DNA from: Ostreococcus lucimarinus
Taxonomy: Eukaryota
Length of the DNA: 64,000 nucleotides
Reading direction: 5' to 3' (one strand)
Assembly: GCA_000092065.1 (NCBI GenBank)
Contig: CP000583.1
Positions within the stretch are counted from its first letter, which is position 1. The number at the start of each line of letters is the position of its first letter. The notes beneath the pieces were generated by a model. That model had not been told where the DNA came from and ran no database searches. It saw only the letters and a program-made list of their open reading frames with translations. Below, piece after piece: positions 1 through 64,000 of the stretch. A program made the position numbers and the translations under genes.

Positions 1-2
1 TC

Positions 3-1763
3 GTGCACATCCGCGCTCTTTTGCTTCGAGCGGTCGACTCGTTGCAGCTTCCACCAAATCCGCTCGACAATCTCATCGCGCTCTGCGGTGGACACGAGCA
101 CGTCGCCGAGATGACTGGCCGAAAGCTGCATCAGGTCCGACAGGAGAACGGCAAAATTATGACTCGAAAGCGTATGGACGATACGGACGCCGCGAACGCC
201 AAGCTGATGAACATGACCGAGAAGAGAAAGTTCCAACAAGGTGAAAAACTCATCGCGATCATCTCCGACGCGGCGAGCACCGGTATTTCTCTCCAGGCGG
301 ATAAACGTGTCCAAAATCAGCGTCGACGATGCCATATGACGCTTGAGCTTCCCTGGAGCGCTGATAAGGCAATTCAGCAGTTCGGTCGTTCTCACCGGTC
401 GAATCAGTCGAGTGCTCCGCTCTATCGCATTCTCATGACGCCGTGCGGTGGCGAACGACGCTTCGCGTCCAGTGCAGCCAAACGTCTTCTTTCGCTCGGC
501 GCCTTGCTCAAGGGTGATCGACGCGCGCTCGGCGCCGGCCAAAGTCTGCAAGCGTTTGACATAGATAACGCATACGGCTCTGAAGCGCTGAAGCGCATGA
601 TTTCTGATCTCAAGCGCGACACCGATCCCATGCCGACTGTGCAGTACACGGAGGCGCAGCTTGACGCCATCATCAACATCATTCGAGGCGAGCTCGTGAA
701 AGTCGGTCTCGCCGACGAAGACAATGGCGACGGGAGGTTTACACTCAAAGGCAACAAAACTAAAAATTCTGGTCTGAAGATCTCCACATTTTTGAATCGT
801 CTTCTCGGGATGCCTATCGAAATGCAAGAAATTGCATTCGACTACTTTACGCAAACGTTTGAAGGCGTCATCAAGGATCATAAACAACGTGGCAAGTATG
901 ACTCGGGCGTGACGAATATTACCGGTCAGAGCATCGTCTCAAAGCCAGAACACAACAAAGTTGTTCACAAGTGTCCGACATCTGGTGCTGAGACCAACGT
1001 TCGCTTAGTGGTCAGCGACTCCGGCGTTAAATATCGTCAAGTGTGCGCCATGATGCGCGATTACGAAGAGAATCGAGAGGCCTTGTTCGAAGGATCAAAC
1101 CAGCGTGGACTGTGTGGATTCTACATCGCGACGTACGGGACTATGGCCAAGACGAACCGACCGAACGTCTGTTACGCGCATGAAATTAGGAACATGGGCC
1201 AGCAGAATCAAAATTCGATCAAGAATCCGCAAATGCAGATCACGCGTGCGAATAAGCTCAACGCTTCAAAGATGGACCTGGACAACTTGCAGGCAAACTA
1301 CAAGAGAGTAGAACTTACCGATATTGACGGCGTGCTTCGTTTTCGTGAGCTGTGGAACTTTTGGTATGACTTCTTCAAATCCACGTGTGTGCACGGCAAA
1401 ACGTGTAAGCAGGGTGTAGGGAGGCGGATGTGCGACGCCGGGAAACGTTTCCGGAACGATCTGCTCATTTGCGGCGCCGTGTTACCGGTATGGAATCAGA
1501 TAAATGACCAATTCAAGGGTATGGTGGCCACGGAAGAAGGAACTGTTCGCGAAACTCATTTGAAAGTGATGCGCGCGCAGACCACGCTTGGCGAAAAGAT
1601 TGTCGGATTGAAGCTCGCGTCCATCGCAGTCGAAGATTTTGACGATTACGTTCGATCACTGCAAACCACGATTGAAGACAGAACCAAAGGAGGAGTTGGC
1701 CATGAACGACATGGCGGCGAAATTCACTATGACGAATATTACGATGACGACGATCTGTATTGA
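3..1763 (+). CDS. Strawberry notch (SBNO)-like helicase, C-terminal portion; 5' end lies outside window
   Basis: ORF runs in-frame from window edge (first codon GTG, not a start). Translation carries helicase C-terminal motif 'ELPWSADKAIQQFGRSHRSNQ', which I recognise as the SBNO family signature (QQFGRTHRSNQ). Stop TGA at 1761-1763. Confidence 0.7.
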   Translation: MHIRALLLRAVDSLQLPPNPLDNLIALCGGHEHVAEMTGRKLHQVRQENGKIMTRKRMDDTDAANAKLMNMTEKRKFQQGEKLIAIISDAASTGISLQADKRVQNQRRRCHMTLELPWSADKAIQQFGRSHRSNQSSAPLYRILMTPCGGERRFASSAAKRLLSLGALLKGDRRALGAGQSLQAFDIDNAYGSEALKRMISDLKRDTDPMPTVQYTEAQLDAIINIIRGELVKVGLADEDNGDGRFTLKGNKTKNSGLKISTFLNRLLGMPIEMQEIAFDYFTQTFEGVIKDHKQRGKYDSGVTNITGQSIVSKPEHNKVVHKCPTSGAETNVRLVVSDSGVKYRQVCAMMRDYEENREALFEGSNQRGLCGFYIATYGTMAKTNRPNVCYAHEIRNMGQQNQNSIKNPQMQITRANKLNASKMDLDNLQANYKRVELTDIDGVLRFRELWNFWYDFFKSTCVHGKTCKQGVGRRMCDAGKRFRNDLLICGAVLPVWNQINDQFKGMVATEEGTVRETHLKVMRAQTTLGEKIVGLKLASIAVEDFDDYVRSLQTTIEDRTKGGVGHERHGGEIHYDEYYDDDDLY

Positions 1764-1902
1764 ACACACAAACTGCGAACGGCGTAAACGTCGACGAACG
1801 CTGAAAAATGCTAAACGTCGCGTTACGTCGAAAAGCTCCGCGCGGAGCTCGTAGATAGCTACAACACTACACTAGAACGATTGAATTGAAATTTGTACAC
1901 CA

Positions 1903-3399
1903 TCAACGCACGCTCGACGCGACAGACTTCGCCGGCAAAGCGATGCAGCCGCTCGCGTCGCATCGCAACACGACCTTCGCCACGACGTCGGCGCCATACG
2001 GAATCGTCGTGTGACCAGTCATTATCCATGCACCATCGGTGTCATCGCGTTCGAAAGTCTGCGTGCAGAGTAGAGTCGCGCCATTGGCGACGGTTTCTAA
2101 TCCAGTGAGCGTTGCGAGGCCCTTTTCGATCGTCACGTCGAGGTCGCTCACTATGATACCCTGCGGTCGGCGATCTGGTCGCAAAACAACGTCCCATCCA
2201 TCGAGACGCGCACCCTTATCGACAAGCGGCGCCAGCGCGCTCTGTCGCGTCTTACTCTTTGACCAAATAGCCGCCATCGCTTCTTCGTCGCCCTCGCCCA
2301 GGGCGCGATAAAAGCCTTCGTGTATGGCGACGATTTCGCTCAATTCGGGCACGTCGCGTGGAAGCGCTTGCGAAATCGCGCCGCGCCCACCGCCCGAGGC
2401 GATTCGAGTGCCTTCCTCCTTCGACGTGAGCGCCTCGGACGAATCTAATGTCGCGCGTTTCCACGCTTTCTCCGCCTCTTCATCTTGTTTGTTCCCCGGC
2501 CGGTTCCGAGGAAACGTGCTCAACAAAACATCCCAATTCGGCGCGCCCACGCCAGAGCCGCGAATCATGCCGCTCGTGGAAATGGTCAAGTACCCGCCCG
2601 ACGCCGCCGCGTCACCCATCAGTCGCCGGAAATACCCGCTCCAATCGTCGTTTCGCGTCGGCCACGCGAGCCATCTTCCCGCGCCGGCGCCCGGAAACGC
2701 CTTAACGACGTCCTTCAAAAGCTCCCACCGTCCCGGTCCGACGTCCGCGACGGCCGACGTCGCCGCCGCGCTCTCGCGCTCGACCACGGGCACGACTAAA
2801 ATCCGACTCTGTTCCAACCGCCGTCGATACGGCGTCGCCGCCATCAAATCTCGCTCCACTTTCGCCGCGTCGCCGTACACCACCGCGACGCGCGCCACGT
2901 CCCGCAGCTCCCCCAGCGCGAACCTCGTCTCCTCCCGAAACTTATTCCTCTGAATCACCGTCATCTTCCCCAGCGCCAGCTCTCGCTGCAACCGCTCCAG
3001 ATCTTTCTTCCGCTTATCCGCGTCAACCTTGGCGAGCGTCGCGCACGCCGCGAGCCCGCCCGCGTTCTCCAGCAGCGCCGCCGTCGCCTCGGCGCTCCCG
3101 CCGCTCCGCGCCGCGTCGCCGATCGAGCTCGGCAGCGACAGCGCGAGTCCGAGCGCGAGCGAGCCGACGAGCGTCAGTCGCGGGTAGAACCACGCCGCGC
3201 GCGACTCCCACGTGCGCAGCGTCGCGTCGTCGAAGCGACCGCCGCTGAGCGCATCGGTGCGCGCGTCGTCGCGCGCGCGCTCGACGACGACGTCGTCGTC
3301 GCGACGCGACGCGCGCGAGGACGCGCCGCGCGCGCGGTCGCGCGCGACGCGCGCGCGACGCGGCGTCGCGCGACGCGGCGACGACGCGACGACGCGCAT
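1903..3399 (-). CDS. hypothetical membrane protein with C-terminal NTF2-like (SnoaL/DUF4440-type) domain
   Basis: ATG verified at 3397-3399 (minus). Arg/Ala/Ser-rich presequence, then hydrophobic helix WFYPRLTLVGSLALGLALSLP. C-terminal 'EIVAIHEGFYRALGEGDEEAMAAIWS...GAWIMTGHTT' resembles the DUF4440/SnoaL fold. Stop TGA at 1903-1905. Confidence 0.5.
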   Translation of the reverse strand: MRVVASSPRRATPRRARVARDRARGASSRASRRDDDVVVERARDDARTDALSGGRFDDATLRTWESRAAWFYPRLTLVGSLALGLALSLPSSIGDAARSGGSAEATAALLENAGGLAACATLAKVDADKRKKDLERLQRELALGKMTVIQRNKFREETRFALGELRDVARVAVVYGDAAKVERDLMAATPYRRRLEQSRILVVPVVERESAAATSAVADVGPGRWELLKDVVKAFPGAGAGRWLAWPTRNDDWSGYFRRLMGDAAASGGYLTISTSGMIRGSGVGAPNWDVLLSTFPRNRPGNKQDEEAEKAWKRATLDSSEALTSKEEGTRIASGGGRGAISQALPRDVPELSEIVAIHEGFYRALGEGDEEAMAAIWSKSKTRQSALAPLVDKGARLDGWDVVLRPDRRPQGIIVSDLDVTIEKGLATLTGLETVANGATLLCTQTFERDDTDGAWIMTGHTTIPYGADVVAKVVLRCDASGCIALPAKSVASSVR

Positions 3400-3407
3400 C
3401 GACGTCG

Positions 3408-4517
3408 ATGAGTGACGACGACGCGCGGACGCACTTCGCGCCGCGTCGAGCGCGCGCGATGCGCGCGACGACGGCGACGACGGCGACGGCGAACGCGCCG
3501 CGCGCGCGCGCGAGCGACGGCGACGGCGACGCGCGACGGCGACGCGCGACGCGGCGACGCGACGGCGAGCGCGCCGCGAAAAAAGATGACGACGCGGCGT
3601 CGCGGCGCGCGACGTGCGCGGCGGCGGCGCTGACGGTGGCGATGGCGACGACGACGCACGCGCGACCGGTGCGGGCGTACGCCGATCGACGCACGGTGGT
3701 GCGGCGAGAGATAAAGCGCGAGGACTTTGAGTCGCTGCGAGACTTTGAACGCGCGAGGAGCGGCGAACGCGCGAGCGAGTCGGCGAAAGATTCCGAGCGA
3801 GGGATTCCCGTGACGCTGAGCAGCTCGAGCGAGGGCGAGAACGAGAGCGCGATGATGTACACGGAGCCGCCGAGACGGGCGACGGCGCGGAGGAAGGGGG
3901 CGTTCGACGCGCGACGGGCGGCGAGCGCGGCGTTTCAATGGAGCGTCATAGGGGGAGTGGTGTACAGCGTGCGCCGGGCGCAGAGACGGTCGGAAGACGT
4001 GTCGAAGAATCTCGCGCGACGGTTCGCGTACGCCGACGCGGAGCCTGACGCGCTCGTGGGGACGCGTTGGCGCGTGTACGCGGACATAGGACGAGAATCG
4101 GGCACCTGGATGCCCCCGGCGTGGGGGCAATCCGGCATGCGTTTGGTGTGTCCGATCGCCATCGAGTTTAAAGACAACGGCGTCGTCGAACCCATCGCAA
4201 CGGGCGCGTTCACGCCGACGAAGTTTGAAGCGGGCACGTGGAGCATTGACGGTGACACGCTGCGGTTCAACCTGAAGATGGTCGGCGGCTTGCGGCGAGG
4301 CGACATCGAATTCGGCGAAGAGTCGCTGTACTTTAAAACCTTGGCCTGGGGCGATAAAGTCAGCGCGAACAAAGGCCGCATGCTCGTGAACCAAACTCGG
4401 TTCTTAATCCGTCGCGAATGGCGTTCGGTGGGGACGTTTAAGACGGAGCGCATCGCCGCCGACGAAGACGCCGGCGCGCAACTCGTGCCGCCCATGCGCG
4501 TTCGCGTGCCCGAATGA
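3408..4517 (+). CDS. hypothetical protein (low-complexity Arg/Ala N-terminus, globular C-terminal half)
   Basis: ATG at 3408-3410. C-terminal 200 aa has normal globular composition (WMPPAWGQSGMRLVCPIAIEFKDNG...) with no recognisable family. True start may be a downstream ATG (e.g. 3459). Confidence 0.4.
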   Translation: MSDDDARTHFAPRRARAMRATTATTATANAPRARASDGDGDARRRRATRRRDGERAAKKDDDAASRRATCAAAALTVAMATTTHARPVRAYADRRTVVRREIKREDFESLRDFERARSGERASESAKDSERGIPVTLSSSSEGENESAMMYTEPPRRATARRKGAFDARRAASAAFQWSVIGGVVYSVRRAQRRSEDVSKNLARRFAYADAEPDALVGTRWRVYADIGRESGTWMPPAWGQSGMRLVCPIAIEFKDNGVVEPIATGAFTPTKFEAGTWSIDGDTLRFNLKMVGGLRRGDIEFGEESLYFKTLAWGDKVSANKGRMLVNQTRFLIRREWRSVGTFKTERIAADEDAGAQLVPPMRVRVPE

Positions 4518-4593
4518 GCGGCGACGGTGCACACGCGCACGAAATGAATGAATATTATCATAGTTTTAGGGTTCATACCCCCGTAGTCTACTT

Positions 4594-5145
4594 TTACCCC
4601 GAAATTTGCCTGCTCTCGCACCACGCCGCGATTTCCTCCACCGTCGCCTCCATCGCGTCCGCGTTCGCGTTCGCTCGCACCCAAACCTCCTCGTACGCCT
4701 CCTTCGCCTCCTCCACGACGACTTGAAAGATGTCACACTCCACATTTTCCCGTATCTTCTTTTCCGAGTACCCTCGCGCCGCCAACCGATCGTACAGCGT
4801 CGCCGTGTCGTCCACCAGCGTCAGGCACGTCACCAAGTCGAACCACCGCTCCGGGAACAGCTCGCACGAGTGATAATCCACCACGCACGCCTCCCCTCGC
4901 GCCGCGTGCCCCTCGAGCAGGTCTTCCATGCGATCCAACAGCGCGTCCTCGTCCAGCTCGTGCGTGTCCGCGTCCTCGACGTACGCGCCGTGAAAACCTT
5001 CGCGCGCGCACAGCGCCCCGACGTCGATCCTCTTCGCGTCGATTCGCGTCGCCAGCGCGTCCGCGAGCGTCGTCTTGCCCGCGCCCGGGACGCCGGTGAC
5101 GAGGATGAACGGCCTCGCGCGCGTTGCCGCCGTCGTGGGCGCCAT
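4594..5145 (-). CDS. AK6: adenylate kinase isoenzyme 6 (AK6/Fap7/hCINAP family)
   Basis: ATG verified at 5143-5145 (minus). P-loop 'FILVTGVPGAGKTTLADAL' followed by AK6-like body, 183 aa. The ORF track extends it upstream only through an Arg-rich GTG-initiated region. Confidence 0.8.
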   Translation of the reverse strand: MAPTTAATRARPFILVTGVPGAGKTTLADALATRIDAKRIDVGALCAREGFHGAYVEDADTHELDEDALLDRMEDLLEGHAARGEACVVDYHSCELFPERWFDLVTCLTLVDDTATLYDRLAARGYSEKKIRENVECDIFQVVVEEAKEAYEEVWVRANANADAMEATVEEIAAWCESRQISG

Positions 5146-5556
5146 GACGCGCTTCCGACGCGCCCGAACGTGCCGCCACTCGCCGTCGCGCCGATGGCGT
5201 CGCTCGTTCGCGTCGACCCGCTGCGACGCGTCGCGGCGAGCGCGGACGACGACCGCGGCGACGACGCGAATCACGACGCGCGCGAGCGCACCGCGGGGCC
5301 GCGCTCGATGCTCGAGGGCGAGGCGCGCGAAGAGACGTACGCGCGGTCGCCGTGCGAGGACCTCGCGCGATTGACGCTCGCGGCGCTCCTGTCCGTCGTC
5401 CAGGCGGCGTGCGCGTGCGCGCTGTGCGCGCTTTACGCGGTGCGCGCGGTGACGCCCGCGCCGGTCGAGCGGTTTACGCGCGCGCGGGCGTTCGACGTCG
5501 CGTACGCGGTGTACGCGAGCGCGCTGGGGCGAGCGGCGCATCGAGGCGCGGTTTCG

Positions 5557-6729
5557 ATGACGCGAGGCGGCGGGACGCACTCGACGGCGCACCCGCCGAT
5601 GGCGTGCGGCGGGAAGTCGGTGATAGTGAGCGTGCCGTTCATGAACGATAATTATTCGTACGTCGTCGTGGATTCGGAAACGCGAGAGGCGTGCGCGATC
5701 GATCCCGCGGATCCCGAGGCGACGCTGGAGTGCGCGAAGAAAATCGGCGCGCGGTTGACGACGGTGTTGACGACGCATAAGCATCACGATCACGCGGGAG
5801 GGAACGGGAGGTTGGTGGCGATGATGGCGGAGGAGGAGAACGGTGCGGTCGCGATGAAGGTGTACGGACACGCGCGAGATGGGTGTCACGGGGTGAACGC
5901 GCGCGTGGAGCACGGGGACGTCGTGCGAGTCGGGCGCGGGACGCGGTTTTTGGTGACGCACGTGCCGTGTCACACGCGCGGGCACGTGGTTTATGGATTA
6001 TTAGGGCAGGAATACGAAGACGATGGCGAGACGGCGCCGTCGCTGGCGGACGTCAAGGCGATGTTCACGGGAGACGCCATCATCAACGGCGGCGTCGGGG
6101 CGTTCTTCCACGGCGACGCCAAGGATTGTTACGAAAATCTTCACGAGCGTCTGGCCGACGTCTCGGACGATTGCTTGGTGTTCAGCGGGCACGAGTACAT
6201 GGAGACCAACTTACGGTTCGCTAAAGCGATCGACGTCGCGGATGAAATCACGGCAAATTGCTTTTTCGCCATTCTGTTGCACCGGCATAAGCGCGCGAGC
6301 ACGATGCCGTCGTCGTTTCGCGTCGAGCGTCGACTCAATCCGTTCTTCAGGTGTCGCGATCGAGAGTACTTGAGAACGCTCGTCGAGACGAAGAAGGAGT
6401 TCGCCAAGGCAAAACAACGACCATGGTGGCACAGATACTTTGGGCCCGACGCGAAAACTCTCGCGGAACGGCGAGAGCGAGAGGTGGAAAACGGCGCGCT
6501 CGCTCGCCTCCTCGCGTCGGCGAATCACGAGTTGGCGGCGACCAAGGAAGAGGCAGTGGCGGGTATGAACATGGTGATAAATTTGATGTCGGATGTGTTC
6601 TCTGAGATAGATGCGAGGAACGGCGACGATGAGGAGCGACGCGTGTTCGTCCAGTACGCGAAGCACGCTGCCGCATCGGGCCACACGCGCGTCGTCGTTT
6701 CGCAGCTCATCGCGCCGGGGCTGGTGTAG
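5557..6729 (+). CDS. GLX2: hydroxyacylglutathione hydrolase (glyoxalase II, metallo-beta-lactamase fold) with about 115-aa C-terminal extension
   Basis: ATG at 5557 (alternative 5599). 'NDNYSYVVVD', metal-binding 'THKHHDHAGGN', 'FTGDAIINGGVGAFFHGD' and C-terminal 'PSSFRVERRLNPFFRC', which matches the glyoxalase II NPFMR motif. Stop TAG at 6727-6729. Confidence 0.8.
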   Translation: MTRGGGTHSTAHPPMACGGKSVIVSVPFMNDNYSYVVVDSETREACAIDPADPEATLECAKKIGARLTTVLTTHKHHDHAGGNGRLVAMMAEEENGAVAMKVYGHARDGCHGVNARVEHGDVVRVGRGTRFLVTHVPCHTRGHVVYGLLGQEYEDDGETAPSLADVKAMFTGDAIINGGVGAFFHGDAKDCYENLHERLADVSDDCLVFSGHEYMETNLRFAKAIDVADEITANCFFAILLHRHKRASTMPSSFRVERRLNPFFRCRDREYLRTLVETKKEFAKAKQRPWWHRYFGPDAKTLAERREREVENGALARLLASANHELAATKEEAVAGMNMVINLMSDVFSEIDARNGDDEERRVFVQYAKHAAASGHTRVVVSQLIAPGLV

Positions 6730-6805
6730 AGAGGAGGGAGTTTTAGAAGTAGAGAAATGTATTAATCACACGTCGCACGCACGCTCAAATTTTGATTTGA
6801 AACGC

Positions 6806-7924
6806 TTACTTGCCGAGAACCGTCTCGTTGAAGCGTTCGACTTCCTTGGCGGAGCCGATGCAGAGCGCGGTGCGTTGGTCAACGGTGTTGATTTGGACGT
6901 CCAAAACGGAGCCGCCGGTGACGCCGTCAGACGTCTTACCACCAGACTTTTCGACGAGCAAACCGAACGGCGCGGCTTCGAACGCGAGGCGAAGCTTGGC
7001 CGGGGATTTGGCGGAGGTCGGGTTGGAGAACACACCTTGGTTCTTGGTGAATTGCTGGTACACATCCGGGACGAGGCCGCCAGAGTAGCGGAGCGTGTAG
7101 CGTTCGTCCATGTAGTAGTCCAACAACTTCTTGTAGCCTTCGGTGTCTTGCGCGGCGCGCATGTTCGCCGGAGAGAAGATCTTGGAGGTTTCGTTGATCT
7201 TAATGTTCATGCGGGAGCAGATCCACGGCTCGAAGGAGCCGTCCGGAAGTTGGCAACCCTCCGGCGTGCAGCCGTAGGAGAATTCGTAGACGCCGTCGTC
7301 GAGGGCGACGATGACGGTGGTACGCGGACCGTAAAGCGCGACGAGAGACGTGCGCTGGTCGCGGCCGGTGGCACCGAGCAAACCGTCGGCGCCAGTCCCG
7401 GAGGTCGAGTCCCAGATACCGATGATGGTACCGACGGCCCAGTTGTTGTCGACGATGGAGGAGCCGTCGAGCGGGTCCCAGCACACGGTGTACTCGCCGT
7501 TCGGGTTGCACTGCACAACTTCCGGCTCTTCTTCGGACGCACCGTACGCCACAGTTTCAGAGCTCTTCACGCAATCCCACATGAGGTTATCCGCGATCAC
7601 GTCCACGGAAAGTTGCGCGTCACCAAAGGTGTTCGCGCTCCCCTCCACGGTGACGAGCGCCGAGCGCAACGCCTCGGTGATATCCGCGCAGCAATCGAGC
7701 ATCTCGACAATCACCTTGCGCAACTTTTCGTCCGCGCAGTGCTTACCCAAGATGTTTTCAAGGCTCGGGTACGAGTCTTGCTTCTCCGTCGTCGTGTAGA
7801 ACGACGTCGACGAGGCGCCGTATTCGTGCGCTCGCACGTCCCGGCGCACCGGCTTCGCCGCTTGGCGTCGCTTCGTCGCTTGGTGCGTCTTCGCGGAGCA
7901 TCGCGCGCGCGTCGCCGCGTTCAT
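6806..7924 (-). CDS. SBPASE: sedoheptulose-1,7-bisphosphatase, chloroplast precursor
   Basis: ATG verified at 7922-7924. 'CWDPLDGSSIVDNNWAVGTIIGIW', 'GATGRDQRTSLVALYGPRTT', 'ERYTLRYSGGLVPDV', 'KLRLAFEAAPFGLLVEKSGGKTSDG' match SBPase rather than cytosolic FBPase. Basic N-terminal presequence MNAATRARCSAKTHQATKRR. Confidence 0.85.
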   Translation of the reverse strand: MNAATRARCSAKTHQATKRRQAAKPVRRDVRAHEYGASSTSFYTTTEKQDSYPSLENILGKHCADEKLRKVIVEMLDCCADITEALRSALVTVEGSANTFGDAQLSVDVIADNLMWDCVKSSETVAYGASEEEPEVVQCNPNGEYTVCWDPLDGSSIVDNNWAVGTIIGIWDSTSGTGADGLLGATGRDQRTSLVALYGPRTTVIVALDDGVYEFSYGCTPEGCQLPDGSFEPWICSRMNIKINETSKIFSPANMRAAQDTEGYKKLLDYYMDERYTLRYSGGLVPDVYQQFTKNQGVFSNPTSAKSPAKLRLAFEAAPFGLLVEKSGGKTSDGVTGGSVLDVQINTVDQRTALCIGSAKEVERFNETVLGK

Positions 7925-8329
7925 CTGTCGTCGTAAAGATCCGCGTTCCCATCGTTCGTCAGTCGCCGCGCGTCCTCGCCGCCGTCTCCCGCCGCGCCGT
8001 CGCCGCGCCGCGCGCGCGTCGTCCCGCCGCCCCGATCGTCTCGCGCCCCATCGCGTCGCGTCTCTCGCCCCCGTCGACGCATCGCTCGCGCGCGCGCACC
8101 GTGGACATGGCGGACATGATCGAGTTCGAGTGTCTTCGCGCGCGTCGCTCGTGCGAGGCGCGGTGTGCGTCGCGCGCGCTCGCGTCGCGCGTCGCCGGCG
8201 AGTGGATAAGATCATTCGGTCCGTGTGTCGATTCGTGTCGATTCGTCTCACGTATGGGCAAACAGTGTACATATCGACGGCAGACGCGCCGACGCCGACG
8301 ACGACGCGCGCACACGGCGACGCGCGACG

Positions 8330-8466
8330 ATGTCGACGACGGCGCGCGCGACGGCGTCGGCGTCGGCGCGACGCGCGACGCCGGCGCGCGCGCGCGGCGC
8401 GACGCGAACGCGCGCGGTGCGCCGACGCGCGATCGCGAGACGCGCGACCGGGGACGGGACGACGCG

Positions 8467-8499
<33 letters not shown>

Positions 8500-9091
8500 G
8501 GCGGCGGCGGCGCGCGCGTCGAAGAAGTGGAAACCGAAACCGCTGCCGTCGACGTTCGGGGACGCGGCGTCGCCGAGAGCGCGGTCGCCGTTCGACGCGA
8601 AGACGGGGGCGACGTCGCCGTTCGAGAAGGCGCCGGGGACGTCGGCGTCGCCGTTCGAGAAGGCGACGAGCGACGGGACGGGTAAACCGGCGAGTCCGTT
8701 CGGGGCGGTGGCGACGCCGGTGACAGAGGGCGGGGCGGCGAGCGGGGACGCGACGACGACGCGCGCGAAGGCGGCGGCGAGCCCGTTCGGGGCGGCGGAG
8801 GCGCGGTCGCCGTTCGCCGCGGCGCCGGGCGCGGCGAAGAGCCCGTTCGGAGGAGCGAGCGCGGCGAAGAATCCGTTCAACGAACCGGAAGCCGCGCTGT
8901 ACGGCGCGAAGCCGGTGGCGAAGAAGCCGGCGGTGAAGGTGGAAGAGAAGACGTCGTTTTTGGAGTCTTTGCCGCGACCGACGCTCGGGCAATTCTTCAT
9001 CGTGTTCTCGTTCGTGACGATCATTTCTTTGATGCTCGGGACGTTTTGGGTCGTCGTCAACGCCGGTGGCGTGCACTTTAACGATTCTTAA
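8330..9091 (+). CDS. hypothetical tail-anchored protein with repeated SPF/NPF motifs and transit-peptide-like N-terminus
   Basis: ATG verified at 8330. N-term MSTTARATASASARRATPARARG (Arg/Ala/Ser/Thr). Six or more 'SPF(E/G/A)' motifs plus one NPF. Single C-terminal TM 'LGQFFIVFSFVTIISLMLGTFWVVV'. Confidence 0.45.
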
Positions 9092-9134
9092 GCCGAGCGC
9101 GACGTGCTCGCACTCATTTATCGCTCGCGTTGCT

Positions 9135-9139
9135 TTACA
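9135..9139 (-). promoter_or_regulatory. TGTAA poly(A)-signal-like pentamer downstream of minus-strand gene 9202-10623
   Basis: Plus-strand 'ttaca' at 9135-9139 reads TGTAA on minus, 63 nt 3' of the TGA stop, in an AT-richer convergent intergenic spacer. Confidence 0.3.
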
Positions 9140-9201
9140 TTATCCTTGTAGTCGGCAAATAGGTCACACATTCATCGTTTGTTTGTTTGTTCGTTTCTCG
9201 T

Positions 9202-10623
9202 TCATCGCGCGCTCAAGCGGCCTTCGAGGCAAAGCGCGCATACGTAGTCGAACGCATCGCTCGCCGTTTCGGGCGTTCGACGCAATCGCGGGTCGGAAAG
9301 AATGGCGGCGAGCCGCGAGCGCTGCGCCTCCAGCTGCCGAACGAAGCATTCGCGTTGGAGAGAGTCGAGCGAAAGCCGATGGAGCTCGAGCAACGCGCCT
9401 TGCAAGCGCTCGGAAGGCACGCGTCGAATCGCCGCCGTCAGTCGAAGTGTCTGCTCGGAAACCTCCCGCTCGATCGTGTTCGCTCGAAACGCGTGACGAC
9501 TCGCTTCACCGTCCAAGGCTTGTGCTTCCGCGTCGACCCATCGTAGAAAACTCAAGCCGATCGTCTGCGAAGGCGTCGTTCTCGCGCGAGACGTTCGTGG
9601 AAGATTGGAAAGACGATACGTCAACATTCGTCGCCACACGTCGTCGTCATCGTCGCCTTGGTTGCATTCTTCGTCCTCATTCGTGGTGAAGGACGAAAAG
9701 TCGCCGAGCGCGTCGTGGATGCTGGCGCGCGCGCGCGGCGGAAAAATTTCAATTTCCCTCGGCGTCCACGCGGCTTCTTCGGGCGACGACGAATCTTCGT
9801 CGACGTCGCCGGATGAATGCAGCGTACCGAGCGATGACGGCTTCAACGACGAGACCGTTCGTAACGATTTCACGCCCGAACGCTCGGGCGTCACGCACGT
9901 CCGCGTCGGCGATTCGGAATCGGAGCTCTCGCTCAACGTCGCCGGATCGGCGCTCCGTCGACGCATGGCGTTCACGCGCCTCAGTTTCGGCGTCTCACCC
10001 CCCACGACGACGGCGCGGTGCAAACAATCACCGCCATCAACGCTCGCGTCATCGATCGCGCACGCGAGCAGCAAAGCCGCGCCCGAACTTTCCGAAGACG
10101 TGCGCGCCGACGCCGCCGATCCCGACGTCGTCGAGTCCAATCGCGCCGTCGCGTGCGCGCTCGACATCCGCCCGAGCGGCACCACCTCGAGCGCCTCGCC
10201 CATCGTCATCGTCACCGACCGATACTTCACGCGCGCGTCGTCGTCCAGATACGCCAACAGTTTCCTCGTCGCCGTCTCGTCGTCTTCCCCTCCCTCGCCG
10301 CCTCCGATCTCGAACCCGTTCTCGGCGTCCGCGCGCATCTCCTTCGCCGTTCTCTCCAACCGCGCCAGCGTCCCATCCCGTCGCAGCGCCTCGACGAAAT
10401 CCTCCACCAACCCCTCGCTCGCGATTCCCTCGCGTTCGCGTTCGCTCGTCGCGCTCGTCGTCGTCGTCGACGCCCGCCCCGACGACGCGTCCTCGTCGTC
10501 GTCGCGCCCTCGTCCTCCCGTCTCTTCCTCAACTTTCACTTTCGCCTTCGTTTTCGCCCGTCGCGTCGTCTTTCGCGCGCGTCGCGCGATAAACCTTCGC
10601 CACGCGTCGCGCGCGCGCGTCAT
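9202..10623 (-). CDS. hypothetical acidic, serine-rich protein with C-terminal coiled-coil
   Basis: ATG verified at 10621-10623. Composition is protein-like (D/E/S/L rich, predicted coiled-coil near C-term), whereas the opposing plus-frame ORFs are Ser/Pro/Arg low-complexity. No family recognised. Confidence 0.4.
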   Translation of the reverse strand: MTRARDAWRRFIARRARKTTRRAKTKAKVKVEEETGGRGRDDDEDASSGRASTTTTSATSEREREGIASEGLVEDFVEALRRDGTLARLERTAKEMRADAENGFEIGGGEGGEDDETATRKLLAYLDDDARVKYRSVTMTMGEALEVVPLGRMSSAHATARLDSTTSGSAASARTSSESSGAALLLACAIDDASVDGGDCLHRAVVVGGETPKLRRVNAMRRRSADPATLSESSDSESPTRTCVTPERSGVKSLRTVSSLKPSSLGTLHSSGDVDEDSSSPEEAAWTPREIEIFPPRARASIHDALGDFSSFTTNEDEECNQGDDDDDVWRRMLTYRLSNLPRTSRARTTPSQTIGLSFLRWVDAEAQALDGEASRHAFRANTIEREVSEQTLRLTAAIRRVPSERLQGALLELHRLSLDSLQRECFVRQLEAQRSRLAAILSDPRLRRTPETASDAFDYVCALCLEGRLSAR

Positions 10624-10675
10624 GTCGCCGCGCGCGCGTCGTCGCGCGCGTCGGTGCCGTCGAGTCGAGCAGTGT

Positions 10676-10756
10676 CGACTTTCGATCGACATCGATCGAC
10701 ATCGATCGACGTTCCGTCGATCGATCGATGGTCTCGATCGATGGTCTCGATCGATG
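10676..10756. repeat. tandem TCGATCGA(C/T)-type palindromic repeat filling a divergent intergenic spacer
   Basis: Sequence 'tcgatcgacatcgatcgacatcgatcgacgttccgtcgatcgatcgatggtctcgatcgatggtctcgatcgatg' lies between ATG 10621-10623 (minus gene) and ATG 10765 (plus gene). Confidence 0.8.
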
Positions 10757-10764
10757 TTACTCGA

Positions 10765-11577
10765 ATGAACACGGACCGCGTCCTCGCCCGGTCTCCGGGC
10801 GGCGCGCCGTCGCGCGCGCCGCGGAAGGACGCGCGCGGCGACGCGGCGCGCGGCGACGCGGCGCGCGGCGAACGTCGCGGGGCGACATCGCGCGCGCGGC
10901 GCGGCGCGGCGAGGCGCGAACGGACGCGAACGGACGACGCGAGAGACGCGGTGATTTCGAAACGCGCTTCGACGGAAACGGAACGGCGCGACGACGCGAT
11001 GGCGCGCGACCCGAGGGAGATGACGGGAGAGGTGGCGCGCGTCGTCATCGGTGGGGACGTGTTCCAGGTGAACGACGCGGTGTTGGTCAAGGCGCCGGGG
11101 GCGAACGAGCGGTACGTGGGGCGCATCGTGAGCGTGGCGGTGGAGAACGGGGCGGTGAAGGCGCGGTTGTGCTGGTATTATCGACCGCAAGAGACGCGAG
11201 GGGGACGGAAACGGTTTCACGGGGTGAAGGAGTTGTTTTCGAGCGATCACTACGATTGGGTGAGCGTGAACACGATCGATGCGAAGTGCGAGGTGTGGTC
11301 GCTGCGGGAGTATCAAGAGCTCGAGGCGGTGACGGAGTTTGATTTTTACGCTCGGTTTTTGTATCGAAGCTCGCGGGGGGAGTTCCGACCGGAGAAGGTG
11401 CCGGTGTTCTGTAAGTGCGCGGAGCCGTATAATCCCGATCGGTTCATGGTCGAGTGCGATCAGTGTAACGATTGGTTCCATCCCGAGTGCGTCAACGAGA
11501 CGAAATCCAGCGCTTCGCAGCTCGACGTTTGGCGGTGTCCCGACTGTCGATTGAGCAAGATTACGGGCGAGGTTTGA
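10765..11577 (+). CDS. BAH-PHD chromatin reader (EBS/SHL-like)
   Basis: ATG at 10765; an in-frame alternative ATG at 10741 lies within the repeat. BAH domain 'VVIGGDVFQVNDAVLVKAPG...WYYRPQET'. C-terminal PHD 'CKCAEPYNPDRFMVECDQCNDWFHPECV...WRCPDC'. Confidence 0.7.
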   Translation: MNTDRVLARSPGGAPSRAPRKDARGDAARGDAARGERRGATSRARRGAARRERTRTDDARDAVISKRASTETERRDDAMARDPREMTGEVARVVIGGDVFQVNDAVLVKAPGANERYVGRIVSVAVENGAVKARLCWYYRPQETRGGRKRFHGVKELFSSDHYDWVSVNTIDAKCEVWSLREYQELEAVTEFDFYARFLYRSSRGEFRPEKVPVFCKCAEPYNPDRFMVECDQCNDWFHPECVNETKSSASQLDVWRCPDCRLSKITGEV

Positions 11578-11822
11578 AACGCGAAATGAGCGCATCGAAT
11601 AATTGAATGTACAAATGAAATCGCGCGCGCGGCACCGTCGCTGAGCACGCGACGGGCGCGCGACGCGAACTTATAGCAAGACGGCGCCGTTCACCCTTAG
11701 ATAATTCGAGTAGCACGAAGCAACTCCATCGCTCGATTAGCACCCAGCACACCACCGAAAAATGGCACGTCTGAAATATTCTATCGCTATATCACAATGA
11801 ATCCGTGCGTCGATCGCCGTCA

Positions 11823-13280
11823 CTACTCGTAACCTTCGCCGATTTCGATGCCTGCGTCGATGAGTGCGTTCCCAGTCGCTTTCATTCGCGCGGCGAACTT
11901 GCACGCCGCGCGGAGCTTTGCCATGCGCAAACGCTTCAAAAGCTGCTTGGCGAGGTGCGCCACGCGAGGGTTGCGCGAGTTTTGCAAATAATCAACCACC
12001 TTAGTGCCGTCCTCGACAATCATGATGGACTGATTTCCGGGCGATAACATCAAGTTGGATAACGCGGTGATGGCGGCGGTTTCCGAGCGCACGTCCCCGG
12101 TCCGAGCGAGCTGAATGATCCATTTTAACGCCCCTTGCTTGCAAAAGCGCTCACCGTTTGGCTCGTACAGCGCTAATTCTGCGATCGCGAGCGCGGCGAA
12201 CCGCTTTACTTCCTGCTGCGGACTGCGCAACATGAAGATGCACGCCTGAATGGCGCCCGTTTTTCCGGCGAGCGCGCGCAAATCGAAATTCGACGCCAAA
12301 TTTTTCAACCCGAGCGCGGCGACTAATTGCATCTCCGCCATATCGATTCGTTCCGACGTGTTCATCGCAATCGTGCAAAACAACTGAATGGCGCGATACT
12401 TGACGAGCGTCTCGCGCAAATCCTTGTTGCGCGCCATGTGCGCGATGACGAGCGCCGCCGCCAGCTTCCGAGCCGGAATCTTATCTCTCGAGAGTTCGAA
12501 CAAAAAAGGCACGTAACCTTTTTTCTCCATCAAATTACTAAATTCGTCGTTCATCGCCAAACGCGCGATGGCGATGAGCGCCCACTTCTCCGTGTCCGTG
12601 TCGTCCGTCTTATCGACGAAGTCGAGAAAGTTTTTAATCAATTGCTCCGGCGCCTTCGCGCTCATCAGCGACGCCACCTCGGGATCATCCGCGATTCTCG
12701 CGAACGTCACCACGCAATTTCTTTTAACCCTCACCCCTAACCCCTTTTCCGTGATCAGCGCCGTCATGCTCTTATCCAGCCCCTCGTCGCTCGCTAAAAA
12801 CCGCGTATCGTCGTGATTCACCAGCGTCGTCAGCGCCCCGCTCGCCGCCACCGCGCGCTCTTTATCTTTCCCCTTGATCGTCGCCACGCACAGTTTAAAC
12901 ATCTCCTTCGTCGCCAGCGCCGTCGCGCAATCATCGTGCAGCGCCAGCGTCTGCACCAGCCCGAACGCCGCGATCTGCGCCTCTCGCTCCTTAAACTCGC
13001 ACAGCCGCGGCAGGCTCTCCCTCAGAAACGTCCCGCGCGTCCTGTGCGTCAGCTTCCCCCACGTCGTCTCCACCTCTCCCGCGATCGCCGCTCGAAGCGC
13101 GCGCATCTGTCGCAGCAAGCGTCGCATCTTCCCCGTCGATCGCTTCCATCCCGCGATGTCGTCCATCATCGCGTGCACCTTGGCGTCCGTCATCGCTTCG
13201 TCCACCGTCTCGCGCGCGCACGTCACGAACGCGATGAACGCGCGCACCGCGCGCACCATGCGACGCCGCGCCACGCGCAT
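11823..13280 (-). CDS. armadillo (ARM) repeat-containing protein
   Basis: ATG verified at 13278-13280. Repeated about 40-aa helical units with ARM-like 'L..L..N' periodicity across 485 aa; no specific orthologue recognised. Confidence 0.55.
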   Translation of the reverse strand: MRVARRRMVRAVRAFIAFVTCARETVDEAMTDAKVHAMMDDIAGWKRSTGKMRRLLRQMRALRAAIAGEVETTWGKLTHRTRGTFLRESLPRLCEFKEREAQIAAFGLVQTLALHDDCATALATKEMFKLCVATIKGKDKERAVAASGALTTLVNHDDTRFLASDEGLDKSMTALITEKGLGVRVKRNCVVTFARIADDPEVASLMSAKAPEQLIKNFLDFVDKTDDTDTEKWALIAIARLAMNDEFSNLMEKKGYVPFLFELSRDKIPARKLAAALVIAHMARNKDLRETLVKYRAIQLFCTIAMNTSERIDMAEMQLVAALGLKNLASNFDLRALAGKTGAIQACIFMLRSPQQEVKRFAALAIAELALYEPNGERFCKQGALKWIIQLARTGDVRSETAAITALSNLMLSPGNQSIMIVEDGTKVVDYLQNSRNPRVAHLAKQLLKRLRMAKLRAACKFAARMKATGNALIDAGIEIGEGYE

Positions 13281-13422
13281 CGCGAGAGTCTAACTAGCGT
13301 TCGTCTTTCAGCGTTCTGTGCGTGTCCGCGTTCTGTGCGCATCCGCGTCGCGCGGTGCCGACGCGTCGATCGTAACGGTCGAACGAAATCGCGAAATCGA
13401 CGCATCGCGACGCGACGACGCG

Positions 13423-14103
13423 ATGTGGACGACGCGGGAGATCGACGGCGTCGCGCGCGCGCTTCGCGAGGTCGCGGACGCGCTCGCGGAGGCGTCGAGC
13501 GAGGCGAAATCGAGGGACGCGCGACGCGCGCGCGACGACGACGACGACGACGATGGACCGGCGCTCGGCGCGGTGAGAGGGGCGACGCTGGCGGGGAACT
13601 GCGCGGTGAAGCTGCGAGAGGCGCTCGAACGCGTCGAGGCGCACGCGGGGGAGGCGTTTCGGGACGTCGAGGGCGCGACGAAGGCGGCGGCGAGAAGGAA
13701 AGCGAGGGGAGGGGAGGCGGGGGAGGGGGACGACGACGACGGGGAGGACGACGCGTTCGAGGATATGTTCGATAAGGATGGGAAACCGCGGCGGGGGAGC
13801 GCGCCGAGGCGGGGACACACGCTGCCGGGGATGAGCGACGCGCTCGGGGAGCTGCGCGGAGTTTTGCAAAAGGTGGGCGTGAAGAGCGCGGCGGCGGCGG
13901 CGGAGGCGGCGGACGATCCGACGAGCTCGGGCGCGGAGGCGGATGGCGAGGCGAGCGAGGTGGAGAGCGAGCGACGCGCGGTGCGCGAACCCGTGGTCGC
14001 GGCGCCGCCGCCGGCGAAGGCGGAAAAACCGCAGTGGATGGTTGAGTTGGCGGCGAAGAACGCGGCGAAGCGCGCCGCGCAAAACTCGAGCGACGCGCGA
14101 TAG
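13423..14103 (+). CDS. hypothetical acidic protein
   Basis: First ATG of ORF 13318-14103 is at 13423. D/E/K-rich composition unlike the Arg-rich antisense ORFs; no family recognised. Confidence 0.35.
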   Translation: MWTTREIDGVARALREVADALAEASSEAKSRDARRARDDDDDDDGPALGAVRGATLAGNCAVKLREALERVEAHAGEAFRDVEGATKAAARRKARGGEAGEGDDDDGEDDAFEDMFDKDGKPRRGSAPRRGHTLPGMSDALGELRGVLQKVGVKSAAAAAEAADDPTSSGAEADGEASEVESERRAVREPVVAAPPPAKAEKPQWMVELAAKNAAKRAAQNSSDAR

Positions 14104-14168
14104 CTCGAATCGCGAACGCTTTGCGTGTCTAAATTCCACCGCTATCTACTAATGTTCTACTGCCTGTA

Positions 14169-17100
14169 CTAATTTTGTTTCGCGTTGGCGTTCACGAACG
14201 GCGAGAGCGCGCTCGAAAGCCAACGCGCGGCGTCTTCGTCGGCGCATCGCACGACGATCGACGTCGGCGTCGCCGCGTCTTCGCCGCGGAAAGTCTCATC
14301 GACGTCGTGGAATGATTGATCCTGTTCTCGATGCATCCACCCGAACGCGAATCCATACGCTCGAGCGAACACGCTTTGCGTCTGTGCGAGGGACACGCGC
14401 GTCGATCGCTCCGCTCTCGCGGCGTACACGGAGACGCGATTCCCGTCGCGAAGGACGCCGGAGATGTCCACAAATCTCACGCTCGAGCGCACGTACGGCG
14501 CGTTGACGTCCGATCGATGAACGACGAGCAGTTTCCCACCCGTCAAAACACACATATCGTGCGACGGCCACATCAACGAAGCGGTGGCGACGAATCGTTC
14601 TCGTTTTTCGCTCGAAGCGAGTTTCGCGAGCGTCTCCCTGCCGATGGCCTCTATGAGATGGTACGGCCGTATGGGGTCCATGTATGACGTGGGAAGCGGG
14701 CGACGCGGGCGCATGTACTCCCCTTCGAACGTTTTCGCCGCCGTGAAAAGTCGAAGTCGCCTCGCGCTGAGCTCGGCGCCATCCAGAGCGGCGGCTAAAA
14801 CGCGCGTCAACGCGCTCATCAAGCCGATGACGGAGCCTTCAACCAACCCTCTCACGCCGGCCAGTTCCAGGCCATGCAGTGGTCCATCGATGACATCGAA
14901 GACGACGCGACCGACAGTGTCAAATATGCGCGCCACAAACGTCACCGTCGCCTGCTTCTCGAGATCTTCGACCGTGCCGAGTCTTCTCGGTCGAAGCGAA
15001 AATCGCCGACTGGCTTGGGCGACTTCCAGCGCTTCGAGCCAACCATCGACGACGTCACGCGCTTGCGATAGCGCCGTCTCTCCAGAATGCGCAAACGCAG
15101 CTGTGAGTGCCATTATTACTCGTGGCAACGCGGTTGTCGCCGAACCTTGATGCATCTCATCGAAAGCTTCGATGATTTCATCCCAAAGCCGGCGCGGATC
15201 GCCGAGTAAGGAGTTATGCGCCCAAAGAGAACCGGCGACGATGACGGCTTCCCTAGCGAAATGACGCGCGGCCATCATGCTGACATCTGCCGCCATGAGT
15301 GACGGCTGGTTCATGTGAAAGCCTCGCAGTCGCAAATTCGCGCGATCAACGCCGGCCAACGCTCGTACGGCGACCGGTAATCCGGGTAAACGAGAAAACG
15401 ACAGGACGAGCTCGACATCGTTTATGATGAGTTCTTGTAAGTATACGGACGTAAGCGCGCCCACAGTTTCGCCTTCCAAGCTGCGCTTACGTGCACCGTT
15501 CGCTTTTATCGTCGGTTTCGCAGGAGGCAAGAGCAACTCTGCGTGACGGACGCACGGCGCGATGGCGCGCGGCACGGATTCAATCAATTCATCGTGTAAA
15601 TCGACGAATGCTGGCGCCAAATCAACCTTCAACGAACGTATGACGGGTAAACCATTCAACTTCTGCACCCGTCCGTGCACCTGCAACTCGAGTGCCTCTC
15701 GGGCGCTTTGATGCCGCTCGGGTATGGCTAACACGATTGGTCGTTTCGCTTTGCTGCTTGTGTGATCGACTCGTGCGCTGTGCACGCGGACGGCGCTCTT
15801 GAACTCGGAACCGTCCGCGAGCACCTTCACCGTAATACCACTCACGCGTCCGTACAGCAACTCTTCGTGTCCATGGATCGCACTCACACCAATCCAACCA
15901 CACTTGAACGACACGTTGACGGGGGCTCCGGGGCGTTGGGGCGTCTTCGTCGATAGTCGCGGGCGCTCGGGCGTATCTGCGACGCGACTGCTCAGCGCGT
16001 CTTCAATGATGACAGAGCACATCGGTCCCTCTCTCGTTACCATCACGCGCAAGCACCGCTTGTCTGTCGTCACCACGCTATACGACAGAGTGCGAGTGAT
16101 GTCAAGCGAAATCGGTTCGCCCAACGAAAGATCGCCGTACCCAATGACGAGCGCGCGAGGAAGAGACGAGTCTTCAATCAGTCGCTCTTCGCTCTCCTTG
16201 GGCGCGAGCGTCGCGCGCGCATCATCGGCACCGAGCTGGTGATACCAGATTGACGCGTTCGAGTGGTTCTCGATGGAATGCATTCCGAGCGCGCCGTCGA
16301 TCTCAGTCGGCCGCGCGATGCGAATGTCAAACGTTCCGTCGTCGTTTTCTAGAATCGAGACCGTGATAGTTTCCGTGTGCAACGTACTATCTCCGCCGAG
16401 GTGACGCATCTTCAGTATAGAAGCAGTATGCTCAGGCACATGCACTGGCTTAGACCATTCGAAAACTCCCTTCTCCGGTCTGAACATGATCACTTTGGGC
16501 ACCTTGGAGCGCATGTCAAACCAACGCAGCGGCGTCGCCGAGCGGGGCTGCAACAAATCCACGCTCTCCGTGCCGCCGTGTCGGATCCAAACGGCTTCGT
16601 CTAGCGTACTTTTGATGAGAAACTTTGGTCGTATCATGATCTTTGCCGTCTTGCACAATTTATCGGTCGAAACCATGGAAGCAGTCACGACGAATACATG
16701 CTCGCAAACATCTGAGCCGGCGTCTGAGGGTAGCCTGATTTCAATCGGCAGACCCGTCGGATCGATCCTAAAAGGGCGACTCCACGCGCTTGAAGACTTG
16801 AGCCGAATACGAATCCGTGGACGCCGTTTGATTGACTTGCGCCAATGCGCTGAACTACCGAGAACGGTCGCGCGTTGATCCAGTGAATCCTCGTCGTCGA
16901 CGCCGTAGTCCACGCCGTGGTCCGTCGATACCGTCTGGCGTCCGGGCGTTGATGGCGTGAGAAGCGTGACCGAATCGGCATTCAATCGCAACGACGACTG
17001 TCGCATCAACAACGGGCTTGTTTGTGACAACACATTCGTCGAAGAACTCATACGTCGAAGAGACGGCAAAGCTTGATTCTGCGCAAGTCGAGCGAAAGGA

Positions 17101-20100
17101 GAAGCCGGCGCCGGGGGAGTCTCAAAGTTCTCAGCGTCTTCTATGAAGAGACGGTTCGGAAGCGGTGAGTTCGTTCCTTGGCGTTCTGCATCGGGGTTTG
17201 ACTCGAAAACTTCGATTTCACTCTGCACAGACTCCTCCATCTCAGTGCCATAGAGCATGTCTTCGAGCACGATGGCGCAGGATGTTGAATTCAGCACGAC
17301 GAGTGGCGCGGCGCAGTACAAGGTCCGTGACTGCGTCGCTTCATCGATGTAAAACGTAAAGCGCAAGGAAACGGCTTGTGAAGACGATTTGTCACCTCCG
17401 TCGTGAATCCTTTTCGTATCTCGATCAACATGGTAAATCTCACCGTTTGCCTGACACTTGGCGTTTTTCAAAGCCATCGTGTATTCCGGCACGACGAGCT
17501 CTTCGCACGGCGCATATCCAACGATTTGTGCAGATACCGAAGCAGACCAAGTGGGGTGAGAGGCTGTGAATAAAGTCGACTCACCCGGATTCACCACATG
17601 TGACTCTATGCGCGCATCATGGCCAAATGCATTCCTAGCGCGGCAAGTGACCACCATCTGCAGCGGTAGCGTGTTGACAAATTTCAGCGGCGCGCTCAGC
17701 GCCAGCTGCACGCGTTTGAGTGTCTCGTCGCGAGTCACCGTGAACGCACACGTGTACGGATCAGACGAAGCAATACTATGTTCTTTCGTCACCGAACAAA
17801 GCGATGCCTCGATAGCATCTTCTTTCGCGACCAAATCAGAAAACGCGACAAAGGTACTCCAATTGTGACGACGTCGCCAGAACGCGTCCCCAAAGGGTGA
17901 GCGTGGAGTGGCGTTGGTTTTCGAACGATGGAGCGGGCTGAGGAAAGGTGACCCAGCGGAAGCTTCAGAATCATCCACCTCATCCACGGAGATTTCTCCA
18001 AAATCTTCATCCGGCGACACCACGCGCCATTGCACGTTTTTAGCTAAGCGCAGGGGTATCGGAAGCCACACACTTTCGCCGGGAAGTATCGGGCCGAAAA
18101 TCGTCGCCGGCAGCGTCGCACTTTGCTGAAAGCACATCACGATCGGGGCGTTCGTGCCATTCAAAATTGCGACGTCCGAACGAAGCAATAGTTCATATCG
18201 ATTCACCTTGTTCGAGCAAGGGCCGATCTCCGCGATGACACGCGCGCAGGAACCGTCCACCATCTGTGCTTCGTATTCCAGCAAGCTCGTCTCCTCGCCA
18301 ATGGTGTCGAGAGAAATTGCCTCGTCTATGTCGACCTGGATGTCTTCAAATTCGAGCGACACGTGAGGAACGCGTTCTTGCGTCGATTCCGATCGATGGC
18401 GCACGCTCGCGCCGTCATCTTCATCGTCATCATTGATCGGCGATGCCCAGTACGAGGCCCCTCGCTCTATGACGCGGTTGGTTTTGCACGCACGATTTTC
18501 CTCGCGCCGCTCAAAGTGCATAACGTTTGTGTCACCCGCGATAGTTTTACCCGCCCCGGCGGACGTGATTTCGCCACCACGAACTAACGTGAGCGCATAA
18601 GCGACGTTGAATCCAGTGGCGTTCGTCATCTGATAAGTGCAAGGTCCAAAAGTCGTCGACTGTTCGAGATCCGCGATGGGCGCTTGCGCCGCTTGCGCGA
18701 TGATTTGCGTCTTGAGAAGCGCTTCGACGACACTATGCGACATTGTTATTTCGATCCCAGCCGCAACGTTGATGTTGACACTCTCAAATAGAAACTCTGG
18801 CGTGAGCTTGATTGACGTCGAAACGCGCATGGGTTCAAGAATGGGTTCCCAAGCCGCTTTCACTGGATGCAAGTAGTCCATCTCTACATCCATCGATGCG
18901 CTTCCATCCACGCCAGAGCTCGAGCTCTTAACATCAACACGCGCGTCCGTCATCATGACTTGCAAAACTGGCACAACGATGTGGACCTGTGCGTGTTCCA
19001 GGCACGCACTCATGGACTCTACGTTGATGGAAAGATCGAACTCGTGTGGGCTTGAACTCGAGGGCAATTGATCATACGCCTCTATGGCGTTCAAAGTTGC
19101 CGGTTGCGCGAGGATCAGCGCCGAAACTTCTTGTATCAAGTGTAAAGAAACTTCGTTTGCGCGTGCGCGCATCTCATGTACAGTAACGTCCATTTTCGGC
19201 ACGACTTTGCGCGCAAAGTGTTCAGGAGATGTGGGCGGCAAAGTCATTCTACTCGAAAGTCCAATAACTTCGGCGAGCGTAAACATGATTGATGAACCTT
19301 CGAGATCATCTTCATCCTTGCAGTATCCTGTCTCAAGCGTGAACTCATCCAGTGTGAACGTCGCATTGACGCAAGATCCCGCAGTGAACTCATTCAAAGT
19401 ACCCGATTGCCGAGTCTTCAAACGTACGATACGCAGCGGCGCATGGCGCTCGCTCTCTGAACGCCAAGGTAGTTGTACTGTCCAAGTTTCCGTGCGAAAG
19501 TTCGCAGACACGAGAGTTAAAGACAAAGGTGATATCGATGGTGCAGATGTCGTTGTCGACGCGGTCAACACAGGCATTGCCTGTCTCACGCCATGCAAGA
19601 CACTCGTTCCCGCAATGATGTACGGCGCGTTGAACTCGACATCGCCTTTCCCAATGAGCAACTCGGACTTTACTGAGCCTTGGGCGTACATGGCATCCAT
19701 TTTGACAGCCGCACCGGACTCACTCGATATATGAAGCAACGTCGTCGGGTGTTCGATACTTTTGCGTGTGCAAACTTGCAGATCAATAGAGTCCACTCGT
19801 AATTCAGCGAGATGGCCGTCTTCTCGCGGACTCGCGCGCCCCGTCACGTCGAAAAACGTCAACGAAATTTCATCCGCTTCTCTAGCGCTCAACCTGATTC
19901 GTTTCACATTCACGTCGACGGAAGGAATTGAAAACACTTTGGCGTCAGTGATCCCAGGAGAAGCTATAGGTGAACTCTTAGTCAGAGAGGGCATCTTTGG
20001 AATCGATTCCGAGACGACGACCAGTCGCCGCACGTCTGTGGGGGTAATTTCAGCGCCAATACTCCCCACCTGCACCTTCGCCGCGTTTGAGGCGCTCCCG

Positions 20101-23100
20101 AAAGAATGAGTAAAATGTACATCCTCGACATCGAGTAATGAAGTAGAAAACTCGGCGTTGAGAATAGAGAGTAACATTCTAGGGAGCTCAAGTTCCACGT
20201 GCGAGGCATTGCCTCGAATCTCCATGGCACGCGTCGTGAGCGCAACCGCTTCCTTTTCGCCCGACTCTTCAAAGAGCTTGAACGACATGGGTTCAATGGA
20301 GCCGTGTAAAAATAGTGACAACGAGTCTGCGATATCGAACGTCGCTACACAACTCCACGCCCTGTCGAACTCACCACGGACGGAACGACTCTGAATAGGG
20401 CTCGCGACGTGCAGACGTTCACCAAAGAACTTCTTGACGTCTTTCGTAAGGCGGGCAAACTCTGATAGCGTTTCGAGTACATTTTGCGTAACTCTTACGT
20501 CGATGGCTCCCAATTCGATCGTACCCGCGATTCGTGCGCAGACGTGAGCTTTCAGTATAGAGTCCTTCGGCGAGCAACGCACAATTTCTGTTTGCGCCGA
20601 ATCAGCGTCCATGTGCACGCCAGATACCGTACCTACGCTTGATTTCATCCTCCAATCGTCGCTCGAACCCTTCGTGGCGATACTGATGTCCGTGACCGTG
20701 TAATGCATTCGGCCTGATGCGCTATTCAAATTCAGCGCGATCTTTTCTAAGTTGAATCGAAGCCCAGAATCCACGGCGAAGGGCGTCGAACTCGCAGTTG
20801 TCTGTACAGAGACGTCTGCAAAGGCTTGGACCACGTGAACCACCGCCGCGACGCTTACCGGATCGAAGTTGAGTTCGATCGGTTCCAAGTCTACCATCGT
20901 CACATCGGAATCGAATATTGTCGCATCGTTCACGACAGTAAGTTTCACTCCTTCAGCTATAGCAGCGGAGGCGTTTGCCGCGGTCATCCACGCGCCGTCG
21001 ACGTGTGCGAAACTACGAGTTTGCAAAACAAATTCAGACAACTCTTCCAGGGCGCGCCACGCTTCCTTTGCATCGTAAGCATAATCCATCATCGCTGAAG
21101 CTTCGTCTACCAATCGATCAAACGATCCATCATCGCGTGATCGCGAACCGTTTTCCTGGCAAAAGACAATCTTTTCCGCGCCAAACGCCAACGCAGCCGA
21201 CGTCTCCACATCGATCGATGGCGGTGCAGTTTGAGCGGGTACGACAAGTAAGGGTGAATCGATCTCAACGAGCACAGGTATCGCTTGTATCCCGTCGCCA
21301 AGGAGCTTGATCATCTTCAACCTGCACTCTGGCGAGCGATTGTTCAACCCCAAAGTCGCTCTTCGTAGTGCTTGCCAGTAAGGTCCATCTCTGATACTCG
21401 CGAAACCCGCGAGCACTTTGGCCGTTGACGGTCGAATAGCCATACCGTGTGGCGCCATCTTCACGTGCACGTTTACGAGCACGTCCAGCGTCGCGCACGC
21501 ACTCGGATTCAACTTGATCGTAACCGCTCGCTCGCCATCAGTTTCTCGAGACCAAATCATATCCTCAGCAACACCCGAGCTCGAGTCCTCAGCGTGCACG
21601 CGATCGACGTGTATCTGCGTCTCACTGACGACACCTTCGTCATCGGCGAAGAGAGCACCATGCGCCAGTGATATGTTATTCGCCGTGAACCGTAATCGAT
21701 TCTCCGCCGCGTCTCGAATCGTCATCGAGACGCCGGGAATCTCCACAGATACTTCTGGCTCAAAGTCACCGACTGATTCTGATGCCGACGCATATTTTGA
21801 TGACACGTTGACATAGTTGTAAGCTTTGGAGATGTAACTCGTGCTCTTGGCATAGAGATAGCTCGTGAGACTCGTTGACGTCTGTTTTGACTCTGGCATT
21901 CTTCTTATCTGCTCCGCGGTCTCCTCCGCATCATCGCCGCTGGTGTCGAATATATCCGCGGCGCTGTATGACGAGTGATACGAAGGAAACATGCTATCCA
22001 TCATATCATCTTCTGTCTCTTGAAGACTCGCCACCTTGCGCTCGACAAGCGATGTGATGAGCTCAACGTCATCCGCCGTGAGCCTCGTCTCAAACTTTTG
22101 TAAATGTTCAGGCATCGTGATTCTCTGCCCACGTTTGCGCTCGACGCACACCTCGACGTACGCCTCGAGCTGTGAGCGCCCATGTCTAAGTCTATCTAGC
22201 ATTCGAGCGCGATGGTGCTCTCCGCGCGGCACCGTCGCCCTGACGGCGTATCTCCACCAATCGACGGGATTCTTCGTCTTTGGTCTACGTTCGCCGTGCG
22301 CTCTTCTCTTCGTCCACATATCAATCTCATCGCGCACCAAAAGCAACATCTGCGCCTGCGAAGCGCTAATATTCGTTTCTAGAACGTCTCGAACGTCTAT
22401 CTTCGCGACGTATTTCGATGCCTTCGGGCGAAGGAATCTCGCGCGCCGCGCGCGTTTGCGCAAGTGCACGTCCATTCGCACGCGACCGTTCGGTCCCACG
22501 ACATCGTGCTGCCCCGACGTCTCACCATCATCCACGATGAGCGACAGTCCTGTTATTTCGACGCGCTTCATCGCGTCTCCGCTGAACGACGCGTCGCCCG
22601 CGTCGTCGTCGTGCTCGGAAGTCTTTGTTTTCTTTCGCTCTGGCTCGCCGTCGTTCGCGTCCTCGTCATCCTCCGCTGACCGAGCGCTCGACGTCTTCCC
22701 TACGCTCTTCATCGTAAACCGCTCGATGCTTCCTCGCAATCGCCCGACGTCACCCTCCCGCCCCGAACCCGTCGCCTTCGTCGCGTACGTCGCGCTCGCG
22801 CGTCGACACTCCACCGATAAACGCTCAAACGCCGCCGCGAACCACGCGTTGGACCACGCCGACCCTTTCACCATCTCTCGCGCGTGCGTCTCCATCGCGC
22901 TCGCGATGTGTTCCATCGCTTTCTCCCTCGCGTCCCGTCGTTCGCGCAGCGCATCCGAGTCGACCCCATCACCCGAGTCGTCTTCGTCTTCTTCGTCGTC
23001 GTTCGGCGCCTCCGCCTCGACGTCGACGCCTTCCACGCGCACCCGAAGCGTCTCCTCTCGCTTCCCGAACACCGCGTAGTGCACGTCGATCGTCTCGATG

Positions 23101-23288
23101 CGCACTCGCGTGAGTTTTATCCCCAGGTTCAGCTCGCGATTGAGCGCGTCGCAGTTCACGGACACGTTTCGCAGCGAAAGTTTTCGTCGCAGCAGGGCGA
23201 TGCGCAGGGTGTCGGAATTGACGCCGTCGAGGTAGCGATTGAGCGCGCGCGCGAGCAAAGGCGCGAGTATGGTGTGCGCGCCGATCAT
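14169..23288 (-). CDS. VPS13: VPS13-family bridge-like lipid-transfer protein (3039 aa, single exon)
   Basis: ATG verified at 23286-23288. N-terminal chorein-N-like 'MIGAHTILAPLLARALNRYLDGVNSDTLRIALLRRKLSLRNVSVNCDALNREL'. Length and C-terminal region are consistent with VPS13; ORF is uninterrupted. Confidence 0.85.
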   Translation of the reverse strand: MIGAHTILAPLLARALNRYLDGVNSDTLRIALLRRKLSLRNVSVNCDALNRELNLGIKLTRVRIETIDVHYAVFGKREETLRVRVEGVDVEAEAPNDDEEDEDDSGDGVDSDALRERRDAREKAMEHIASAMETHAREMVKGSAWSNAWFAAAFERLSVECRRASATYATKATGSGREGDVGRLRGSIERFTMKSVGKTSSARSAEDDEDANDGEPERKKTKTSEHDDDAGDASFSGDAMKRVEITGLSLIVDDGETSGQHDVVGPNGRVRMDVHLRKRARRARFLRPKASKYVAKIDVRDVLETNISASQAQMLLLVRDEIDMWTKRRAHGERRPKTKNPVDWWRYAVRATVPRGEHHRARMLDRLRHGRSQLEAYVEVCVERKRGQRITMPEHLQKFETRLTADDVELITSLVERKVASLQETEDDMMDSMFPSYHSSYSAADIFDTSGDDAEETAEQIRRMPESKQTSTSLTSYLYAKSTSYISKAYNYVNVSSKYASASESVGDFEPEVSVEIPGVSMTIRDAAENRLRFTANNISLAHGALFADDEGVVSETQIHVDRVHAEDSSSGVAEDMIWSRETDGERAVTIKLNPSACATLDVLVNVHVKMAPHGMAIRPSTAKVLAGFASIRDGPYWQALRRATLGLNNRSPECRLKMIKLLGDGIQAIPVLVEIDSPLLVVPAQTAPPSIDVETSAALAFGAEKIVFCQENGSRSRDDGSFDRLVDEASAMMDYAYDAKEAWRALEELSEFVLQTRSFAHVDGAWMTAANASAAIAEGVKLTVVNDATIFDSDVTMVDLEPIELNFDPVSVAAVVHVVQAFADVSVQTTASSTPFAVDSGLRFNLEKIALNLNSASGRMHYTVTDISIATKGSSDDWRMKSSVGTVSGVHMDADSAQTEIVRCSPKDSILKAHVCARIAGTIELGAIDVRVTQNVLETLSEFARLTKDVKKFFGERLHVASPIQSRSVRGEFDRAWSCVATFDIADSLSLFLHGSIEPMSFKLFEESGEKEAVALTTRAMEIRGNASHVELELPRMLLSILNAEFSTSLLDVEDVHFTHSFGSASNAAKVQVGSIGAEITPTDVRRLVVVSESIPKMPSLTKSSPIASPGITDAKVFSIPSVDVNVKRIRLSAREADEISLTFFDVTGRASPREDGHLAELRVDSIDLQVCTRKSIEHPTTLLHISSESGAAVKMDAMYAQGSVKSELLIGKGDVEFNAPYIIAGTSVLHGVRQAMPVLTASTTTSAPSISPLSLTLVSANFRTETWTVQLPWRSESERHAPLRIVRLKTRQSGTLNEFTAGSCVNATFTLDEFTLETGYCKDEDDLEGSSIMFTLAEVIGLSSRMTLPPTSPEHFARKVVPKMDVTVHEMRARANEVSLHLIQEVSALILAQPATLNAIEAYDQLPSSSSPHEFDLSINVESMSACLEHAQVHIVVPVLQVMMTDARVDVKSSSSGVDGSASMDVEMDYLHPVKAAWEPILEPMRVSTSIKLTPEFLFESVNINVAAGIEITMSHSVVEALLKTQIIAQAAQAPIADLEQSTTFGPCTYQMTNATGFNVAYALTLVRGGEITSAGAGKTIAGDTNVMHFERREENRACKTNRVIERGASYWASPINDDDEDDGASVRHRSESTQERVPHVSLEFEDIQVDIDEAISLDTIGEETSLLEYEAQMVDGSCARVIAEIGPCSNKVNRYELLLRSDVAILNGTNAPIVMCFQQSATLPATIFGPILPGESVWLPIPLRLAKNVQWRVVSPDEDFGEISVDEVDDSEASAGSPFLSPLHRSKTNATPRSPFGDAFWRRRHNWSTFVAFSDLVAKEDAIEASLCSVTKEHSIASSDPYTCAFTVTRDETLKRVQLALSAPLKFVNTLPLQMVVTCRARNAFGHDARIESHVVNPGESTLFTASHPTWSASVSAQIVGYAPCEELVVPEYTMALKNAKCQANGEIYHVDRDTKRIHDGGDKSSSQAVSLRFTFYIDEATQSRTLYCAAPLVVLNSTSCAIVLEDMLYGTEMEESVQSEIEVFESNPDAERQGTNSPLPNRLFIEDAENFETPPAPASPFARLAQNQALPSLRRMSSSTNVLSQTSPLLMRQSSLRLNADSVTLLTPSTPGRQTVSTDHGVDYGVDDEDSLDQRATVLGSSAHWRKSIKRRPRIRIRLKSSSAWSRPFRIDPTGLPIEIRLPSDAGSDVCEHVFVVTASMVSTDKLCKTAKIMIRPKFLIKSTLDEAVWIRHGGTESVDLLQPRSATPLRWFDMRSKVPKVIMFRPEKGVFEWSKPVHVPEHTASILKMRHLGGDSTLHTETITVSILENDDGTFDIRIARPTEIDGALGMHSIENHSNASIWYHQLGADDARATLAPKESEERLIEDSSLPRALVIGYGDLSLGEPISLDITRTLSYSVVTTDKRCLRVMVTREGPMCSVIIEDALSSRVADTPERPRLSTKTPQRPGAPVNVSFKCGWIGVSAIHGHEELLYGRVSGITVKVLADGSEFKSAVRVHSARVDHTSSKAKRPIVLAIPERHQSAREALELQVHGRVQKLNGLPVIRSLKVDLAPAFVDLHDELIESVPRAIAPCVRHAELLLPPAKPTIKANGARKRSLEGETVGALTSVYLQELIINDVELVLSFSRLPGLPVAVRALAGVDRANLRLRGFHMNQPSLMAADVSMMAARHFAREAVIVAGSLWAHNSLLGDPRRLWDEIIEAFDEMHQGSATTALPRVIMALTAAFAHSGETALSQARDVVDGWLEALEVAQASRRFSLRPRRLGTVEDLEKQATVTFVARIFDTVGRVVFDVIDGPLHGLELAGVRGLVEGSVIGLMSALTRVLAAALDGAELSARRLRLFTAAKTFEGEYMRPRRPLPTSYMDPIRPYHLIEAIGRETLAKLASSEKRERFVATASLMWPSHDMCVLTGGKLLVVHRSDVNAPYVRSSVRFVDISGVLRDGNRVSVYAARAERSTRVSLAQTQSVFARAYGFAFGWMHREQDQSFHDVDETFRGEDAATPTSIVVRCADEDAARWLSSALSPFVNANAKQN

Positions 23289-23440
23289 GTGCGTCGATCG
23301 TGCGCCGCGCGCGCGGCGCGTGCGGCGCGTGCCGCGCGTGGCGCGCGAGAGAATGACGAAAGCGAAAAGTTCGTTGGTCGAGCGCGCGACGCGACGGGAC
23401 GGGACGGGACGCGGCGATGGAATAACATGAATGAATTACA

Positions 23441-24508
23441 TCACGAAGGCACGGGCACCGCGCCTGGGACGCGCTCTGCGTCTTCGTCTCCGGGCGCCAA
23501 CGCCTCGTCGATCTCGCGATCGCTCACGGGCGGCGGCGATTTGCCCTTGGCGACGTCATATCCTTTGCGGCGCTCGCGCGGCGCGGGACCGGTGGATACG
23601 ATGGAGTACGCGGCGTTTAAGACGTCGTATCGCGACGTCGTGAGCGTGCGGTTGGCGAACACGGCCGCACTGAGTCGTTTGGTGAAATCACCGCCGGGCA
23701 TTTTATCGCCCTCGTCGATGTCGATGTCTTGCATGCGAACGTCGAACGCGTTGTCCACCAAAGTCAACGCGTAGTCGGCTTGCACGACTTTACTCGTCGG
23801 CCCGTTTCCTCGCAATTCTCCCGTGCGCACGATGGTGAACGTCCATCCATCCGCGACACCGCCCGGTTTCACCGTTTTCGCCGCGCGGCGGCGTATCATG
23901 TCCTCGCACGCGACGCAATCGTCCAACGGCGCGCCGCCTCGAAACGTCTTGCGATTCATATACTTGAACGGATCGACGTCTCGCCGTTCGACGCCGATTC
24001 TCGACATCAACACCACGCGCCGCAATCTCGGGAACCGACCGCCGTCGATCGCCTCACAAAACGTCTCCACGCACGCCTTGAGCTTCTTCGAGCTCTCCTC
24101 CGCGAATATCACGCACGTCGTTCGCTCGCGCGTCGCCGTCTCGCCTCCCAGCGTCTCCCCGAGCTCCGCCGTCTCCACCCCTTGTTCGTCGAGCATCTCC
24201 AGCGTCTTCGCGTGCGGGTACACCAGCGTCGTCGATCGCACGTCTCGCGGATTTCGCACGCCCTCGAACGCCTCGCGCGGCAGCGCCGCGACGACGCGCA
24301 CGTCGCTCGACTTTTCGTTTCGCTTCAGCTCGACCGCCGACGTTTGCGCCAGCCGTTCGAGCGCGCCGGTGACGACGACGACGTCGCGCGCGGCGTCGAG
24401 CGCGCGCGGCGAGACGCGCGCGCGTCGCGGCGTCGAGCGCGCGTCCCGCGCGCGTCGCGACGACGCGCGCGGCGTCGCGGTCGACGGCGCGCGGCGCACC
24501 GACGCCAT
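23441..24508 (-). CDS. hypothetical protein with transit-peptide-like N-terminus (weak Rossmann-like resemblance)
   Basis: True ATG at 24506-24508; the ORF-track start at 24544 is GTG. N-term MASVRRAPSTATPRASSRRARDARSTPRRARV then 'DVVVVTGALERL'. No confident family. Confidence 0.4.
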   Translation of the reverse strand: MASVRRAPSTATPRASSRRARDARSTPRRARVSPRALDAARDVVVVTGALERLAQTSAVELKRNEKSSDVRVVAALPREAFEGVRNPRDVRSTTLVYPHAKTLEMLDEQGVETAELGETLGGETATRERTTCVIFAEESSKKLKACVETFCEAIDGGRFPRLRRVVLMSRIGVERRDVDPFKYMNRKTFRGGAPLDDCVACEDMIRRRAAKTVKPGGVADGWTFTIVRTGELRGNGPTSKVVQADYALTLVDNAFDVRMQDIDIDEGDKMPGGDFTKRLSAAVFANRTLTTSRYDVLNAAYSIVSTGPAPRERRKGYDVAKGKSPPPVSDREIDEALAPGDEDAERVPGAVPVPS

Positions 24509-24519
24509 CGCGCGACGCA

Positions 24520-25845
24520 ATGGCGACGCGCGTCGCCGGCGCACCGCGCCCGCGCGTCGTCGCGCGCGCGTCGCGACGCGCGACCGTCGCGCGTTCGAGC
24601 GACGGCGCGTTCGACTGCGCGCACTGGCCGCGGTGCGCGGGATGCGTCGACGTCGACGCGCCGCTGCGACCCGAGGCGGAGGCGCGCGCGCGCGCGTACT
24701 TTGCGTCGCTGGACGCGCGCGCGGGCGAGACGGGCGAGACGCGCGAGACGCACGAGACGTATCGCGGACGCGCGACGCGATGGCGCGTCAAGGCGAAGCT
24801 CGCGGCGCGCGCGCACGAGGGCGAGACGCGACTGGGGCTGTTCGCGCGAGGCTCGCACGCGCTGGAGCCCATCGACGACGCGAGCGGGTGCGCGGTGTCG
24901 GCGATCGCGGTCGAAAGAGCGATGGCGCTGGTGCGAGAGGTGTGCGCGTCGATGGATGTGAAAGGGTACGACGAAACGACGGGGAACGGGGAGCTGCGGT
25001 ACGCGCAAATCGTGGCGCAGACGAGAACGGCGGGACAGTGGGACGCGGCGAAGGACGAAGACGCGCGAGCGGCGATTTCGTTGGTGTGGAACGCGCGGAA
25101 GATGACGCCGCGCGCGATGGCGGTGTGCGAGGAAATCGCGCGAAGGGGTGGAGATTTCGTGCACGGGACGTGGGTGAACGCGCAAGACGCGCGAAATAAC
25201 GTGATTTTTAACAACGACGGGTGGCACCACGCGACGGGCGAGCGAGAAACGCACTCGTACACGCCCAACGGTGCCAAGGTGTTTTATCTGCCGGGAAGCT
25301 TCATGCAAGCCAACGCGGAGGCGTACGGAGAGTTGCTCAAGCGCATGCCGCGACACGTGCCGAAGAACGCGCGCGTCGTCGAGATGTACGCCGGCGTCGG
25401 CGCCATTGGTTTTTCGCTTCTGACGAACGACGCGCTCGGCGTGAAGAGCTTGCGATGCGTGGAATCGTCGAGCGCGGTCGCCGAAGCGTGGGAACGCACG
25501 CGTGGCGAGTTACCAGAAGATTTGCGAGGTCGAGCAAGTTTGCAAGTCGAAAAGGCGGAGCGCATCGCCGTCGAATCGACGAAGGATTGCGACGTTCTCA
25601 TCGTCGACCCGCCTCGAAAGGGACTCGACGCCAAGCTGCGCGCCGTGCTCACCGACGTCGATGGTCTGAGCGATGACTTGCAAACTTTGCTTTACGTGTC
25701 GTGCGGATTTGAATCATTCATGCGCGACTCGGACGAGTTATTGGCGAGCGGCGTGTGGCAAATCCGTCATCACGAGAGCTTCGTGTTCTTCCCAGGCACG
25801 AATCACATCGAAATCTTTGCCGTGTTTTCGCGCACGCCTTATTAG
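24520..25845 (+). CDS. RNA (uracil-5)-methyltransferase, RumA/RlmD/TrmA family (probably organellar rRNA/tRNA m5U MTase)
   Basis: ATG at 24520. Cys cluster 'CAHWPRCAGC' (Fe-S motif of RumA/RlmC type). SAM-MTase motifs 'VVEMYAGVGAIGFSL', 'LIVDPPRKG' and the catalytic 'LLYVSCGFESFMRD'. Confidence 0.7.
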   Translation: MATRVAGAPRPRVVARASRRATVARSSDGAFDCAHWPRCAGCVDVDAPLRPEAEARARAYFASLDARAGETGETRETHETYRGRATRWRVKAKLAARAHEGETRLGLFARGSHALEPIDDASGCAVSAIAVERAMALVREVCASMDVKGYDETTGNGELRYAQIVAQTRTAGQWDAAKDEDARAAISLVWNARKMTPRAMAVCEEIARRGGDFVHGTWVNAQDARNNVIFNNDGWHHATGERETHSYTPNGAKVFYLPGSFMQANAEAYGELLKRMPRHVPKNARVVEMYAGVGAIGFSLLTNDALGVKSLRCVESSSAVAEAWERTRGELPEDLRGRASLQVEKAERIAVESTKDCDVLIVDPPRKGLDAKLRAVLTDVDGLSDDLQTLLYVSCGFESFMRDSDELLASGVWQIRHHESFVFFPGTNHIEIFAVFSRTPY

Positions 25846-25905
25846 AGTGTAGTCGATTAGAACGGTCCTTAGCTAGGCCTAGCTAGTTGTAGCGATTAAG
25901 TAGTT

Positions 25906-27153
25906 TTACTCCTCCTTCCTTGGGGGAAGAATGAATATGTTTGAGTGCATCCCGAGACATCCCGTGACTTGCGCGCAAAGCGTCGCGCTTCGGTGAAGCA
26001 ACAAAAATAACGCGGCGCCGAGGAGGATGCCGCCGATGAACATGTTGCCCGCGGGCACAAATGTCGTCATGATCATGATGAACCCGCTCAACCAGTTGAA
26101 CAGCGGCCAATCGGGGTCTGAAACGCGCAGGCGCATGATGCTCATCTCGGCTTCGGCGAAGAGAAGCATGCTCGTGGCGTGCGCCAACGCCAAGTTTGGC
26201 GCAAAATACAAGCACACGCCGTGAAACAACTCGTTGACGATGCAAAACAACGCAATACGCGTCGGATTACGATGCTTTGGCCAGTGTGGTGGCACTTCTT
26301 TTGCCGTGACGGTGCGATAAAACGTCATCGCGCGAGATCGCACGCCGAACAACGCCCCGCCGTCGACGAGCAGGCGCACCACGCCTCGCTCGCCGATGAT
26401 GGGTAGAGTGATCGTAAACGCATTCATCGCGTCGCTCCCAACGAATCCGAAGACAATCATACTTATTTGCAACAGGATCTGCATCTCTTGCACGTCAAAA
26501 GCGGTGTTCACAGGTAACAATCCCGTGTACGTGCTCGAAACCGTGTCGACGGCGAAAAAAATCCGGCTCGACGTCATCATCATCACCGCGAACGCTCTCG
26601 CCGCGGGCGTCGCGATACCGACGGCCAATAAATCAACGAAAATAATCCCGTACACGCACGTGCAAATCGCATCGCATCCGTGATCGACGACTTCTCCCAA
26701 CGGCGACCCGCTCTTCGTTCGTCTCGCTTGCTTACCGTCGATGCCGTCCGCCGTCTGATACGCAAACATTAAAACAGCGCTCACCGCGTACATCCACGAC
26801 GGCGCGGTGTGCGCCAGCACTGGCGTGTGCGTCCAATACAACGCGTACGTCACCATCACCAACATTAATCCGCCGAACGTCAACGCGTTCGGCGCCACCC
26901 ACAGCGGACACCACCGTTCGACGACGTACGTCCACCATCGCTCCAAAAACAGCTTCTCAAACGACGTCGACGGCGGTGATGTATACTTGTACGAGTGCAC
27001 CTGCGCGCACGTGCGCTCGGACGCGCCCACGTGCGCGCGTTTCGCTTCGCGCTCATTTTTTTGGGCGTAGCACACCAAGTCCTCGTTCGACCCATCGTGT
27101 CCACCGCGCGTCAGCACATCGAGGCGCGCGCGTCGAACGGCGGCGATCGGCAT
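25906..27153 (-). CDS. choline/ethanolamine phosphotransferase (AAPT; CDP-alcohol phosphatidyltransferase)
   Basis: ATG verified at 27151-27153. 'PLWVAPNALTFGGL' and CDP-OH-P motif 'DGIDGKQARRTKSGSPLGEVVDHGCD'. Multiple TM helices. Confidence 0.8.
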   Translation of the reverse strand: MPIAAVRRARLDVLTRGGHDGSNEDLVCYAQKNEREAKRAHVGASERTCAQVHSYKYTSPPSTSFEKLFLERWWTYVVERWCPLWVAPNALTFGGLMLVMVTYALYWTHTPVLAHTAPSWMYAVSAVLMFAYQTADGIDGKQARRTKSGSPLGEVVDHGCDAICTCVYGIIFVDLLAVGIATPAARAFAVMMMTSSRIFFAVDTVSSTYTGLLPVNTAFDVQEMQILLQISMIVFGFVGSDAMNAFTITLPIIGERGVVRLLVDGGALFGVRSRAMTFYRTVTAKEVPPHWPKHRNPTRIALFCIVNELFHGVCLYFAPNLALAHATSMLLFAEAEMSIMRLRVSDPDWPLFNWLSGFIMIMTTFVPAGNMFIGGILLGAALFLLLHRSATLCAQVTGCLGMHSNIFILPPRKEE

Positions 27154-27317
27154 CGCGGCGGCTTTCGATCTTCGCGTCCGCGTCGCTTCGGGTCCGCGCG
27201 CGCGACGTCGGCGTCGTCTTCTGCCGTCGCGTTCGGCGGGACTCTCGTCGTTCCAGTGTCAACGAGATCTCATCGCGCGCCCTTCGTCCTCTGCGCGCGA
27301 ATCCGGGACGCGGCGCG

Positions 27318-29231
27318 ATGGCAGGCGGTGTTGCGGTGGCGTCGGGAGAGATCCGGCACGGCGATAGGGTCTTCAGTGGGAACTCTGGCCCCGCGCAGCG
27401 CGAACAACCCATAAACAAAGAACTCATCGCGCACTTCAAAAGCAAGGGAGACAGTGTGTCCTGGGGCATCGCTGCAAGCATAGAGAACTACGAGGAGGAT
27501 ACGAAGAGGCCAGTGTTGTCGGGCGCATGCATCGCGTCGCTCTACGACCAAGAGACCGAGCGCGAGTTGGCAGAGGAGGTGGAGAACAGAATTGAGCGGG
27601 TGCTAAGCGACGACGCAGCCTTGTTGAAAATACGTCGATATTTGAAGACCTTCCACGCGGACGAGCGCGAATGGGATGTGAGAACGTGTGCAGCGGCGGC
27701 TCGAGGGGGCAACTTGGAGTGTTTGAAATATCTGCACGAGCACGGGTGCGCGTGGGATAAGAGTGCGTGTGAAGCGGCGGCTCAAGGTGACCACTTGGAG
27801 TGTTTGAAATATCTGCATGCGAACGGGTGCACATGCGATGAGAGTGCGTGTTTAGCAGCGGCTGAAGGTGGTCACTTGGAGTGTTTGAAATATCTGCACG
27901 AGCACGGGTACCCATGGAGTGAGTGGGTGAGTTTAGCAGCGGCCGAAGGCGGTCACTTGGAGTGTTTGAAATATCTGCACGAGCACGGGTGCGTATGGAA
28001 TAAGAAAACGTGTCGAGCAGCGGCTCGAGGTGGCGACTTGGAGTGTTTGAAATATCTGCACGAGCACGGGTGCGCGTGGGATGAGAGTGCGTGTGAAGCG
28101 GCGGCTCGATGTGGTCATTTGGAGTGTTTGAAATATCTGCATGAGCACGGGTGCCCGTGCGATGAGAGTGCGTGTGAAGCGGCGGCTAGCTGTGGCGACT
28201 TGGAGTTTTTGAAAGACCTGCACGAGCACGGGTGCCCATGGGATGAGAGTGCGTGTGAAGCGGCGGCTCTAGGTGGTCACTTGGAGTGTTTGAAATATCT
28301 GCACGAGCACGGGTGCGTATGGAATAAGAAAACGTGTCGAGCAGCGGCTCGAGGTGGCGACTTGGAGTGTTTGAAATATCTGCACGAGCACGGGTGCGCG
28401 TGGGATAAGAGTGCGTGTTCTGCAGCGGCTGGACGCGGTCACTTGGAGTGTTTGAAATATCTGCACGAGCACGGGTACCCATGGAGTGAGTGGGTGAGTT
28501 TAGCAGCGGCCGAAGGCGGTCACTTGGAGTGTTTGAAATATCTGCACGAGCACGGGTGCGTATGGAATAAGAAAACGTGTCGAGCAGCGGCTCGAGGTGG
28601 CGACTTGGAGTGTTTGAAATATCTGCACGAGCACGGGTGCCCGTGCGATGAGAGTGCGTGTGAAGCGGCGGCTAGCTGTGGCGACTTGGAGTTTTTGAAA
28701 GACCTGCACGAGCACGGGTGCCCATGGGATGAGAGTGCGTGTGAAGCGGCGGCTCTAGGTGGTCACTTGGAGTGTTTGAAATATCTGCACGAGCACGGGT
28801 GCGTATGGAATAAGAAAACGTGTCGAGCAGCGGCTCGAGGTGGCGACTTGGAGTGTTTGAAATATCTGCACGAGCACGGGTGCCCGTGCGATGAGAGTGC
28901 GTGTGAAGCGGCGGCTAGCTGTGGCGACTTGGAGTGTTTGAAATATCTGCGCGAGCACGGGTGCCCGTGCGATGAGAGTGCGTGTGAAGCGGCGGCTCTA
29001 GGTGGTCACTTGGAGTTTTTGAAAGACCTGCATGAGCACGGGTGCGCATGGGATAAGAGTGCGTGTTCTGCAGCGGCTCGAGGTGGTCACTCGGAGTGCT
29101 TGAAGTACTTGCACACGCACGGGTGCCCCGGGAATAAGCGTGCGTCTGAAGCGGCGGCTGGAGGTGACGTCATGGAGTGTTTGAGTTTGAAGTACTTGCA
29201 TAGATCGCTCAAACGAAAGATTTACAGGTAG
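27318..29231 (+). CDS. protein composed of about 17 tandem 30-aa ankyrin-like repeats (LECLKYLHEHGC.WD.S.C.AAA.GGH)
   Basis: ATG verified at 27318. After a 130-aa unique N-term the ORF is an in-frame 90-bp tandem array. The repeat class resembles the short ankyrin-type repeats common in protists and giant viruses. Confidence 0.65.
   Translation: MAGGVAVASGEIRHGDRVFSGNSGPAQREQPINKELIAHFKSKGDSVSWGIAASIENYEEDTKRPVLSGACIASLYDQETERELAEEVENRIERVLSDDAALLKIRRYLKTFHADEREWDVRTCAAAARGGNLECLKYLHEHGCAWDKSACEAAAQGDHLECLKYLHANGCTCDESACLAAAEGGHLECLKYLHEHGYPWSEWVSLAAAEGGHLECLKYLHEHGCVWNKKTCRAAARGGDLECLKYLHEHGCAWDESACEAAARCGHLECLKYLHEHGCPCDESACEAAASCGDLEFLKDLHEHGCPWDESACEAAALGGHLECLKYLHEHGCVWNKKTCRAAARGGDLECLKYLHEHGCAWDKSACSAAAGRGHLECLKYLHEHGYPWSEWVSLAAAEGGHLECLKYLHEHGCVWNKKTCRAAARGGDLECLKYLHEHGCPCDESACEAAASCGDLEFLKDLHEHGCPWDESACEAAALGGHLECLKYLHEHGCVWNKKTCRAAARGGDLECLKYLHEHGCPCDESACEAAASCGDLECLKYLREHGCPCDESACEAAALGGHLEFLKDLHEHGCAWDKSACSAAARGGHSECLKYLHTHGCPGNKRASEAAAGGDVMECLSLKYLHRSLKRKIYR
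27688..29200 (+). repeat. 90-bp coding tandem array (about 17 copies, most over 90 percent identical) with a 540-bp higher-order repeat
   Basis: Identical 60-90 nt strings recur at 90-bp spacing. For example 'gggtacccatggagtgagtgggtgagtttagcagcggccgaaggcggtcacttggagtgtttg' occurs at 27903 and 28443. Antisense ORFs of identical sequence (27933-28229 vs 28500-28715) confirm this. Confidence 0.85.
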
Positions 29232-29254
29232 CGGAAAAATTACGCGAATTGAAA

Positions 29255-30193
29255 TCAAATACCTACGAAATCGGCGTACGCCGGACAGAGCCTACGACAG
29301 TGGCGAAATAAACGCATCGCTTCCATGGCGTCGCCCGAGGTCTCCGCGTCCACGGCGCGCTTGTGCAGGGCGTACGCCTCGGCGCCGACGGCGTCGGCGA
29401 ACGCCGGCGGCTCGCGAGCGTACATGACGTCGGTGCGAATGATGAATTTCACCGCGCCCTCGCCCACGGGCGCGCCCTCGTGCGGAATGTCTTGTCGAAA
29501 CACCAGAGCAGTGCCTCGCGCGCACGGCGCGGCGTCGGCGATCCATTCATCCGGCCAACGGTATCGATCGTCCTCGTCGCGCACGAATTTCGACGGCTCA
29601 AAGTCGCTCGGCGGCGCGAACATCGACGTCTCCCCACCTCGCGCGCAATCGTTCAGGTACACCAAGACGCTATAAAACGAACGCGTATTGAAATCTTCGA
29701 TCGTCGCCCCGTCGGTGTGCGGTGAAAAGTGCCCGCGTCCAGAGTATCGATTAAACAACAAGTGTTCGTTCACGCCTCGCGCCACCCATCGTCCGCGCGC
29801 CCCCGCGCCGTGCGTCTCATCCTCCTCAATCGTGATCTCCGGCGTCGCGTGCGGTTTCAATCGCGCCCACAGCGCTTCCGCGACCGTCTTCGACATCACC
29901 TCCACCGTATCCGCGTTCCTGAACGATTTTCTATTCCTCGCCTCCGCGTCCTCGTGCCAAAAGCTCAACCGTCCCGACCGCCGCGCGGCGTCCACCAGCC
30001 TTTCGCACTCCGTCGCCGTCAGCACGTCCCGCGCGACGAACGCATCGAGCGGGCTCGCGCACCTTCGCGCGCTCGTCGTCGCTTCGTCACCGCGTCGCTC
30101 GACCGCGTCGTCGAACGGTTTCGCGTCTTCGGCGCACGCCTTCTCCACGGGCGTCACCGCGCTCTTATCGACGTCCACGAACGCGCGCGACAT
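29255..30193 (-). CDS. prolyl 4-hydroxylase-like 2OG-Fe(II) oxygenase
   Basis: ATG verified at 30191-30193. 'HTDGATIEDFNTRSFYSVLVYLNDCARGGETSMF' is the P4Hc HxD...YLND..GGET signature; a distal His in 'PHEG' follows. The longer ORF-track version (to 30580) is antisense to the ABA4 gene and rejected. Confidence 0.6.
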   Translation of the reverse strand: MSRAFVDVDKSAVTPVEKACAEDAKPFDDAVERRGDEATTSARRCASPLDAFVARDVLTATECERLVDAARRSGRLSFWHEDAEARNRKSFRNADTVEVMSKTVAEALWARLKPHATPEITIEEDETHGAGARGRWVARGVNEHLLFNRYSGRGHFSPHTDGATIEDFNTRSFYSVLVYLNDCARGGETSMFAPPSDFEPSKFVRDEDDRYRWPDEWIADAAPCARGTALVFRQDIPHEGAPVGEGAVKFIIRTDVMYAREPPAFADAVGAEAYALHKRAVDAETSGDAMEAMRLFRHCRRLCPAYADFVGI

Positions 30194-30323
30194 CGCCTCG
30201 ACGACGGCGTCGACGACGGTCGCGTCGCCGCCGCCGTCGTCGCCGCCGCGCGCGTCGACGCTCGACCGTTCGGTCGACCGTTCGCGGCGCGGCGCGGCGA
30301 GCTGTGCGGCACTGTCGAGCGCG

Positions 30324-31016
30324 ATGGAACGCGTCGCGCGCGCGTCGTCGCGCGCGGCGACGGTCGGGGCGTCGCGTGCGGGGACGGGGAACGCGCGCGC
30401 GACGACGGCGTCGCGCGGCGCGCGCGCGACGACGGCGCGGCGCGCGCCGGCGGCGGCGTTTCTTTCGTCGGTGTCTCGAAAGTGTCGTCGCGGAAGGACG
30501 ACGACGACGGGAGCGCTGGCGATTCCGGACACCGCGTTCACGGTGGCGACGATGGCGGTGATGCCGATGTACGCGCTCATGATCGCGAGCCCGCGGTCGA
30601 AGCGCGTGCTCGCGATGGTGGAGTCGAAGGCGTTGTTTTGGGTGCTCGGAGCGTGTTATCTGTGCGCGGCGGGGGCGTCGTTGGCCTCGGCGCACGTGTT
30701 CGACGCGGCGAGAGCGGTGCTGAATGATCGTTCAGCGCCTTTGGTGACGAAATTCGTGACGCTGGTGAGCGAATTCATGGCGACGTCGGAGACGGCGGCG
30801 AGCGCGTGGGTACACCTGTTGTCGTTGGATTTCTTCGTGGCGAGATTCGTGTACTTGGATTCGGCCAAGTATAGCTCGAGCGCGGGGGATTTGGTGGCGC
30901 GGATACCGGTACGGCACTCACTTATTTTGTGCTGCATGTTCGGACCGCTCGGGCTGATTTCGCACGCGCTGACGCGGGCAATTTGGAACACGTACGTCGT
31001 CGTCGACGTGGTGTGA
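30324..31016 (+). CDS. ABA4: ABA4-like (DUF4281) plastid membrane protein involved in neoxanthin synthesis
   Basis: ATG verified at 30324. Transit-peptide-like N-term. 'TMAVMPMYALMIASPRS' and 'ASAWVHLLSLDFFVARFVY...RHSLILCCMFGPLGLISHALTRAI' align closely with my recollection of Arabidopsis ABA4 (ASAWIHLLVVDLFAARQVY...RHSVSLCLLFCPVGIVSHFVTKAI). Confidence 0.7.
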   Translation: MERVARASSRAATVGASRAGTGNARATTASRGARATTARRAPAAAFLSSVSRKCRRGRTTTTGALAIPDTAFTVATMAVMPMYALMIASPRSKRVLAMVESKALFWVLGACYLCAAGASLASAHVFDAARAVLNDRSAPLVTKFVTLVSEFMATSETAASAWVHLLSLDFFVARFVYLDSAKYSSSAGDLVARIPVRHSLILCCMFGPLGLISHALTRAIWNTYVVVDVV

Positions 31017-31091
31017 CGCGACGCCGACGACCGAAGATCGGAAGTTTGTCGAATGTATCAATACAAAAGAATGCTGTGATTTGAATTTGAA

Positions 31092-32612
31092 TTATTGCGC
31101 CTCCTCCGTAGCCTTGCGCTTGTTTGCCGCCGGCACGTTGATTTTGAACAACCCGGGATTAGCGGCGTGCGAGCTCTCGCCAGATTTGAAGTCTGCTTTC
31201 GCCGCCTTGACGAGCGCGTTGACGCGAGCGATGTAGTCGGGGATGCTAAACTTCTTCTTTGTGCTGTCGTACGCCATGTATCGAATCTTGCCGAAAACTT
31301 CGCGTTCTTTCCAACCTTGATCGTGCACGCCCACGATGGACCACATGCATCCGACGTAGCCGCTCGGATCGCGACCATCCAGCGAGTACGTGTCGTTCAA
31401 ATAAATTGCAAACTTCAACGCTTGCTCGGGCGACTCGGTCCACTCGAGAATCTTCTTCGCCCAATACATTCGACAAAAGCCGTGCATCTTACCTCCATAA
31501 CGCAACTCTCGCTGGGCGGCGTTCCACAGATCGTCGTGCGTCTTCGCCCGCTCGAGTTCTTCGAGCGAGTACAAGTACGGACGCTTGTCACTCGCATGCA
31601 GGCGAAGCGTGTCCTTGGCCCAGTCGTACTTTTGTCCCTCAATCTGATCGTACTTCGGGCTGTAGTAGCAAAAGTTGTCGGACAACTCTCGACGAACGAC
31701 GAGCTCTTCGAAGAACGACTCATACGCGGGCGGCGACGCCTTTCCGACGGCTTTCTTTGCCTCGAGCGCGCATCGCTGACCAGAAATCTGCCCAAAGTGC
31801 AGCCAAGGCGACAGCCCGCTCAGCGCCTGCGGCTTGGATGGATCGTTGCGCTTCTCGTACAACTTCATGCGTGAGTTCACAAAGTCGTCCAAAACAGCGT
31901 GCGCCGCGGTTTCGCCCGGGATCGCCCACGTCACTTCCGGCACCGCTTGCCCGCGCGACAGCGCCTCGGCGATGATGTCGTCCCACTTCACCGCGTCGAG
32001 CGCCGGGCCGCTGTACTTGGGCAAATCATCCGGCACTTCCGGGAATTCGTGCAAGAACTCCGGGTAACGCTTCGCCAAGCGCCCTCGAAGCGTCCGCGCG
32101 CCGACTTCGAGCTTGTCGCTCGCTTCCCAGCACGGCACTACGTTGTGCGCGTCGCATTCCTCGCAGTGCGCCGAGCGCGCCTCGCACAATGCCGCCAGTT
32201 CTTTCCGCCATTTCAACCCATCGCGAAGCGGCGAAAAGTCGCACACGATCGTTTTCGCACCAATCTTCTTGGCCAGCGCATCGATCGCGATCGCTGGCTC
32301 ATCCCCGTACGTCATCGCGAACGTCACGTTTTTCGCCTTCGCCGCGCCCTCCAGCTCGCGAAGTCCACGCAGCATGAACCCGAACTGTCGCGCCCCCGCG
32401 CCGAGGAACTTTGTCAGCAGATTAAACGCGATCACCACCGGCGCGTCGTTCGCGCGCGCGACGTCGCACGCGCGCAGCAGCGCCCAGTTATCTCGCACGC
32501 GTTGGTCCCTGGACAGCCAGTACACGACTGGCGCGTTCGGTCCCGCCTCGGGCTTCGTCCCGCGCGTCAGCGCGCGATAGCGCTTCTTCGACGCGCACAA
32601 CGCCGACGGCAT
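31092..32612 (-). CDS. class II CPD photolyase
   Basis: True ATG at 32610-32612; the ORF-track start 32681 is GTG. 'VVYWLSRDQRVRDNWALL', 'LSGLSPWLHFGQIS', 'MYWAKKILEWT' are class II photolyase hallmarks. Confidence 0.85.
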   Translation of the reverse strand: MPSALCASKKRYRALTRGTKPEAGPNAPVVYWLSRDQRVRDNWALLRACDVARANDAPVVIAFNLLTKFLGAGARQFGFMLRGLRELEGAAKAKNVTFAMTYGDEPAIAIDALAKKIGAKTIVCDFSPLRDGLKWRKELAALCEARSAHCEECDAHNVVPCWEASDKLEVGARTLRGRLAKRYPEFLHEFPEVPDDLPKYSGPALDAVKWDDIIAEALSRGQAVPEVTWAIPGETAAHAVLDDFVNSRMKLYEKRNDPSKPQALSGLSPWLHFGQISGQRCALEAKKAVGKASPPAYESFFEELVVRRELSDNFCYYSPKYDQIEGQKYDWAKDTLRLHASDKRPYLYSLEELERAKTHDDLWNAAQRELRYGGKMHGFCRMYWAKKILEWTESPEQALKFAIYLNDTYSLDGRDPSGYVGCMWSIVGVHDQGWKEREVFGKIRYMAYDSTKKKFSIPDYIARVNALVKAAKADFKSGESSHAANPGLFKINVPAANKRKATEEAQ

Positions 32613-32700
32613 CGCGCGCTCGAGCGTCGGCGCGCGCGCGAGGACTCGGCGTCGAGTTTTGACGCGCGCGGGCGACGTCACTCAACGCCGCGTCGCGCGC

Positions 32701-34581
32701 ATGTCGCGCGCGTTCGACGCGTGCGAGCGCGCGCGCGCGATCGCGACCGCGTCGAACGCGCCATGCGATCGGCGCGCGTCGCACCGCGCGCGCGTCGCGT
32801 CGCACCGCGCGGCGACGACGTCGCGAGACGCGGATAAAGGCGCGGAAAAGTTTGTGCCGGGGACGCTCGGATGGGGACGACGACGCGGGTCGATCGATCC
32901 GCGCGTCGATGGCGACGTGCTGGAGGACGCGCGCGCGCATGGGTACTGCGTGTACACGCACGCCGACTGGGCGCACGCGTACGTGAGCGCGGACGGTGAA
33001 CACGCGTACGAGAGCGCGTGCGCGTTCGGCGCGGCGCCGGAGGAGCTGCGCGGCGGCACGCTGTATCGCATCGGACCCGGGTTGTTTGAGCGCGAGAAGG
33101 AGTACGCGCACATGCTCGACGGTGATGGTCTAGCGCTGCGATTCAGGTTTTCTTCAGATGGCGCGTCGGTGGCGTTTACGTCGCGATTCGTTCGCACGCG
33201 CGAGTTCGCCGAGGAAGACGCCGCGGGCAAGGTGTTGTATCGAGGAACGTTCGGGACCATGCGAGAAGGAGGGATGTTGAATAATGCGTTCGATTTACAC
33301 ACGAAAAATTTAGCGAATACGAATATCGTGCGATGGGGCGGTCGCGTGCTCGCGTTGTACGAAGCAGGTCAGCCCGTGGAAGTGGACGCGGAGACGCTCG
33401 CTACAAAGGGCGTGGACGATTTAGGCGGTCGACTCGAGCCGGGACAGTACTTCACGCTCGGGTTACCGGAACCCATCGGATCGACGATCGAACGCTCTGC
33501 TGGACTTGGGGGGCGGGCGTTCACCGCACACCCGCACATTGACTCCAACACCGGATACTTGGTCGGTTGGGGATGGAAATCTCGCATCACCGCCAAGGCG
33601 GTGGAGATTTCGCTGTGGGAGTGGGATGAAGATTGGCGCGAGATGGGAAGACGCGACTACGTTATGGAGGGCTGCGAGGCCGCGCCGCACGATTTCGGTG
33701 TGACAGAAAAGTGGTACGTGATGATTCAAAATCGACTCGGCATCGATCCTCTACCGTTTCTCGTCGGGGCCAAGGGCGCGGGTGAGTGCCTGATTTCGCA
33801 GCCGCAAGAACCACTCCTCGTGCACTTGATCCCGCGCTCGACGCAGACGCCGAATGTGGCGAAACCGGTGGAACCCGTGATCGCCGAAGGGCCTCGAGAA
33901 TCGTTCGAGATACACGTGGCGCTCGCGCACGACGGGCCACCTTTGAGCCGCGGCGAGACGACGTCGGAAGATCTCGAGAACTGGGTCACCGTGTACACCG
34001 CGGGCTGGGACAAGCTTTCTCCTGGTGTGTTCCTCGGCGAGTGGGGCTCAAGCGACCCTTGGCCGTTTCCAGTGCCCACGGAGTTGAGTCCAGACTTTAA
34101 CAACATCCCGAGAACGCTGTTGTGGATGTATGAAATCAACGCCGTCACCGGGGAAGTGAAGCGTCAACCGGCGCCAGGTTGCGAAGATTTGTGCATCGAC
34201 CATCCGCACGTGTCGCCGTTATTCGAGGGCAAGCGCGCGTGTCGGTACGTGTACGCTTCGTTGAGTAACGAAGTTCGCGTCAGCGGACCGCCGCTTGGTT
34301 ACGTGCGCATCGACCTAAAGACGGGCGAATTGCAAAAGTGGTACGCGAGCAACCGAAGCTTTTGCGAAGAACCAGTCATCGTGCCGAAAGCGAACGGCGC
34401 AAACGAAGACGATGCGTGGTTGATCGGGCTGATCGCGGACCATTCGCGGGAGAACCCAGCTGGGATTTCACGAGTCGTCGTTCTTGACTGCGCCGACATA
34501 GCCGCGGGCCCGGTGTGTAGCATTCCTCTGCGCAATAGAATCCCACACGGGCTGCATGGAATGTTTGTCGGTCGAGAATGA
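32701..34581 (+). CDS. carotenoid cleavage dioxygenase (CCD/NCED, RPE65 family)
   Basis: ATG at 32701; the ORF-track start 32659 is TTG. 'HMLDGDGLALRF', 'FTAHPHIDSNTGYL', and conserved His/Glu-containing beta-propeller segments. Presequence-like N-term. Confidence 0.75.
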   Translation: MSRAFDACERARAIATASNAPCDRRASHRARVASHRAATTSRDADKGAEKFVPGTLGWGRRRGSIDPRVDGDVLEDARAHGYCVYTHADWAHAYVSADGEHAYESACAFGAAPEELRGGTLYRIGPGLFEREKEYAHMLDGDGLALRFRFSSDGASVAFTSRFVRTREFAEEDAAGKVLYRGTFGTMREGGMLNNAFDLHTKNLANTNIVRWGGRVLALYEAGQPVEVDAETLATKGVDDLGGRLEPGQYFTLGLPEPIGSTIERSAGLGGRAFTAHPHIDSNTGYLVGWGWKSRITAKAVEISLWEWDEDWREMGRRDYVMEGCEAAPHDFGVTEKWYVMIQNRLGIDPLPFLVGAKGAGECLISQPQEPLLVHLIPRSTQTPNVAKPVEPVIAEGPRESFEIHVALAHDGPPLSRGETTSEDLENWVTVYTAGWDKLSPGVFLGEWGSSDPWPFPVPTELSPDFNNIPRTLLWMYEINAVTGEVKRQPAPGCEDLCIDHPHVSPLFEGKRACRYVYASLSNEVRVSGPPLGYVRIDLKTGELQKWYASNRSFCEEPVIVPKANGANEDDAWLIGLIADHSRENPAGISRVVVLDCADIAAGPVCSIPLRNRIPHGLHGMFVGRE

Positions 34582-34624
34582 AAAGACGCCTGAATGAAAA
34601 GACGCCTACAGTAAAATTGTACTT

Positions 34625-34629
34625 TGTAA
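34625..34629 (+). promoter_or_regulatory. TGTAA poly(A)-signal-like pentamer 44 nt after CCD stop
   Basis: 'ctttgtaacaaa' lies in a 95-bp convergent spacer that also holds a TGTAA on the minus strand at 34665-34669, 7 nt after the MFS stop, and a direct repeat tgaaaagacgcct x2. Confidence 0.3.
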
Positions 34630-34676
34630 CAAAATGTTTGCTTGCGTTCGCGTAAGTTTTGGTTTTACAACATTGT

Positions 34677-36272
34677 TCACGTGTGAAGCTCGACCGCGAT
34701 CTGCTCCAATGACTTGCCTTTTGTCTCCACGACGTATGCTTGAGTGAAAAAGAACCCAAACATCGAAAACGCCGCGAAAAACATGTACACGACGCTAGCG
34801 CCGAAGTACTCCACCGCCGGTAAAAATCCCTGTCCAATGCAGAAGTTGAAGATCCAGTGCGCGAGAAAGCACAAAGACATCCCCTTCCCGCGCACGGCCG
34901 GAGCGAAAATCTCCGAAGATAGCAGACCCGGAACTGGACCGGCGCCCATGCCGAAGATGAAGACGTACGAGAGGACGGAAAACAGCGACAGCGCGGGCGC
35001 CATGACCATCGCTGGAAACGCGCCCGCGATGGCCAAACCGACGCAACTTACCGCCATACCGAGGAAAGAGTACATGAGAAGCGGTTTACGACCCGTTTTA
35101 TCGAGTAAACCGGTAGCGATGACGCTGCCTACGATGTTCACCACGCACACCGCGACGGAGGCGAGTACGCCAGATTCGATCCCGGCGCTTTGGAAGATGG
35201 CCGTGCTGAAGTAGATGATGGCGTTGATGCCGGCAAATTGTTGAATGAAGAACAGCATCGGCCCCGTAATCACGGCTCGACGATTCGAGCGCCCTTGCAG
35301 AGTCTCTTGCCACGTCGCCACCTTGGTCGATCCCATGTCGTCGGCGCGCTTCGGCGCCACGGCTCCGAATTGCTTAGACTCCACCGCGTCCGCCTCTTGA
35401 AAGTGCCCTTTGGAGCGCAACCACGACGGACTTTCCGGGATTCCGTTCGCGAGCGTCGCGAGCGCGACCGCGGGAACGGTGGCGAGCCAGAACATCGTGC
35501 GCCACCACGCGGGATCGACGTCGACGCCTTGCAAAGGCAAACCGAGAAACATGGCGACCAAAATCCCAAATCCGATGGACAGTTGCGGCCCCGATCCCAG
35601 CACCCCACGGTGCTCGGGCGGACTCAGTTCGCTCACGTACATGGGCACCAAAATCGACACCAATCCGACGCCCACGCCCACGATCGCGCGTCCGGCGAGC
35701 ATCGTCCGCAGCGTCGTCGCCGCCGCGCACGCCGCGCTTCCCAGCGCCAGCGCGACGCCCGCCAGCGCCAGCGACTTTTTCCGTCCAAATTTATCCGCCG
35801 ACGCCCCCGCGGCGAACGACCCGAACGCCGCGCCCATGAGCATGCTCGACACCACCGCTCCTTTCGCCGCGACGTCTCGCGCGATGCCGATATCGCTCGC
35901 CAGCGCCTCCAGCGCCGGATTCACGACGCCGCAGTGATACCCAAACGAAAACGCCCCGAGTGCGGCGACGGCGACCGGGAACGCCGCGCGCCGCAGCGCC
36001 TGCGACGCGCTCAGCGGTTTCGCGAGCAATCCATCGCCATCGCGCGCGTCCTCGTCGCGCGTCGCGCGCGCGCGCGGCATCGCACCGCGCGTCCCGCGGA
36101 CCGACGCGTTCGCGCGCGCGTCGCTCGAGTTCGCGCGCGGCGCGATGCGCATGCGCGACGCGCGCGCGCGCGCGACGACGGGACGCGAGACGCGCGCGCG
36201 ATGCCGCGATCGGCGCGCGCGCGCGTCGACGCGCGCGCGCGACGACGACGCCGCCGACGACGACGCGCGCAT
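34677..36272 (-). CDS. MFS sugar porter, plastidic glucose transporter (pGlcT)-like
   Basis: ATG at 36270-36272 (later ATGs possible). 12 TM helices, 'GRKKSLAL', 'PESPSWL', 'PVPGLLSSEIFAPAVRGKG' sugar-porter motifs. Arg/Ala/Ser-rich 90-aa N-terminal extension. Confidence 0.75.
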   Translation of the reverse strand: MRASSSAASSSRARVDARARRSRHRARVSRPVVARARASRMRIAPRANSSDARANASVRGTRGAMPRARATRDEDARDGDGLLAKPLSASQALRRAAFPVAVAALGAFSFGYHCGVVNPALEALASDIGIARDVAAKGAVVSSMLMGAAFGSFAAGASADKFGRKKSLALAGVALALGSAACAAATTLRTMLAGRAIVGVGVGLVSILVPMYVSELSPPEHRGVLGSGPQLSIGFGILVAMFLGLPLQGVDVDPAWWRTMFWLATVPAVALATLANGIPESPSWLRSKGHFQEADAVESKQFGAVAPKRADDMGSTKVATWQETLQGRSNRRAVITGPMLFFIQQFAGINAIIYFSTAIFQSAGIESGVLASVAVCVVNIVGSVIATGLLDKTGRKPLLMYSFLGMAVSCVGLAIAGAFPAMVMAPALSLFSVLSYVFIFGMGAGPVPGLLSSEIFAPAVRGKGMSLCFLAHWIFNFCIGQGFLPAVEYFGASVVYMFFAAFSMFGFFFTQAYVVETKGKSLEQIAVELHT

Positions 36273-36315
36273 AGTGCGGATCGACGCTCAAAAGGCGACG
36301 CGCGAAACCGGCGAC

Positions 36316-36917
36316 ATGTGGCGTCGCGTCGCGCGCGACGTCGCGAGACGCGCGTCGACGTCGTGCGCGACGTCGTCGTCCGCGCGCGCGACGGGCGCGA
36401 CGCGGGGCGTGAGCGCGACGGCGACGTCGAGGGCGAAGGCGAAGGCGAAGGCGAAGGCGAAGGGTAAAGGTGCGTCGAGCGCGGACCGACGCGCGAGGAC
36501 GCGCGCGAAGACGCGAGGACGCGCGCGAGGACGCGCGGGATGACGCGCGGGATGACGCGCGCGACGCGCGACTGACGGAGCGACGGCGGTGTCGAACGAC
36601 GCGCAGACGGTGAGAAGGCGCAGACGGCGGCGAGCGGCGGCGGCGGCGCGGCGAGCGACACGAAAGTCGTAGGGTTGAATTACTTGAAAACGGGAAGTGA
36701 TCCGGAACTCGGGAGCGATGATGCGTATCCGGCGTGGTTGTGGACGCTGTCGGAGGCGAAGGAAAGTTTGGGAGGGTACGAGCGGAGGATCGCGGCGTTG
36801 AAGGCGGAGGGCTTGGATTGGCGCGCAGAGTTTTCGGAGGAGGACGCGAAACGGTATCGGAAACTCGAACGGACGCATCGGATCAGGGAAAATAACGCGT
36901 CGCGCGCGAAGAAATAG
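36316..36917 (+). CDS. mitochondrial ribosomal protein mL54 (two-exon model: exon1 36316-36463 or -36469, exon2 36607-36917)
   Basis: The ORF-track ORF 36675-36917 starts on TTG and has no in-frame ATG back to a TGA at 36573. Exon 2 encodes 'DAYPAWLWTL...KRYRKLERTHRIRENNASRAKK', matching mL54 (YPEWLF...[22 protein letters not shown]). Upstream ATG 36316 encodes presequence MWRRVARDVARRASTSCATSSSARATGATRG. Phase-1 donors GTAAAG (36464) or GTGCGT (36470), ACTGAC branch at 36571-36576, acceptor cag at 36604-36606; phases agree. Confidence 0.5.
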
Positions 36918-36963
36918 CAATGTTTTGATTATACCGGTATCGTTTGAGCTCGTCGATGCGTGT

Positions 36964-37668
36964 TCACGCGGCGGCGGCGACGGATTCGGCGGCGGCATCT
37001 TCCACGCGCGCGTCCTTCAACCGCGTGGCGTTTTCTTGAACCATCTTCTCCCACTTCAGTTTGTCGTACTCCTCGGGGCTTAAAAAGTCCGGGTCGGCGT
37101 ACGAGCGCCAACTCCACATGTGACACTCGCAGCAAATCGTCTCTGACTCAAACTTTTTCTTGCCTCGACACCACGTCTGCGAAAAATGATGCTCCTTCGT
37201 GTTCGTGGACCCGCACGACAGGCAGTCGGGGAAGCGTTCGTTCGGTTTCCATCGCGAGATCCATTCGTCTACGGTCATAATTTTCATCCCAGCTCCGACC
37301 GAGGGGTTGATTTCAACGGGGTCGCCTGCGCGCGCAAGCCGGTCAGTCAGCCGTCCCGTCGCGAACGTCGTCGTCGTCGAGGAAGGTCGCGCGCAAGCTT
37401 CTTCATCGAGCGTCGTACCGTTCATGATCTTGCGCCACTCCGTGGCGTGCACGAGTGCCTTCGGATTTGCGTTCACGTCGGTGTAGATGTCCGTCTTCAG
37501 ATCGTCCGCGTACGCGTGCGTCATGTCTTTTTCTTCCTCCTCCTTGGTCGTCGACTTGTCGACATCTTTGGCCCCTCCGGTCGCGCCGGTCGCGTCTTTG
37601 GCCTTGGACGACGCCGCAGCCGACTTCCCGGGCTTCTTCTTACCAGTCTTTTTCGATTTTGGAGGCAT
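36964..37668 (-). CDS. hypothetical Lys-rich / Cys-rich protein
   Basis: ATG verified at 37666-37668 (MPPKSKKTGKKKPGKS...). C-terminal cysteine cluster 'CLSCGSTNTKEHHFSQTWCRGKKKFESETICCECHMWSW' suggests a zinc-binding module; family not recognised. Confidence 0.45.
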   Translation of the reverse strand: MPPKSKKTGKKKPGKSAAASSKAKDATGATGGAKDVDKSTTKEEEEKDMTHAYADDLKTDIYTDVNANPKALVHATEWRKIMNGTTLDEEACARPSSTTTTFATGRLTDRLARAGDPVEINPSVGAGMKIMTVDEWISRWKPNERFPDCLSCGSTNTKEHHFSQTWCRGKKKFESETICCECHMWSWRSYADPDFLSPEEYDKLKWEKMVQENATRLKDARVEDAAAESVAAAA

Positions 37669-37803
37669 CGCGACGAGAGACGCGCGCGCGTGAGTGCGGC
37701 GATCTCGAAATGTCCGCGAGAAAAACGCTCGCACCAGCCGTTTTTCACTTCGCTAATAAAATAAATCAAATCACACAGCTACGACCGAACGAGTCTCACT
37801 CGT

Positions 37804-39360
37804 TTACAGCAGCGAATCGCGCTCGTCGACGAATTCTATGATACGATCAGACTCGCCGCGGTTGATCGCGGTGTACGCGACGACGCCCAACGTCACGGGC
37901 ACCAGGTAGACGAGCGCGGGTTGGCCCTCGCCGGTGAGCAAATTCGCGGAAATCGCGACGAGCAAACCGATCAAGTATGCAGACAACGAGGCGCTGAAGA
38001 ACGCGCGTCCGCTCAGCGACGATGGAATGGAAATAGTACCCCCGCTCGTGTCGCCAGCTTCGTCGTAAGCGAGCACGGCGGCGTCGCCCGCGCGTTTACC
38101 GATCCCAGATCTGTACCCGTCGGCTTCGAAATCGCCGTCGCCGTCGCCGTCGAGCCGATTTTCCACACCCGCTTCTAGGGCATCGCGCTCGGTGGCGAAT
38201 ATCTCCATGAACGCGTCCGCCGCGGCGTTTGCGCGTCCGCGCAAGTCTGTCGCGCGCGAGGCGTCGTAACGCAGCATGAGAGCGACCAACAACCCGGGAA
38301 TGGCGACGTCGCCCAAGCCCAACAGCGAAAACTCGAAAGCGTCCAGCGGCAGCGGATTCAAGACGTCGTCAAATCTAGGAAATAATAATCTAAAGGGACC
38401 GTTGAACGACTGGTTCGTCGCCACGCTCATCATCACGTTTTTTCCAACCACCTCTTCTGATTTGAAGACCCAAAACGCGTCGTATGCGAGCAACCCGCAC
38501 AGCGCCGTCGCGCAACTCTTGAAGCTCCCGAAGCCGATGACGGAGAGAAAGTCGCTGACGATAAAGCACGCTATCGCATTGTTGAGCGTGAAGTTTTGAT
38601 GGCCAGCCTGAAGATCTGCCGTCGCGAGCGCGAGTCCAGCGAGTAAGCCTACGATTTGCGCCGGCGTCACGTCGAATTCGGCATCCGTCACCGTCTCGCC
38701 CGTCTTGGGATCGGTCGCCCATCCATCGGGCACGCGCAGCTTCACTAAACCCTCCTTCCACCACGCCCCGAGCGCGTTCATGGGTTCCGTCGCGTTCCCC
38801 GCCACCGCGATCGTGCCCAGTATAAAAAAATAAAAATCCACGGCGACGCTAATATCCAGCTTCAAAATCTCCAGCGCGACGTACGCCGCAAACAGCGCCG
38901 CGCTCAGCACGAACGGTCCGAGCAGCGAGCTTTCAAACGAAATCGTCTCCCGAAAATCTCGCGTCAATCCTCGATGCGAGCCGATGTAAATGGCCGCCAT
39001 CGCCAACGCGGCGAAATACGGCACGTATCCGTAGCGAAAGTGTTCCAGCGCCCCGTCCCCTCCGATGCCGAGCGCGAGCGCGAGCGCGCCGTACGCCGCG
39101 AACACGTCGACCGCGTCCCACACGAACGTCCGCGCGAGTTCCTCGTCCGCGGGCGCGGCGCGACGCGCGACCGCGACGCGATGGCGATGCGTCCGCGCGC
39201 GACGCGGTCGCGCCCACCGCGCGCGGTCGACGTCCGCGCGCGCGCGCGCGACGGGCGCGACGGGCGCGACGACGACGCCATCGCGCGTCGCGACGGTCGT
39301 CGCGCGACGCCGCGCGCGAGACGCGACGGCGAACGCCGGGGGGGCGACGCACGCGCGCAT
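37804..39360 (-). CDS. signal peptide peptidase-like GxGD intramembrane aspartyl protease (presenilin/SPP family)
   Basis: True ATG at 39358-39360; the ORF-track start 39441 is TTG. 'YDAFWVF' (YD motif), 'LGLGDVAIPG' (GxGD), 'QPALVYLVP' (PAL motif), multiple TM helices. Arg/Ala-rich presequence. Confidence 0.75.
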   Translation of the reverse strand: MRACVAPPAFAVASRARRRATTVATRDGVVVAPVAPVARARADVDRARWARPRRARTHRHRVAVARRAAPADEELARTFVWDAVDVFAAYGALALALGIGGDGALEHFRYGYVPYFAALAMAAIYIGSHRGLTRDFRETISFESSLLGPFVLSAALFAAYVALEILKLDISVAVDFYFFILGTIAVAGNATEPMNALGAWWKEGLVKLRVPDGWATDPKTGETVTDAEFDVTPAQIVGLLAGLALATADLQAGHQNFTLNNAIACFIVSDFLSVIGFGSFKSCATALCGLLAYDAFWVFKSEEVVGKNVMMSVATNQSFNGPFRLLFPRFDDVLNPLPLDAFEFSLLGLGDVAIPGLLVALMLRYDASRATDLRGRANAAADAFMEIFATERDALEAGVENRLDGDGDGDFEADGYRSGIGKRAGDAAVLAYDEAGDTSGGTISIPSSLSGRAFFSASLSAYLIGLLVAISANLLTGEGQPALVYLVPVTLGVVAYTAINRGESDRIIEFVDERDSLL

Positions 39361-39506
39361 CGGTGTCGCGAAATGAACCCATGTCCGATTTCTCCCAGTA
39401 GAAAAGGTCGAATGATGTTTAAGTTTAAGATAAGAAGTCAACTACATTTTGCGAATCGCGACGACGAAAGGAACGACGGATGCGCGAGCGACGTTTCGTT
39501 ACAACG

Positions 39507-42008
39507 CTACGAACGCGAGAGATCGTTTTGGAGCAAGACGGACGAACGCGGCGGCGGCCTTCGAGGCGCGGTGCAACCGGTGACGGCGCGCGCGAACCAA
39601 CCGCTCTGCGCGAGCACGGGGCGCGTCTTGGTTTCGTCTTGCTCGGCGAGCAAAGAAATTTGCCACGCGAGTTCGCGATTGGCTTTTTCTAAGGGTGCGA
39701 GCTTGGCTTTGGCGTCGGCGGCGGCGCGCTCGGCCTCTTGCGCGCGACGGTTGACGGCGGCGAGCGACGCCGCGGAACGCTCGCCGACGTCCGCCTTGAG
39801 CGCGGCGAGTTCGGCGCGGAGACGCTCGACTTCTTCCGCGCTCGCGGTGTCTCGGGCGACGTTAGACGACGGCGCCGATGCGGGCGATGCGCGTCGTTCG
39901 TCACTCGCCCAAGTTTCGATGCGATCGAACAAACTGTCCAAATCATCTCGCGGCGTCGCCGCGGCGTCGTCGGCGTTTTCGTCCTTCTCATCGGAGCCCA
40001 TGAACATGCCCATGAGCATCCCGATACCGGCGCCTTCTTCTTTCGCGCGCGCCGGCGAAGAAGTTGAAGTAGGAATGTCCAGGCGTTCCATGATGCCGAT
40101 GAGACGTTTACGCGCATTGCCGTCGTCGCGCGCGACCGGCGGCGCGACGGGTTCTTTTCGCGTCGCGTCGGTTTGCGTGGAGGCCGACTTTTTGGAAACT
40201 GGACGGGATGGCTCCGGGACGGGTTGCGTCTTGCGCAAAGACTCCATCTCTTCCAAAACACCGAGCTTGGTTCGCGCTTCAGACGCCGCAGCTTCAGTCG
40301 TCTCGAGCGCGCGCTCGAGCCTTTCCGCCTTGGCCGTGACCGCCGTCAGCGCCTCCTTCGTCTCGGCGGCGTCAGCCTGCGTCTCTTCAACGATGGACAC
40401 CGCATCCTCTTTCATTTTCTCCGCCTCGTCCGCGTTCGCTCGAAGAACTTTCAACTCGGACTCAAATGTTTCGAGCTTCTCGCGTAACTCTTTCTCGGTG
40501 ACTTGAAATTGCGACTGTACGTGCGCGAATCGTCGCTTTCGCTCTTCGCCCTCTCGTGCGGCTTTTTCGGATTGCGCGCGCGCCTCCTCCACTTCCTTTT
40601 CTGCTAACGCAAGCTTTGTCTCCGCGCGCTGCTGTGCGAGCTCGGCCTTTTCGCGCGCCGCGATGGACGTCGCCGCTTCGCGACCGGTGGCGTCCATGAG
40701 CTGCACCTGCTTACGCAACTCGGCGAGCTCGGCTTCAGCCTTCGTCTTGGCTTTTTCCGCCGCCGCCATCTTCGCGTTCGCGTTCGCCGCGTTCACGGCG
40801 CCGCGAGACACAGCGCCTTCTGCGTCTTCTCTCGCCGCGATGGCGTCCGTCAATTCGTCGCGTAAGCTCGCGATTTCAGATTCCGACGCCTTCGCGCGAT
40901 CGTTCATTTTCGCGAGCTCGTTTCGCAACTCCTTCTCCGTCGTCGTCGCCGCGGCGAGTTGGTCTTCTAACGTCGCGGCGCGCGATTCAGCCTGCTGAAG
41001 CTTTGCCGCTTCTTCACCGGTCGCGGAATCATTTGCGCTCGCCGCTTCGGCGCGCACGCGCTCCAAAACCTCGACGTGTTCTTTCGCAGCCTTCTCCGCG
41101 CTCGCTCGAGACGCCTCCGCCTCGGCGCGGAGATTGTCTCGCTCGACTTTGACGCTTTCGAGATCTTTGCGTATTTTTTCGAGTTCTTCCGCGTGCGCCG
41201 CGCTGGCTACGGGTGAGGCGTCTGATGCGCCGCCACCTCGACCGCCCTTCTTCCCCTTTTTTCCTCGACCGCCGCGACTGCCGGCGTTTTGTTGCGGCGA
41301 CGAACTCTCGCTCTTTTCGTTCGCCTCGCGCTCCGCCGTTTGCAGTTTCTCCATCACACTCGCGAGCTCGGCGCGCAGCGCCTCCACCTCCTTCACCGCC
41401 GCAGATTTCGCATCGTCGATCTCAGCTCTCGCCGTCGCCGTCGCCGCCTCGGCGTCGCGTAACTCCTTCTCCATCTTCGCCGCGTCCTCGAGCGCGCGCC
41501 GCGTCGCCGTCTCCGCGTCTTCCAAATCCGCCTTCAACTTTTCAACCTCCACCATCGCGCTTTCGCCCGTCGTCGTCCCACCCGCGCCATCCGCCTCCGC
41601 CGCCTTCCGTTTCCGCTGTTCCTTCGCCAGCTCCTTCGCCGCCTTGATCGCCGTCTCTCGCATCTTTCCCGCGTCGTCTCGCGCCTCTCGCAACTGTTCG
41701 TCCCGCGCGTTCAACTCTTGTTTCGCGATCGACAACGCCTGTCGCAGCGCGTCGATCTCATCGTTCGTGAACTCGCCCTCGCGCGCGCCCGCGAACGCAT
41801 CGCCGTCGCTCAGCGCGCGATCCGCGCCTTCCTCGTCGTCGTCGCCGAGCGCGCGTCGCGCGAACGAATCGAGTTGGTCATCCATGGCGTCGAGTTTTTC
41901 CGTCACCACGCTCGCCGTCTCGCGCAGGCGCGTGCCCAGGCCGTCGAGCCAGGACGTCGCGCGCGCGGGCGCGTCCACCGCGTCGTCCGCGTCGTCCTCG
42001 CGCGACAT
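39507..42008 (-). CDS. long coiled-coil protein (golgin/myosin-tail-like), 833 aa
   Basis: ATG verified at 42006-42008. About 600 aa of heptad-like E/K/A/R-rich sequence. Gly/Lys-rich patch 'GSRGGRGKKGKKGGRGGG'; no motor or enzymatic domain. Confidence 0.5.
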   Translation of the reverse strand: MSREDDADDAVDAPARATSWLDGLGTRLRETASVVTEKLDAMDDQLDSFARRALGDDDEEGADRALSDGDAFAGAREGEFTNDEIDALRQALSIAKQELNARDEQLREARDDAGKMRETAIKAAKELAKEQRKRKAAEADGAGGTTTGESAMVEVEKLKADLEDAETATRRALEDAAKMEKELRDAEAATATARAEIDDAKSAAVKEVEALRAELASVMEKLQTAEREANEKSESSSPQQNAGSRGGRGKKGKKGGRGGGASDASPVASAAHAEELEKIRKDLESVKVERDNLRAEAEASRASAEKAAKEHVEVLERVRAEAASANDSATGEEAAKLQQAESRAATLEDQLAAATTTEKELRNELAKMNDRAKASESEIASLRDELTDAIAAREDAEGAVSRGAVNAANANAKMAAAEKAKTKAEAELAELRKQVQLMDATGREAATSIAAREKAELAQQRAETKLALAEKEVEEARAQSEKAAREGEERKRRFAHVQSQFQVTEKELREKLETFESELKVLRANADEAEKMKEDAVSIVEETQADAAETKEALTAVTAKAERLERALETTEAAASEARTKLGVLEEMESLRKTQPVPEPSRPVSKKSASTQTDATRKEPVAPPVARDDGNARKRLIGIMERLDIPTSTSSPARAKEEGAGIGMLMGMFMGSDEKDENADDAAATPRDDLDSLFDRIETWASDERRASPASAPSSNVARDTASAEEVERLRAELAALKADVGERSAASLAAVNRRAQEAERAAADAKAKLAPLEKANRELAWQISLLAEQDETKTRPVLAQSGWFARAVTGCTAPRRPPPRSSVLLQNDLSRS

Positions 42009-42157
42009 CGCGCGCGTCGGCCCCCGATTCTTTCGATTCGATTCGTTTCGTTTCGACGCCGCGCGCGCGTGTGCCGCGCGACGGTCGCGCGCGTCGCGCC
42101 GCACTCTCGCGCGCGCGAACGCGCGACGCGCGAACGCGCGACGCGCGCGCGTCGACG

Positions 42158-43918
42158 ATGGCGCCGCGCGAGGACGGCGCGAAGCGCTCGTCGTACGTCG
42201 CGGACTTGCTCGCCGGAAGCTTTGACGTCATGGACGCTTCGAAAGCGCGCGCGGCGCCGCTGCGTCGAATGGGCGGCGACGGCGGCGCGAGCGAGCGCGC
42301 GGATGATCGCGCGCGCGCGGTGGGAAGAGGAGCGACGCGCGCGGACGCGCGAGACGCGCGCGAGACGCGCGCGGAGGATGATCTCGAAGCCTTGTTCGGA
42401 GGCTCGACGACGACGCGCGAGCGAACGACGACGACGACGACGACGCGGGGCGCGCGCGAGGCGAAGGATGCGTTCGGCGATCTCGATGGGATGTTCGCGT
42501 CGGCGTCGACGTCGACGCGAGGGGGGGGGGAGAACGCGACGGGCGACCGTCGACGCGCGCCGAGCGCGGCGAGCGCGGATTTCGACGATATTTTCGGTGG
42601 ATTCACGGACGCATCGCGAGCGGGGAGTCAGAGCGTGCCGGTGAAAGCGAGCGGTGCGGCGACGCGCGCGCGCCGTGGCGATGGGGCGGGGGCGGCGAAG
42701 GGAGATTTGTTTGATTTGATGAGCGAGTCGAGTAGCGTGAGCGAGCTCGGGTCGAGACCCGAGTCGCCGAAGAGCGCGGCGAGCGCGGGGACACAGCGTG
42801 GGTTGATGGCGCACGACGCAGATGAAAGTCTCATCGATGGATTGGACGAACTATTGGGTGAAGTTTCTATCGCGACGGCGTCGAAGGCGACGCGGACGCC
42901 GGAGAAGACAGCGTCGGCGTCGTCGTTATCGCGGATGTCTTCCATGTCGCGATCGGCGAGTCTGGCGAACGATATAGGCGATTTAATGTCTTCGCCCGAG
43001 TCCGACGCATCTGCACCGGTGGGTTTGGCGCGGTTCCGTTCGACGGCCAGCGTGGATTCGCAAAGCTCTCAACCGACTGCGGCGGCGACGAAGAAGGCGC
43101 CCGACGCCGCCGTCAAGGTTCAAGCGCGCGCTGAGGCGAACACCACGGCTTCTAAGACGTCGATGTCGACGCCGAAACCACAAAAGTCACCGGCGACGAT
43201 GCCCGCGGCGGCTTCGTCGACGAAGTCGTCGGTGGAAGATTTGGATGACTTTTTCAACGCTGGCGCCGCGAAAGCGGGCGCGACGCCAAAGGCGCCGACG
43301 TCATCCATCGATCCTATAGAAGCCATGTTCGCGATTCCTGATTCCGCAGTCGGTGTAAGTTCAGCTGTTCCCGCGAACGGTGTCGTGGACGATCTTTTCG
43401 GGGCGATGGACACTCGAGTGATGTCGCAGAAATCAACCGCGGCGAGCGCGTTCGAGTACGCCCCCGAGGAAGAAGTCGATCCGAACGAGCCGCCCGAACG
43501 AGCCGCCCTACGCAAGGCCCGACACGATCGAAACAGAGTACGAATAGAGACCGCGCTGAAAGAAAAGCGCGCGAGAGAGAGCGCGGCGAGACAAGAGCAA
43601 GCCGAGCGTCAAATGCTCAAGGATCTCATCGGCGCTGACATCGACGCGTGGCAAAAGAAGAACCAAAACAACATTCGCACCATGCTCGCCAACCTCGGAG
43701 ACGTCTTGTGGGACGGTCACAGGTACAAGAGTCCCGATATGGGGTCTTTGATGCAACCGATCGGGGTGAAGAAGTCTTACCACAAAGCTTTAGTCATCAT
43801 CCATCCCGACAAAGTCTCGCAAGCGGGCGGCGACATGTCGCAGCGATACATCGCCGACAAAGTCTTCGACATCATCAAGGTGGCGTACAAGGAATTCGAA
43901 GCCAAAGAACTGAAATGA
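42158..43918 (+). CDS. auxilin-like protein with C-terminal J domain
   Basis: First ATG at 42158. Long disordered Ser/Ala/Thr-rich region. C-terminal 'IRTMLANLGDVLWDG...YHKALVIIHPDKV' carries the HPD tripeptide of the J domain in the auxilin/GAK arrangement. Confidence 0.7.
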   Translation: MAPREDGAKRSSYVADLLAGSFDVMDASKARAAPLRRMGGDGGASERADDRARAVGRGATRADARDARETRAEDDLEALFGGSTTTRERTTTTTTTRGAREAKDAFGDLDGMFASASTSTRGGGENATGDRRRAPSAASADFDDIFGGFTDASRAGSQSVPVKASGAATRARRGDGAGAAKGDLFDLMSESSSVSELGSRPESPKSAASAGTQRGLMAHDADESLIDGLDELLGEVSIATASKATRTPEKTASASSLSRMSSMSRSASLANDIGDLMSSPESDASAPVGLARFRSTASVDSQSSQPTAAATKKAPDAAVKVQARAEANTTASKTSMSTPKPQKSPATMPAAASSTKSSVEDLDDFFNAGAAKAGATPKAPTSSIDPIEAMFAIPDSAVGVSSAVPANGVVDDLFGAMDTRVMSQKSTAASAFEYAPEEEVDPNEPPERAALRKARHDRNRVRIETALKEKRARESAARQEQAERQMLKDLIGADIDAWQKKNQNNIRTMLANLGDVLWDGHRYKSPDMGSLMQPIGVKKSYHKALVIIHPDKVSQAGGDMSQRYIADKVFDIIKVAYKEFEAKELK

Positions 43919-44063
43919 TCGCTTCCTGCGTTCGCGCGTTTCACTAGATTAGCGGCGCATCGTTTAACAACCACCGTCAAACATCGCCGAGATCTTTCCC
44001 CGTCGCCTCCCCCGTCGCCCCGTAACGACCATTGGTCTCGACATCGCGCCTCGCGCGTGACGC

Positions 44064-45116
44064 ATGACGTTGCGACTCGTGCTCTTGGTCCCGTTCAGGG
44101 AGGACGCGACGCGAACGCGCGCCGCGCAATTGCGTCAACTCATCGAGCGCTTCGTCGCCGTCTTCGACGACCCGAGCCGCCCCGCGCTCGTCGTCGTCTG
44201 CGAACAGAGCGACGACGGGTGTCGATTCAACCGCGGTCAGTGCTTGAACGCGGCGTACGCGATCGCGACGTCGACGTTCAGCGAGCGCATCGATCGATGC
44301 GGCACGCATTTCGCGTGCCACGACGTCGACATGGCGCCCGAGGCGGCGACGAAGACGGCGTACTTTGTCGAGGACGACGCGCGCGACGGCGCCGGATTCG
44401 TTCGCGTGTTGCAAGCGAGCGGGTGTCGGTACGACGCCGAGAAATGCTTCGGTGGCGTGACGATTTACGACGTGACGGCGTTTGAGCGCACGAATGGGTA
44501 CCCGAACGGATTTTACGGGTGGGGAGGCGAGGATCACGCGGCGTTTTTGCGGGCAGCGGAAGCGGGCGTGCGAGTGGAGCGTCGCTCGGGCGCCGCGTTT
44601 GATGATTTAGAGAAAGACGTGGAGACGGTGGCGAAGAAACTATCCGTGCTCGACGCACACGATGCTCGAATAAACGCCAAGGAGAAGGAGCGTCTACTGA
44701 AACGAAACGCAAAGTTTTGGCGCGAAGACGGCTTGAATTCGTGCGCATTCGACGTCGTCGAGAAAAGCGTGCTGCGCGAATCGCCGGCGTTGACGTGCGT
44801 GCAGTTCAAGGTTGAGTTGAAATGCGCGCGACCTGGGTACATCAAGTGCTTCACGTGCGCGACGTGGCTTCCAGAACCTGAGTATTCGGGCAAAGCGCTC
44901 GCCGCGGTGCGATGGAGCGAGAAAACGGGCACCAAGCACGAACGATCGTGCACGTCGTGTACGGCGAATTTGCCGAAGCAAATCGAAACGGAGGCGCAAA
45001 AAGCTTTCAATCAGAGCAATTTCGAGCAGAGGCTGACGTGTGCGGAGTGTGCGACGTTGTTTGCGAGCCGCACGTCGTTGTTCAAACATCTCAAATCGTC
45101 GCCGTGCGGAAACTAG
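44064..45116 (+). CDS. glycosyltransferase family 7 (beta-1,4-galactosyltransferase-like) catalytic domain fused to C-terminal C2H2-like zinc-finger tail; no signal anchor
   Basis: ATG at 44064, immediately preceded by in-frame TGA. 'LVLLVPFRED', 'FNRGQCLNAAYA', 'DVDM', 'NGYPNGFYGWGGEDH' match the beta4GalT motifs (FNRAKLLNVG, DVD, WGWGGEDDD). C-term 'CAECATLFASRTSLFKHLKSSPC'. Confidence 0.6.
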   Translation: MTLRLVLLVPFREDATRTRAAQLRQLIERFVAVFDDPSRPALVVVCEQSDDGCRFNRGQCLNAAYAIATSTFSERIDRCGTHFACHDVDMAPEAATKTAYFVEDDARDGAGFVRVLQASGCRYDAEKCFGGVTIYDVTAFERTNGYPNGFYGWGGEDHAAFLRAAEAGVRVERRSGAAFDDLEKDVETVAKKLSVLDAHDARINAKEKERLLKRNAKFWREDGLNSCAFDVVEKSVLRESPALTCVQFKVELKCARPGYIKCFTCATWLPEPEYSGKALAAVRWSEKTGTKHERSCTSCTANLPKQIETEAQKAFNQSNFEQRLTCAECATLFASRTSLFKHLKSSPCGN

Positions 45117-45174
45117 TGAAGCGCACGCGTTAGCGCGTTCGCGTTACGCATTAGATCTAGAATTGTTGTACATT

Positions 45175-45179
45175 TTACA
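45175..45179 (-). promoter_or_regulatory. TGTAA poly(A)-signal-like pentamer 10 nt after BUD22-like stop
   Basis: Plus 'ttaca' at 45175-45179 reads TGTAA on minus, within AT-richer convergent spacer 45117-45188. Confidence 0.3.
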
Positions 45180-45188
45180 TAGCGCAAG

Positions 45189-46535
45189 TTAATCAAATAC
45201 GACCTTTTTACCCTCGGGCTTGACACCGCCGCCGCCCCAGGCCTGTTGATCAGCCTTCAGCTTAGCTGCCCACGATGGGTGCAGCGGTCCCTCCGGAACC
45301 TTGGGCGCGTATTGCTGCTTCTTCGAAACTATCGGCGTTTTCTTCGCACCATCGTCATCGCCGAACTTGACCTTCTTACCCTTTGCACCAGCGATTATGA
45401 TGGGTGCTTGCTTACGTTTCGCTTTCCAAGACGGGTGCATATTTCTTTCCTCTTCCTCCTTCGCCCTACGCTCGGCTGCAGCTTTTTCGCGTTCGGCGAT
45501 GATGTGCGCGGCGTTTGAGCCAAACTTAGCCTCCGCGATTTGACGACGCTTGCGCTGCCCCATGCGCTTTTTCACTTTTTTCTTCTTTGGTCCTAGATCT
45601 ACATCCTCGACATCGTCCCCGTCCTTCGCCGATTTCGCCTGCTTTTTCGACTTTTTCGCCGCCGCCTTCGCCGCGTAAAGCTCCGCCAACGTATCCTCGC
45701 TCAAACTCGCATAGCCATCTTCACCGACGTCGGATTCGAATTCAGAATCCGATTTGGATGCACTATCCTCGTTGTCAGCATCGCGGCGAGACGTGGGCTT
45801 CGCGTGCACGACCTCCTCTTCCTCGCTCGACGACACCTCCTCTCCCGCCGCTCGCCGTTTCGCCTTTTCCTCCGCTTTGACGATGGCCAACTCGCGCTTC
45901 TGCCGTCGCTCCTGCTTCTCACGCGTCCACTCTTCGCGTTTTTGCTTCCCAACCACCGCACGATTCATTCGACCCGCGATCGCCAACAATCGTTCCTTCA
46001 GCGCATCCGTCTCCGCGCGCGTCGCCTGCGCTCGCAACAACCGCCTCGCCGCGCTCACGTATTCATTCTCCCCGACGACTTCCTTCCCTTCGCTCTCGCT
46101 CGCTTTTGCGCTCGCGGCGTCGTCGCAAATAGCGCGTAACACGTCTTGACTGTCGAAGCCGTCGCCCAAGTCCACGGCGTGCGTCGCGCGGACGGCGTTC
46201 GCGTCGCCATCCGCCGCCACCTCGCGAAATGCCAACTCGAGCGACTCTTCCACTCTCTGCGCGCACGCCGACGCGCATTGCCGAGCCAAGACGTCGATAT
46301 CGACGTTACGCGTCGCGTGCAACGCGCGCTTGAGCTTATCGGCGTCCTCGGGCGCCTTGAGACGCCGGCGGAGCTTGGCTTCGTCAAAGGTTTTGGCCTT
46401 CTTCAACGCGCGTCTGAGGAGCGAGGCGCCGTGGTGGGTCTTCTTGCGCAGCTCCTCGAGCACGGTGTCGCGCGCCGTGAAGTCTCGAGCGTGACGCTTT
46501 TTGGCCCACTTGGGCCAATTTCCAGCGGGAGGCAT
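45189..46535 (-). CDS. BUD22: BUD22/SRFBP1-like ribosome-biogenesis protein
   Basis: Start chosen at ATG 46533-46535, because the earlier ATG at 46670 would overlap the upstream gene's stop. Lys/Glu/Ala-rich, with twice-repeated C-terminal 'HPSW(K/A)AK' motif typical of the Bud22 C-terminus. Confidence 0.55.
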   Translation of the reverse strand: MPPAGNWPKWAKKRHARDFTARDTVLEELRKKTHHGASLLRRALKKAKTFDEAKLRRRLKAPEDADKLKRALHATRNVDIDVLARQCASACAQRVEESLELAFREVAADGDANAVRATHAVDLGDGFDSQDVLRAICDDAASAKASESEGKEVVGENEYVSAARRLLRAQATRAETDALKERLLAIAGRMNRAVVGKQKREEWTREKQERRQKRELAIVKAEEKAKRRAAGEEVSSSEEEEVVHAKPTSRRDADNEDSASKSDSEFESDVGEDGYASLSEDTLAELYAAKAAAKKSKKQAKSAKDGDDVEDVDLGPKKKKVKKRMGQRKRRQIAEAKFGSNAAHIIAEREKAAAERRAKEEEERNMHPSWKAKRKQAPIIIAGAKGKKVKFGDDDGAKKTPIVSKKQQYAPKVPEGPLHPSWAAKLKADQQAWGGGGVKPEGKKVVFD

Positions 46536-46602
46536 GAAAGGTGCGCGTGTACTTGTGACGCCGCTCGGCGTCGCGCTGCTACTAAAAATTCTAAAATCGC
46601 AT

Positions 46603-49600
46603 CTAAAACCACCGACGTTCGGATTGCTTACGAATCTCGCGAGCGAGCGAGGCGAAATCCGCCGCGTCATTTTCGAGCGAGGCTGATTTATCTTGAAGCC
46701 TGCTAAGTTTCTCTCCACGCTCGACGAGCATGTCTTTTGTTTCGTTCATTTGCGAAGTAACTTCTCGTCCATACTTGGCTCGGACTGAAGACGCGCTCCG
46801 ACGCACAGGCGCGATGGCTGGCGTGGACGACGATGTCGCGAACAACTCATCGCGCTCTGCAGATTCTGTCGTCCTTTCGACCGGCGCGGGATCCTCTATG
46901 CGAGCATCTGCGAATAAGACAGCCAGGTCCGTCGTCGTGTACATCTTGCGCGTCGCTGGCGACGACGATGAGTCACGTGGTGACTGCGCGAACTTTTCTT
47001 CCAGCTTTTCAAACGCCGCCTTTGCGCGATGTCGTAGCGCTTCACTCATCGTCAGCGCTTTGGTCTTCATGGGTGTCGTCGACGCTGACGATACTTCTCG
47101 TCGAGGTGACTTGGTTTGCTGCGCGAGTTCGGGATCGTCTTCTTCCATGGCGTGTCGCGCCGCTCGCGCGGCTTCCGCGGCGCTCTCGACTTCGAGATCG
47201 ATGATACAACCTTGCGCGGGAAAGCTGTCACCAAATGCTTCGAGTCGAGCGATAGACAAGCCGTCATCTGCGACGACGACGACGGCGCCGCCTCGAGAGC
47301 AACACGTCGCGTTGGCGTTGGACAACGCCGGCACCGGACCAAATACGCCGCGCATTTGCAGGGACGGCGACGCGTACGCCACCATTCTCCCAAACTCCGT
47401 CAAGGCGACGATGTGAGAACGTTTCCGTCCGTGACCGAACGCACATTCGTTTTCGCTACCGTCATCTCGAACGGCGAACGCACCGATGAGCGGCTCGTCG
47501 AGGTGTTCTTTTCGCAACGTAAATCGCTCTCCTCGAGAGCAGCCGACTGCGTGGTATACGCGCATCGAATCTTTCGCCACAGTAACGACAATGGCGGTCA
47601 GCTTTGGGTTTCCCTTAATGACGTCGTCGCTGTCGACACGGTCTTCCTCGTCCGTCGACAGCACTTTGTCTTCGTCGTCTGACGCAGACGCGTCGTCCAC
47701 AGTCCACTCCGACGCGAGAAATTGATAAGCAAACGATGTCGGCGGTGTGAACCAACTTTTGGCGACGGGCGCTGGTGGAATTATATCTGACGCCGTACCA
47801 TCGAGCCGAAGGAGCGAGATTGCAAGCGCCACGTCTTCTGCCGCTGACTTCGGGGTCATAGTCTTCCCAATCTGCGAACCGGTCGAAAGCGCGTGGAAAC
47901 GAACGCTACAGTTTGATTCTAGAACCGCCAGGACGCACTCATCCGGAGCGTCTGGAAGCGGTAACCCAAAGTCGAAATCCGCCACGGCCGATGGCTTTCC
48001 TTCGGCAGAAGTAGGTAACGACACCGTCCACATTTTCGTTCCTCGTTGAAGATTGAGTAAGGACACACACCCTGCGACGTCGCCGACGGCGAGGAGTGTC
48101 GCCGCGGCGTTCGTTCGAACGCACGATATGGCTTTGCCAGCCGAGCTAAATCTACCGATGAGTGTGTATACCGAAGTCATACACGCCGCTGCGGAATCCG
48201 TATCGACAAAGTCGCGAGATTCACCGGCGAAAAATGCACGCTCCTCGTCAACGTTTTCGGCGTCGCTCTTGTTTAAGTTGCGCGCGTGCGTACGTACTCG
48301 CGAAGTCGCTTCGGCACCGTCGGCTGGATACTCGCGCAACGCGTATATTTCAAGGTTTCCACTCACCCGACCGACGATCAGCAAAGCACCACCGGCGTCG
48401 ACGTGCAGTCTCGTGATCGAGTCGCCGTTCGGCGCGATCGCGCCACCAGACATCAATCGTCCGTCGCGATCGATGTAGATTTTCACTCCAGAACCGTCTC
48501 TGCCGAACGCGCCGACGACGATGCGCGCACGCAGCGCGGATGAAGGCGATGTCGTGTCATCGACTACGTCGCATCCACCGCTGATTGGCCATTTCGACCC
48601 TTTCCAAGCGAACGACGCGTCTACTTCATTTTCTGGAACCGCGACGCGTTTGGCGTTCTGCTCAAATGCCCGCGCGACGTCGCGCGACGTCGCGCAGATA
48701 CTCGGCGCGCACGTCTTCGAAAGTGTCGGTCGCATCACCATTACTTCCTGCGGGCGCGCGATGTCGTCGCTCGAAACTCCGTAACGCACGTCGTGTAGGT
48801 GTAGCTGCGAGCCTTCGGACAGAACGCAAATCGATTCCACAGTGTCGCGATATGGCACCAACGTCGCGTCGAGCACTGGACCGAACCAAGGCAGCGCAAT
48901 CGCACCCGCGCTTTCGATTCGAAACTCCCCGTCACATCGCGTCGCTCGCAAACAAATCACGGGATCTGGACACGCGATTGGCTCGCCGCCGACGCACGCG
49001 AACCACGTGGCGACGTCGCGAGCCGCGTCGTCGTCTTCGCTCACGTACGTCTTCAACGCGCGAATGGGTGTCAGCGCGCCCTTGTACGACGGATTAATCA
49101 AAACGTGCGGCACGATGCACTGCTTTTCAACGATTTCCTCCGTCATCACCGTACCCGCGCGCACTTTCCACACTCTCACGCGCCCGTCGCTGTACCCCGC
49201 GACGACGCATTCGGCGTCGAGCCACTCGGCGCACGTCAAAGACGCGTCCGTCGCCTCCGTCTCGTCCACAGCGTCGCCTCGCGGCGACGTCACCGCCACC
49301 GACCGTTGTTCGTGCAAGTGCCACAGCGCGAGCGCCCCGTCCGACCACGCGATGAGCATCATCGCTCGCTCGTCTCTTCCCGGTCGCGCGCGCACCGCCG
49401 CCACGGCGTTTCGCGTCGGCAAAACGCGCGACAACGCCCGCGACGCCGACACCCTGTACCCGCGCCTTCTCGCCACCGTGGTCTCTCCTCGCGCGTTCAC
49501 TCCCAACGCGTGCACGCACACGTCCCCCCTCACCGTTCCCGTGACGAAGAAATTCGTCCCTCGCATCGCCTCGCTCGCGCAGCTCGGCTCGTCGTCGCCC

Positions 49601-50052
49601 GCGTCTAAATTTTCGCTCGCCAGCGACCTTCGCTCGCGCCCGTCCCACACCTCGACGTCGCCGTCTCGTCCGCATCGATACACGCGCGACGGCGCGACGT
49701 ACTCTCCTCGCACCGCCTCCGACGAGCCTCCCGACGCCGACGCGAACAAGCACTCCGTCCCGCGCGCGCCGAACGCCTTCACGCCGTGTTCGCTCGCCGC
49801 GAACAGCGCGTGTTGGTCCCTCGCGTACGACACCGCGGACGTCGTGGCGTCGAATCCGTAGTGCGCCACCAAGCGCGGCGACGCTCGCGCGTCCTCGTCG
49901 CGCGCGTCCTCGTCGTCATCGCTCGCGCGCGCGCCGTCCAAGTCGATTCGAAGCGGCACGCGCGCGTACGCCTCGTCGCGCGTCTCGACCGTCGCGCGCG
50001 CCTTCGCGGTGACGCGCGCGTCTTTCACCGCGCGCTTCGCCCGTCGAAGCAT
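46603..50052 (-). CDS. tomosyn/Lgl-family WD40 protein with C-terminal R-SNARE-like coiled-coil
   Basis: ATG verified at 50050-50052. WD40-like blades throughout 1000 aa ('DGRVRVWKV', 'AWSDGALALWHL'). C-terminal 'MNETKDMLVERGEKLSRLQDKSASLENDAADFASLAREIRK' is a v-SNARE homology motif as in tomosyn/Sro7. Confidence 0.7.
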   Translation of the reverse strand: MLRRAKRAVKDARVTAKARATVETRDEAYARVPLRIDLDGARASDDDEDARDEDARASPRLVAHYGFDATTSAVSYARDQHALFAASEHGVKAFGARGTECLFASASGGSSEAVRGEYVAPSRVYRCGRDGDVEVWDGRERRSLASENLDAGDDEPSCASEAMRGTNFFVTGTVRGDVCVHALGVNARGETTVARRRGYRVSASRALSRVLPTRNAVAAVRARPGRDERAMMLIAWSDGALALWHLHEQRSVAVTSPRGDAVDETEATDASLTCAEWLDAECVVAGYSDGRVRVWKVRAGTVMTEEIVEKQCIVPHVLINPSYKGALTPIRALKTYVSEDDDAARDVATWFACVGGEPIACPDPVICLRATRCDGEFRIESAGAIALPWFGPVLDATLVPYRDTVESICVLSEGSQLHLHDVRYGVSSDDIARPQEVMVMRPTLSKTCAPSICATSRDVARAFEQNAKRVAVPENEVDASFAWKGSKWPISGGCDVVDDTTSPSSALRARIVVGAFGRDGSGVKIYIDRDGRLMSGGAIAPNGDSITRLHVDAGGALLIVGRVSGNLEIYALREYPADGAEATSRVRTHARNLNKSDAENVDEERAFFAGESRDFVDTDSAAACMTSVYTLIGRFSSAGKAISCVRTNAAATLLAVGDVAGCVSLLNLQRGTKMWTVSLPTSAEGKPSAVADFDFGLPLPDAPDECVLAVLESNCSVRFHALSTGSQIGKTMTPKSAAEDVALAISLLRLDGTASDIIPPAPVAKSWFTPPTSFAYQFLASEWTVDDASASDDEDKVLSTDEEDRVDSDDVIKGNPKLTAIVVTVAKDSMRVYHAVGCSRGERFTLRKEHLDEPLIGAFAVRDDGSENECAFGHGRKRSHIVALTEFGRMVAYASPSLQMRGVFGPVPALSNANATCCSRGGAVVVVADDGLSIARLEAFGDSFPAQGCIIDLEVESAAEAARAARHAMEEDDPELAQQTKSPRREVSSASTTPMKTKALTMSEALRHRAKAAFEKLEEKFAQSPRDSSSSPATRKMYTTTDLAVLFADARIEDPAPVERTTESAERDELFATSSSTPAIAPVRRSASSVRAKYGREVTSQMNETKDMLVERGEKLSRLQDKSASLENDAADFASLAREIRKQSERRWF

Positions 50053-50164
50053 CGCGCGTTTCAGCGCCGCGAATTCGCGTCCGAGGCGGGCTCGTTTTGG
50101 CGCTTCGCGGCGGTTACGACGTCGCGGCGGCGCGGTGATGTTACAACGCCTCCGTCTCCTCGCG

Positions 50165-50719
50165 CTATTCTGTCGTCTTCGCTCTGCGCCATCGCGCGTC
50201 TAACGCGTCGATCGCGCACGACATTTTCGCCTTCCCGAGCTTCTCGTTCACGACGTTGTGTCGCTCGCACACCCACTTCGCCAGCGCCTCGCGCGATTCG
50301 CACCTCGGCGGGTGCGCGTCGACGTCGGCTCGCAAATCCGCCCTGCACGTCGCGCACGGGTACAGGTCTCCCAGCGCGTCGAAGAACCGTCGCGCTTGCA
50401 CGCGCTGCGCGTGCGTCGGTTTTTGTGGGTAATACGCCGCGATCGTGTGCATCAGCGCCCACGACGCGCGTCCCAGTTCGTCGACGTCCAGCGGCGCCGC
50501 CGTCCCCGTCCCGGCGCCTTCGTCGGCGTTCGCGTCGTCGGCGTTCGTTCGCGTCGTCGACGCGTCGCGGTGCGTCGCTTTTCGCACGGCGTCGAACAGA
50601 TCGCGTCGCTTTTCGCACGCCCCGTCGTCGCACGTCGTCGACATCGTCGTATCGTCGGTGAATGCGCCGACGAATGGACGCGTCGCCGCATTCATCGCCG
50701 CATTCGTCGACGCATTCAT
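50165..50719 (-). CDS. ERV1: Erv1/ALR-family FAD-linked sulfhydryl oxidase
   Basis: ATG at 50717-50719 (alternatives 50644, 50693). 'ELGRASWALMHTIAAYYPQKPT', 'FFDALGDLYPCATCRADL', 'WVCERHNVVNEKLGK' match the Erv1/ALR core with its CxxC. Confidence 0.65.
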   Translation of the reverse strand: MNASTNAAMNAATRPFVGAFTDDTTMSTTCDDGACEKRRDLFDAVRKATHRDASTTRTNADDANADEGAGTGTAAPLDVDELGRASWALMHTIAAYYPQKPTHAQRVQARRFFDALGDLYPCATCRADLRADVDAHPPRCESREALAKWVCERHNVVNEKLGKAKMSCAIDALDARWRRAKTTE

Positions 50720-50783
50720 CGAGTCCCGGAATCGCGCGCGCGTTCGCACGCGCGCGACGCTCCGCGGTCGGCGACGCGCGGAC

Positions 50784-52427
50784 ATGTCGAAGCGCCATCG
50801 CGCGAGTGGCGACGGCGCCGCGTCGCGCTCGAGCGACGACGACGACGACGACGCGGTGACGATCGGGTACCGACGCGCGCCGACGAACGATCGCGACGCG
50901 CTCTGCGCCGCGCACGTCGAGGCGCTGAACGCGCAGTTCGCGCGACACGTCGCGAAGAAGACGCGCGATGCGCCGCGGGAGTTTCTCGTCCAGGCGTGTC
51001 GGGATTACGTGACGTACGCGAACGCGATACGGAAGGAGTTTCGAGACGCGGCGGGCGCGGGCGCGGCGGCGGACGAGGCGAAACGCGGCGAAGCGAGCGC
51101 GAGCGGGGAGGCGTACGTGTGGGGACAGGGAGACAGCGCGCAACTCGGGTTGGGTGGAGACGTGGACGAGCGACGACGACCGACGCGCGTGACGACGGGC
51201 GCGATGGGGGAGGCGAGAGCGACGCGGATCGCGGCGGGCGGGACGCACACGTTGGCGTTGACGAGCGACGGCGCGTGTTACAGTTGGGGGAACAACGATA
51301 ACGGTGCGCTCGGACGAGTAGTGAATAAAGACGCAGATCCGGACGCGGAGTACGCGCCGGGAAAGGTCGAGCTTCCTCTGGACGTCAAGGTGGTGATGGT
51401 GAGCACCGGCGACTCGCACGGGTGCGCGTTGACGGAGAGCGGCGAGGTGTGGGCGTGGGGGCAGTTTCGAACGACGAACGGGGCGTGGGCGTTCAACCCG
51501 AACACCCTGGACGCGCAAAAGACGTCGTTTCCATTTAAAATATACGCGCCAGCGTCGTCGAAGGAGCGCGCGAAGGCGATCGTGAGCGGCGTCGACCACG
51601 TGTTGGCGCTCTCGCGCGAGGGCGGCGTGTACTCTTGGGGATGTAGCGAGAAGGGCCGTCTCGGTAGAGTCGACGCGAGCGAGGCCGAGGACAACGAACA
51701 GGCGAGCGATGATGTGAAAAGACGATTGCTCACCCCTAGTCGCGTGGCGTTGCCGAAGAGTGGCGGAGGTATCGGATCCGCGTTTGGCGGCGAACCGGAA
51801 GTCACCGCCATCGTCGCCGGCGATTTCCATTCGTTTGCCATTTGCGCCGACGAAGACGGCTCGAAATCGGACGTCTACGGCTGGGGTTTGTCAAACTTCC
51901 ACCAAGTCGGGTTGTGGGACCCCAATCCTGACTTGCGCGGGGACGAACAGGTGACGTACTTTCCGAAACGAGTTGCCTCGTTGTGCGGAAAATGCATCGT
52001 CGCGGGCGACGCCGGCGCGCACCACTCGCTATTCTTAACGGGCGACGGTAAAATCATCGCCATCGGGCGATATACCGACGGTCGATGCGGCGTTCGCGTT
52101 CCCAACGCCGCGCTCGACGGCGCGTTGGAAGAGCCTAGAGTCATCGAGGATTTGCCCGGTCGCGCGGTGAAGGTGGCGAGCGGCGACACGTGCGGCGGCG
52201 CCATCATGGAGGATGGTTCCGCCTACGTCTGGGGATCGCAGTACATCGGACAGCTCGGACTTGGTCCGCGGGAAGAGGATGCGTACACGCCAGAGAAGAT
52301 GCCGTACACGAAACCGATGGCTGGCAAGGTGTTCGCCGAGCTTTCTTTCGGCGGTCAGCACGCCGCGGCGCTGTTGATCGACGCCAAGGACGACAAACCC
52401 GCGAGCAAGCGAGCTCGAGGGGCGTAG
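50784..52427 (+). CDS. RCC1-repeat protein (Ran-GEF RCC1-like, 7 blades)
   Basis: ATG verified at 50784 (MSKRHR..., basic NLS-like tail). Seven repeats of 'G..H..ALT.DG.VY.WG'-type RCC1 units. No GWRHT motifs, so not UVR8-like. Confidence 0.75.
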   Translation: MSKRHRASGDGAASRSSDDDDDDAVTIGYRRAPTNDRDALCAAHVEALNAQFARHVAKKTRDAPREFLVQACRDYVTYANAIRKEFRDAAGAGAAADEAKRGEASASGEAYVWGQGDSAQLGLGGDVDERRRPTRVTTGAMGEARATRIAAGGTHTLALTSDGACYSWGNNDNGALGRVVNKDADPDAEYAPGKVELPLDVKVVMVSTGDSHGCALTESGEVWAWGQFRTTNGAWAFNPNTLDAQKTSFPFKIYAPASSKERAKAIVSGVDHVLALSREGGVYSWGCSEKGRLGRVDASEAEDNEQASDDVKRRLLTPSRVALPKSGGGIGSAFGGEPEVTAIVAGDFHSFAICADEDGSKSDVYGWGLSNFHQVGLWDPNPDLRGDEQVTYFPKRVASLCGKCIVAGDAGAHHSLFLTGDGKIIAIGRYTDGRCGVRVPNAALDGALEEPRVIEDLPGRAVKVASGDTCGGAIMEDGSAYVWGSQYIGQLGLGPREEDAYTPEKMPYTKPMAGKVFAELSFGGQHAAALLIDAKDDKPASKRARGA

Positions 52428-52479
52428 AAGATTATTCTAATAAAATCAATTGAATCACAAGTAATATACACAGCAGCGT

Positions 52480-54069
52480 CTACGAATCGCGCTTCTGTTC
52501 GCTGAAAAGCAGCACATACACGTTGCTAATCGCCACAAAGCTCGCGAATAAAATCAGCGCGCCGGCGACGACGACGGTTCCGACTCCCGGTTTTGCCGCG
52601 AAGGACGCGTTCGCATCGTCGCCTGATGGAAGGATGTTACCTTCCTCGTCAAAATCCTGTTCGAGAAGATCGCGAGCGGAACTCAAAAGTTCCCTCGTGA
52701 CGTCGTCCAGACCATCGAGCAAATCGTCCGCCGGCTCCTCGACGTCCGCCGCGGCCTTCGACGAGCGCATCTTCGGATGCAGCAAGAGCAAGGCTGGGAT
52801 CACGAACATGACGAGACTTCCGCACGTGGCACCGATGAACTCGAATACCTTTCCTAAATCTTCCACCGCGAACGCTACGAGCGTGGTGAAGACGACGAAC
52901 GCGAACGTTTGCGTCGCGTGACGAGTCACCGGCGCTTGTCCCGGCGCGCACACCTCCCAACCAAACGCCTCCGCAAGTAAGTCGTCCAAAGCCGCGCGCG
53001 CGGCGTGATGATTCACCGGAAACGATGCGACGGCGCTGAAGCCCATGAAGATTGTCGCCACCATCATGGCTTTGTCATCCTTGCCGTAGCTATCTAGGAC
53101 GTTAGACGTCACGTTTGGATGCGACACGTACGCGAACTCGCCCACGAGGAGGTAGCCCCAAAAGCACGCGCCGACGGCGAGCGCGATGACGGTGTACATT
53201 CGACTGAGGCGTCGCGCCTCGGTGGCTTGCCTAGCGTCGCCATCGATAGGTTCGATGTCGTCTTCGAAATGCGGTTCAGGGGCGGAATCTGCCGATAGCT
53301 CGGAGAAAATCGCCAAGACTTGAATATGGCACTGAAACGCGAAGACGACGATGGGCACGGCGGAGATGGAATCGGTGTTGAATTTGAAAGCCACGGCTTT
53401 GGCGTCATCACCGCCAGAAGTGCGGGTCATTCCTTTGCACGTGATCGTCGCGGCGGTGTACGCGAGCGAAACCAGGGCTACCGCACTCGCCGGTGCCAAC
53501 CGACTCATCTCTCGAAGTAAGCTCAGCGGCGTCACCAAAAACGTCGCTCCGACGGCGATGGCGAATCGTCGACTTCCCCACCACGCGCTCGACCCCGCGC
53601 TGGCGACCGCGCTCATCACTTTCGCGTACGAATCACCGATGATGATCAAATATGCCACGCACGATCCGAACAAGTACACCACCAACGTCCCGCTCACGAA
53701 TCGAGACGCGCGAGTTCCGAACGCGTCGCGCACCAAGCCTTGATACGACGTGGACTCGAACGCCGATCCCGCTCGCACGAGCACGACGAGCGTGTACGCG
53801 ACGAGTAGCGCGGCGATGAGTACGACAATTCCACCACCGACGGTGCCGAACTTACTCACCGCGAACGGCGTCGCCAGCACTCCCGCGCCGATGGCGCAGT
53901 TCGCGAGCGTCGCCGTCGACCCGGAGACGTTGCCTCGCCGCTTCGCCCGACCGTCAGTTTCACCGACGAGCGCCGAGCTCGCGAGCGCGCTCATGGCGCT
54001 CGAAATCATGTGCTCGAGCTCGCTCTCGGCGTGCGCGGCGTCGTGCGCGTCCGTGGTGTCGCTCGACAT
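52480..54069 (-). CDS. amino acid transporter, AAAP/SLC38 (Aa_trans) family
   Basis: True ATG at 54067-54069; the ORF-track start 54150 is GTG. 'STATLANCAIGAGVLATPFA' N-terminal Aa_trans signature, about 11 TM helices. Confidence 0.75.
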   Translation of the reverse strand: MSSDTTDAHDAAHAESELEHMISSAMSALASSALVGETDGRAKRRGNVSGSTATLANCAIGAGVLATPFAVSKFGTVGGGIVVLIAALLVAYTLVVLVRAGSAFESTSYQGLVRDAFGTRASRFVSGTLVVYLFGSCVAYLIIIGDSYAKVMSAVASAGSSAWWGSRRFAIAVGATFLVTPLSLLREMSRLAPASAVALVSLAYTAATITCKGMTRTSGGDDAKAVAFKFNTDSISAVPIVVFAFQCHIQVLAIFSELSADSAPEPHFEDDIEPIDGDARQATEARRLSRMYTVIALAVGACFWGYLLVGEFAYVSHPNVTSNVLDSYGKDDKAMMVATIFMGFSAVASFPVNHHAARAALDDLLAEAFGWEVCAPGQAPVTRHATQTFAFVVFTTLVAFAVEDLGKVFEFIGATCGSLVMFVIPALLLLHPKMRSSKAAADVEEPADDLLDGLDDVTRELLSSARDLLEQDFDEEGNILPSGDDANASFAAKPGVGTVVVAGALILFASFVAISNVYVLLFSEQKRDS

Positions 54070-54359
54070 TGGCGTTCGCTCGGGACAAAGATCTTCAACT
54101 CGACCCTCCGAGCTTGCGTTCGTGCGCGTTTTGGCGTTGTACTCGCTCACCCCGCACGCTTTGCGCCAACGTTAACGTCACAAGCGTACCCGAAGCGCAG
54201 AAGCCCAAGATCCAAAGCGTCGCGCGATCGCTCAGCGCCATAAGCCAGGTTGTGCGGGACTTTAAACGACGGGACGCGAGACGCCGGCGCGAGACGCGAG
54301 AACGATCGAGATCGACGTTTAAACGCGGCGACGTTACAACGACTACGAAAGGTGGGTGG

Positions 54360-55991
54360 CTAACGCAGCAACGTGGACGCGATGGACTGAATCTCTCGCG
54401 GATTGCCGTTCGTCAGCGCTTTCATCGCCGCGACGGTTTGCTCGTCGACGACGGCTTTGACGATTCCGGCAGCCTTGTACTCGCGAAGGATGGTCGCGAT
54501 TTCATCGGTGTTGAATCGCGGCGTCTCCACTGTAACGACGGTCGAGGACCCCAGTTCGTCCGGCAGCGACTGTTCGGTGTTCGATTTGGAAACACCGACG
54601 GAGTGAGACGCCGCCGTGACGGCGACGTGCCTCGCGTCTTCGTCGCACGCCGAGTCCACGGTTTCGATTACCGCGCGCGCCAAACGCAGACTTTTCGCGG
54701 GAATATTCTTTCTAGACCTCGGTCCGGTGACCTCATGCATGTCGGACGGCCCGAATAGCGCATTGTACTGATCGACGACGAACATGACTTTCCCGTCGCC
54801 GTTCTTCGCGAGCGCTCTCAGCTCATTCAACACCACGAGCGCGCAGTCGACAGCTATTTCCGGATCGGTCGAACCCGCTTTTGCGTAGTCGAATAAGTTC
54901 ATTTCCGCGCTCGCCTTGGGCTTGGCGTCCGCCTCGGGCGCGTCGGCCGCATCCTTGGATTTTTTTCCGCGGCTCTTCTTCGGCGCGTTTTCATCCTTGA
55001 GCGTCACCCCCTTAACCTTCACGGACTTTAACACGCTCTCGTTCGCCGCGTTGGCGATGTGTTGCAACAGCCGCATCGCGCAATCGGGCGTTTCCCACAG
55101 TCCATCGCAACCTTCCTTCGTACTCTTGCTAAAGTAGCTCAACCTCGTGAGCTCTAAACCATCCGGGACGTACGCGACGACCCACCCATCGGCGCGCGCG
55201 CGCATGACCAACCGCGCCAACGCCACACTCTTACCGCTACCTCTAGATCCCCGAACGTCCACGCGCCTGTGCGAAGTGGTCGCCTCTTGCAGCGCGTCGT
55301 CGCTGGCTCTCGCCATCAAACGTCTCGCCGCCGTCTTCGCCCCGCGCTTTCCATCGCCACGCTCGGCCGCGCCCTTGGTCTGATTCGCAAACGTAAACGC
55401 CGCCGTCAACGCTTTCACGCTGGAGATCTCCGGCAGCAGCGTCGCCACGGCGTCGTCGTCGATGTCGTACACGTTTCCGGCGTTCGCCGCCGCCGACGCG
55501 AACCCTCGCGCCGCGCTCGCGACGTCCCGTCCGGGCGCGATCGCGCGCGCGCCGCGTCCGAGCGCGATCGCGCGCGCGCCGCTCGAGGCCACGCTCGCGC
55601 TCGCGCCGGCGGTATCGCTCGCGGAACGCACGCCGCGCGCGCGAACGAACCCGATCGCGTTCGTCGACGACGCCGGTGACGAGAGCGCGTCGACGCGCGT
55701 CGACGCGTCGGTGATGGAAGAGGCGCGCGCCGACGACGAGGATGACGAAGCGATGAACACGCCGCGACATCGCGAGCTCGCGCGCAACATCGCGGAAGCG
55801 AATCGATCGATCGAGCGCGTCGTTGTGACGTTTCTCGCCCGCGAACTGCGCGGCTTCGCGGCGGGTTCGGCGCGACGCGTGGAGGAGAGAATCGACGCGG
55901 TCGAGGACGTCGTGCGATGAGATGTGCGTGCGATCAATGCGCTACAACGCCTTTTCGCTATCTTCGCCCGGATACGCCTCGACGAATCCAT
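54360..55991 (-). CDS. DAP3: mitochondrial ribosomal protein mS29 (DAP3)
   Basis: ATG verified at 55989-55991. P-loop 'VRGSRGSGKSVALARL', plus 'VVDQYNALFGPSD' and 'LTNGNPREIQSIAS', which I recognise from DAP3/mS29. Presequence-like N-term MDSSRRIRAKIAKRR. Confidence 0.7.
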   Translation of the reverse strand: MDSSRRIRAKIAKRRCSALIARTSHRTTSSTASILSSTRRAEPAAKPRSSRARNVTTTRSIDRFASAMLRASSRCRGVFIASSSSSSARASSITDASTRVDALSSPASSTNAIGFVRARGVRSASDTAGASASVASSGARAIALGRGARAIAPGRDVASAARGFASAAANAGNVYDIDDDAVATLLPEISSVKALTAAFTFANQTKGAAERGDGKRGAKTAARRLMARASDDALQEATTSHRRVDVRGSRGSGKSVALARLVMRARADGWVVAYVPDGLELTRLSYFSKSTKEGCDGLWETPDCAMRLLQHIANAANESVLKSVKVKGVTLKDENAPKKSRGKKSKDAADAPEADAKPKASAEMNLFDYAKAGSTDPEIAVDCALVVLNELRALAKNGDGKVMFVVDQYNALFGPSDMHEVTGPRSRKNIPAKSLRLARAVIETVDSACDEDARHVAVTAASHSVGVSKSNTEQSLPDELGSSTVVTVETPRFNTDEIATILREYKAAGIVKAVVDEQTVAAMKALTNGNPREIQSIASTLLR

Positions 55992-56901
55992 CGAGCGTGC
56001 TCTGCACGCTCGCGCGGACCTCGGGCGACATTCTGTCGTGGTACAAGACGCCGTCTAAATGGTCGTACTCGTGCTGGAACACGCGCGCCTCGAACCCTTC
56101 GAGGGTCATTTTGAATTTTTTACCCTTCAAGTTTTGCGCTTCGATTTGAACGCCGATCGGGCGCTGCGCGCGTGAATCGAGGAAGAGCGAAGCGGTCAGT
56201 CTCGCGCGACGCAAAATCTCCCGACGCCGACGGCGGCGGCGGCGCGTCAGAGTTAGCCTCGCGTATTAGCTCACATTTCTCCGCACGACCCGCACGCGGG
56301 TCTCGGATTAGCGTATATTTATGTTTTGATCGTCATCGGCTCTCTCGTCTCGCGCGTGACGCGACAATCGCGCGCGGCGCCGTCGCTCGATACGCACCTC
56401 GACGTCGGCGTACATCTTCGGAAAGCTCAAGCACCCTTCCTCGAACAAATCCTTCTCCTTGGAAAACTTCACTATTTCCGGGTTACACAACACCACTTCT
56501 CGCCCCTGTCCTGGCTCTCCCGCCTCGTTGTACACCATCATTCGATAATTCACACCCACCTGCGGCGCCGCCAATCCGCAGCCGACGGTTTCGTACATAA
56601 TCTTAAACATCGCCTTGCTCAACCGTTCCAAATTTTTATCGAACGTCTCCACGGGCGCGTTCTTCGCCCGCAGGCACTTCGCCGGGTACTTCGCGATCGC
56701 CAGCGGTTCGCTCCATCGAACGCTCTTCGCGTCCTCGTCGTCGCCCTTCGTCCCCTCGCCCTCGCGACTCAAGTTTTCCACCTCGCCGAACAAGAAACCC
56801 TTCTTCTTCCCGCGCGCGACGACCGCGGCGCCGCGCCGCGTCGTCGTCGTCGTCACCCTCGACGAGCACGACGCCACTTTACACGCGCACCGCGTCATCA
56901 T
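55942..56901 (-). CDS. PDF: peptide deformylase, organellar (two exons: 56398-56901 and 55942-56163)
   Basis: True ATG at 56899-56901; ORF-track start is GTG. Exon 1 encodes 'GCGLAAPQVG' and 'EGCLSFPKMYADVE'. Exon 2 begins 'RPIGVQIEAQNLKGKKF...VFQHEYDHLDGVLY' (HExxH). Joining gives correct spacing vs E. coli PDF (EGCLS-x16-D-x-x-G). Phase 0/0. Confidence 0.75.
56164..56397 (-). other. spliceosomal intron (234 nt) in PDF gene
   Basis: Minus-strand donor GAG|GTGCGT at 56397-56392. Branch ACTGAC at 56200-56195. Polypyrimidine 'ttcgctcttcctcgattcacgcgcgcag' and acceptor CAG at 56166-56164. Confidence 0.6.
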
Positions 56902-57330
56902 GATCGATCGATCGACGCCCCGGCGTCGCGCGCTCGTGTGACGCGCGAACGTCTGATGTCGCGCGGGGTTCGGTTCCACACGGACCTTCTTTTGGTTCGA
57001 CGTGCGAATCCACGGTTCTTGACTCGACGCGAGTCTCAGTATACGAGTCTCCGCCCTAATCAGGCATCCGACGGCGTCCGAGGCCGCGCGCGTCGCGCGA
57101 CGTCGCCGCACTCGACGACGAGCGACGACGAACGATGTTCGCCTCCATCGCCGCCAACGCCTCCGCGGCCGTGCACGCCAAGGTACGCGCGAACGCGCGA
57201 ACGCGCGAACGCGCTCGGCGACGCGACGCGTCGTCTCGAGCGACGCCGCGACGGACGCGCGCCGAGCGTCGCGATGGGGTTTCGACGCGCGCGCGCGATG
57301 GGGACGCGGCGCGCGGGGGATGGGACGCGT

Positions 57331-57350
57331 CGCGCGCGCGCGCGCGCGCG
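57331..57350. repeat. (CG)10 alternating purine-pyrimidine tract
   Basis: 'cgcgcgcgcgcgcgcgcgcg' at 57331-57350, flanked by further CG-rich runs (GAACGCGC x3 at 57189-57212). Lies in the putative uS13 intron / 5' region. Confidence 0.8.
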
Positions 57351-57542
57351 AACGGTCGAGAATAATTTTACGCGCGGTGCGCGCGCGCGCGATGGAGGAT
57401 CGCGCGCGCGCGAGGGCGTCGTCGAGGCGCGCGACGACGTCGGATAAACCCCGAGGGCGGGCGAGGGCGAGGCGACGACGCGCGGCGATGCCGACGACGA
57501 CGAGCGAGGGGGGACGACGAGCGCGCGAACGATGACTGACGG

Positions 57543-58157
57543 ATGAATTGTGTTTTCGACATCACGCAGCGCACGCAATTTTCGGGCGCTTCCGTCAAGC
57601 CCGCGCGGGCGGTGACCATGGTGCGTGTCGCGACGGATGCGCGTGGGGTGAATAGGGTTTCCATCGCCCCGAGCGCGCGGAGTCGAGAACGCGCGAGCGA
57701 GCGAGCGTGGTGCGAACGAAGACTGACGAATGCGCGCGGGATCTTTGACGATGAACAGCCCGTCGCGCAACGACGCGGTGATTTGTGCGTGCGCGCGGCG
57801 CGCGTCGCCGGGGTTGAGATTCCAAACAACAAGAGATGCGAGACGGCGTTGACGTACGTGTACGGCATCGGCGAAACGAGCGCCAAGGCGATCATGGCGG
57901 CGACTGGTTTGGAGAACAAGCGTTTGCGTGAATTCTCTGAGCAGGAACTCACGCAATTGCGCGAAGAGGTGGAGAAGTACCAGATTGAGGGTGAACTCAG
58001 ACGCTTCATTACGATGAACATCAAGCGCTTGAAGGAGATTCAGTGCCACCGGGGTAAGATGCACATTCGCAACTTGCCGGTGCGTGGTCAGCGAACCAAG
58101 ACGAACGCGCGCACGCGCAAGGGTAAGGTTAAGACCGTGGCTGGCAAGAAGAAGTAA
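57543..58157 (+). CDS. bacterial-type ribosomal protein uS13, organellar, nuclear-encoded (alternative two-exon model 57135-57182 + 57759-58157)
   Basis: '[32 protein letters not shown]...[25 protein letters not shown]' is unmistakably uS13. Single-exon ATG 57543 gives a 90-aa presequence. Alternatively ATG 57135 (MFASIAANASAAVHAK) joins via AAG|GTACGC donor (57183), ACTGAC branch 57722-57727 and CAG acceptor 57756-57758, in frame at 57759. Confidence 0.75.
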
Positions 58158-58319
58158 ATTATCTTGTCAGTAGCGGCGACGGGGAGAGGAAATTTAGACA
58201 TTTCGCCTGTATCTGGGGAGCGTTTGTAGTTGGCGCGCGTTCGTAAGTTTTAATCAAACACAATAACGCCATTCTTTAAAACTACGGACTATACTATTAA
58301 TGCCTTGGAAACGAACGCG

Positions 58320-61184
58320 TCATCTTTCCCTGGGCGCCGCCGCGTAGGCGGCGTGCGCGCGCTTGAGGGAGAGGCCGCCGCGTTTTCTCGCAGACGTCGC
58401 ATCGAACTCGCTCGCGCGACCGAGGAGTTCGGACTGTAAAGTCCTTCGATGCTGAGCCGAGCGCTCTAAGCGCTCGCTTACGTCGCGCAGCTCCGTTTCG
58501 AGATCTTTGATTCGTCGTACGTCTTCCGGACGCGACTCTCGCTTTTCGTACATCGCTCGCCACTTTGAGATTTCGGCGCGAGACGCCGAGAGCGCCTCAT
58601 TCGCCACTTTCGCCGCCGATTCGTTCACGTCTTGCATGCGCGTGATGGTGATTTTGTGTTCTTTGCGCATCGAGTCGATCTCACTTTCGTGCGCGTACGC
58701 CGTAGCCACCGCGGCATCGCGCGACTTCTCCACGTCCATTGCTCGCTCGAGCTCCGCCGCGCCGAGCTCTTCTCTCGCTCGACGAAGTTGACTTCGCAAA
58801 CTCTCGCGCTCGAGCTCGAGCGTCGTGCTCACTGCGATGCACGATTCGAGCTTAGTCTCGTACTCGCGCTCGAGACGTTCGAGATCTCTCGCGTACTCGT
58901 CCGTCGCGCATTTCAATTCCTGCGCCTGGTTTGCCGCCGCCTTTTCCGCGCGATCCGCCTCGCGCGCGTCGTGTTGCGCCTCCACCTCGCGCACGGCCAA
59001 TCGAACGGCCTCAGCCATGGAATGTTTCAGCTGCTTCGCGTGTTCCTCGTCCATCATCTCTACGCGCTCACGATGCGAAGCCGTGAGGCGCTCGATTTCG
59101 CAAACGTGCGTCGCGCTGAGCGACTCGAGACGATGATTACAGTCTGCTTGCAGCTCACTCACCGCGCGATCACGCTCGAATGCCATGGTTTCTAATTGTT
59201 TGGCGTGTTGTCGGTTGATGTCGTCGATCTCTTCGCGCAACTCGCGCTCGTTTGCATGATACGCTTCGGATACGTTTGCCACCGCGCGCGCGACGTCGCC
59301 TTTCGCCTTCATCTCCATCTCAGTCATCAAGCGCTCCATGGCACTCTCGTGCGTGCGATGAGATTCTTCAATCGCAATCTGAACGTTCTCTTTCGTCTTG
59401 CGTTCCCAAAGAGCGTTCGTGCGGTTGATCTCGTCCCTCAGCTTTTGGTCGGCGAAGGATCGCTCGGATTCGTACTCGAGCTCTCGCTCGCTCATTTTCT
59501 TCTCCAATTTGTGCGTCAACGCCTCTACAGCGTTTAAAGCAAGTTTTGAGTCACGTATTTGATCGACCAGATGAGTCTCTTTAGCCTCCGCGCTTGACTT
59601 GATGCGTTCCATCTCAGCCGAGAGCGTTTGATGCCGCGCTTCGTACGTTTCCACGACGTCGTTCGCTTTAGATTCCCGCGATGTCGCGCACTCGAGCGAG
59701 CTTTCCAATCGCAGTTTCTCGTCTTTCCATTCGTTTTCTTTCCGTAACCACGCCGCGTTGAGCGCGCTGATCGCTTCCTCGTGTCGCGATTCCGCCACGT
59801 CGGCGCGCTCGGCGAATTCAGCTAACGCGCGCGCGTGATTCGCAGAATGTTCGACTTCCATCGCCTTAATGCGAGCTTCGTACGAATTCACGAGTTCGTT
59901 TGTTTCAGACTCAGCCTTTTCATTTCGCTCCTCCAAATCGCTCAACAGTTTTTTCAGTCTTTCCTCACCGTCTCTCGTAGCCAACTCGACGACGCTTTCG
60001 TTGCGCCGAATCGTCGCGCGCAAGTCGTAAATCGTTTCCTCCAACTCGTGCACGTGCTCCGCATGCGCCGTGCTCATCGCTGCTTGCGATTGTTGTTCGG
60101 TTTCAATGTTTTCGCGCAGTTTCGTACGCTCTTCGATGCTCGTCGCGTACGCCTCTTGCGACTCACTTAATTTCCGCGCGAGATCAATCTCGCTCGCAAT
60201 GAGACGATCCAAGCGTGCGCGCATGTCGCCGATCGTCGCAGTTTTATTCGTCAACTCCGTTCGCAGACCGATCACGGTCTTTTCGCGCTCATTCGCGCTC
60301 GCACTTAGCTCGTCCAGCGATCGGCGACAGGTTTCGTGCGCTCTTTGCGTGCATTCGAGTTCCGATGCCGTCTCGGCGAGCGATTTCTCCACGAACTCGT
60401 ACGCCGATCTTTGCCTATCGTACTTTTCGCGCGCCAAAGCACGTTCACGATCGAGCGAGTCTTTGTGGTCCTTTTGAACGCGTTCTAGCTCGATGGTTTT
60501 GTCGCACATTTCCTTCTTGACGCGTTCTACGCGCGCCTCGGCCTCGGCGTTGACTTTCTCCATCTCTGCCGCGTGCGCCGCGCGCAACGCTTCGATTTCT
60601 CGCGCGAATTCTTTCTCCATTTGGCCGCGTTCGTTGCGTTCGAAACGTAAATCGTTCATAAGCTCTTCTTCGACGGCTCGAGCGTTCTCCACGATGCGCA
60701 TTCGCGCCTCCATCTCCGCTCGAAGCGCCTCTTCGCGCGCTCTCTCCGTCGCCTCGCGATCGCGCTCGCAAGCCGCCTTCACGGTTGCGATTCTCACCTT
60801 GGTCTGCGCCTCGCGATTCTCATCTCGCGTCCGAAACTCTTTCGCCGCGAGTCTTAGCCGCGATTTCATCGCCGCCGTCACCTCCCTTCGCTCCTCGTTC
60901 GCGCACAATCGCATCGCGTCCGCCACCGCGCTTCGCGCCAACGCCCCGCGAGCGTCATCCTCGGCTCGTTCGCGCGCGCTCGCCTCTCTGTATATCGCGT
61001 TCGATGCCTCGTATCGCGTCAGCGCGATATCTCGCGCGAATGACTCCAGCGCGCTCGCTTTTTCCCGTTCGTGCGCGTCGCACGCCGTGTGCAGTTCGCA
61101 CACCACCTCGGTTAATCGAGCAATTTTACGCGACGCCGCGGCGACGTCGCTCGAGTCGTCGTTCGCGTCGCCGTGGACTTGCAT
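58320..61184 (-). CDS. long coiled-coil protein, 955 aa
   Basis: First ATG at 61182-61184 (MQVHGDANDD...). Upstream ORF-track extension is antisense to the ClC N-terminus. About 900 aa of E/R/A/L heptad-like sequence; no globular domain recognised. Confidence 0.5.
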   Translation of the reverse strand: MQVHGDANDDSSDVAAASRKIARLTEVVCELHTACDAHEREKASALESFARDIALTRYEASNAIYREASARERAEDDARGALARSAVADAMRLCANEERREVTAAMKSRLRLAAKEFRTRDENREAQTKVRIATVKAACERDREATERAREEALRAEMEARMRIVENARAVEEELMNDLRFERNERGQMEKEFAREIEALRAAHAAEMEKVNAEAEARVERVKKEMCDKTIELERVQKDHKDSLDRERALAREKYDRQRSAYEFVEKSLAETASELECTQRAHETCRRSLDELSASANEREKTVIGLRTELTNKTATIGDMRARLDRLIASEIDLARKLSESQEAYATSIEERTKLRENIETEQQSQAAMSTAHAEHVHELEETIYDLRATIRRNESVVELATRDGEERLKKLLSDLEERNEKAESETNELVNSYEARIKAMEVEHSANHARALAEFAERADVAESRHEEAISALNAAWLRKENEWKDEKLRLESSLECATSRESKANDVVETYEARHQTLSAEMERIKSSAEAKETHLVDQIRDSKLALNAVEALTHKLEKKMSERELEYESERSFADQKLRDEINRTNALWERKTKENVQIAIEESHRTHESAMERLMTEMEMKAKGDVARAVANVSEAYHANERELREEIDDINRQHAKQLETMAFERDRAVSELQADCNHRLESLSATHVCEIERLTASHRERVEMMDEEHAKQLKHSMAEAVRLAVREVEAQHDAREADRAEKAAANQAQELKCATDEYARDLERLEREYETKLESCIAVSTTLELERESLRSQLRRAREELGAAELERAMDVEKSRDAAVATAYAHESEIDSMRKEHKITITRMQDVNESAAKVANEALSASRAEISKWRAMYEKRESRPEDVRRIKDLETELRDVSERLERSAQHRRTLQSELLGRASEFDATSARKRGGLSLKRAHAAYAAAPRER

Positions 61185-61383
61185 CGTCGATCGTCGACGG
61201 GACGGGGTCGAGATCGCGCGTTCGAGACGACGTCGCTCTCGAGTTCGCGCGCCGCGACGCGCGTCGGTGTGTGTCGCGCGTCCCGTCGAGTCAACAAGTT
61301 GTTTGTTGACTCGCGCGAGACACGAACCGTCACGAAAGCGGGCCGAGACGCGTCCAGACGTCGGCGCGAGACACGACGACGCG

Positions 61384-63921
61384 ATGACGAGCGATGGCGC
61401 CGCGCCGACGACGCCGAACGAAGACGAGCTCGCGCTCCGCGAACCTCTCGTCGGTGGAGCGACCGCGATCGAGTCGGGGTACGACAGCGACGTCGACGTT
61501 CCCGCGGACGCCTCGGCGTCCGTGCCCGAGGCGAGAAGAGAGGAAGAACCGACGACACCAGCCACGCCACCGCGACGAGTGAACTTTCGAGGGTTCACCG
61601 CGCGCACGCAGTCGTTGTATCTCGGCACGGAACGAACGTTGAGTACGCAAACGACGGATTCGGGCGCCCCGGAGGACGCGGTGGAGAGTTTGGATTTTGC
61701 CGACGTCGATTCCCATTGGGCGCGGCGCGCGCGCGGACGCGGCGTCTTCTCCAAAGTTTCGGCGAAGTGGATCGTGGCGGCGTTCATCGGTGTCGGTGTC
61801 GGTACGATTGCGTTTCTCATCGATGTCTCGGTGCTCTATGCATACCGAGGTCGCGGGAAGCTGTTCGAAGTGTGTCGCCGACGCGTCCATCTGGCGTTGG
61901 CGATGTTTGCGTACGGCGGTGTCGGCGTCGCACTCGCCGCGATCGCTGGGGCTCTCACGACGTACGTCGCGCCGCGAGCCAAGGGTGCAGGGGTGCACTA
62001 CGTCATGGCAATGTTGAACGGAATATACATTCCGAAAGCGTTCGATGCGTCGACGCTTTGGGTTAAAGCTGTAGCCACGATCGCTGCGGTATCGTCAGGA
62101 CTTATGATCGGTCCGGAAGGGCCATTGGTACATGTGGGCGCTGCTATTGCGATGCAATTTACGCACGGAGCGTCTTCTGGTATGGCGGACCTCTTTCAAT
62201 CGGACCTCGACCGCTCTGACTTCATATCCGCGGGCGCTGCGGCCGGGATCGCCGCCGCGTTTGGCGCGCCCATCGGCGGGGTATTGTTTTCGTTGGAGGA
62301 AGCGAGCACGTTTTGGAGAGAGAGCACGACGCGCCGCGCGCTGTTTTCGGCGAGCATCGCCACTTTTGTCCTCGCACTGGCTCGCGCGGTGTTTCTGGAA
62401 GGATCGGCGGCTTCAGAACATACGCAAATGAAAAATCCTGGCTTGCTTCGTGTGGGCGATTTCGATTCGACGTACTTTTTGATAGAGCTGCCGTTCTACG
62501 CCGCCCTCGCCGGCACGTGCGGTGTGATCTCAGGCATCGTGACAAAGTCAATCATCTTTGTGTCCACCAACTACACCCCGCAGCGAAACGAACGTCGGCT
62601 TGCGCAAGTCGTTCTTGTCTCCCTGGCGTGCGTCGTAATGTTTTTCGGCGTCGCCGCCGCAGGAAAGTGCGTGACAGAGACCCCCGGTGAAGTGTCGAGA
62701 TGGAGTGAAGCGTCGATACGATTGTGGTGCGCCGAAGGTGAATACGCGGACTTGGGTTCGATTCTACTGGGCAACAAAAACGATGTCATCGCCTGGGTCC
62801 TCGGGTCGCCGGCAAAGGCGCACACTTTACACGCGTTGCTACTATCTTTCGCGACGACGCTCATCTCTCTGATCATGGCTGCGAACCTTTTCGTACCCGC
62901 TGGGCTGTTCATGCCCACAATTCTGTGGGGTTCGTTGCTCGGGCGAGCGGCGGCAATCGTCGTCGAGCACTCTTTGAGCCCGCTCGGCGATTTACGCGTG
63001 AATCCACACGCGTACGCGCTCGTCGGCGCCACCGCCGCGCTTGCTGGCACGTTTCGAGCCACGATTTCCGTCGTAATCATCGTGTTAGAGGGCGTCGGGA
63101 AGAGTGCGTTTCTATTCCCGCTCCTCATCGCCGTTGCGGGCGCAAATTTGGCGTCGCGACTATTTGGGGCGAGTCTTTACGAGGAACAACTCGTGCGCTC
63201 GAAGATTCCATTTTTGCACGCCAAGCCGCCGAAAGCGCTCCTGGACGACTCCATCACAGCCTTCGATGTGTGCGCGCGCGACGTCGTCGCTTTCAAGGCG
63301 ATCGAAAAAGTGAGTGCGATCGAAGAAGCTTTGGCCCAAACGACGCACAACGGATTCCCGATTCTCAGCGCGAAAGGCAAACGCGTCATCGGCGTCATCC
63401 TTCGCAAGCAACTGCTCGTGCTCTTATCTCGCCGAGCGTTCGTGGAGAATCTCGTCCACGCGCCCGTGTTGAACTCATCAGCCATGGAAGAAGGTCACGA
63501 CGACGACTCCGTGCTCGGCGGCCGAACGCCCGACGACGTCGTTTCGCTTCGCGTCGCCGAGTATTGCGCCGAGCTCACCAGAGTCATGCGAGGCTTCCAT
63601 CATCGTTCGAGCAGTTCTCGTCACGGTCGTCGCGCTGAGTCTTCCATCATCGCTCGACTCGGTCTCACCGACGTCGAGCGCGAGCGTCGTTGCGATCTGG
63701 GCGTCTTCATGGCGTTATCTCCCGCCTCCATCGCCGCCGACGCGCGCGCGAGAGACGCGTACGTCCTCTTCACTCGTCTCAGTCTTCGCCATCTGTGCGT
63801 CGTCGACGCCGCCACCGGCGCCATTCGCGGCATCATCACTCGTCACGATTTGTTCGACGCCGCGGAATCTGTCGATCGCTCGCTTCATCACTCCGTTTCG
63901 TCTTCTTCGATTTTGTTGTAA
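61384..63921 (+). CDS. ClC chloride channel/transporter with C-terminal CBS domains
   Basis: ATG at 61384. 'GSGIPE'-region analogue 'GAGVHYV', 'GPEGP' selectivity motif, 'GVLFSLEE', 'VPAGLFMP' (GxFxP), about 10-12 TM helices. Two CBS-like modules in the last 250 aa. Stop TAA at 63919-63921. Confidence 0.85.
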   Translation: MTSDGAAPTTPNEDELALREPLVGGATAIESGYDSDVDVPADASASVPEARREEEPTTPATPPRRVNFRGFTARTQSLYLGTERTLSTQTTDSGAPEDAVESLDFADVDSHWARRARGRGVFSKVSAKWIVAAFIGVGVGTIAFLIDVSVLYAYRGRGKLFEVCRRRVHLALAMFAYGGVGVALAAIAGALTTYVAPRAKGAGVHYVMAMLNGIYIPKAFDASTLWVKAVATIAAVSSGLMIGPEGPLVHVGAAIAMQFTHGASSGMADLFQSDLDRSDFISAGAAAGIAAAFGAPIGGVLFSLEEASTFWRESTTRRALFSASIATFVLALARAVFLEGSAASEHTQMKNPGLLRVGDFDSTYFLIELPFYAALAGTCGVISGIVTKSIIFVSTNYTPQRNERRLAQVVLVSLACVVMFFGVAAAGKCVTETPGEVSRWSEASIRLWCAEGEYADLGSILLGNKNDVIAWVLGSPAKAHTLHALLLSFATTLISLIMAANLFVPAGLFMPTILWGSLLGRAAAIVVEHSLSPLGDLRVNPHAYALVGATAALAGTFRATISVVIIVLEGVGKSAFLFPLLIAVAGANLASRLFGASLYEEQLVRSKIPFLHAKPPKALLDDSITAFDVCARDVVAFKAIEKVSAIEEALAQTTHNGFPILSAKGKRVIGVILRKQLLVLLSRRAFVENLVHAPVLNSSAMEEGHDDDSVLGGRTPDDVVSLRVAEYCAELTRVMRGFHHRSSSSRHGRRAESSIIARLGLTDVERERRCDLGVFMALSPASIAADARARDAYVLFTRLSLRHLCVVDAATGAIRGIITRHDLFDAAESVDRSLHHSVSSSSILL

Positions 63922-63978
63922 CTCCCGATCGCTCGCTTCATCACTCCGTTTCGTCTTCTTCGATTTTGTTGTAACTCC
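63873..63978 (+). repeat. perfect 53-bp tandem duplication spanning the ClC stop codon
   Basis: 'cgatcgctcgcttcatcactccgtttcgtcttcttcgattttgttgtaactcc' occurs at 63873-63925 and again at 63926-63978. Each copy encodes ...DRSLHHSVSSSSILL*. Confidence 0.85.
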
Positions 63979-64000
63979 GCCTCGCGACTCGCGAAATCCC

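Follow-up and report, generated by a model that had tools for sequence, protein, structure and literature searches.

The window analysed here is a stretch of 64,000 nucleotides from contig CP000583.1 (assembly GCA_000092065.1) of Ostreococcus lucimarinus. On its plus strand, positions 27318..29231 hold a single ORF, with the ATG at 27318 and the stop codon at 29229-29231, which encodes a 637-aa protein made up of an N-terminal module, an ankyrin array and a basic tail. No other open frame of the window spans the array, and the frame is also kept in complete alleles of 8, 10 and 12 units. The ATG is preceded by a leader of 85 nt (27233..27317, +), conserved in family members at other genomic contexts. 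The conserved N-terminal module (27348..27608, +; aa 11-97) is specific to the family and has no Pfam match. It is followed by a degenerate ankyrin unit, unit 0 (RRYLKTFHADEREWDVRTCAAAARGGN; 27633..27713, +), which precedes unit 1 by 81 bp in the same register and retains L4, K5, H8, W14, D15, C19 and the AAA triplet. Next come 18 head-to-tail units of 81 bp (27714..29171, +), each a short ankyrin repeat of 27 residues. A degenerate terminal unit and the basic tail (MECLSLKYLHRSLKRKIYR*; 29172..29231, +) close the protein, as the counterpart of the tail '..KYLREH.SRKRKTSS*' in its relatives. Within this last segment, a 6-bp duplication, GTTTGA GTTTGA, can be read off the sequence. An earlier note on this DNA had described a unique N-terminus of about 130 aa followed by an in-frame tandem array, which the ORF translation and TRF bear out.

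The gene lies between two host genes on the minus strand, outside the feature itself. On the left is a CDP-alcohol phosphatidyltransferase (25906..27153, -; Pfam PF01066), whose exact protein is present on 391 contigs. On the right is a 2OG-Fe(II) oxygenase (29255..30580, -; Pfam PF13640, E=2.9e-8), previously called P4H-like. A neighbouring ORF is identical to XP_001416797.1 of O. lucimarinus CCE9901. From its sequence, we read the ankyrin gene as a nuclear protein-coding gene of O. lucimarinus with the array as its C-terminal domain. GC content had been described as host-like, which is only partly true: the GC3 of the array is 0.60, against 0.75-0.81 in the neighbouring genes.

The period of the array is 81 bp, or 27 aa. 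TRF reports 18.7 copies at 27671-29184 (81% matches, 0% indels, score 1813), and in an autocorrelation the self-identity is 0.79 at lag 81 but 0.30, which equals background, at lag 90. The register is perfect through 18 units with zero indels, and the unit consensus reads LECLKYLHEHGC[APV]W[DN][EK]S[AT]C[ER]AAAxGG[HD]. The earlier note was thus right that a tandem array of near-identical units is present, and its 'about 17' repeats come close to the 18 full units with a degenerate unit at each end. The unit of 90 bp and 30 aa that it gave is wrong, and the motif it quoted in fact has 27 residues. Its higher-order repeat of 540 bp is absent as well: identity at lag 540 is 0.24, and in its example, 27903 against 28443, a direct comparison finds matches at 30 of 162 positions. 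Several sets of units do agree at 81 of 81 nt (units 4=8=11=14, 3=10, 7=13 and 12=15). By type, the units follow the order A B C D E F G D H C D I G D I J K L, a mosaic without one regular higher-order period. The longest exact internal duplicate (28143..28397 = 28629-28883, +) covers 255 bp at a lag of 486 bp, or 6 units; others cover 204 bp (27870..28073 = 28437-28640, +; lag 567 bp, 7 units) and 175 bp (28518-28692 = 28761-28935, +; lag 243).

That the repeats are of ankyrin type, as had been suggested, follows from strong profile matches to Pfam Ank_4 (E=9.7e-60; 197.7 bits against a cut-off of 22.7; 14 stretches) and Ank_2 (E=2.5e-52; 175.8 bits, cut-off 27.3), besides Ank (106.5 bits, cut-off 21.1), and from the best fold matches. 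AlphaFold2 models the array with pLDDT >90 across most of residues 121-600. Each unit of the model consists of a 9-residue helix, a 3-residue turn, a second 9-residue helix and a 6-residue loop, with no strands, and the unit 0 region forms helices at 99-112 and 121-129. A Foldseek search with this model returned ankyrin-1 (the best match, E=1e-14) and DARPins at the top. The array is hence predicted to be a continuous, fingerless alpha-solenoid of stacked two-helix repeats.

Canonical ankyrin repeats (PF00023, PF12796 and PF13637; ankyrin-1, DARPins) share the helix-turn-helix unit, the stacked solenoid and the core '..AA..GHLE.VK.LLE.GA'. However, their period is about 33 residues and includes a beta-hairpin finger, whereas the period here is 27 with a 6-residue loop; in line with this, the gaps in the HMMER alignment to DARPins fall mostly in the inter-repeat loop and usually amount to six residues for each repeat. 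Where helix 1 begins, the site of the canonical TPLH motif reads [SKW]-[ATV]-C-[ERLS], with [ST]-A-C-x taking the place of TPLH. The loop of the window repeat also carries a conserved Cys and Trp (GC.W), unlike that of canonical ankyrins. Each repeat retains both predicted ankyrin helices and the core '..AAA.GGHLE.LKYL.E.GC', but is without six residues of the canonical finger and without TPLH. Over its whole length the model superposes poorly on solved ankyrin solenoids (TM 0.2-0.36), which a different superhelix would lead one to expect. None of the PDB sequence matches was a solved structure of the 27-residue class, and our literature search found nothing specific on such a class.

The N-terminal module ties the gene to a family. 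It matches the family consensus at 78% identity (E=1.6e-41, tblastn), and its alignment contains 15 invariant and 40 nearly invariant columns among relatives that are 54-73% identical to it. No Pfam domain was detected in it at E<0.1, and its AlphaFold2 model (pLDDT 61.6) is too poor for a fold search. The relatives combine the module with 3-19 ANK units and a tail of the 'SRKRKTSS' type. Their nucleotide matches begin 200-300 bp upstream of the ATG, and an in-frame translation of the leader, '..SVNEISS.ALR.L...PGR..MA', recurs on contigs L024, L044, L046 and L047. Moreau et al. 2012 (Genome Biol 13:R74, PMC3491373) describe such a multigene family, HOM000035, from the Mamiellales: its ankyrin repeats are C-terminal, its N-terminal portion matches nothing in databases, O. 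lucimarinus has 17 copies, and no function is known for it. Our gene resembles it by that description, with ankyrin repeats at the C-terminus, no Pfam hit at the N-terminus and relatives of the same build. It thus appears to be an additional member of this known but functionally uncharacterised Mamiellophyceae ankyrin family, and is probably a dispersed copy of it. The 27-aa period, the amplification of units within a gene and the insertion polymorphism are not described in that paper (PMC3491373). The constant module would supply the activity that the family shares, the solenoid would offer a putative protein-binding surface, and the tail, going by its basic composition, may target the protein to the nucleus.

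The array seems to have grown within this gene. For all 17 units extracted by a motif scan, the nearest unit lies in the same gene (17/17), at an identity of 0.84 within the gene against 0.73-0.78 to units of the relatives, which implies that the array was expanded or homogenised in place. Together with the exact blocks of up to 255 bp, this fits the recent expansion or concerted evolution that had been proposed. Unequal recombination or slippage between 81-bp units, along with gene conversion, would account for both growth and homogeneity, and since 81 is a multiple of three, every gain or loss of a unit leaves the reading frame intact. Units 1-4 and the last unit are stable, with variation confined to the inner units. 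In-frame gain and loss of units, stable edges, a homogenised interior and strain differences are also features of other coding arrays under concerted evolution, such as fungal adhesins and the Anaplasma/Ehrlichia and Wolbachia ankyrin genes, whose repeat number is known to vary. Unlike these examples, the window gene is a picoalgal nuclear gene whose very presence is polymorphic. The locus is a clear and datable example of how a 27-residue, 'fingerless' ankyrin unit is amplified inside a gene.

Between units, pN/pS is 0.65 overall, which is compatible with weak constraint. It is 0.40 at positions 1-12, 0 at the AAA triplet and 0.91 at positions 13-20 and 24-27; with a value of 0.91, small counts and non-independent units, positive selection at the variable positions is not demonstrated. 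These variable positions would map onto the residues through which canonical ankyrin repeats bind their targets, going by the design of DARPin libraries.

The comparison of alleles suggests how the gene came to its place. In the 'empty' allele on contig L051, whose flanks are 99.8-99.9% identical to the window, sequence up to 27232 is joined to sequence from 29243 via 53 unrelated bp. This defines an inserted cassette of ~2.0 kb (27233..29242), which neither the empty allele nor other Ostreococcus lineages have, and a scaffold gap in L002 has the same edges. The left edge lies 80 bp from the start codon of the transferase, the right edge is only 11 nt past the stop codon of the ankyrin gene, and the 53 bp of the empty site have been lost from the window allele. 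In O. tauri and two other Ostreococcus lineages, the transferase and the oxygenase are spaced by 110-220 bp, with no ANK or module sequence between them. We interpret the ankyrin gene as a recent, dispensable insertion that entered the O. lucimarinus lineage alone, landing between two housekeeping genes, and that one O. lucimarinus-type contig lacks. The adjacency to the oxygenase, which the earlier note had thought worthy of mention, is incidental on this evidence. We considered and rejected a functional link between the two genes, because the insertion created the adjacency, which is not conserved, and the relatives of the gene lie in unrelated contexts. In other assembled genomes of O. lucimarinus, the repeat domain can be lost (the array-less allele L050) or exchanged for a copy of a replication protein (alleles in which GINS Psf3 replaces the array). 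The idea that Psf3 is ancestral at this locus was also discarded: native Psf3 in related lineages lies between a HAD hydrolase and a LON-domain gene.

Taken together, we are fairly confident that the gene is a lineage-specific, inserted copy of the family, in which a module, 18 ankyrin repeats and a basic tail are combined and the repeats have been amplified in place. This keeps the ankyrin identity, the recent expansion, the assembly differences and the repeat class of the earlier interpretation, sets aside its unit length, 540-bp repeat and oxygenase context, and accepts the point on GC in part. A different reading, which we consider unlikely, is that leader, module and a variable 3' cargo make up a mobile or gene-capturing element, the ankyrin array being one interchangeable cargo. 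In its favour, the left edge of the insertion, 85 nt 5' of the ATG, falls where the family's conserved leader begins, and a 19-bp direct repeat of window 27214-27232 lies on both sides of allele L001. Fusions carry the same module together with Psf3 (P0245, 12 contigs), with the MCM6 C-terminal domain (7.8e-16), with Hat1_N (2.2e-23) or with a zinc-finger domain, and two contigs, L091 and L007, are 89% identical over the neighbouring gene, leader and module before they part into MCM6_C and ANK, respectively. However, the ankyrin gene is the sole long ORF on either strand of the 2-kb insertion, so that a transposase, an integrase or a reverse transcriptase would not fit in. Within the insertion there is neither a poly-A tail nor terminal inverted repeats, and the window allele shows no target-site duplication. 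In the relatives the duplicated block runs on for 4 kb past the gene, which speaks for a segmental duplication and not for a compact element, and some of the fusions may be read-through ORFs of prokaryote-style gene finders or chimeric contigs.

A broader version of this reading is in our judgement distinctly unlikely. Leader and module would here be the unchanging half of a two-part Ostreococcus system that evolves fast and may be mobile, with an exchangeable C-terminal half. The C-terminal half would be either a hypervariable ankyrin solenoid diversified by unit shuffling or a captured replisome or chromatin protein, as a copy or a fragment, namely GINS Psf3, the MCM6 C-terminal winged helix, the HAT1 N-terminal domain and perhaps the MCM3 winged helix. 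If true, such a system might act in conflict, for example by sensing whatever attacks the host replication fork, such as prasinoviruses, in the manner of an integrated decoy, or by interfering with it, and the locus would be a multi-allelic hot spot whose states are empty, module-only, ANK(n), ANK-Psf3 and Psf3. Cargo swapping, if real, would open a route to the function of this family, for which there has been no explanation since 2012.

To return to the inserted family copy, one may ask whether it is a functional gene. The ORF could instead be a decaying, non-functional remnant of the insertion that stays open only because changes of 81 bp preserve the frame; this strikes us as rather improbable. 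The gene is dispensable, as the empty, array-less and Psf3-replaced alleles attest, frame-shifting indels occur inside the array of contig L003, pN/pS comes near 1 at the variable positions, and codon usage is atypical in GC3. In addition, NCBI and UniRef look-ups found no annotated protein identical or >90% identical to the 637-aa product, which suggests that the reference annotation, and with it the reference protein set, may lack this gene model. Against decay stand the invariant and nearly invariant columns that the module has kept across its divergent relatives, and the constraint on the helix-2 and AAA positions. The frame is free of stops over 1.9 kb, likewise in the independent 8-, 10- and 12-unit alleles, and the indels of L003 resemble consensus noise of a mixed population.

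The number of units poses a separate question. Contigs with flanks 98-99.9% identical to the window carry complete arrays of ~3, 8, 10, 12 or ~18 units; other contigs have 100-N gaps at this place or stop within the repeats. The earlier expectation of a variable copy number and of assembly trouble is supported to the extent that the array differs between assemblies and breaks them. Arrays of differing unit number all start A B C D and finish L. Most of these differences come from short-read assemblies, which are unable to resolve exact repeats of 255 bp, so they may represent real polymorphism or short-read collapse, and the data do not separate the two. That the array length or part of the internal order in the window is itself an assembly artefact seems to us very unlikely. 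In favour of an artefact, the exact internal repeats of 175-255 bp are longer than short reads, and the contigs examined differ from the window in unit number or order, carry N gaps or break. On the other hand, L003, an independent contig of 957 kb that covers the locus, departs from the window by just 9 bp in total length there, corresponding to ~18 units, the indel-free 81-bp register extends over all 18 units, and the CCE9901 reference was presumably Sanger-sequenced and finished. For genome users, the 1.5-kb array is an assembly hazard at which metagenome contigs disagree with the reference or break.

Giant-virus origin, whether as an endogenous viral element or by horizontal transfer, is highly improbable. 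In its favour, the 27-aa class is abundant in large viral contigs and giant-virus bins, GC3 is low, and the relative P0188 has as neighbours a DUF5906 protein (which we take to be a D5-like helicase domain) and another protein whose match to Peptidase_S74 stays below threshold. Against it, the N-terminal module was not found among 2.9 million IMG/VR contigs, cellular genomes (Cymbomonas, Bathycoccus, Balamuthia and Seminavis) are represented among the best homologues, the nearest relatives lie on Ostreococcus-type contigs, and the 2-kb insertion, with the ankyrin gene as its only long ORF, contains no viral hallmark or other viral gene. As an aside, the low-GC flanks of L023, for which no viral relatives were found, carry an EcoRI-like methyltransferase fragment. 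The repeat class itself, which had been associated with protists and giant viruses, is indeed widespread in both. The window repeats belong to it by their period, the GC.W loop and the AA..GHLE.LKY core. A period of 27 aa was found in 118 of the 120 best homologues and in 12/12 viral matches tested, and the class occurs in viral contigs as large as pandoravirus genomes (1.84-2.47 Mb) as well as in giant-virus metagenome bins. The giant-virus and protist proteins, including those of Balamuthia and Cymbomonas, share the identical period and the motif 'GHLE.LKY.HE.GCPWDE..C..AA' with our gene, but they lack the N-terminal module, and their adjacent repeats have 40-79% nucleotide identity, compared with 82% here, where many units are 100% identical.

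The window comes from the nuclear genome of Ostreococcus lucimarinus CCE9901. XP_001416797.1 is identical to its ORF at 24520-25845, and the proteins flanking the ankyrin gene recur unchanged on hundreds of marine metagenome contigs. The gene itself runs from an ATG at 27318 to a stop at 29231 (+) and encodes 637 aa. Its tandem array is real but had been mis-measured in the earlier note. Tandem Repeats Finder reports a single array at 27671-29184 (period 81 bp, 18.7 copies, 81% matches) that is free of indels. The 90-bp, 30-aa unit originally proposed is wrong, as self-identity is 0.79 at lag 81 versus 0.30 at lag 90, and the very motif given for it counts 27 residues. Likewise, the supposed 540-bp higher-order repeat is absent (identity 0.24 at lag 540); in the example cited for it, 27903 versus 28443, only 30 of 162 positions match. 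Phased from 27714 onwards, the array comprises 18 units, every one of them 81 bp (27 aa) long. A degenerate unit lies on either side, at 27633-27713 and at 29172-29231, the second of which ends as the basic tail. Within this tail (29172-29200), a 6-bp tandem duplication, GTTTGA GTTTGA, changes the start of the 19th unit from LECLKYLH to MECLSLKYLH.

The ankyrin-type assignment held up, with Pfam ankyrin models matching far over threshold (Ank_4, E=9.7e-60 across 14 stretches; Ank_2, E=2.5e-52). In HMMER alignments against designed ankyrin proteins, most gaps fall in the canonical beta-hairpin loop, typically six residues per repeat. An AlphaFold2 model (pLDDT >90 over most of residues 121-600) predicts units devoid of strands, each with two 9-residue helices joined by a 3-residue turn and followed by a 6-residue loop. 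The profile matches, the loop gaps and the predicted strandless units together indicate a shortened, 'fingerless' ankyrin repeat. The model's closest structural matches, ankyrin-1 and DARPins, give low global TM-scores, which is what a different superhelix would produce. Sequence and modelled fold thus both place the gene in the ankyrin superfamily, but the 27-aa unit lacks the 33-residue length, the beta-hairpin and the TPLH motif, and is best named a short-ankyrin variant. This class is not peculiar to the gene. The period is 27 aa in 118 of the 120 best homologues, including proteins of Cymbomonas, Bathycoccus, Balamuthia and Seminavis, and many copies of the same period also occur in giant-virus bins and on IMG/VR contigs as large as pandoravirus genomes (1.84-2.47 Mb). 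The association with protists and giant viruses made in the earlier note therefore stands, though not with the 30-aa period attached to it.

The gene matches the published description of a Mamiellales family whose proteins bear ankyrin repeats C-terminally and have no database hits for their N-terminal part; the family numbers 149 copies in Bathycoccus against 17 in O. lucimarinus and has no known function (Moreau et al. 2012, PMC3491373). Judged by this architecture, the gene adds a new and unusually homogeneous member to a known, uncharacterised family. In a 15-billion-protein collection that contains the neighbouring reference proteins, no NCBI or UniRef protein is identical or >90% identical to the product of 27318-29231, and the gene seems to be unannotated, or differently annotated, in the reference. 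We infer that the array is a protein-binding solenoid joined to a constant N-terminal module; the product is possibly nuclear.

The array has been amplified in place. Unit types follow one another as a mosaic, A B C D E F G D H C D I G D I J K L, and exact duplicate blocks recur at lags of 486, 567 and 243 bp, spanning 255, 204 and 175 bp respectively. Units share on average 0.84 nucleotide identity inside the gene versus 0.73-0.78 to units of related genes, and each of the 17 units that the motif scan extracted is closest to another unit of the same gene, a pattern that marks amplification and homogenisation in situ. This bears out the earlier suggestion of recent expansion or concerted evolution. 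Even at synonymous sites, helix 2 (positions 1-12) and the AAA triplet barely vary; the differences cluster at positions 13-20 and 24-27 (pN/pS 0.91, versus 0.40 at positions 1-12 and 0 in AAA). GC3 of the array is 0.60, well under the 0.75-0.81 of neighbouring genes.

The array is also unstable across assemblies, as had been anticipated. On contigs with flanks 98-99.9% identical to the window, complete arrays have about 18 units (957-kb contig L003, where indels are noisy), 12 (L019, L049, L052), 10 (L020), 8 (L004, L053) or about 3 (L048). Three others carry 100-N gaps at the array (L002, L005, L054) and five terminate within it (L021, L022, L055-L057). Every complete array begins A B C D and shares a common last unit; the interior varies, and several interior variants were found again in independent samples. 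Because short reads do not reach across the longest exact repeats (up to 255 bp), true polymorphism and assembly collapse are inseparable from these contigs, and both are likely at work. At one locus of another Ostreococcus-type lineage (L028, L029, L031, L026; flanks 99.5% identical), arrays differ by multiples of 27 aa, with products of 276, 334 and 357 aa and a 97%-similar copy of 629 aa; instability of unit number is therefore family-wide.

The whole gene is an insertion. In contig L051, whose flanks are 99.8-99.9% identical to the window, 27232 is joined to 29243 via 53 unrelated bp, with no trace of the ankyrin gene in between. On chromosome 3 of O. tauri and in two other lineages of Ostreococcus, 110-220 bp separate the oxygenase (29255-30580, -) from the CDP-alcohol phosphatidyltransferase (25906-27153, -), and this interval is empty. 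This means that the empty state is ancestral and that 27233-29242, which not every O. lucimarinus-type contig carries, is a lineage-specific insertion. The adjacency to the oxygenase, earlier considered notable, thereby loses all significance. The 5' part of the oxygenase ORF contains short GC-rich tandem repeats (30349-30458; periods 18-27 bp) and encodes an Arg/Ala-rich N-terminus.

Further alleles share the breakpoint at 29243 (L001, L002, L050, L051). In L050, a 962-kb contig with flanks 99.8-99.9% identical to the window, the N-terminal part stands alone, with 27669 joined to 29243. A 7-bp CGCGAAT at 27666-27672 and 29243-29249 brackets the array and tail. In L001, a GINS Psf3 copy (reverse complement, 6763-7392) substitutes for everything beyond residue 113; the 329-aa module-Psf3 product (P0245) occurs on 12 contigs from three sources. 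The 53 bp of the empty site persist in L001, where they lie behind a direct repeat (19 bp) of 27214-27232. In contigs L006 (Psf3 at 5998-6587) and L023 (1287-1520) and protein P0244, one to three ankyrin units precede Psf3 in frame. The Psf3 cargo is intron-less and shares about 74% identity with P0228, the abundant Psf3 of Ostreococcus, and about 94% with P0243, a rare stand-alone Psf3; native Psf3 of related lineages sits at another locus. Its DNA is the same in L001 and L006, yet the junctions differ on both sides. L023 could be a chimeric contig: its 1.1-kb piece (leader, module, three ankyrin units, Psf3 start) lies within unrelated DNA of 46-55% GC (1-415, 1521-5970) that encodes an EcoRI-like adenine methyltransferase fragment.

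Replisome-protein cargoes in place of the array are the most interesting lead. The module (27348-27608) has no Pfam match, gives only a low-confidence AlphaFold2 model (pLDDT 61.6) and defines a gene family, whose ankyrin-bearing members have 3-19 units and an 'SRKRKTSS' tail. In other relatives (P0201, P0204, P0206, P0218, P0223, P0283; L091, L092) its fusion partner is Hat1_N (2.2e-23), a DUF4379 zinc-finger domain, the C-terminal winged helix of MCM6 (7.8e-16) or, as a weak match under the cut-off, an MCM3 winged helix (1.2e-4). The partners show a striking bias to replisome and chromatin proteins. Two paralogous loci are 89% identical over the neighbouring gene, leader and module, and then continue into MCM6_C versus ankyrin. 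This variety may stem from an element that captures genes, from ordinary birth-and-death accompanied by shuffling of domains, or in part from gene-calling and assembly artefacts. Relatives on L007 (3654-9157) and L091 (3647-4807) lie in DNA of about 53% GC, next to genes for a 733-aa DUF5906 protein, an FG-GAP repeat protein and a coiled-coil protein that weakly matches Peptidase_S74 (endosialidase chaperone); this region could be outlier-chromosome or virus-like. Blocks of about 4 kb upstream of relatives are common to several contigs at 80-90% identity.

Follow-up and report, generated by a model that had tools for sequence, protein, structure and literature searches.

Proteins of the mL54 family (MRPL54 in animals) are about 150 amino acids long and typically have an N-terminal extension, and the chains of this family with solved structures carry a Lys/Gly-rich stretch ahead of the conserved core and a K-x-NN motif at the C-terminus. 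In the picoalga Ostreococcus lucimarinus, the EST-confirmed introns outside chromosome 2 have a 5′ splice-site consensus, GTGCGTG, that has been called atypical (Irimia & Roy 2008, PMC2483917). ACTGAC is found in 87% of these introns and the longer GACTGACG in 66.5%; their 3′ ends show a preference for CGCAG, and the distance from the branch motif to the AG peaks at about 20–35 nt (PMC2483917). We analyzed a 64,000-nucleotide stretch of contig CP000583.1 of this species (referred to below as the window) and found that its plus strand very probably carries a nuclear gene for mL54 (MRPL54) of O. lucimarinus CCE9901 that consists of two exons separated by an intron at 36470–36606 and encodes a 154-aa precursor.

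In the predicted gene, the coding part of exon 1 spans positions 36316–36469 (plus strand; 154 nt, that is, 51 codons and the first base of codon 52), starts with the ATG at 36316 and yields the peptide MWRRVARDVARRASTSCATSSSARATGATRGVSATATSRAKAKAKAKAKGK. The putative spliceosomal intron (36470–36606, 137 nt, phase 1) is followed by the coding part of exon 2 (36607–36917, 311 nt including the stop codon TAG at 36915–36917), which contains the conserved mL54 body. The frame of exon 2 is open from this TAG back to a TGA at 36573–36575 and contains no Met codon at all, so that a mechanical list of ORFs begins it at the TTG at 36675–36677, with a product of 80 aa; this TTG encodes the Leu of an invariant GLNY motif and is no start codon. 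The frame of exon 1, read without splicing, terminates at 36541–36543 and would give a peptide of 75 aa. The stops in both exon frames are located within the intron, and because exon 2 begins at 36607, the split codon is completed as G+AC (GAC) and the frame is restored.

Two potential donors, GTAAAG (36464–36469) and, 6 nt downstream, GTGCGT (36470–36475), are both in phase 1 relative to the ATG at 36316 and both give open products, of 152 aa (without Gly-Lys) and 154 aa, respectively. The original prediction had put the spliced product at 150 aa, a length that neither donor yields. Its description of the exon-2 frame as closed by the TGA at 36573, devoid of ATG and listed from a TTG agrees with our check of the sequence, and every position that it gave for the exon junction proved exact, including the start codon, the phase of the donors at 36464 and 36470, the ACTGAC motif at 36571–36576 with its branch A (36575) 31 nt before the G of the CAG acceptor (36604–36606), and the reconstituted GAC codon. 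Further ATG codons in the frame of exon 1 are present upstream, at 36145 and 36151, and therefore conservation alone singles out the ATG at 36316 as the start; the 36145/36151 stretch is unconserved and overlaps a divergent transporter gene. Other in-frame GT...AG pairs, such as 36409/36623, were rejected, as their use would delete the conserved AKAK..GK segment. A second CGCAG (36619–36623) was also rejected as the acceptor, as it does not keep the frame when combined with either phase-1 donor and is 45 nt away from the branch motif.

By profile and PDB-chain similarity, both well above chance, the predicted product is mL54. Both the spliced product and exon 2 by itself match the PF08561 profile (Ribosomal_L37, the mL54 family) with 55.5–57.2 bits and E-values of about 1e-15 to 6.4e-15. 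This profile search had been set beforehand as a refutation test of the prediction, and the score of 55.5 bits is to be compared with the curated gathering cutoff of 21 bits. The match covers profile positions 8–87 of 89 and corresponds to residues 68–150 of the 154-aa product (36654–36902), beginning upstream of the TTG at 36675. In a sequence search against the PDB, all matches were chains named mL54. The alignment with chain 9evs_1o (E 4.5e-11) extends over residues 26 to 153 and thus crosses the proposed exon junction together with the Lys/Gly-rich linker; the other matching chains were 6ywe_i (E 4.6e-6) and 9i05_AF (E 6e-3). The Ostreococcus product resembles the solved chains both in its Lys/Gly-rich stretch ahead of the core and in its C-terminal K-x-NN motif, and its size agrees with that of the family. 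It differs from 9evs_1o at a gap of about six residues in that chain, where the product and its Ostreococcus relatives carry 'GLDWRxEFS'. From its sequence, the product shows no visible functional difference from other members of the family, and we infer that the protein is located in the mitoribosome. An AF2 model based on eight sequences has a mean pLDDT of 62 and is confident for the C-terminal helices only; the first 60 residues are disordered except for a short N-terminal helix. With this largely extended or disordered model as the query, the best Foldseek match in the PDB was a human mitoribosome chain, at a non-significant E-value of 5.8.

The 51 residues encoded by exon 1 include 14 basic and 1 acidic residue (net charge +13) and have a high content of Ala, Ser and Thr. 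An Arg-rich N-terminus, of which residues 1–11 form a potentially amphipathic helix with a hydrophobic moment (muH) of 1.01, is followed by an Ala/Lys/Gly-rich linker. This composition fits a mitochondrial presequence and suggests a role in import. Within exon 1, a (GCGAAG)n repeat encoding (AK)n (36432–36437) varies in length among environmental contigs of this species, by an in-frame indel of one 6-nt unit (L002 and L003). The other variants in same-species environmental sequences are one SNP in the intron and one Ser-to-Leu replacement at a position where the relatives also have Leu.

The signals of the putative intron were compared with those of the O. lucimarinus introns outside chromosome 2, with which they agree on all four counts. 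The 5′ splice site, GTGCGTC (36470–36476), matches the consensus at six of seven positions, with C at +7 where the consensus has G; the branch motif is an exact GACTGACG (36570–36577, branch A at 36575); the motif and the AG are separated by 28 nt; and the acceptor is CGCAG (36602–36606). As the 5′ splice-site consensus of the species is GTGCGTG, the donor at 36470 is favored over the GTAAAG at 36464. The 8-mer GACTGACG has only six copies on both strands of the 64-kb window. The strict pattern GTGCG[TC]...ACTGAC...YAG is found at six sites in the window, compared with 2.1 ± 1.3 sites expected from composition-matched random sequence, and a looser scan of the window for splice motifs revealed no enrichment (37 sites vs about 50 expected). 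The combination of splice signals is by itself only moderately unusual, supportive and insufficient alone. Chance alone would give about two strict matches in a window of this size, and the weight of the argument therefore lies in frame compatibility and in conservation among relatives.

An internal calibration is provided by the peptide deformylase gene of the window (55942–57111, minus strand), in which a 234-nt consensus intron with the same signals (56397–56164) lies between the EGCLS and HEYDH motifs. Removal of this intron produces a single contiguous match to PF01327 (179.6 bits), which validates this type of signal within the same window. The deformylase intron is one of the six strict sites, and two more of them fall in the 5′ part of the uS13 gene considered below, which seems to contain introns of the same class. 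Strict matches to GTGCG[TC]...ACTGAC...CAG also occur at 8099–7925 and 44491–44198, both on the minus strand; these are candidate introns, of a kind of which about two would arise in the window by chance.

Five related Ostreococcus-like lineages represented by environmental contigs (L006, L011, L013, L014 and L016) all have a predicted phase-1 intron at the same position, and their proteins are 74–82% identical to the window product over the aligned C-terminal part. The context of the start codon, M-x-R-R-x-A-R, is kept in the five lineages, and the open exon 1 is 133–154 nt long, always 1 mod 3, and ends in ...KGK or ...AGK. The aligned donor is GTGCG in four lineages and GTAATG in one, ACTGAC (ATTGAC in one lineage) is located 23–32 nt before the CAG, and the split codon encodes D or E. 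The lengths of the introns in the window and the five lineages are 137, 138, 127, 160, 108 and 126 nt and are thus not constrained to multiples of three; the intron interiors are divergent among the six lineages, and reading without splicing yields peptides of only 58–81 aa. In L006, the start codon matching the ATG at 36316 is the first one after a stop. The gene order RPE65, sugar transporter (encoded on the other strand), mL54 and peptidase A22B is also conserved in related environmental lineages.

A more distant relative, probably from Micromonas, encodes a collinear protein of 148 aa (P0009) in one uninterrupted ORF; it is 46% identical over its length and has its own presequence and AKAKDK/poly-Gly linker. 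The proposal that the gene consists of two exons is strengthened from several sides: by the architecture found in five lineages, by collinearity with P0009 and with a solved mL54 chain, and by the intron consensus of the species. The intron, common to the six Ostreococcus-like lineages and absent from P0009, is placed exactly between the part encoding the putative import signal and linker and the part encoding the conserved mL54 body. That it represents a lineage-specific gain marking the presequence module, or that its retention is functional, appears unlikely. A 178-aa protein (P0001) was considered as a possible product of a spliced transcript and rejected: upstream of 'CAGCCCGCG' it diverges into unrelated sequence without a presequence and is probably an assembly chimera. 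In region 1–305 of its contig (L009; 1134 bp, 1.4x coverage), a match to exon 2 of a relative gives way to the unrelated sequence.

Splicing at 36470–36606 is predicted from the intron signals and their conservation, and transcript-derived sequence was sought in three ways. A degenerate pattern of the junction, covering both donors in two species, gave two chance matches in JGI metagenome contigs, both within a bacterial transposase-like ORF. Neither the nine spliced proteins predicted for the six lineages nor the 80-aa ORF from the TTG had an exact entry in a collection of 15 billion proteins. When the antisense ORF that would be read from spliced cDNA was used as the query, only proteins of the genomic type were retrieved, at 46–48% query coverage. 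The probable reason for these negative results is a lack of transcript data and not an absence of splicing. The EST study of the species (PMC2367439) contains no mention of the mL54 gene, and the shortest ribosomal protein models are absent from its EST set.

Several other readings of the locus were weighed against a two-exon gene spliced at 36470. The closest of them retains both exons and moves the donor to the GTAAAG at 36464, giving the 152-aa product without Gly-Lys, or has both donors in use as alternative 5′ splice sites that keep the frame. GTAAAG is, like GTGCGT, in phase 1 with an open product and recurs at the corresponding site of L006 and L013, but it departs from the EST-derived consensus of the species and is present in only three of the six aligned lineages, being absent from L011, L014 and L016. 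The aligned downstream donor, by comparison, has the form GTGCG in four of the five relatives (with GTAATG in the fifth), and its use makes exon 1 end in GK in all six products. Splicing at GTAAAG is thus a decidedly improbable choice, so that of the two donors put forward in the original prediction the one at 36470 stands, as both conserved and consensus, and the one at 36464 is disfavored.

The two remaining readings dispense with splicing or with the mL54 gene itself. A gene with a single exon might have its translation initiated at a non-AUG codon (for instance, the TTG at 36675) or might in some other way do without exon 1; the ORF of the upstream ATG would then be a coincidence or a separate uORF. 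The 80-aa ORF is indeed on the mechanical ORF list, many chance ORFs arise in GC-rich sequence, and some mitoribosomal proteins lack cleavable presequences. However, the Pfam match and the invariant residues S68, T70 and G74 precede the TTG, which is itself the Leu codon of the invariant GLNY; exon 1 and the in-phase consensus signals are conserved in all five relatives; and a corresponding N-terminal region is present in the intronless P0009 and in the solved mL54 chains. We regard this possibility as very remote. Still less credence, close to none, is given to the idea that what is truly coding at the locus is the 236-aa ORF on the minus strand (36288–36998), with the plus-strand similarity to mL54 being incidental. 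Although this ORF is the longest at the locus and has been called as a gene on four environmental contigs, it belongs to no Pfam family, it has homologs in near-identical contigs only, and it is a low-complexity Arg/Pro/Ala mirror of the GC-rich coding strand. In L006, moreover, it is broken, and the plus-strand protein of that lineage shows 82% identity.

In the favored reading, exon 1 would supply the AUG, the Arg-rich amphipathic import signal and the Ala/Lys/Gly linker. The 137-nt phase-1 intron would be removed through GTGCGTC, GACTGACG, the 28-nt spacer and CGCAG, and the joining of exon 1 to exon 2 would produce a 154-aa precursor with the conserved mL54 body.

With the start codon and the putative import signal in a short exon 1 behind a 137-nt intron, the gene escapes ORF-based callers or is truncated by them. 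This outcome had been foreseen in the original prediction and is borne out by public annotation, in which an antisense ORF is called on metagenome contigs and the L54 model of a relative starts within the intron. On the environmental contigs L001–L004, which match the window except for a few variants, gene callers of the prokaryotic type annotate the spurious Arg/Pro/Ala-rich antisense ORF of 236 aa (36288–36998 in the window; 2275–2985 in these contigs, minus strand), which covers the entire mL54 gene, and not mL54. The protein cluster of this antisense ORF has 31 member sequences. Apart from an artifact of bisulfite conversion (P0008, described below), no entry in the protein collection is more than 82% identical to the mL54 product.

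The ortholog from a related Ostreococcus-like lineage, recognized by 82% identity and synteny, is a public 108-aa protein named 'large subunit ribosomal protein L54' (P0002; a JGI name, also at NCBI). Its model starts at ATG codons (MMMTTD) inside the intron and consequently does not include the presequence exon; at that locus, a model of two exons and 154 aa is supported. The 108-aa ORF originates from three in-frame ATG codons within the 3′-terminal 16 nt of the intron (L006, 3001–3016). The species of the window has no in-frame ATG at this site, and hence no model was called. A transcript of L006 retaining the intron could, in principle, encode a 108-aa isoform devoid of the presequence.

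Bisulfite-converted sequence covers part of the locus. Apart from 217 C-to-T conversions, the Logan contig SRR847306_6296 (L019) is identical to positions 36549–37500 of the window; SRR847306 is given in the methods of a preprint as a bisulfite-seq run of O. lucimarinus CCE9901 (bioRxiv 10.1101/2025.04.21.649811). The window therefore comes from CCE9901 or from something that cannot be told apart from it in this stretch. All 36 unconverted C residues of the contig are in CpG, and they are clustered at 36628–36661, 36791–36847, 36987–37024, 37166–37198 and 37352–37372, with a spacing of 174–186 bp. The clusters look like nucleosome-linker CpG methylation running across mL54 and its neighbor gene. 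The homolog P0008 derives from this contig and is the protein of the window with R-to-W, P-to-L and A-to-V changes; gene calling on bisulfite-converted contigs places artifactual proteins of this kind into protein databases.

The neighbor is a convergent gene on the minus strand (36964–37734) for a 256-aa protein with a Cys/His-rich C-terminus and no Pfam family. Only 46 nt separate its end from the stop codon of mL54, and the 3′ UTRs of the two genes must therefore overlap or be extremely short; in the relatives, the region of this gene is called as two shorter ORFs. Farther along the plus strand lies a gene for an organellar-type uS13 (57320–58157; PF00416, 98 bits), the N-terminal region of which seems to be split over two mini-exons by introns at 57377–57569 and 57621–57758. 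Both introns have GTGCG donors and GACTGACG 24–26 nt before the terminal AG, and an ATG directly precedes the second donor. The layout, with a targeting peptide behind an intron, is apparently the same as in mL54. As to the rest of the window, an Rfam search of its whole length found no RNA families, and the GC content, about 61% overall, is about 52–55% at 1–2000 and at 16000–22000, the latter segment being situated within a single minus-strand ORF of 3039 aa (14169–23288).

Thus, the observation of a two-exon mL54 gene is real and was correctly read, and it constitutes a routine correction of a gene model, not new biology. What is new is limited to the correct model itself, which public protein collections seem not to contain: for this conserved component of the mitoribosome in a model picoalga, there is seemingly no correct gene model available to the public. 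Correct 5′ exons matter for the prediction of organelle targeting and for tables of the presence and absence of mitoribosomal proteins, and the locus offers a worked example of how the unusually strict splice signals of Ostreococcus can rescue conserved ORFs that have no ATG. Ostreococcus proteomes may systematically lack presequence mini-exons that lie behind consensus introns, as in mL54 and, apparently, in uS13 (57.3–58.2 kb). If this is true, inventories of organelle-targeted proteins would be biased.
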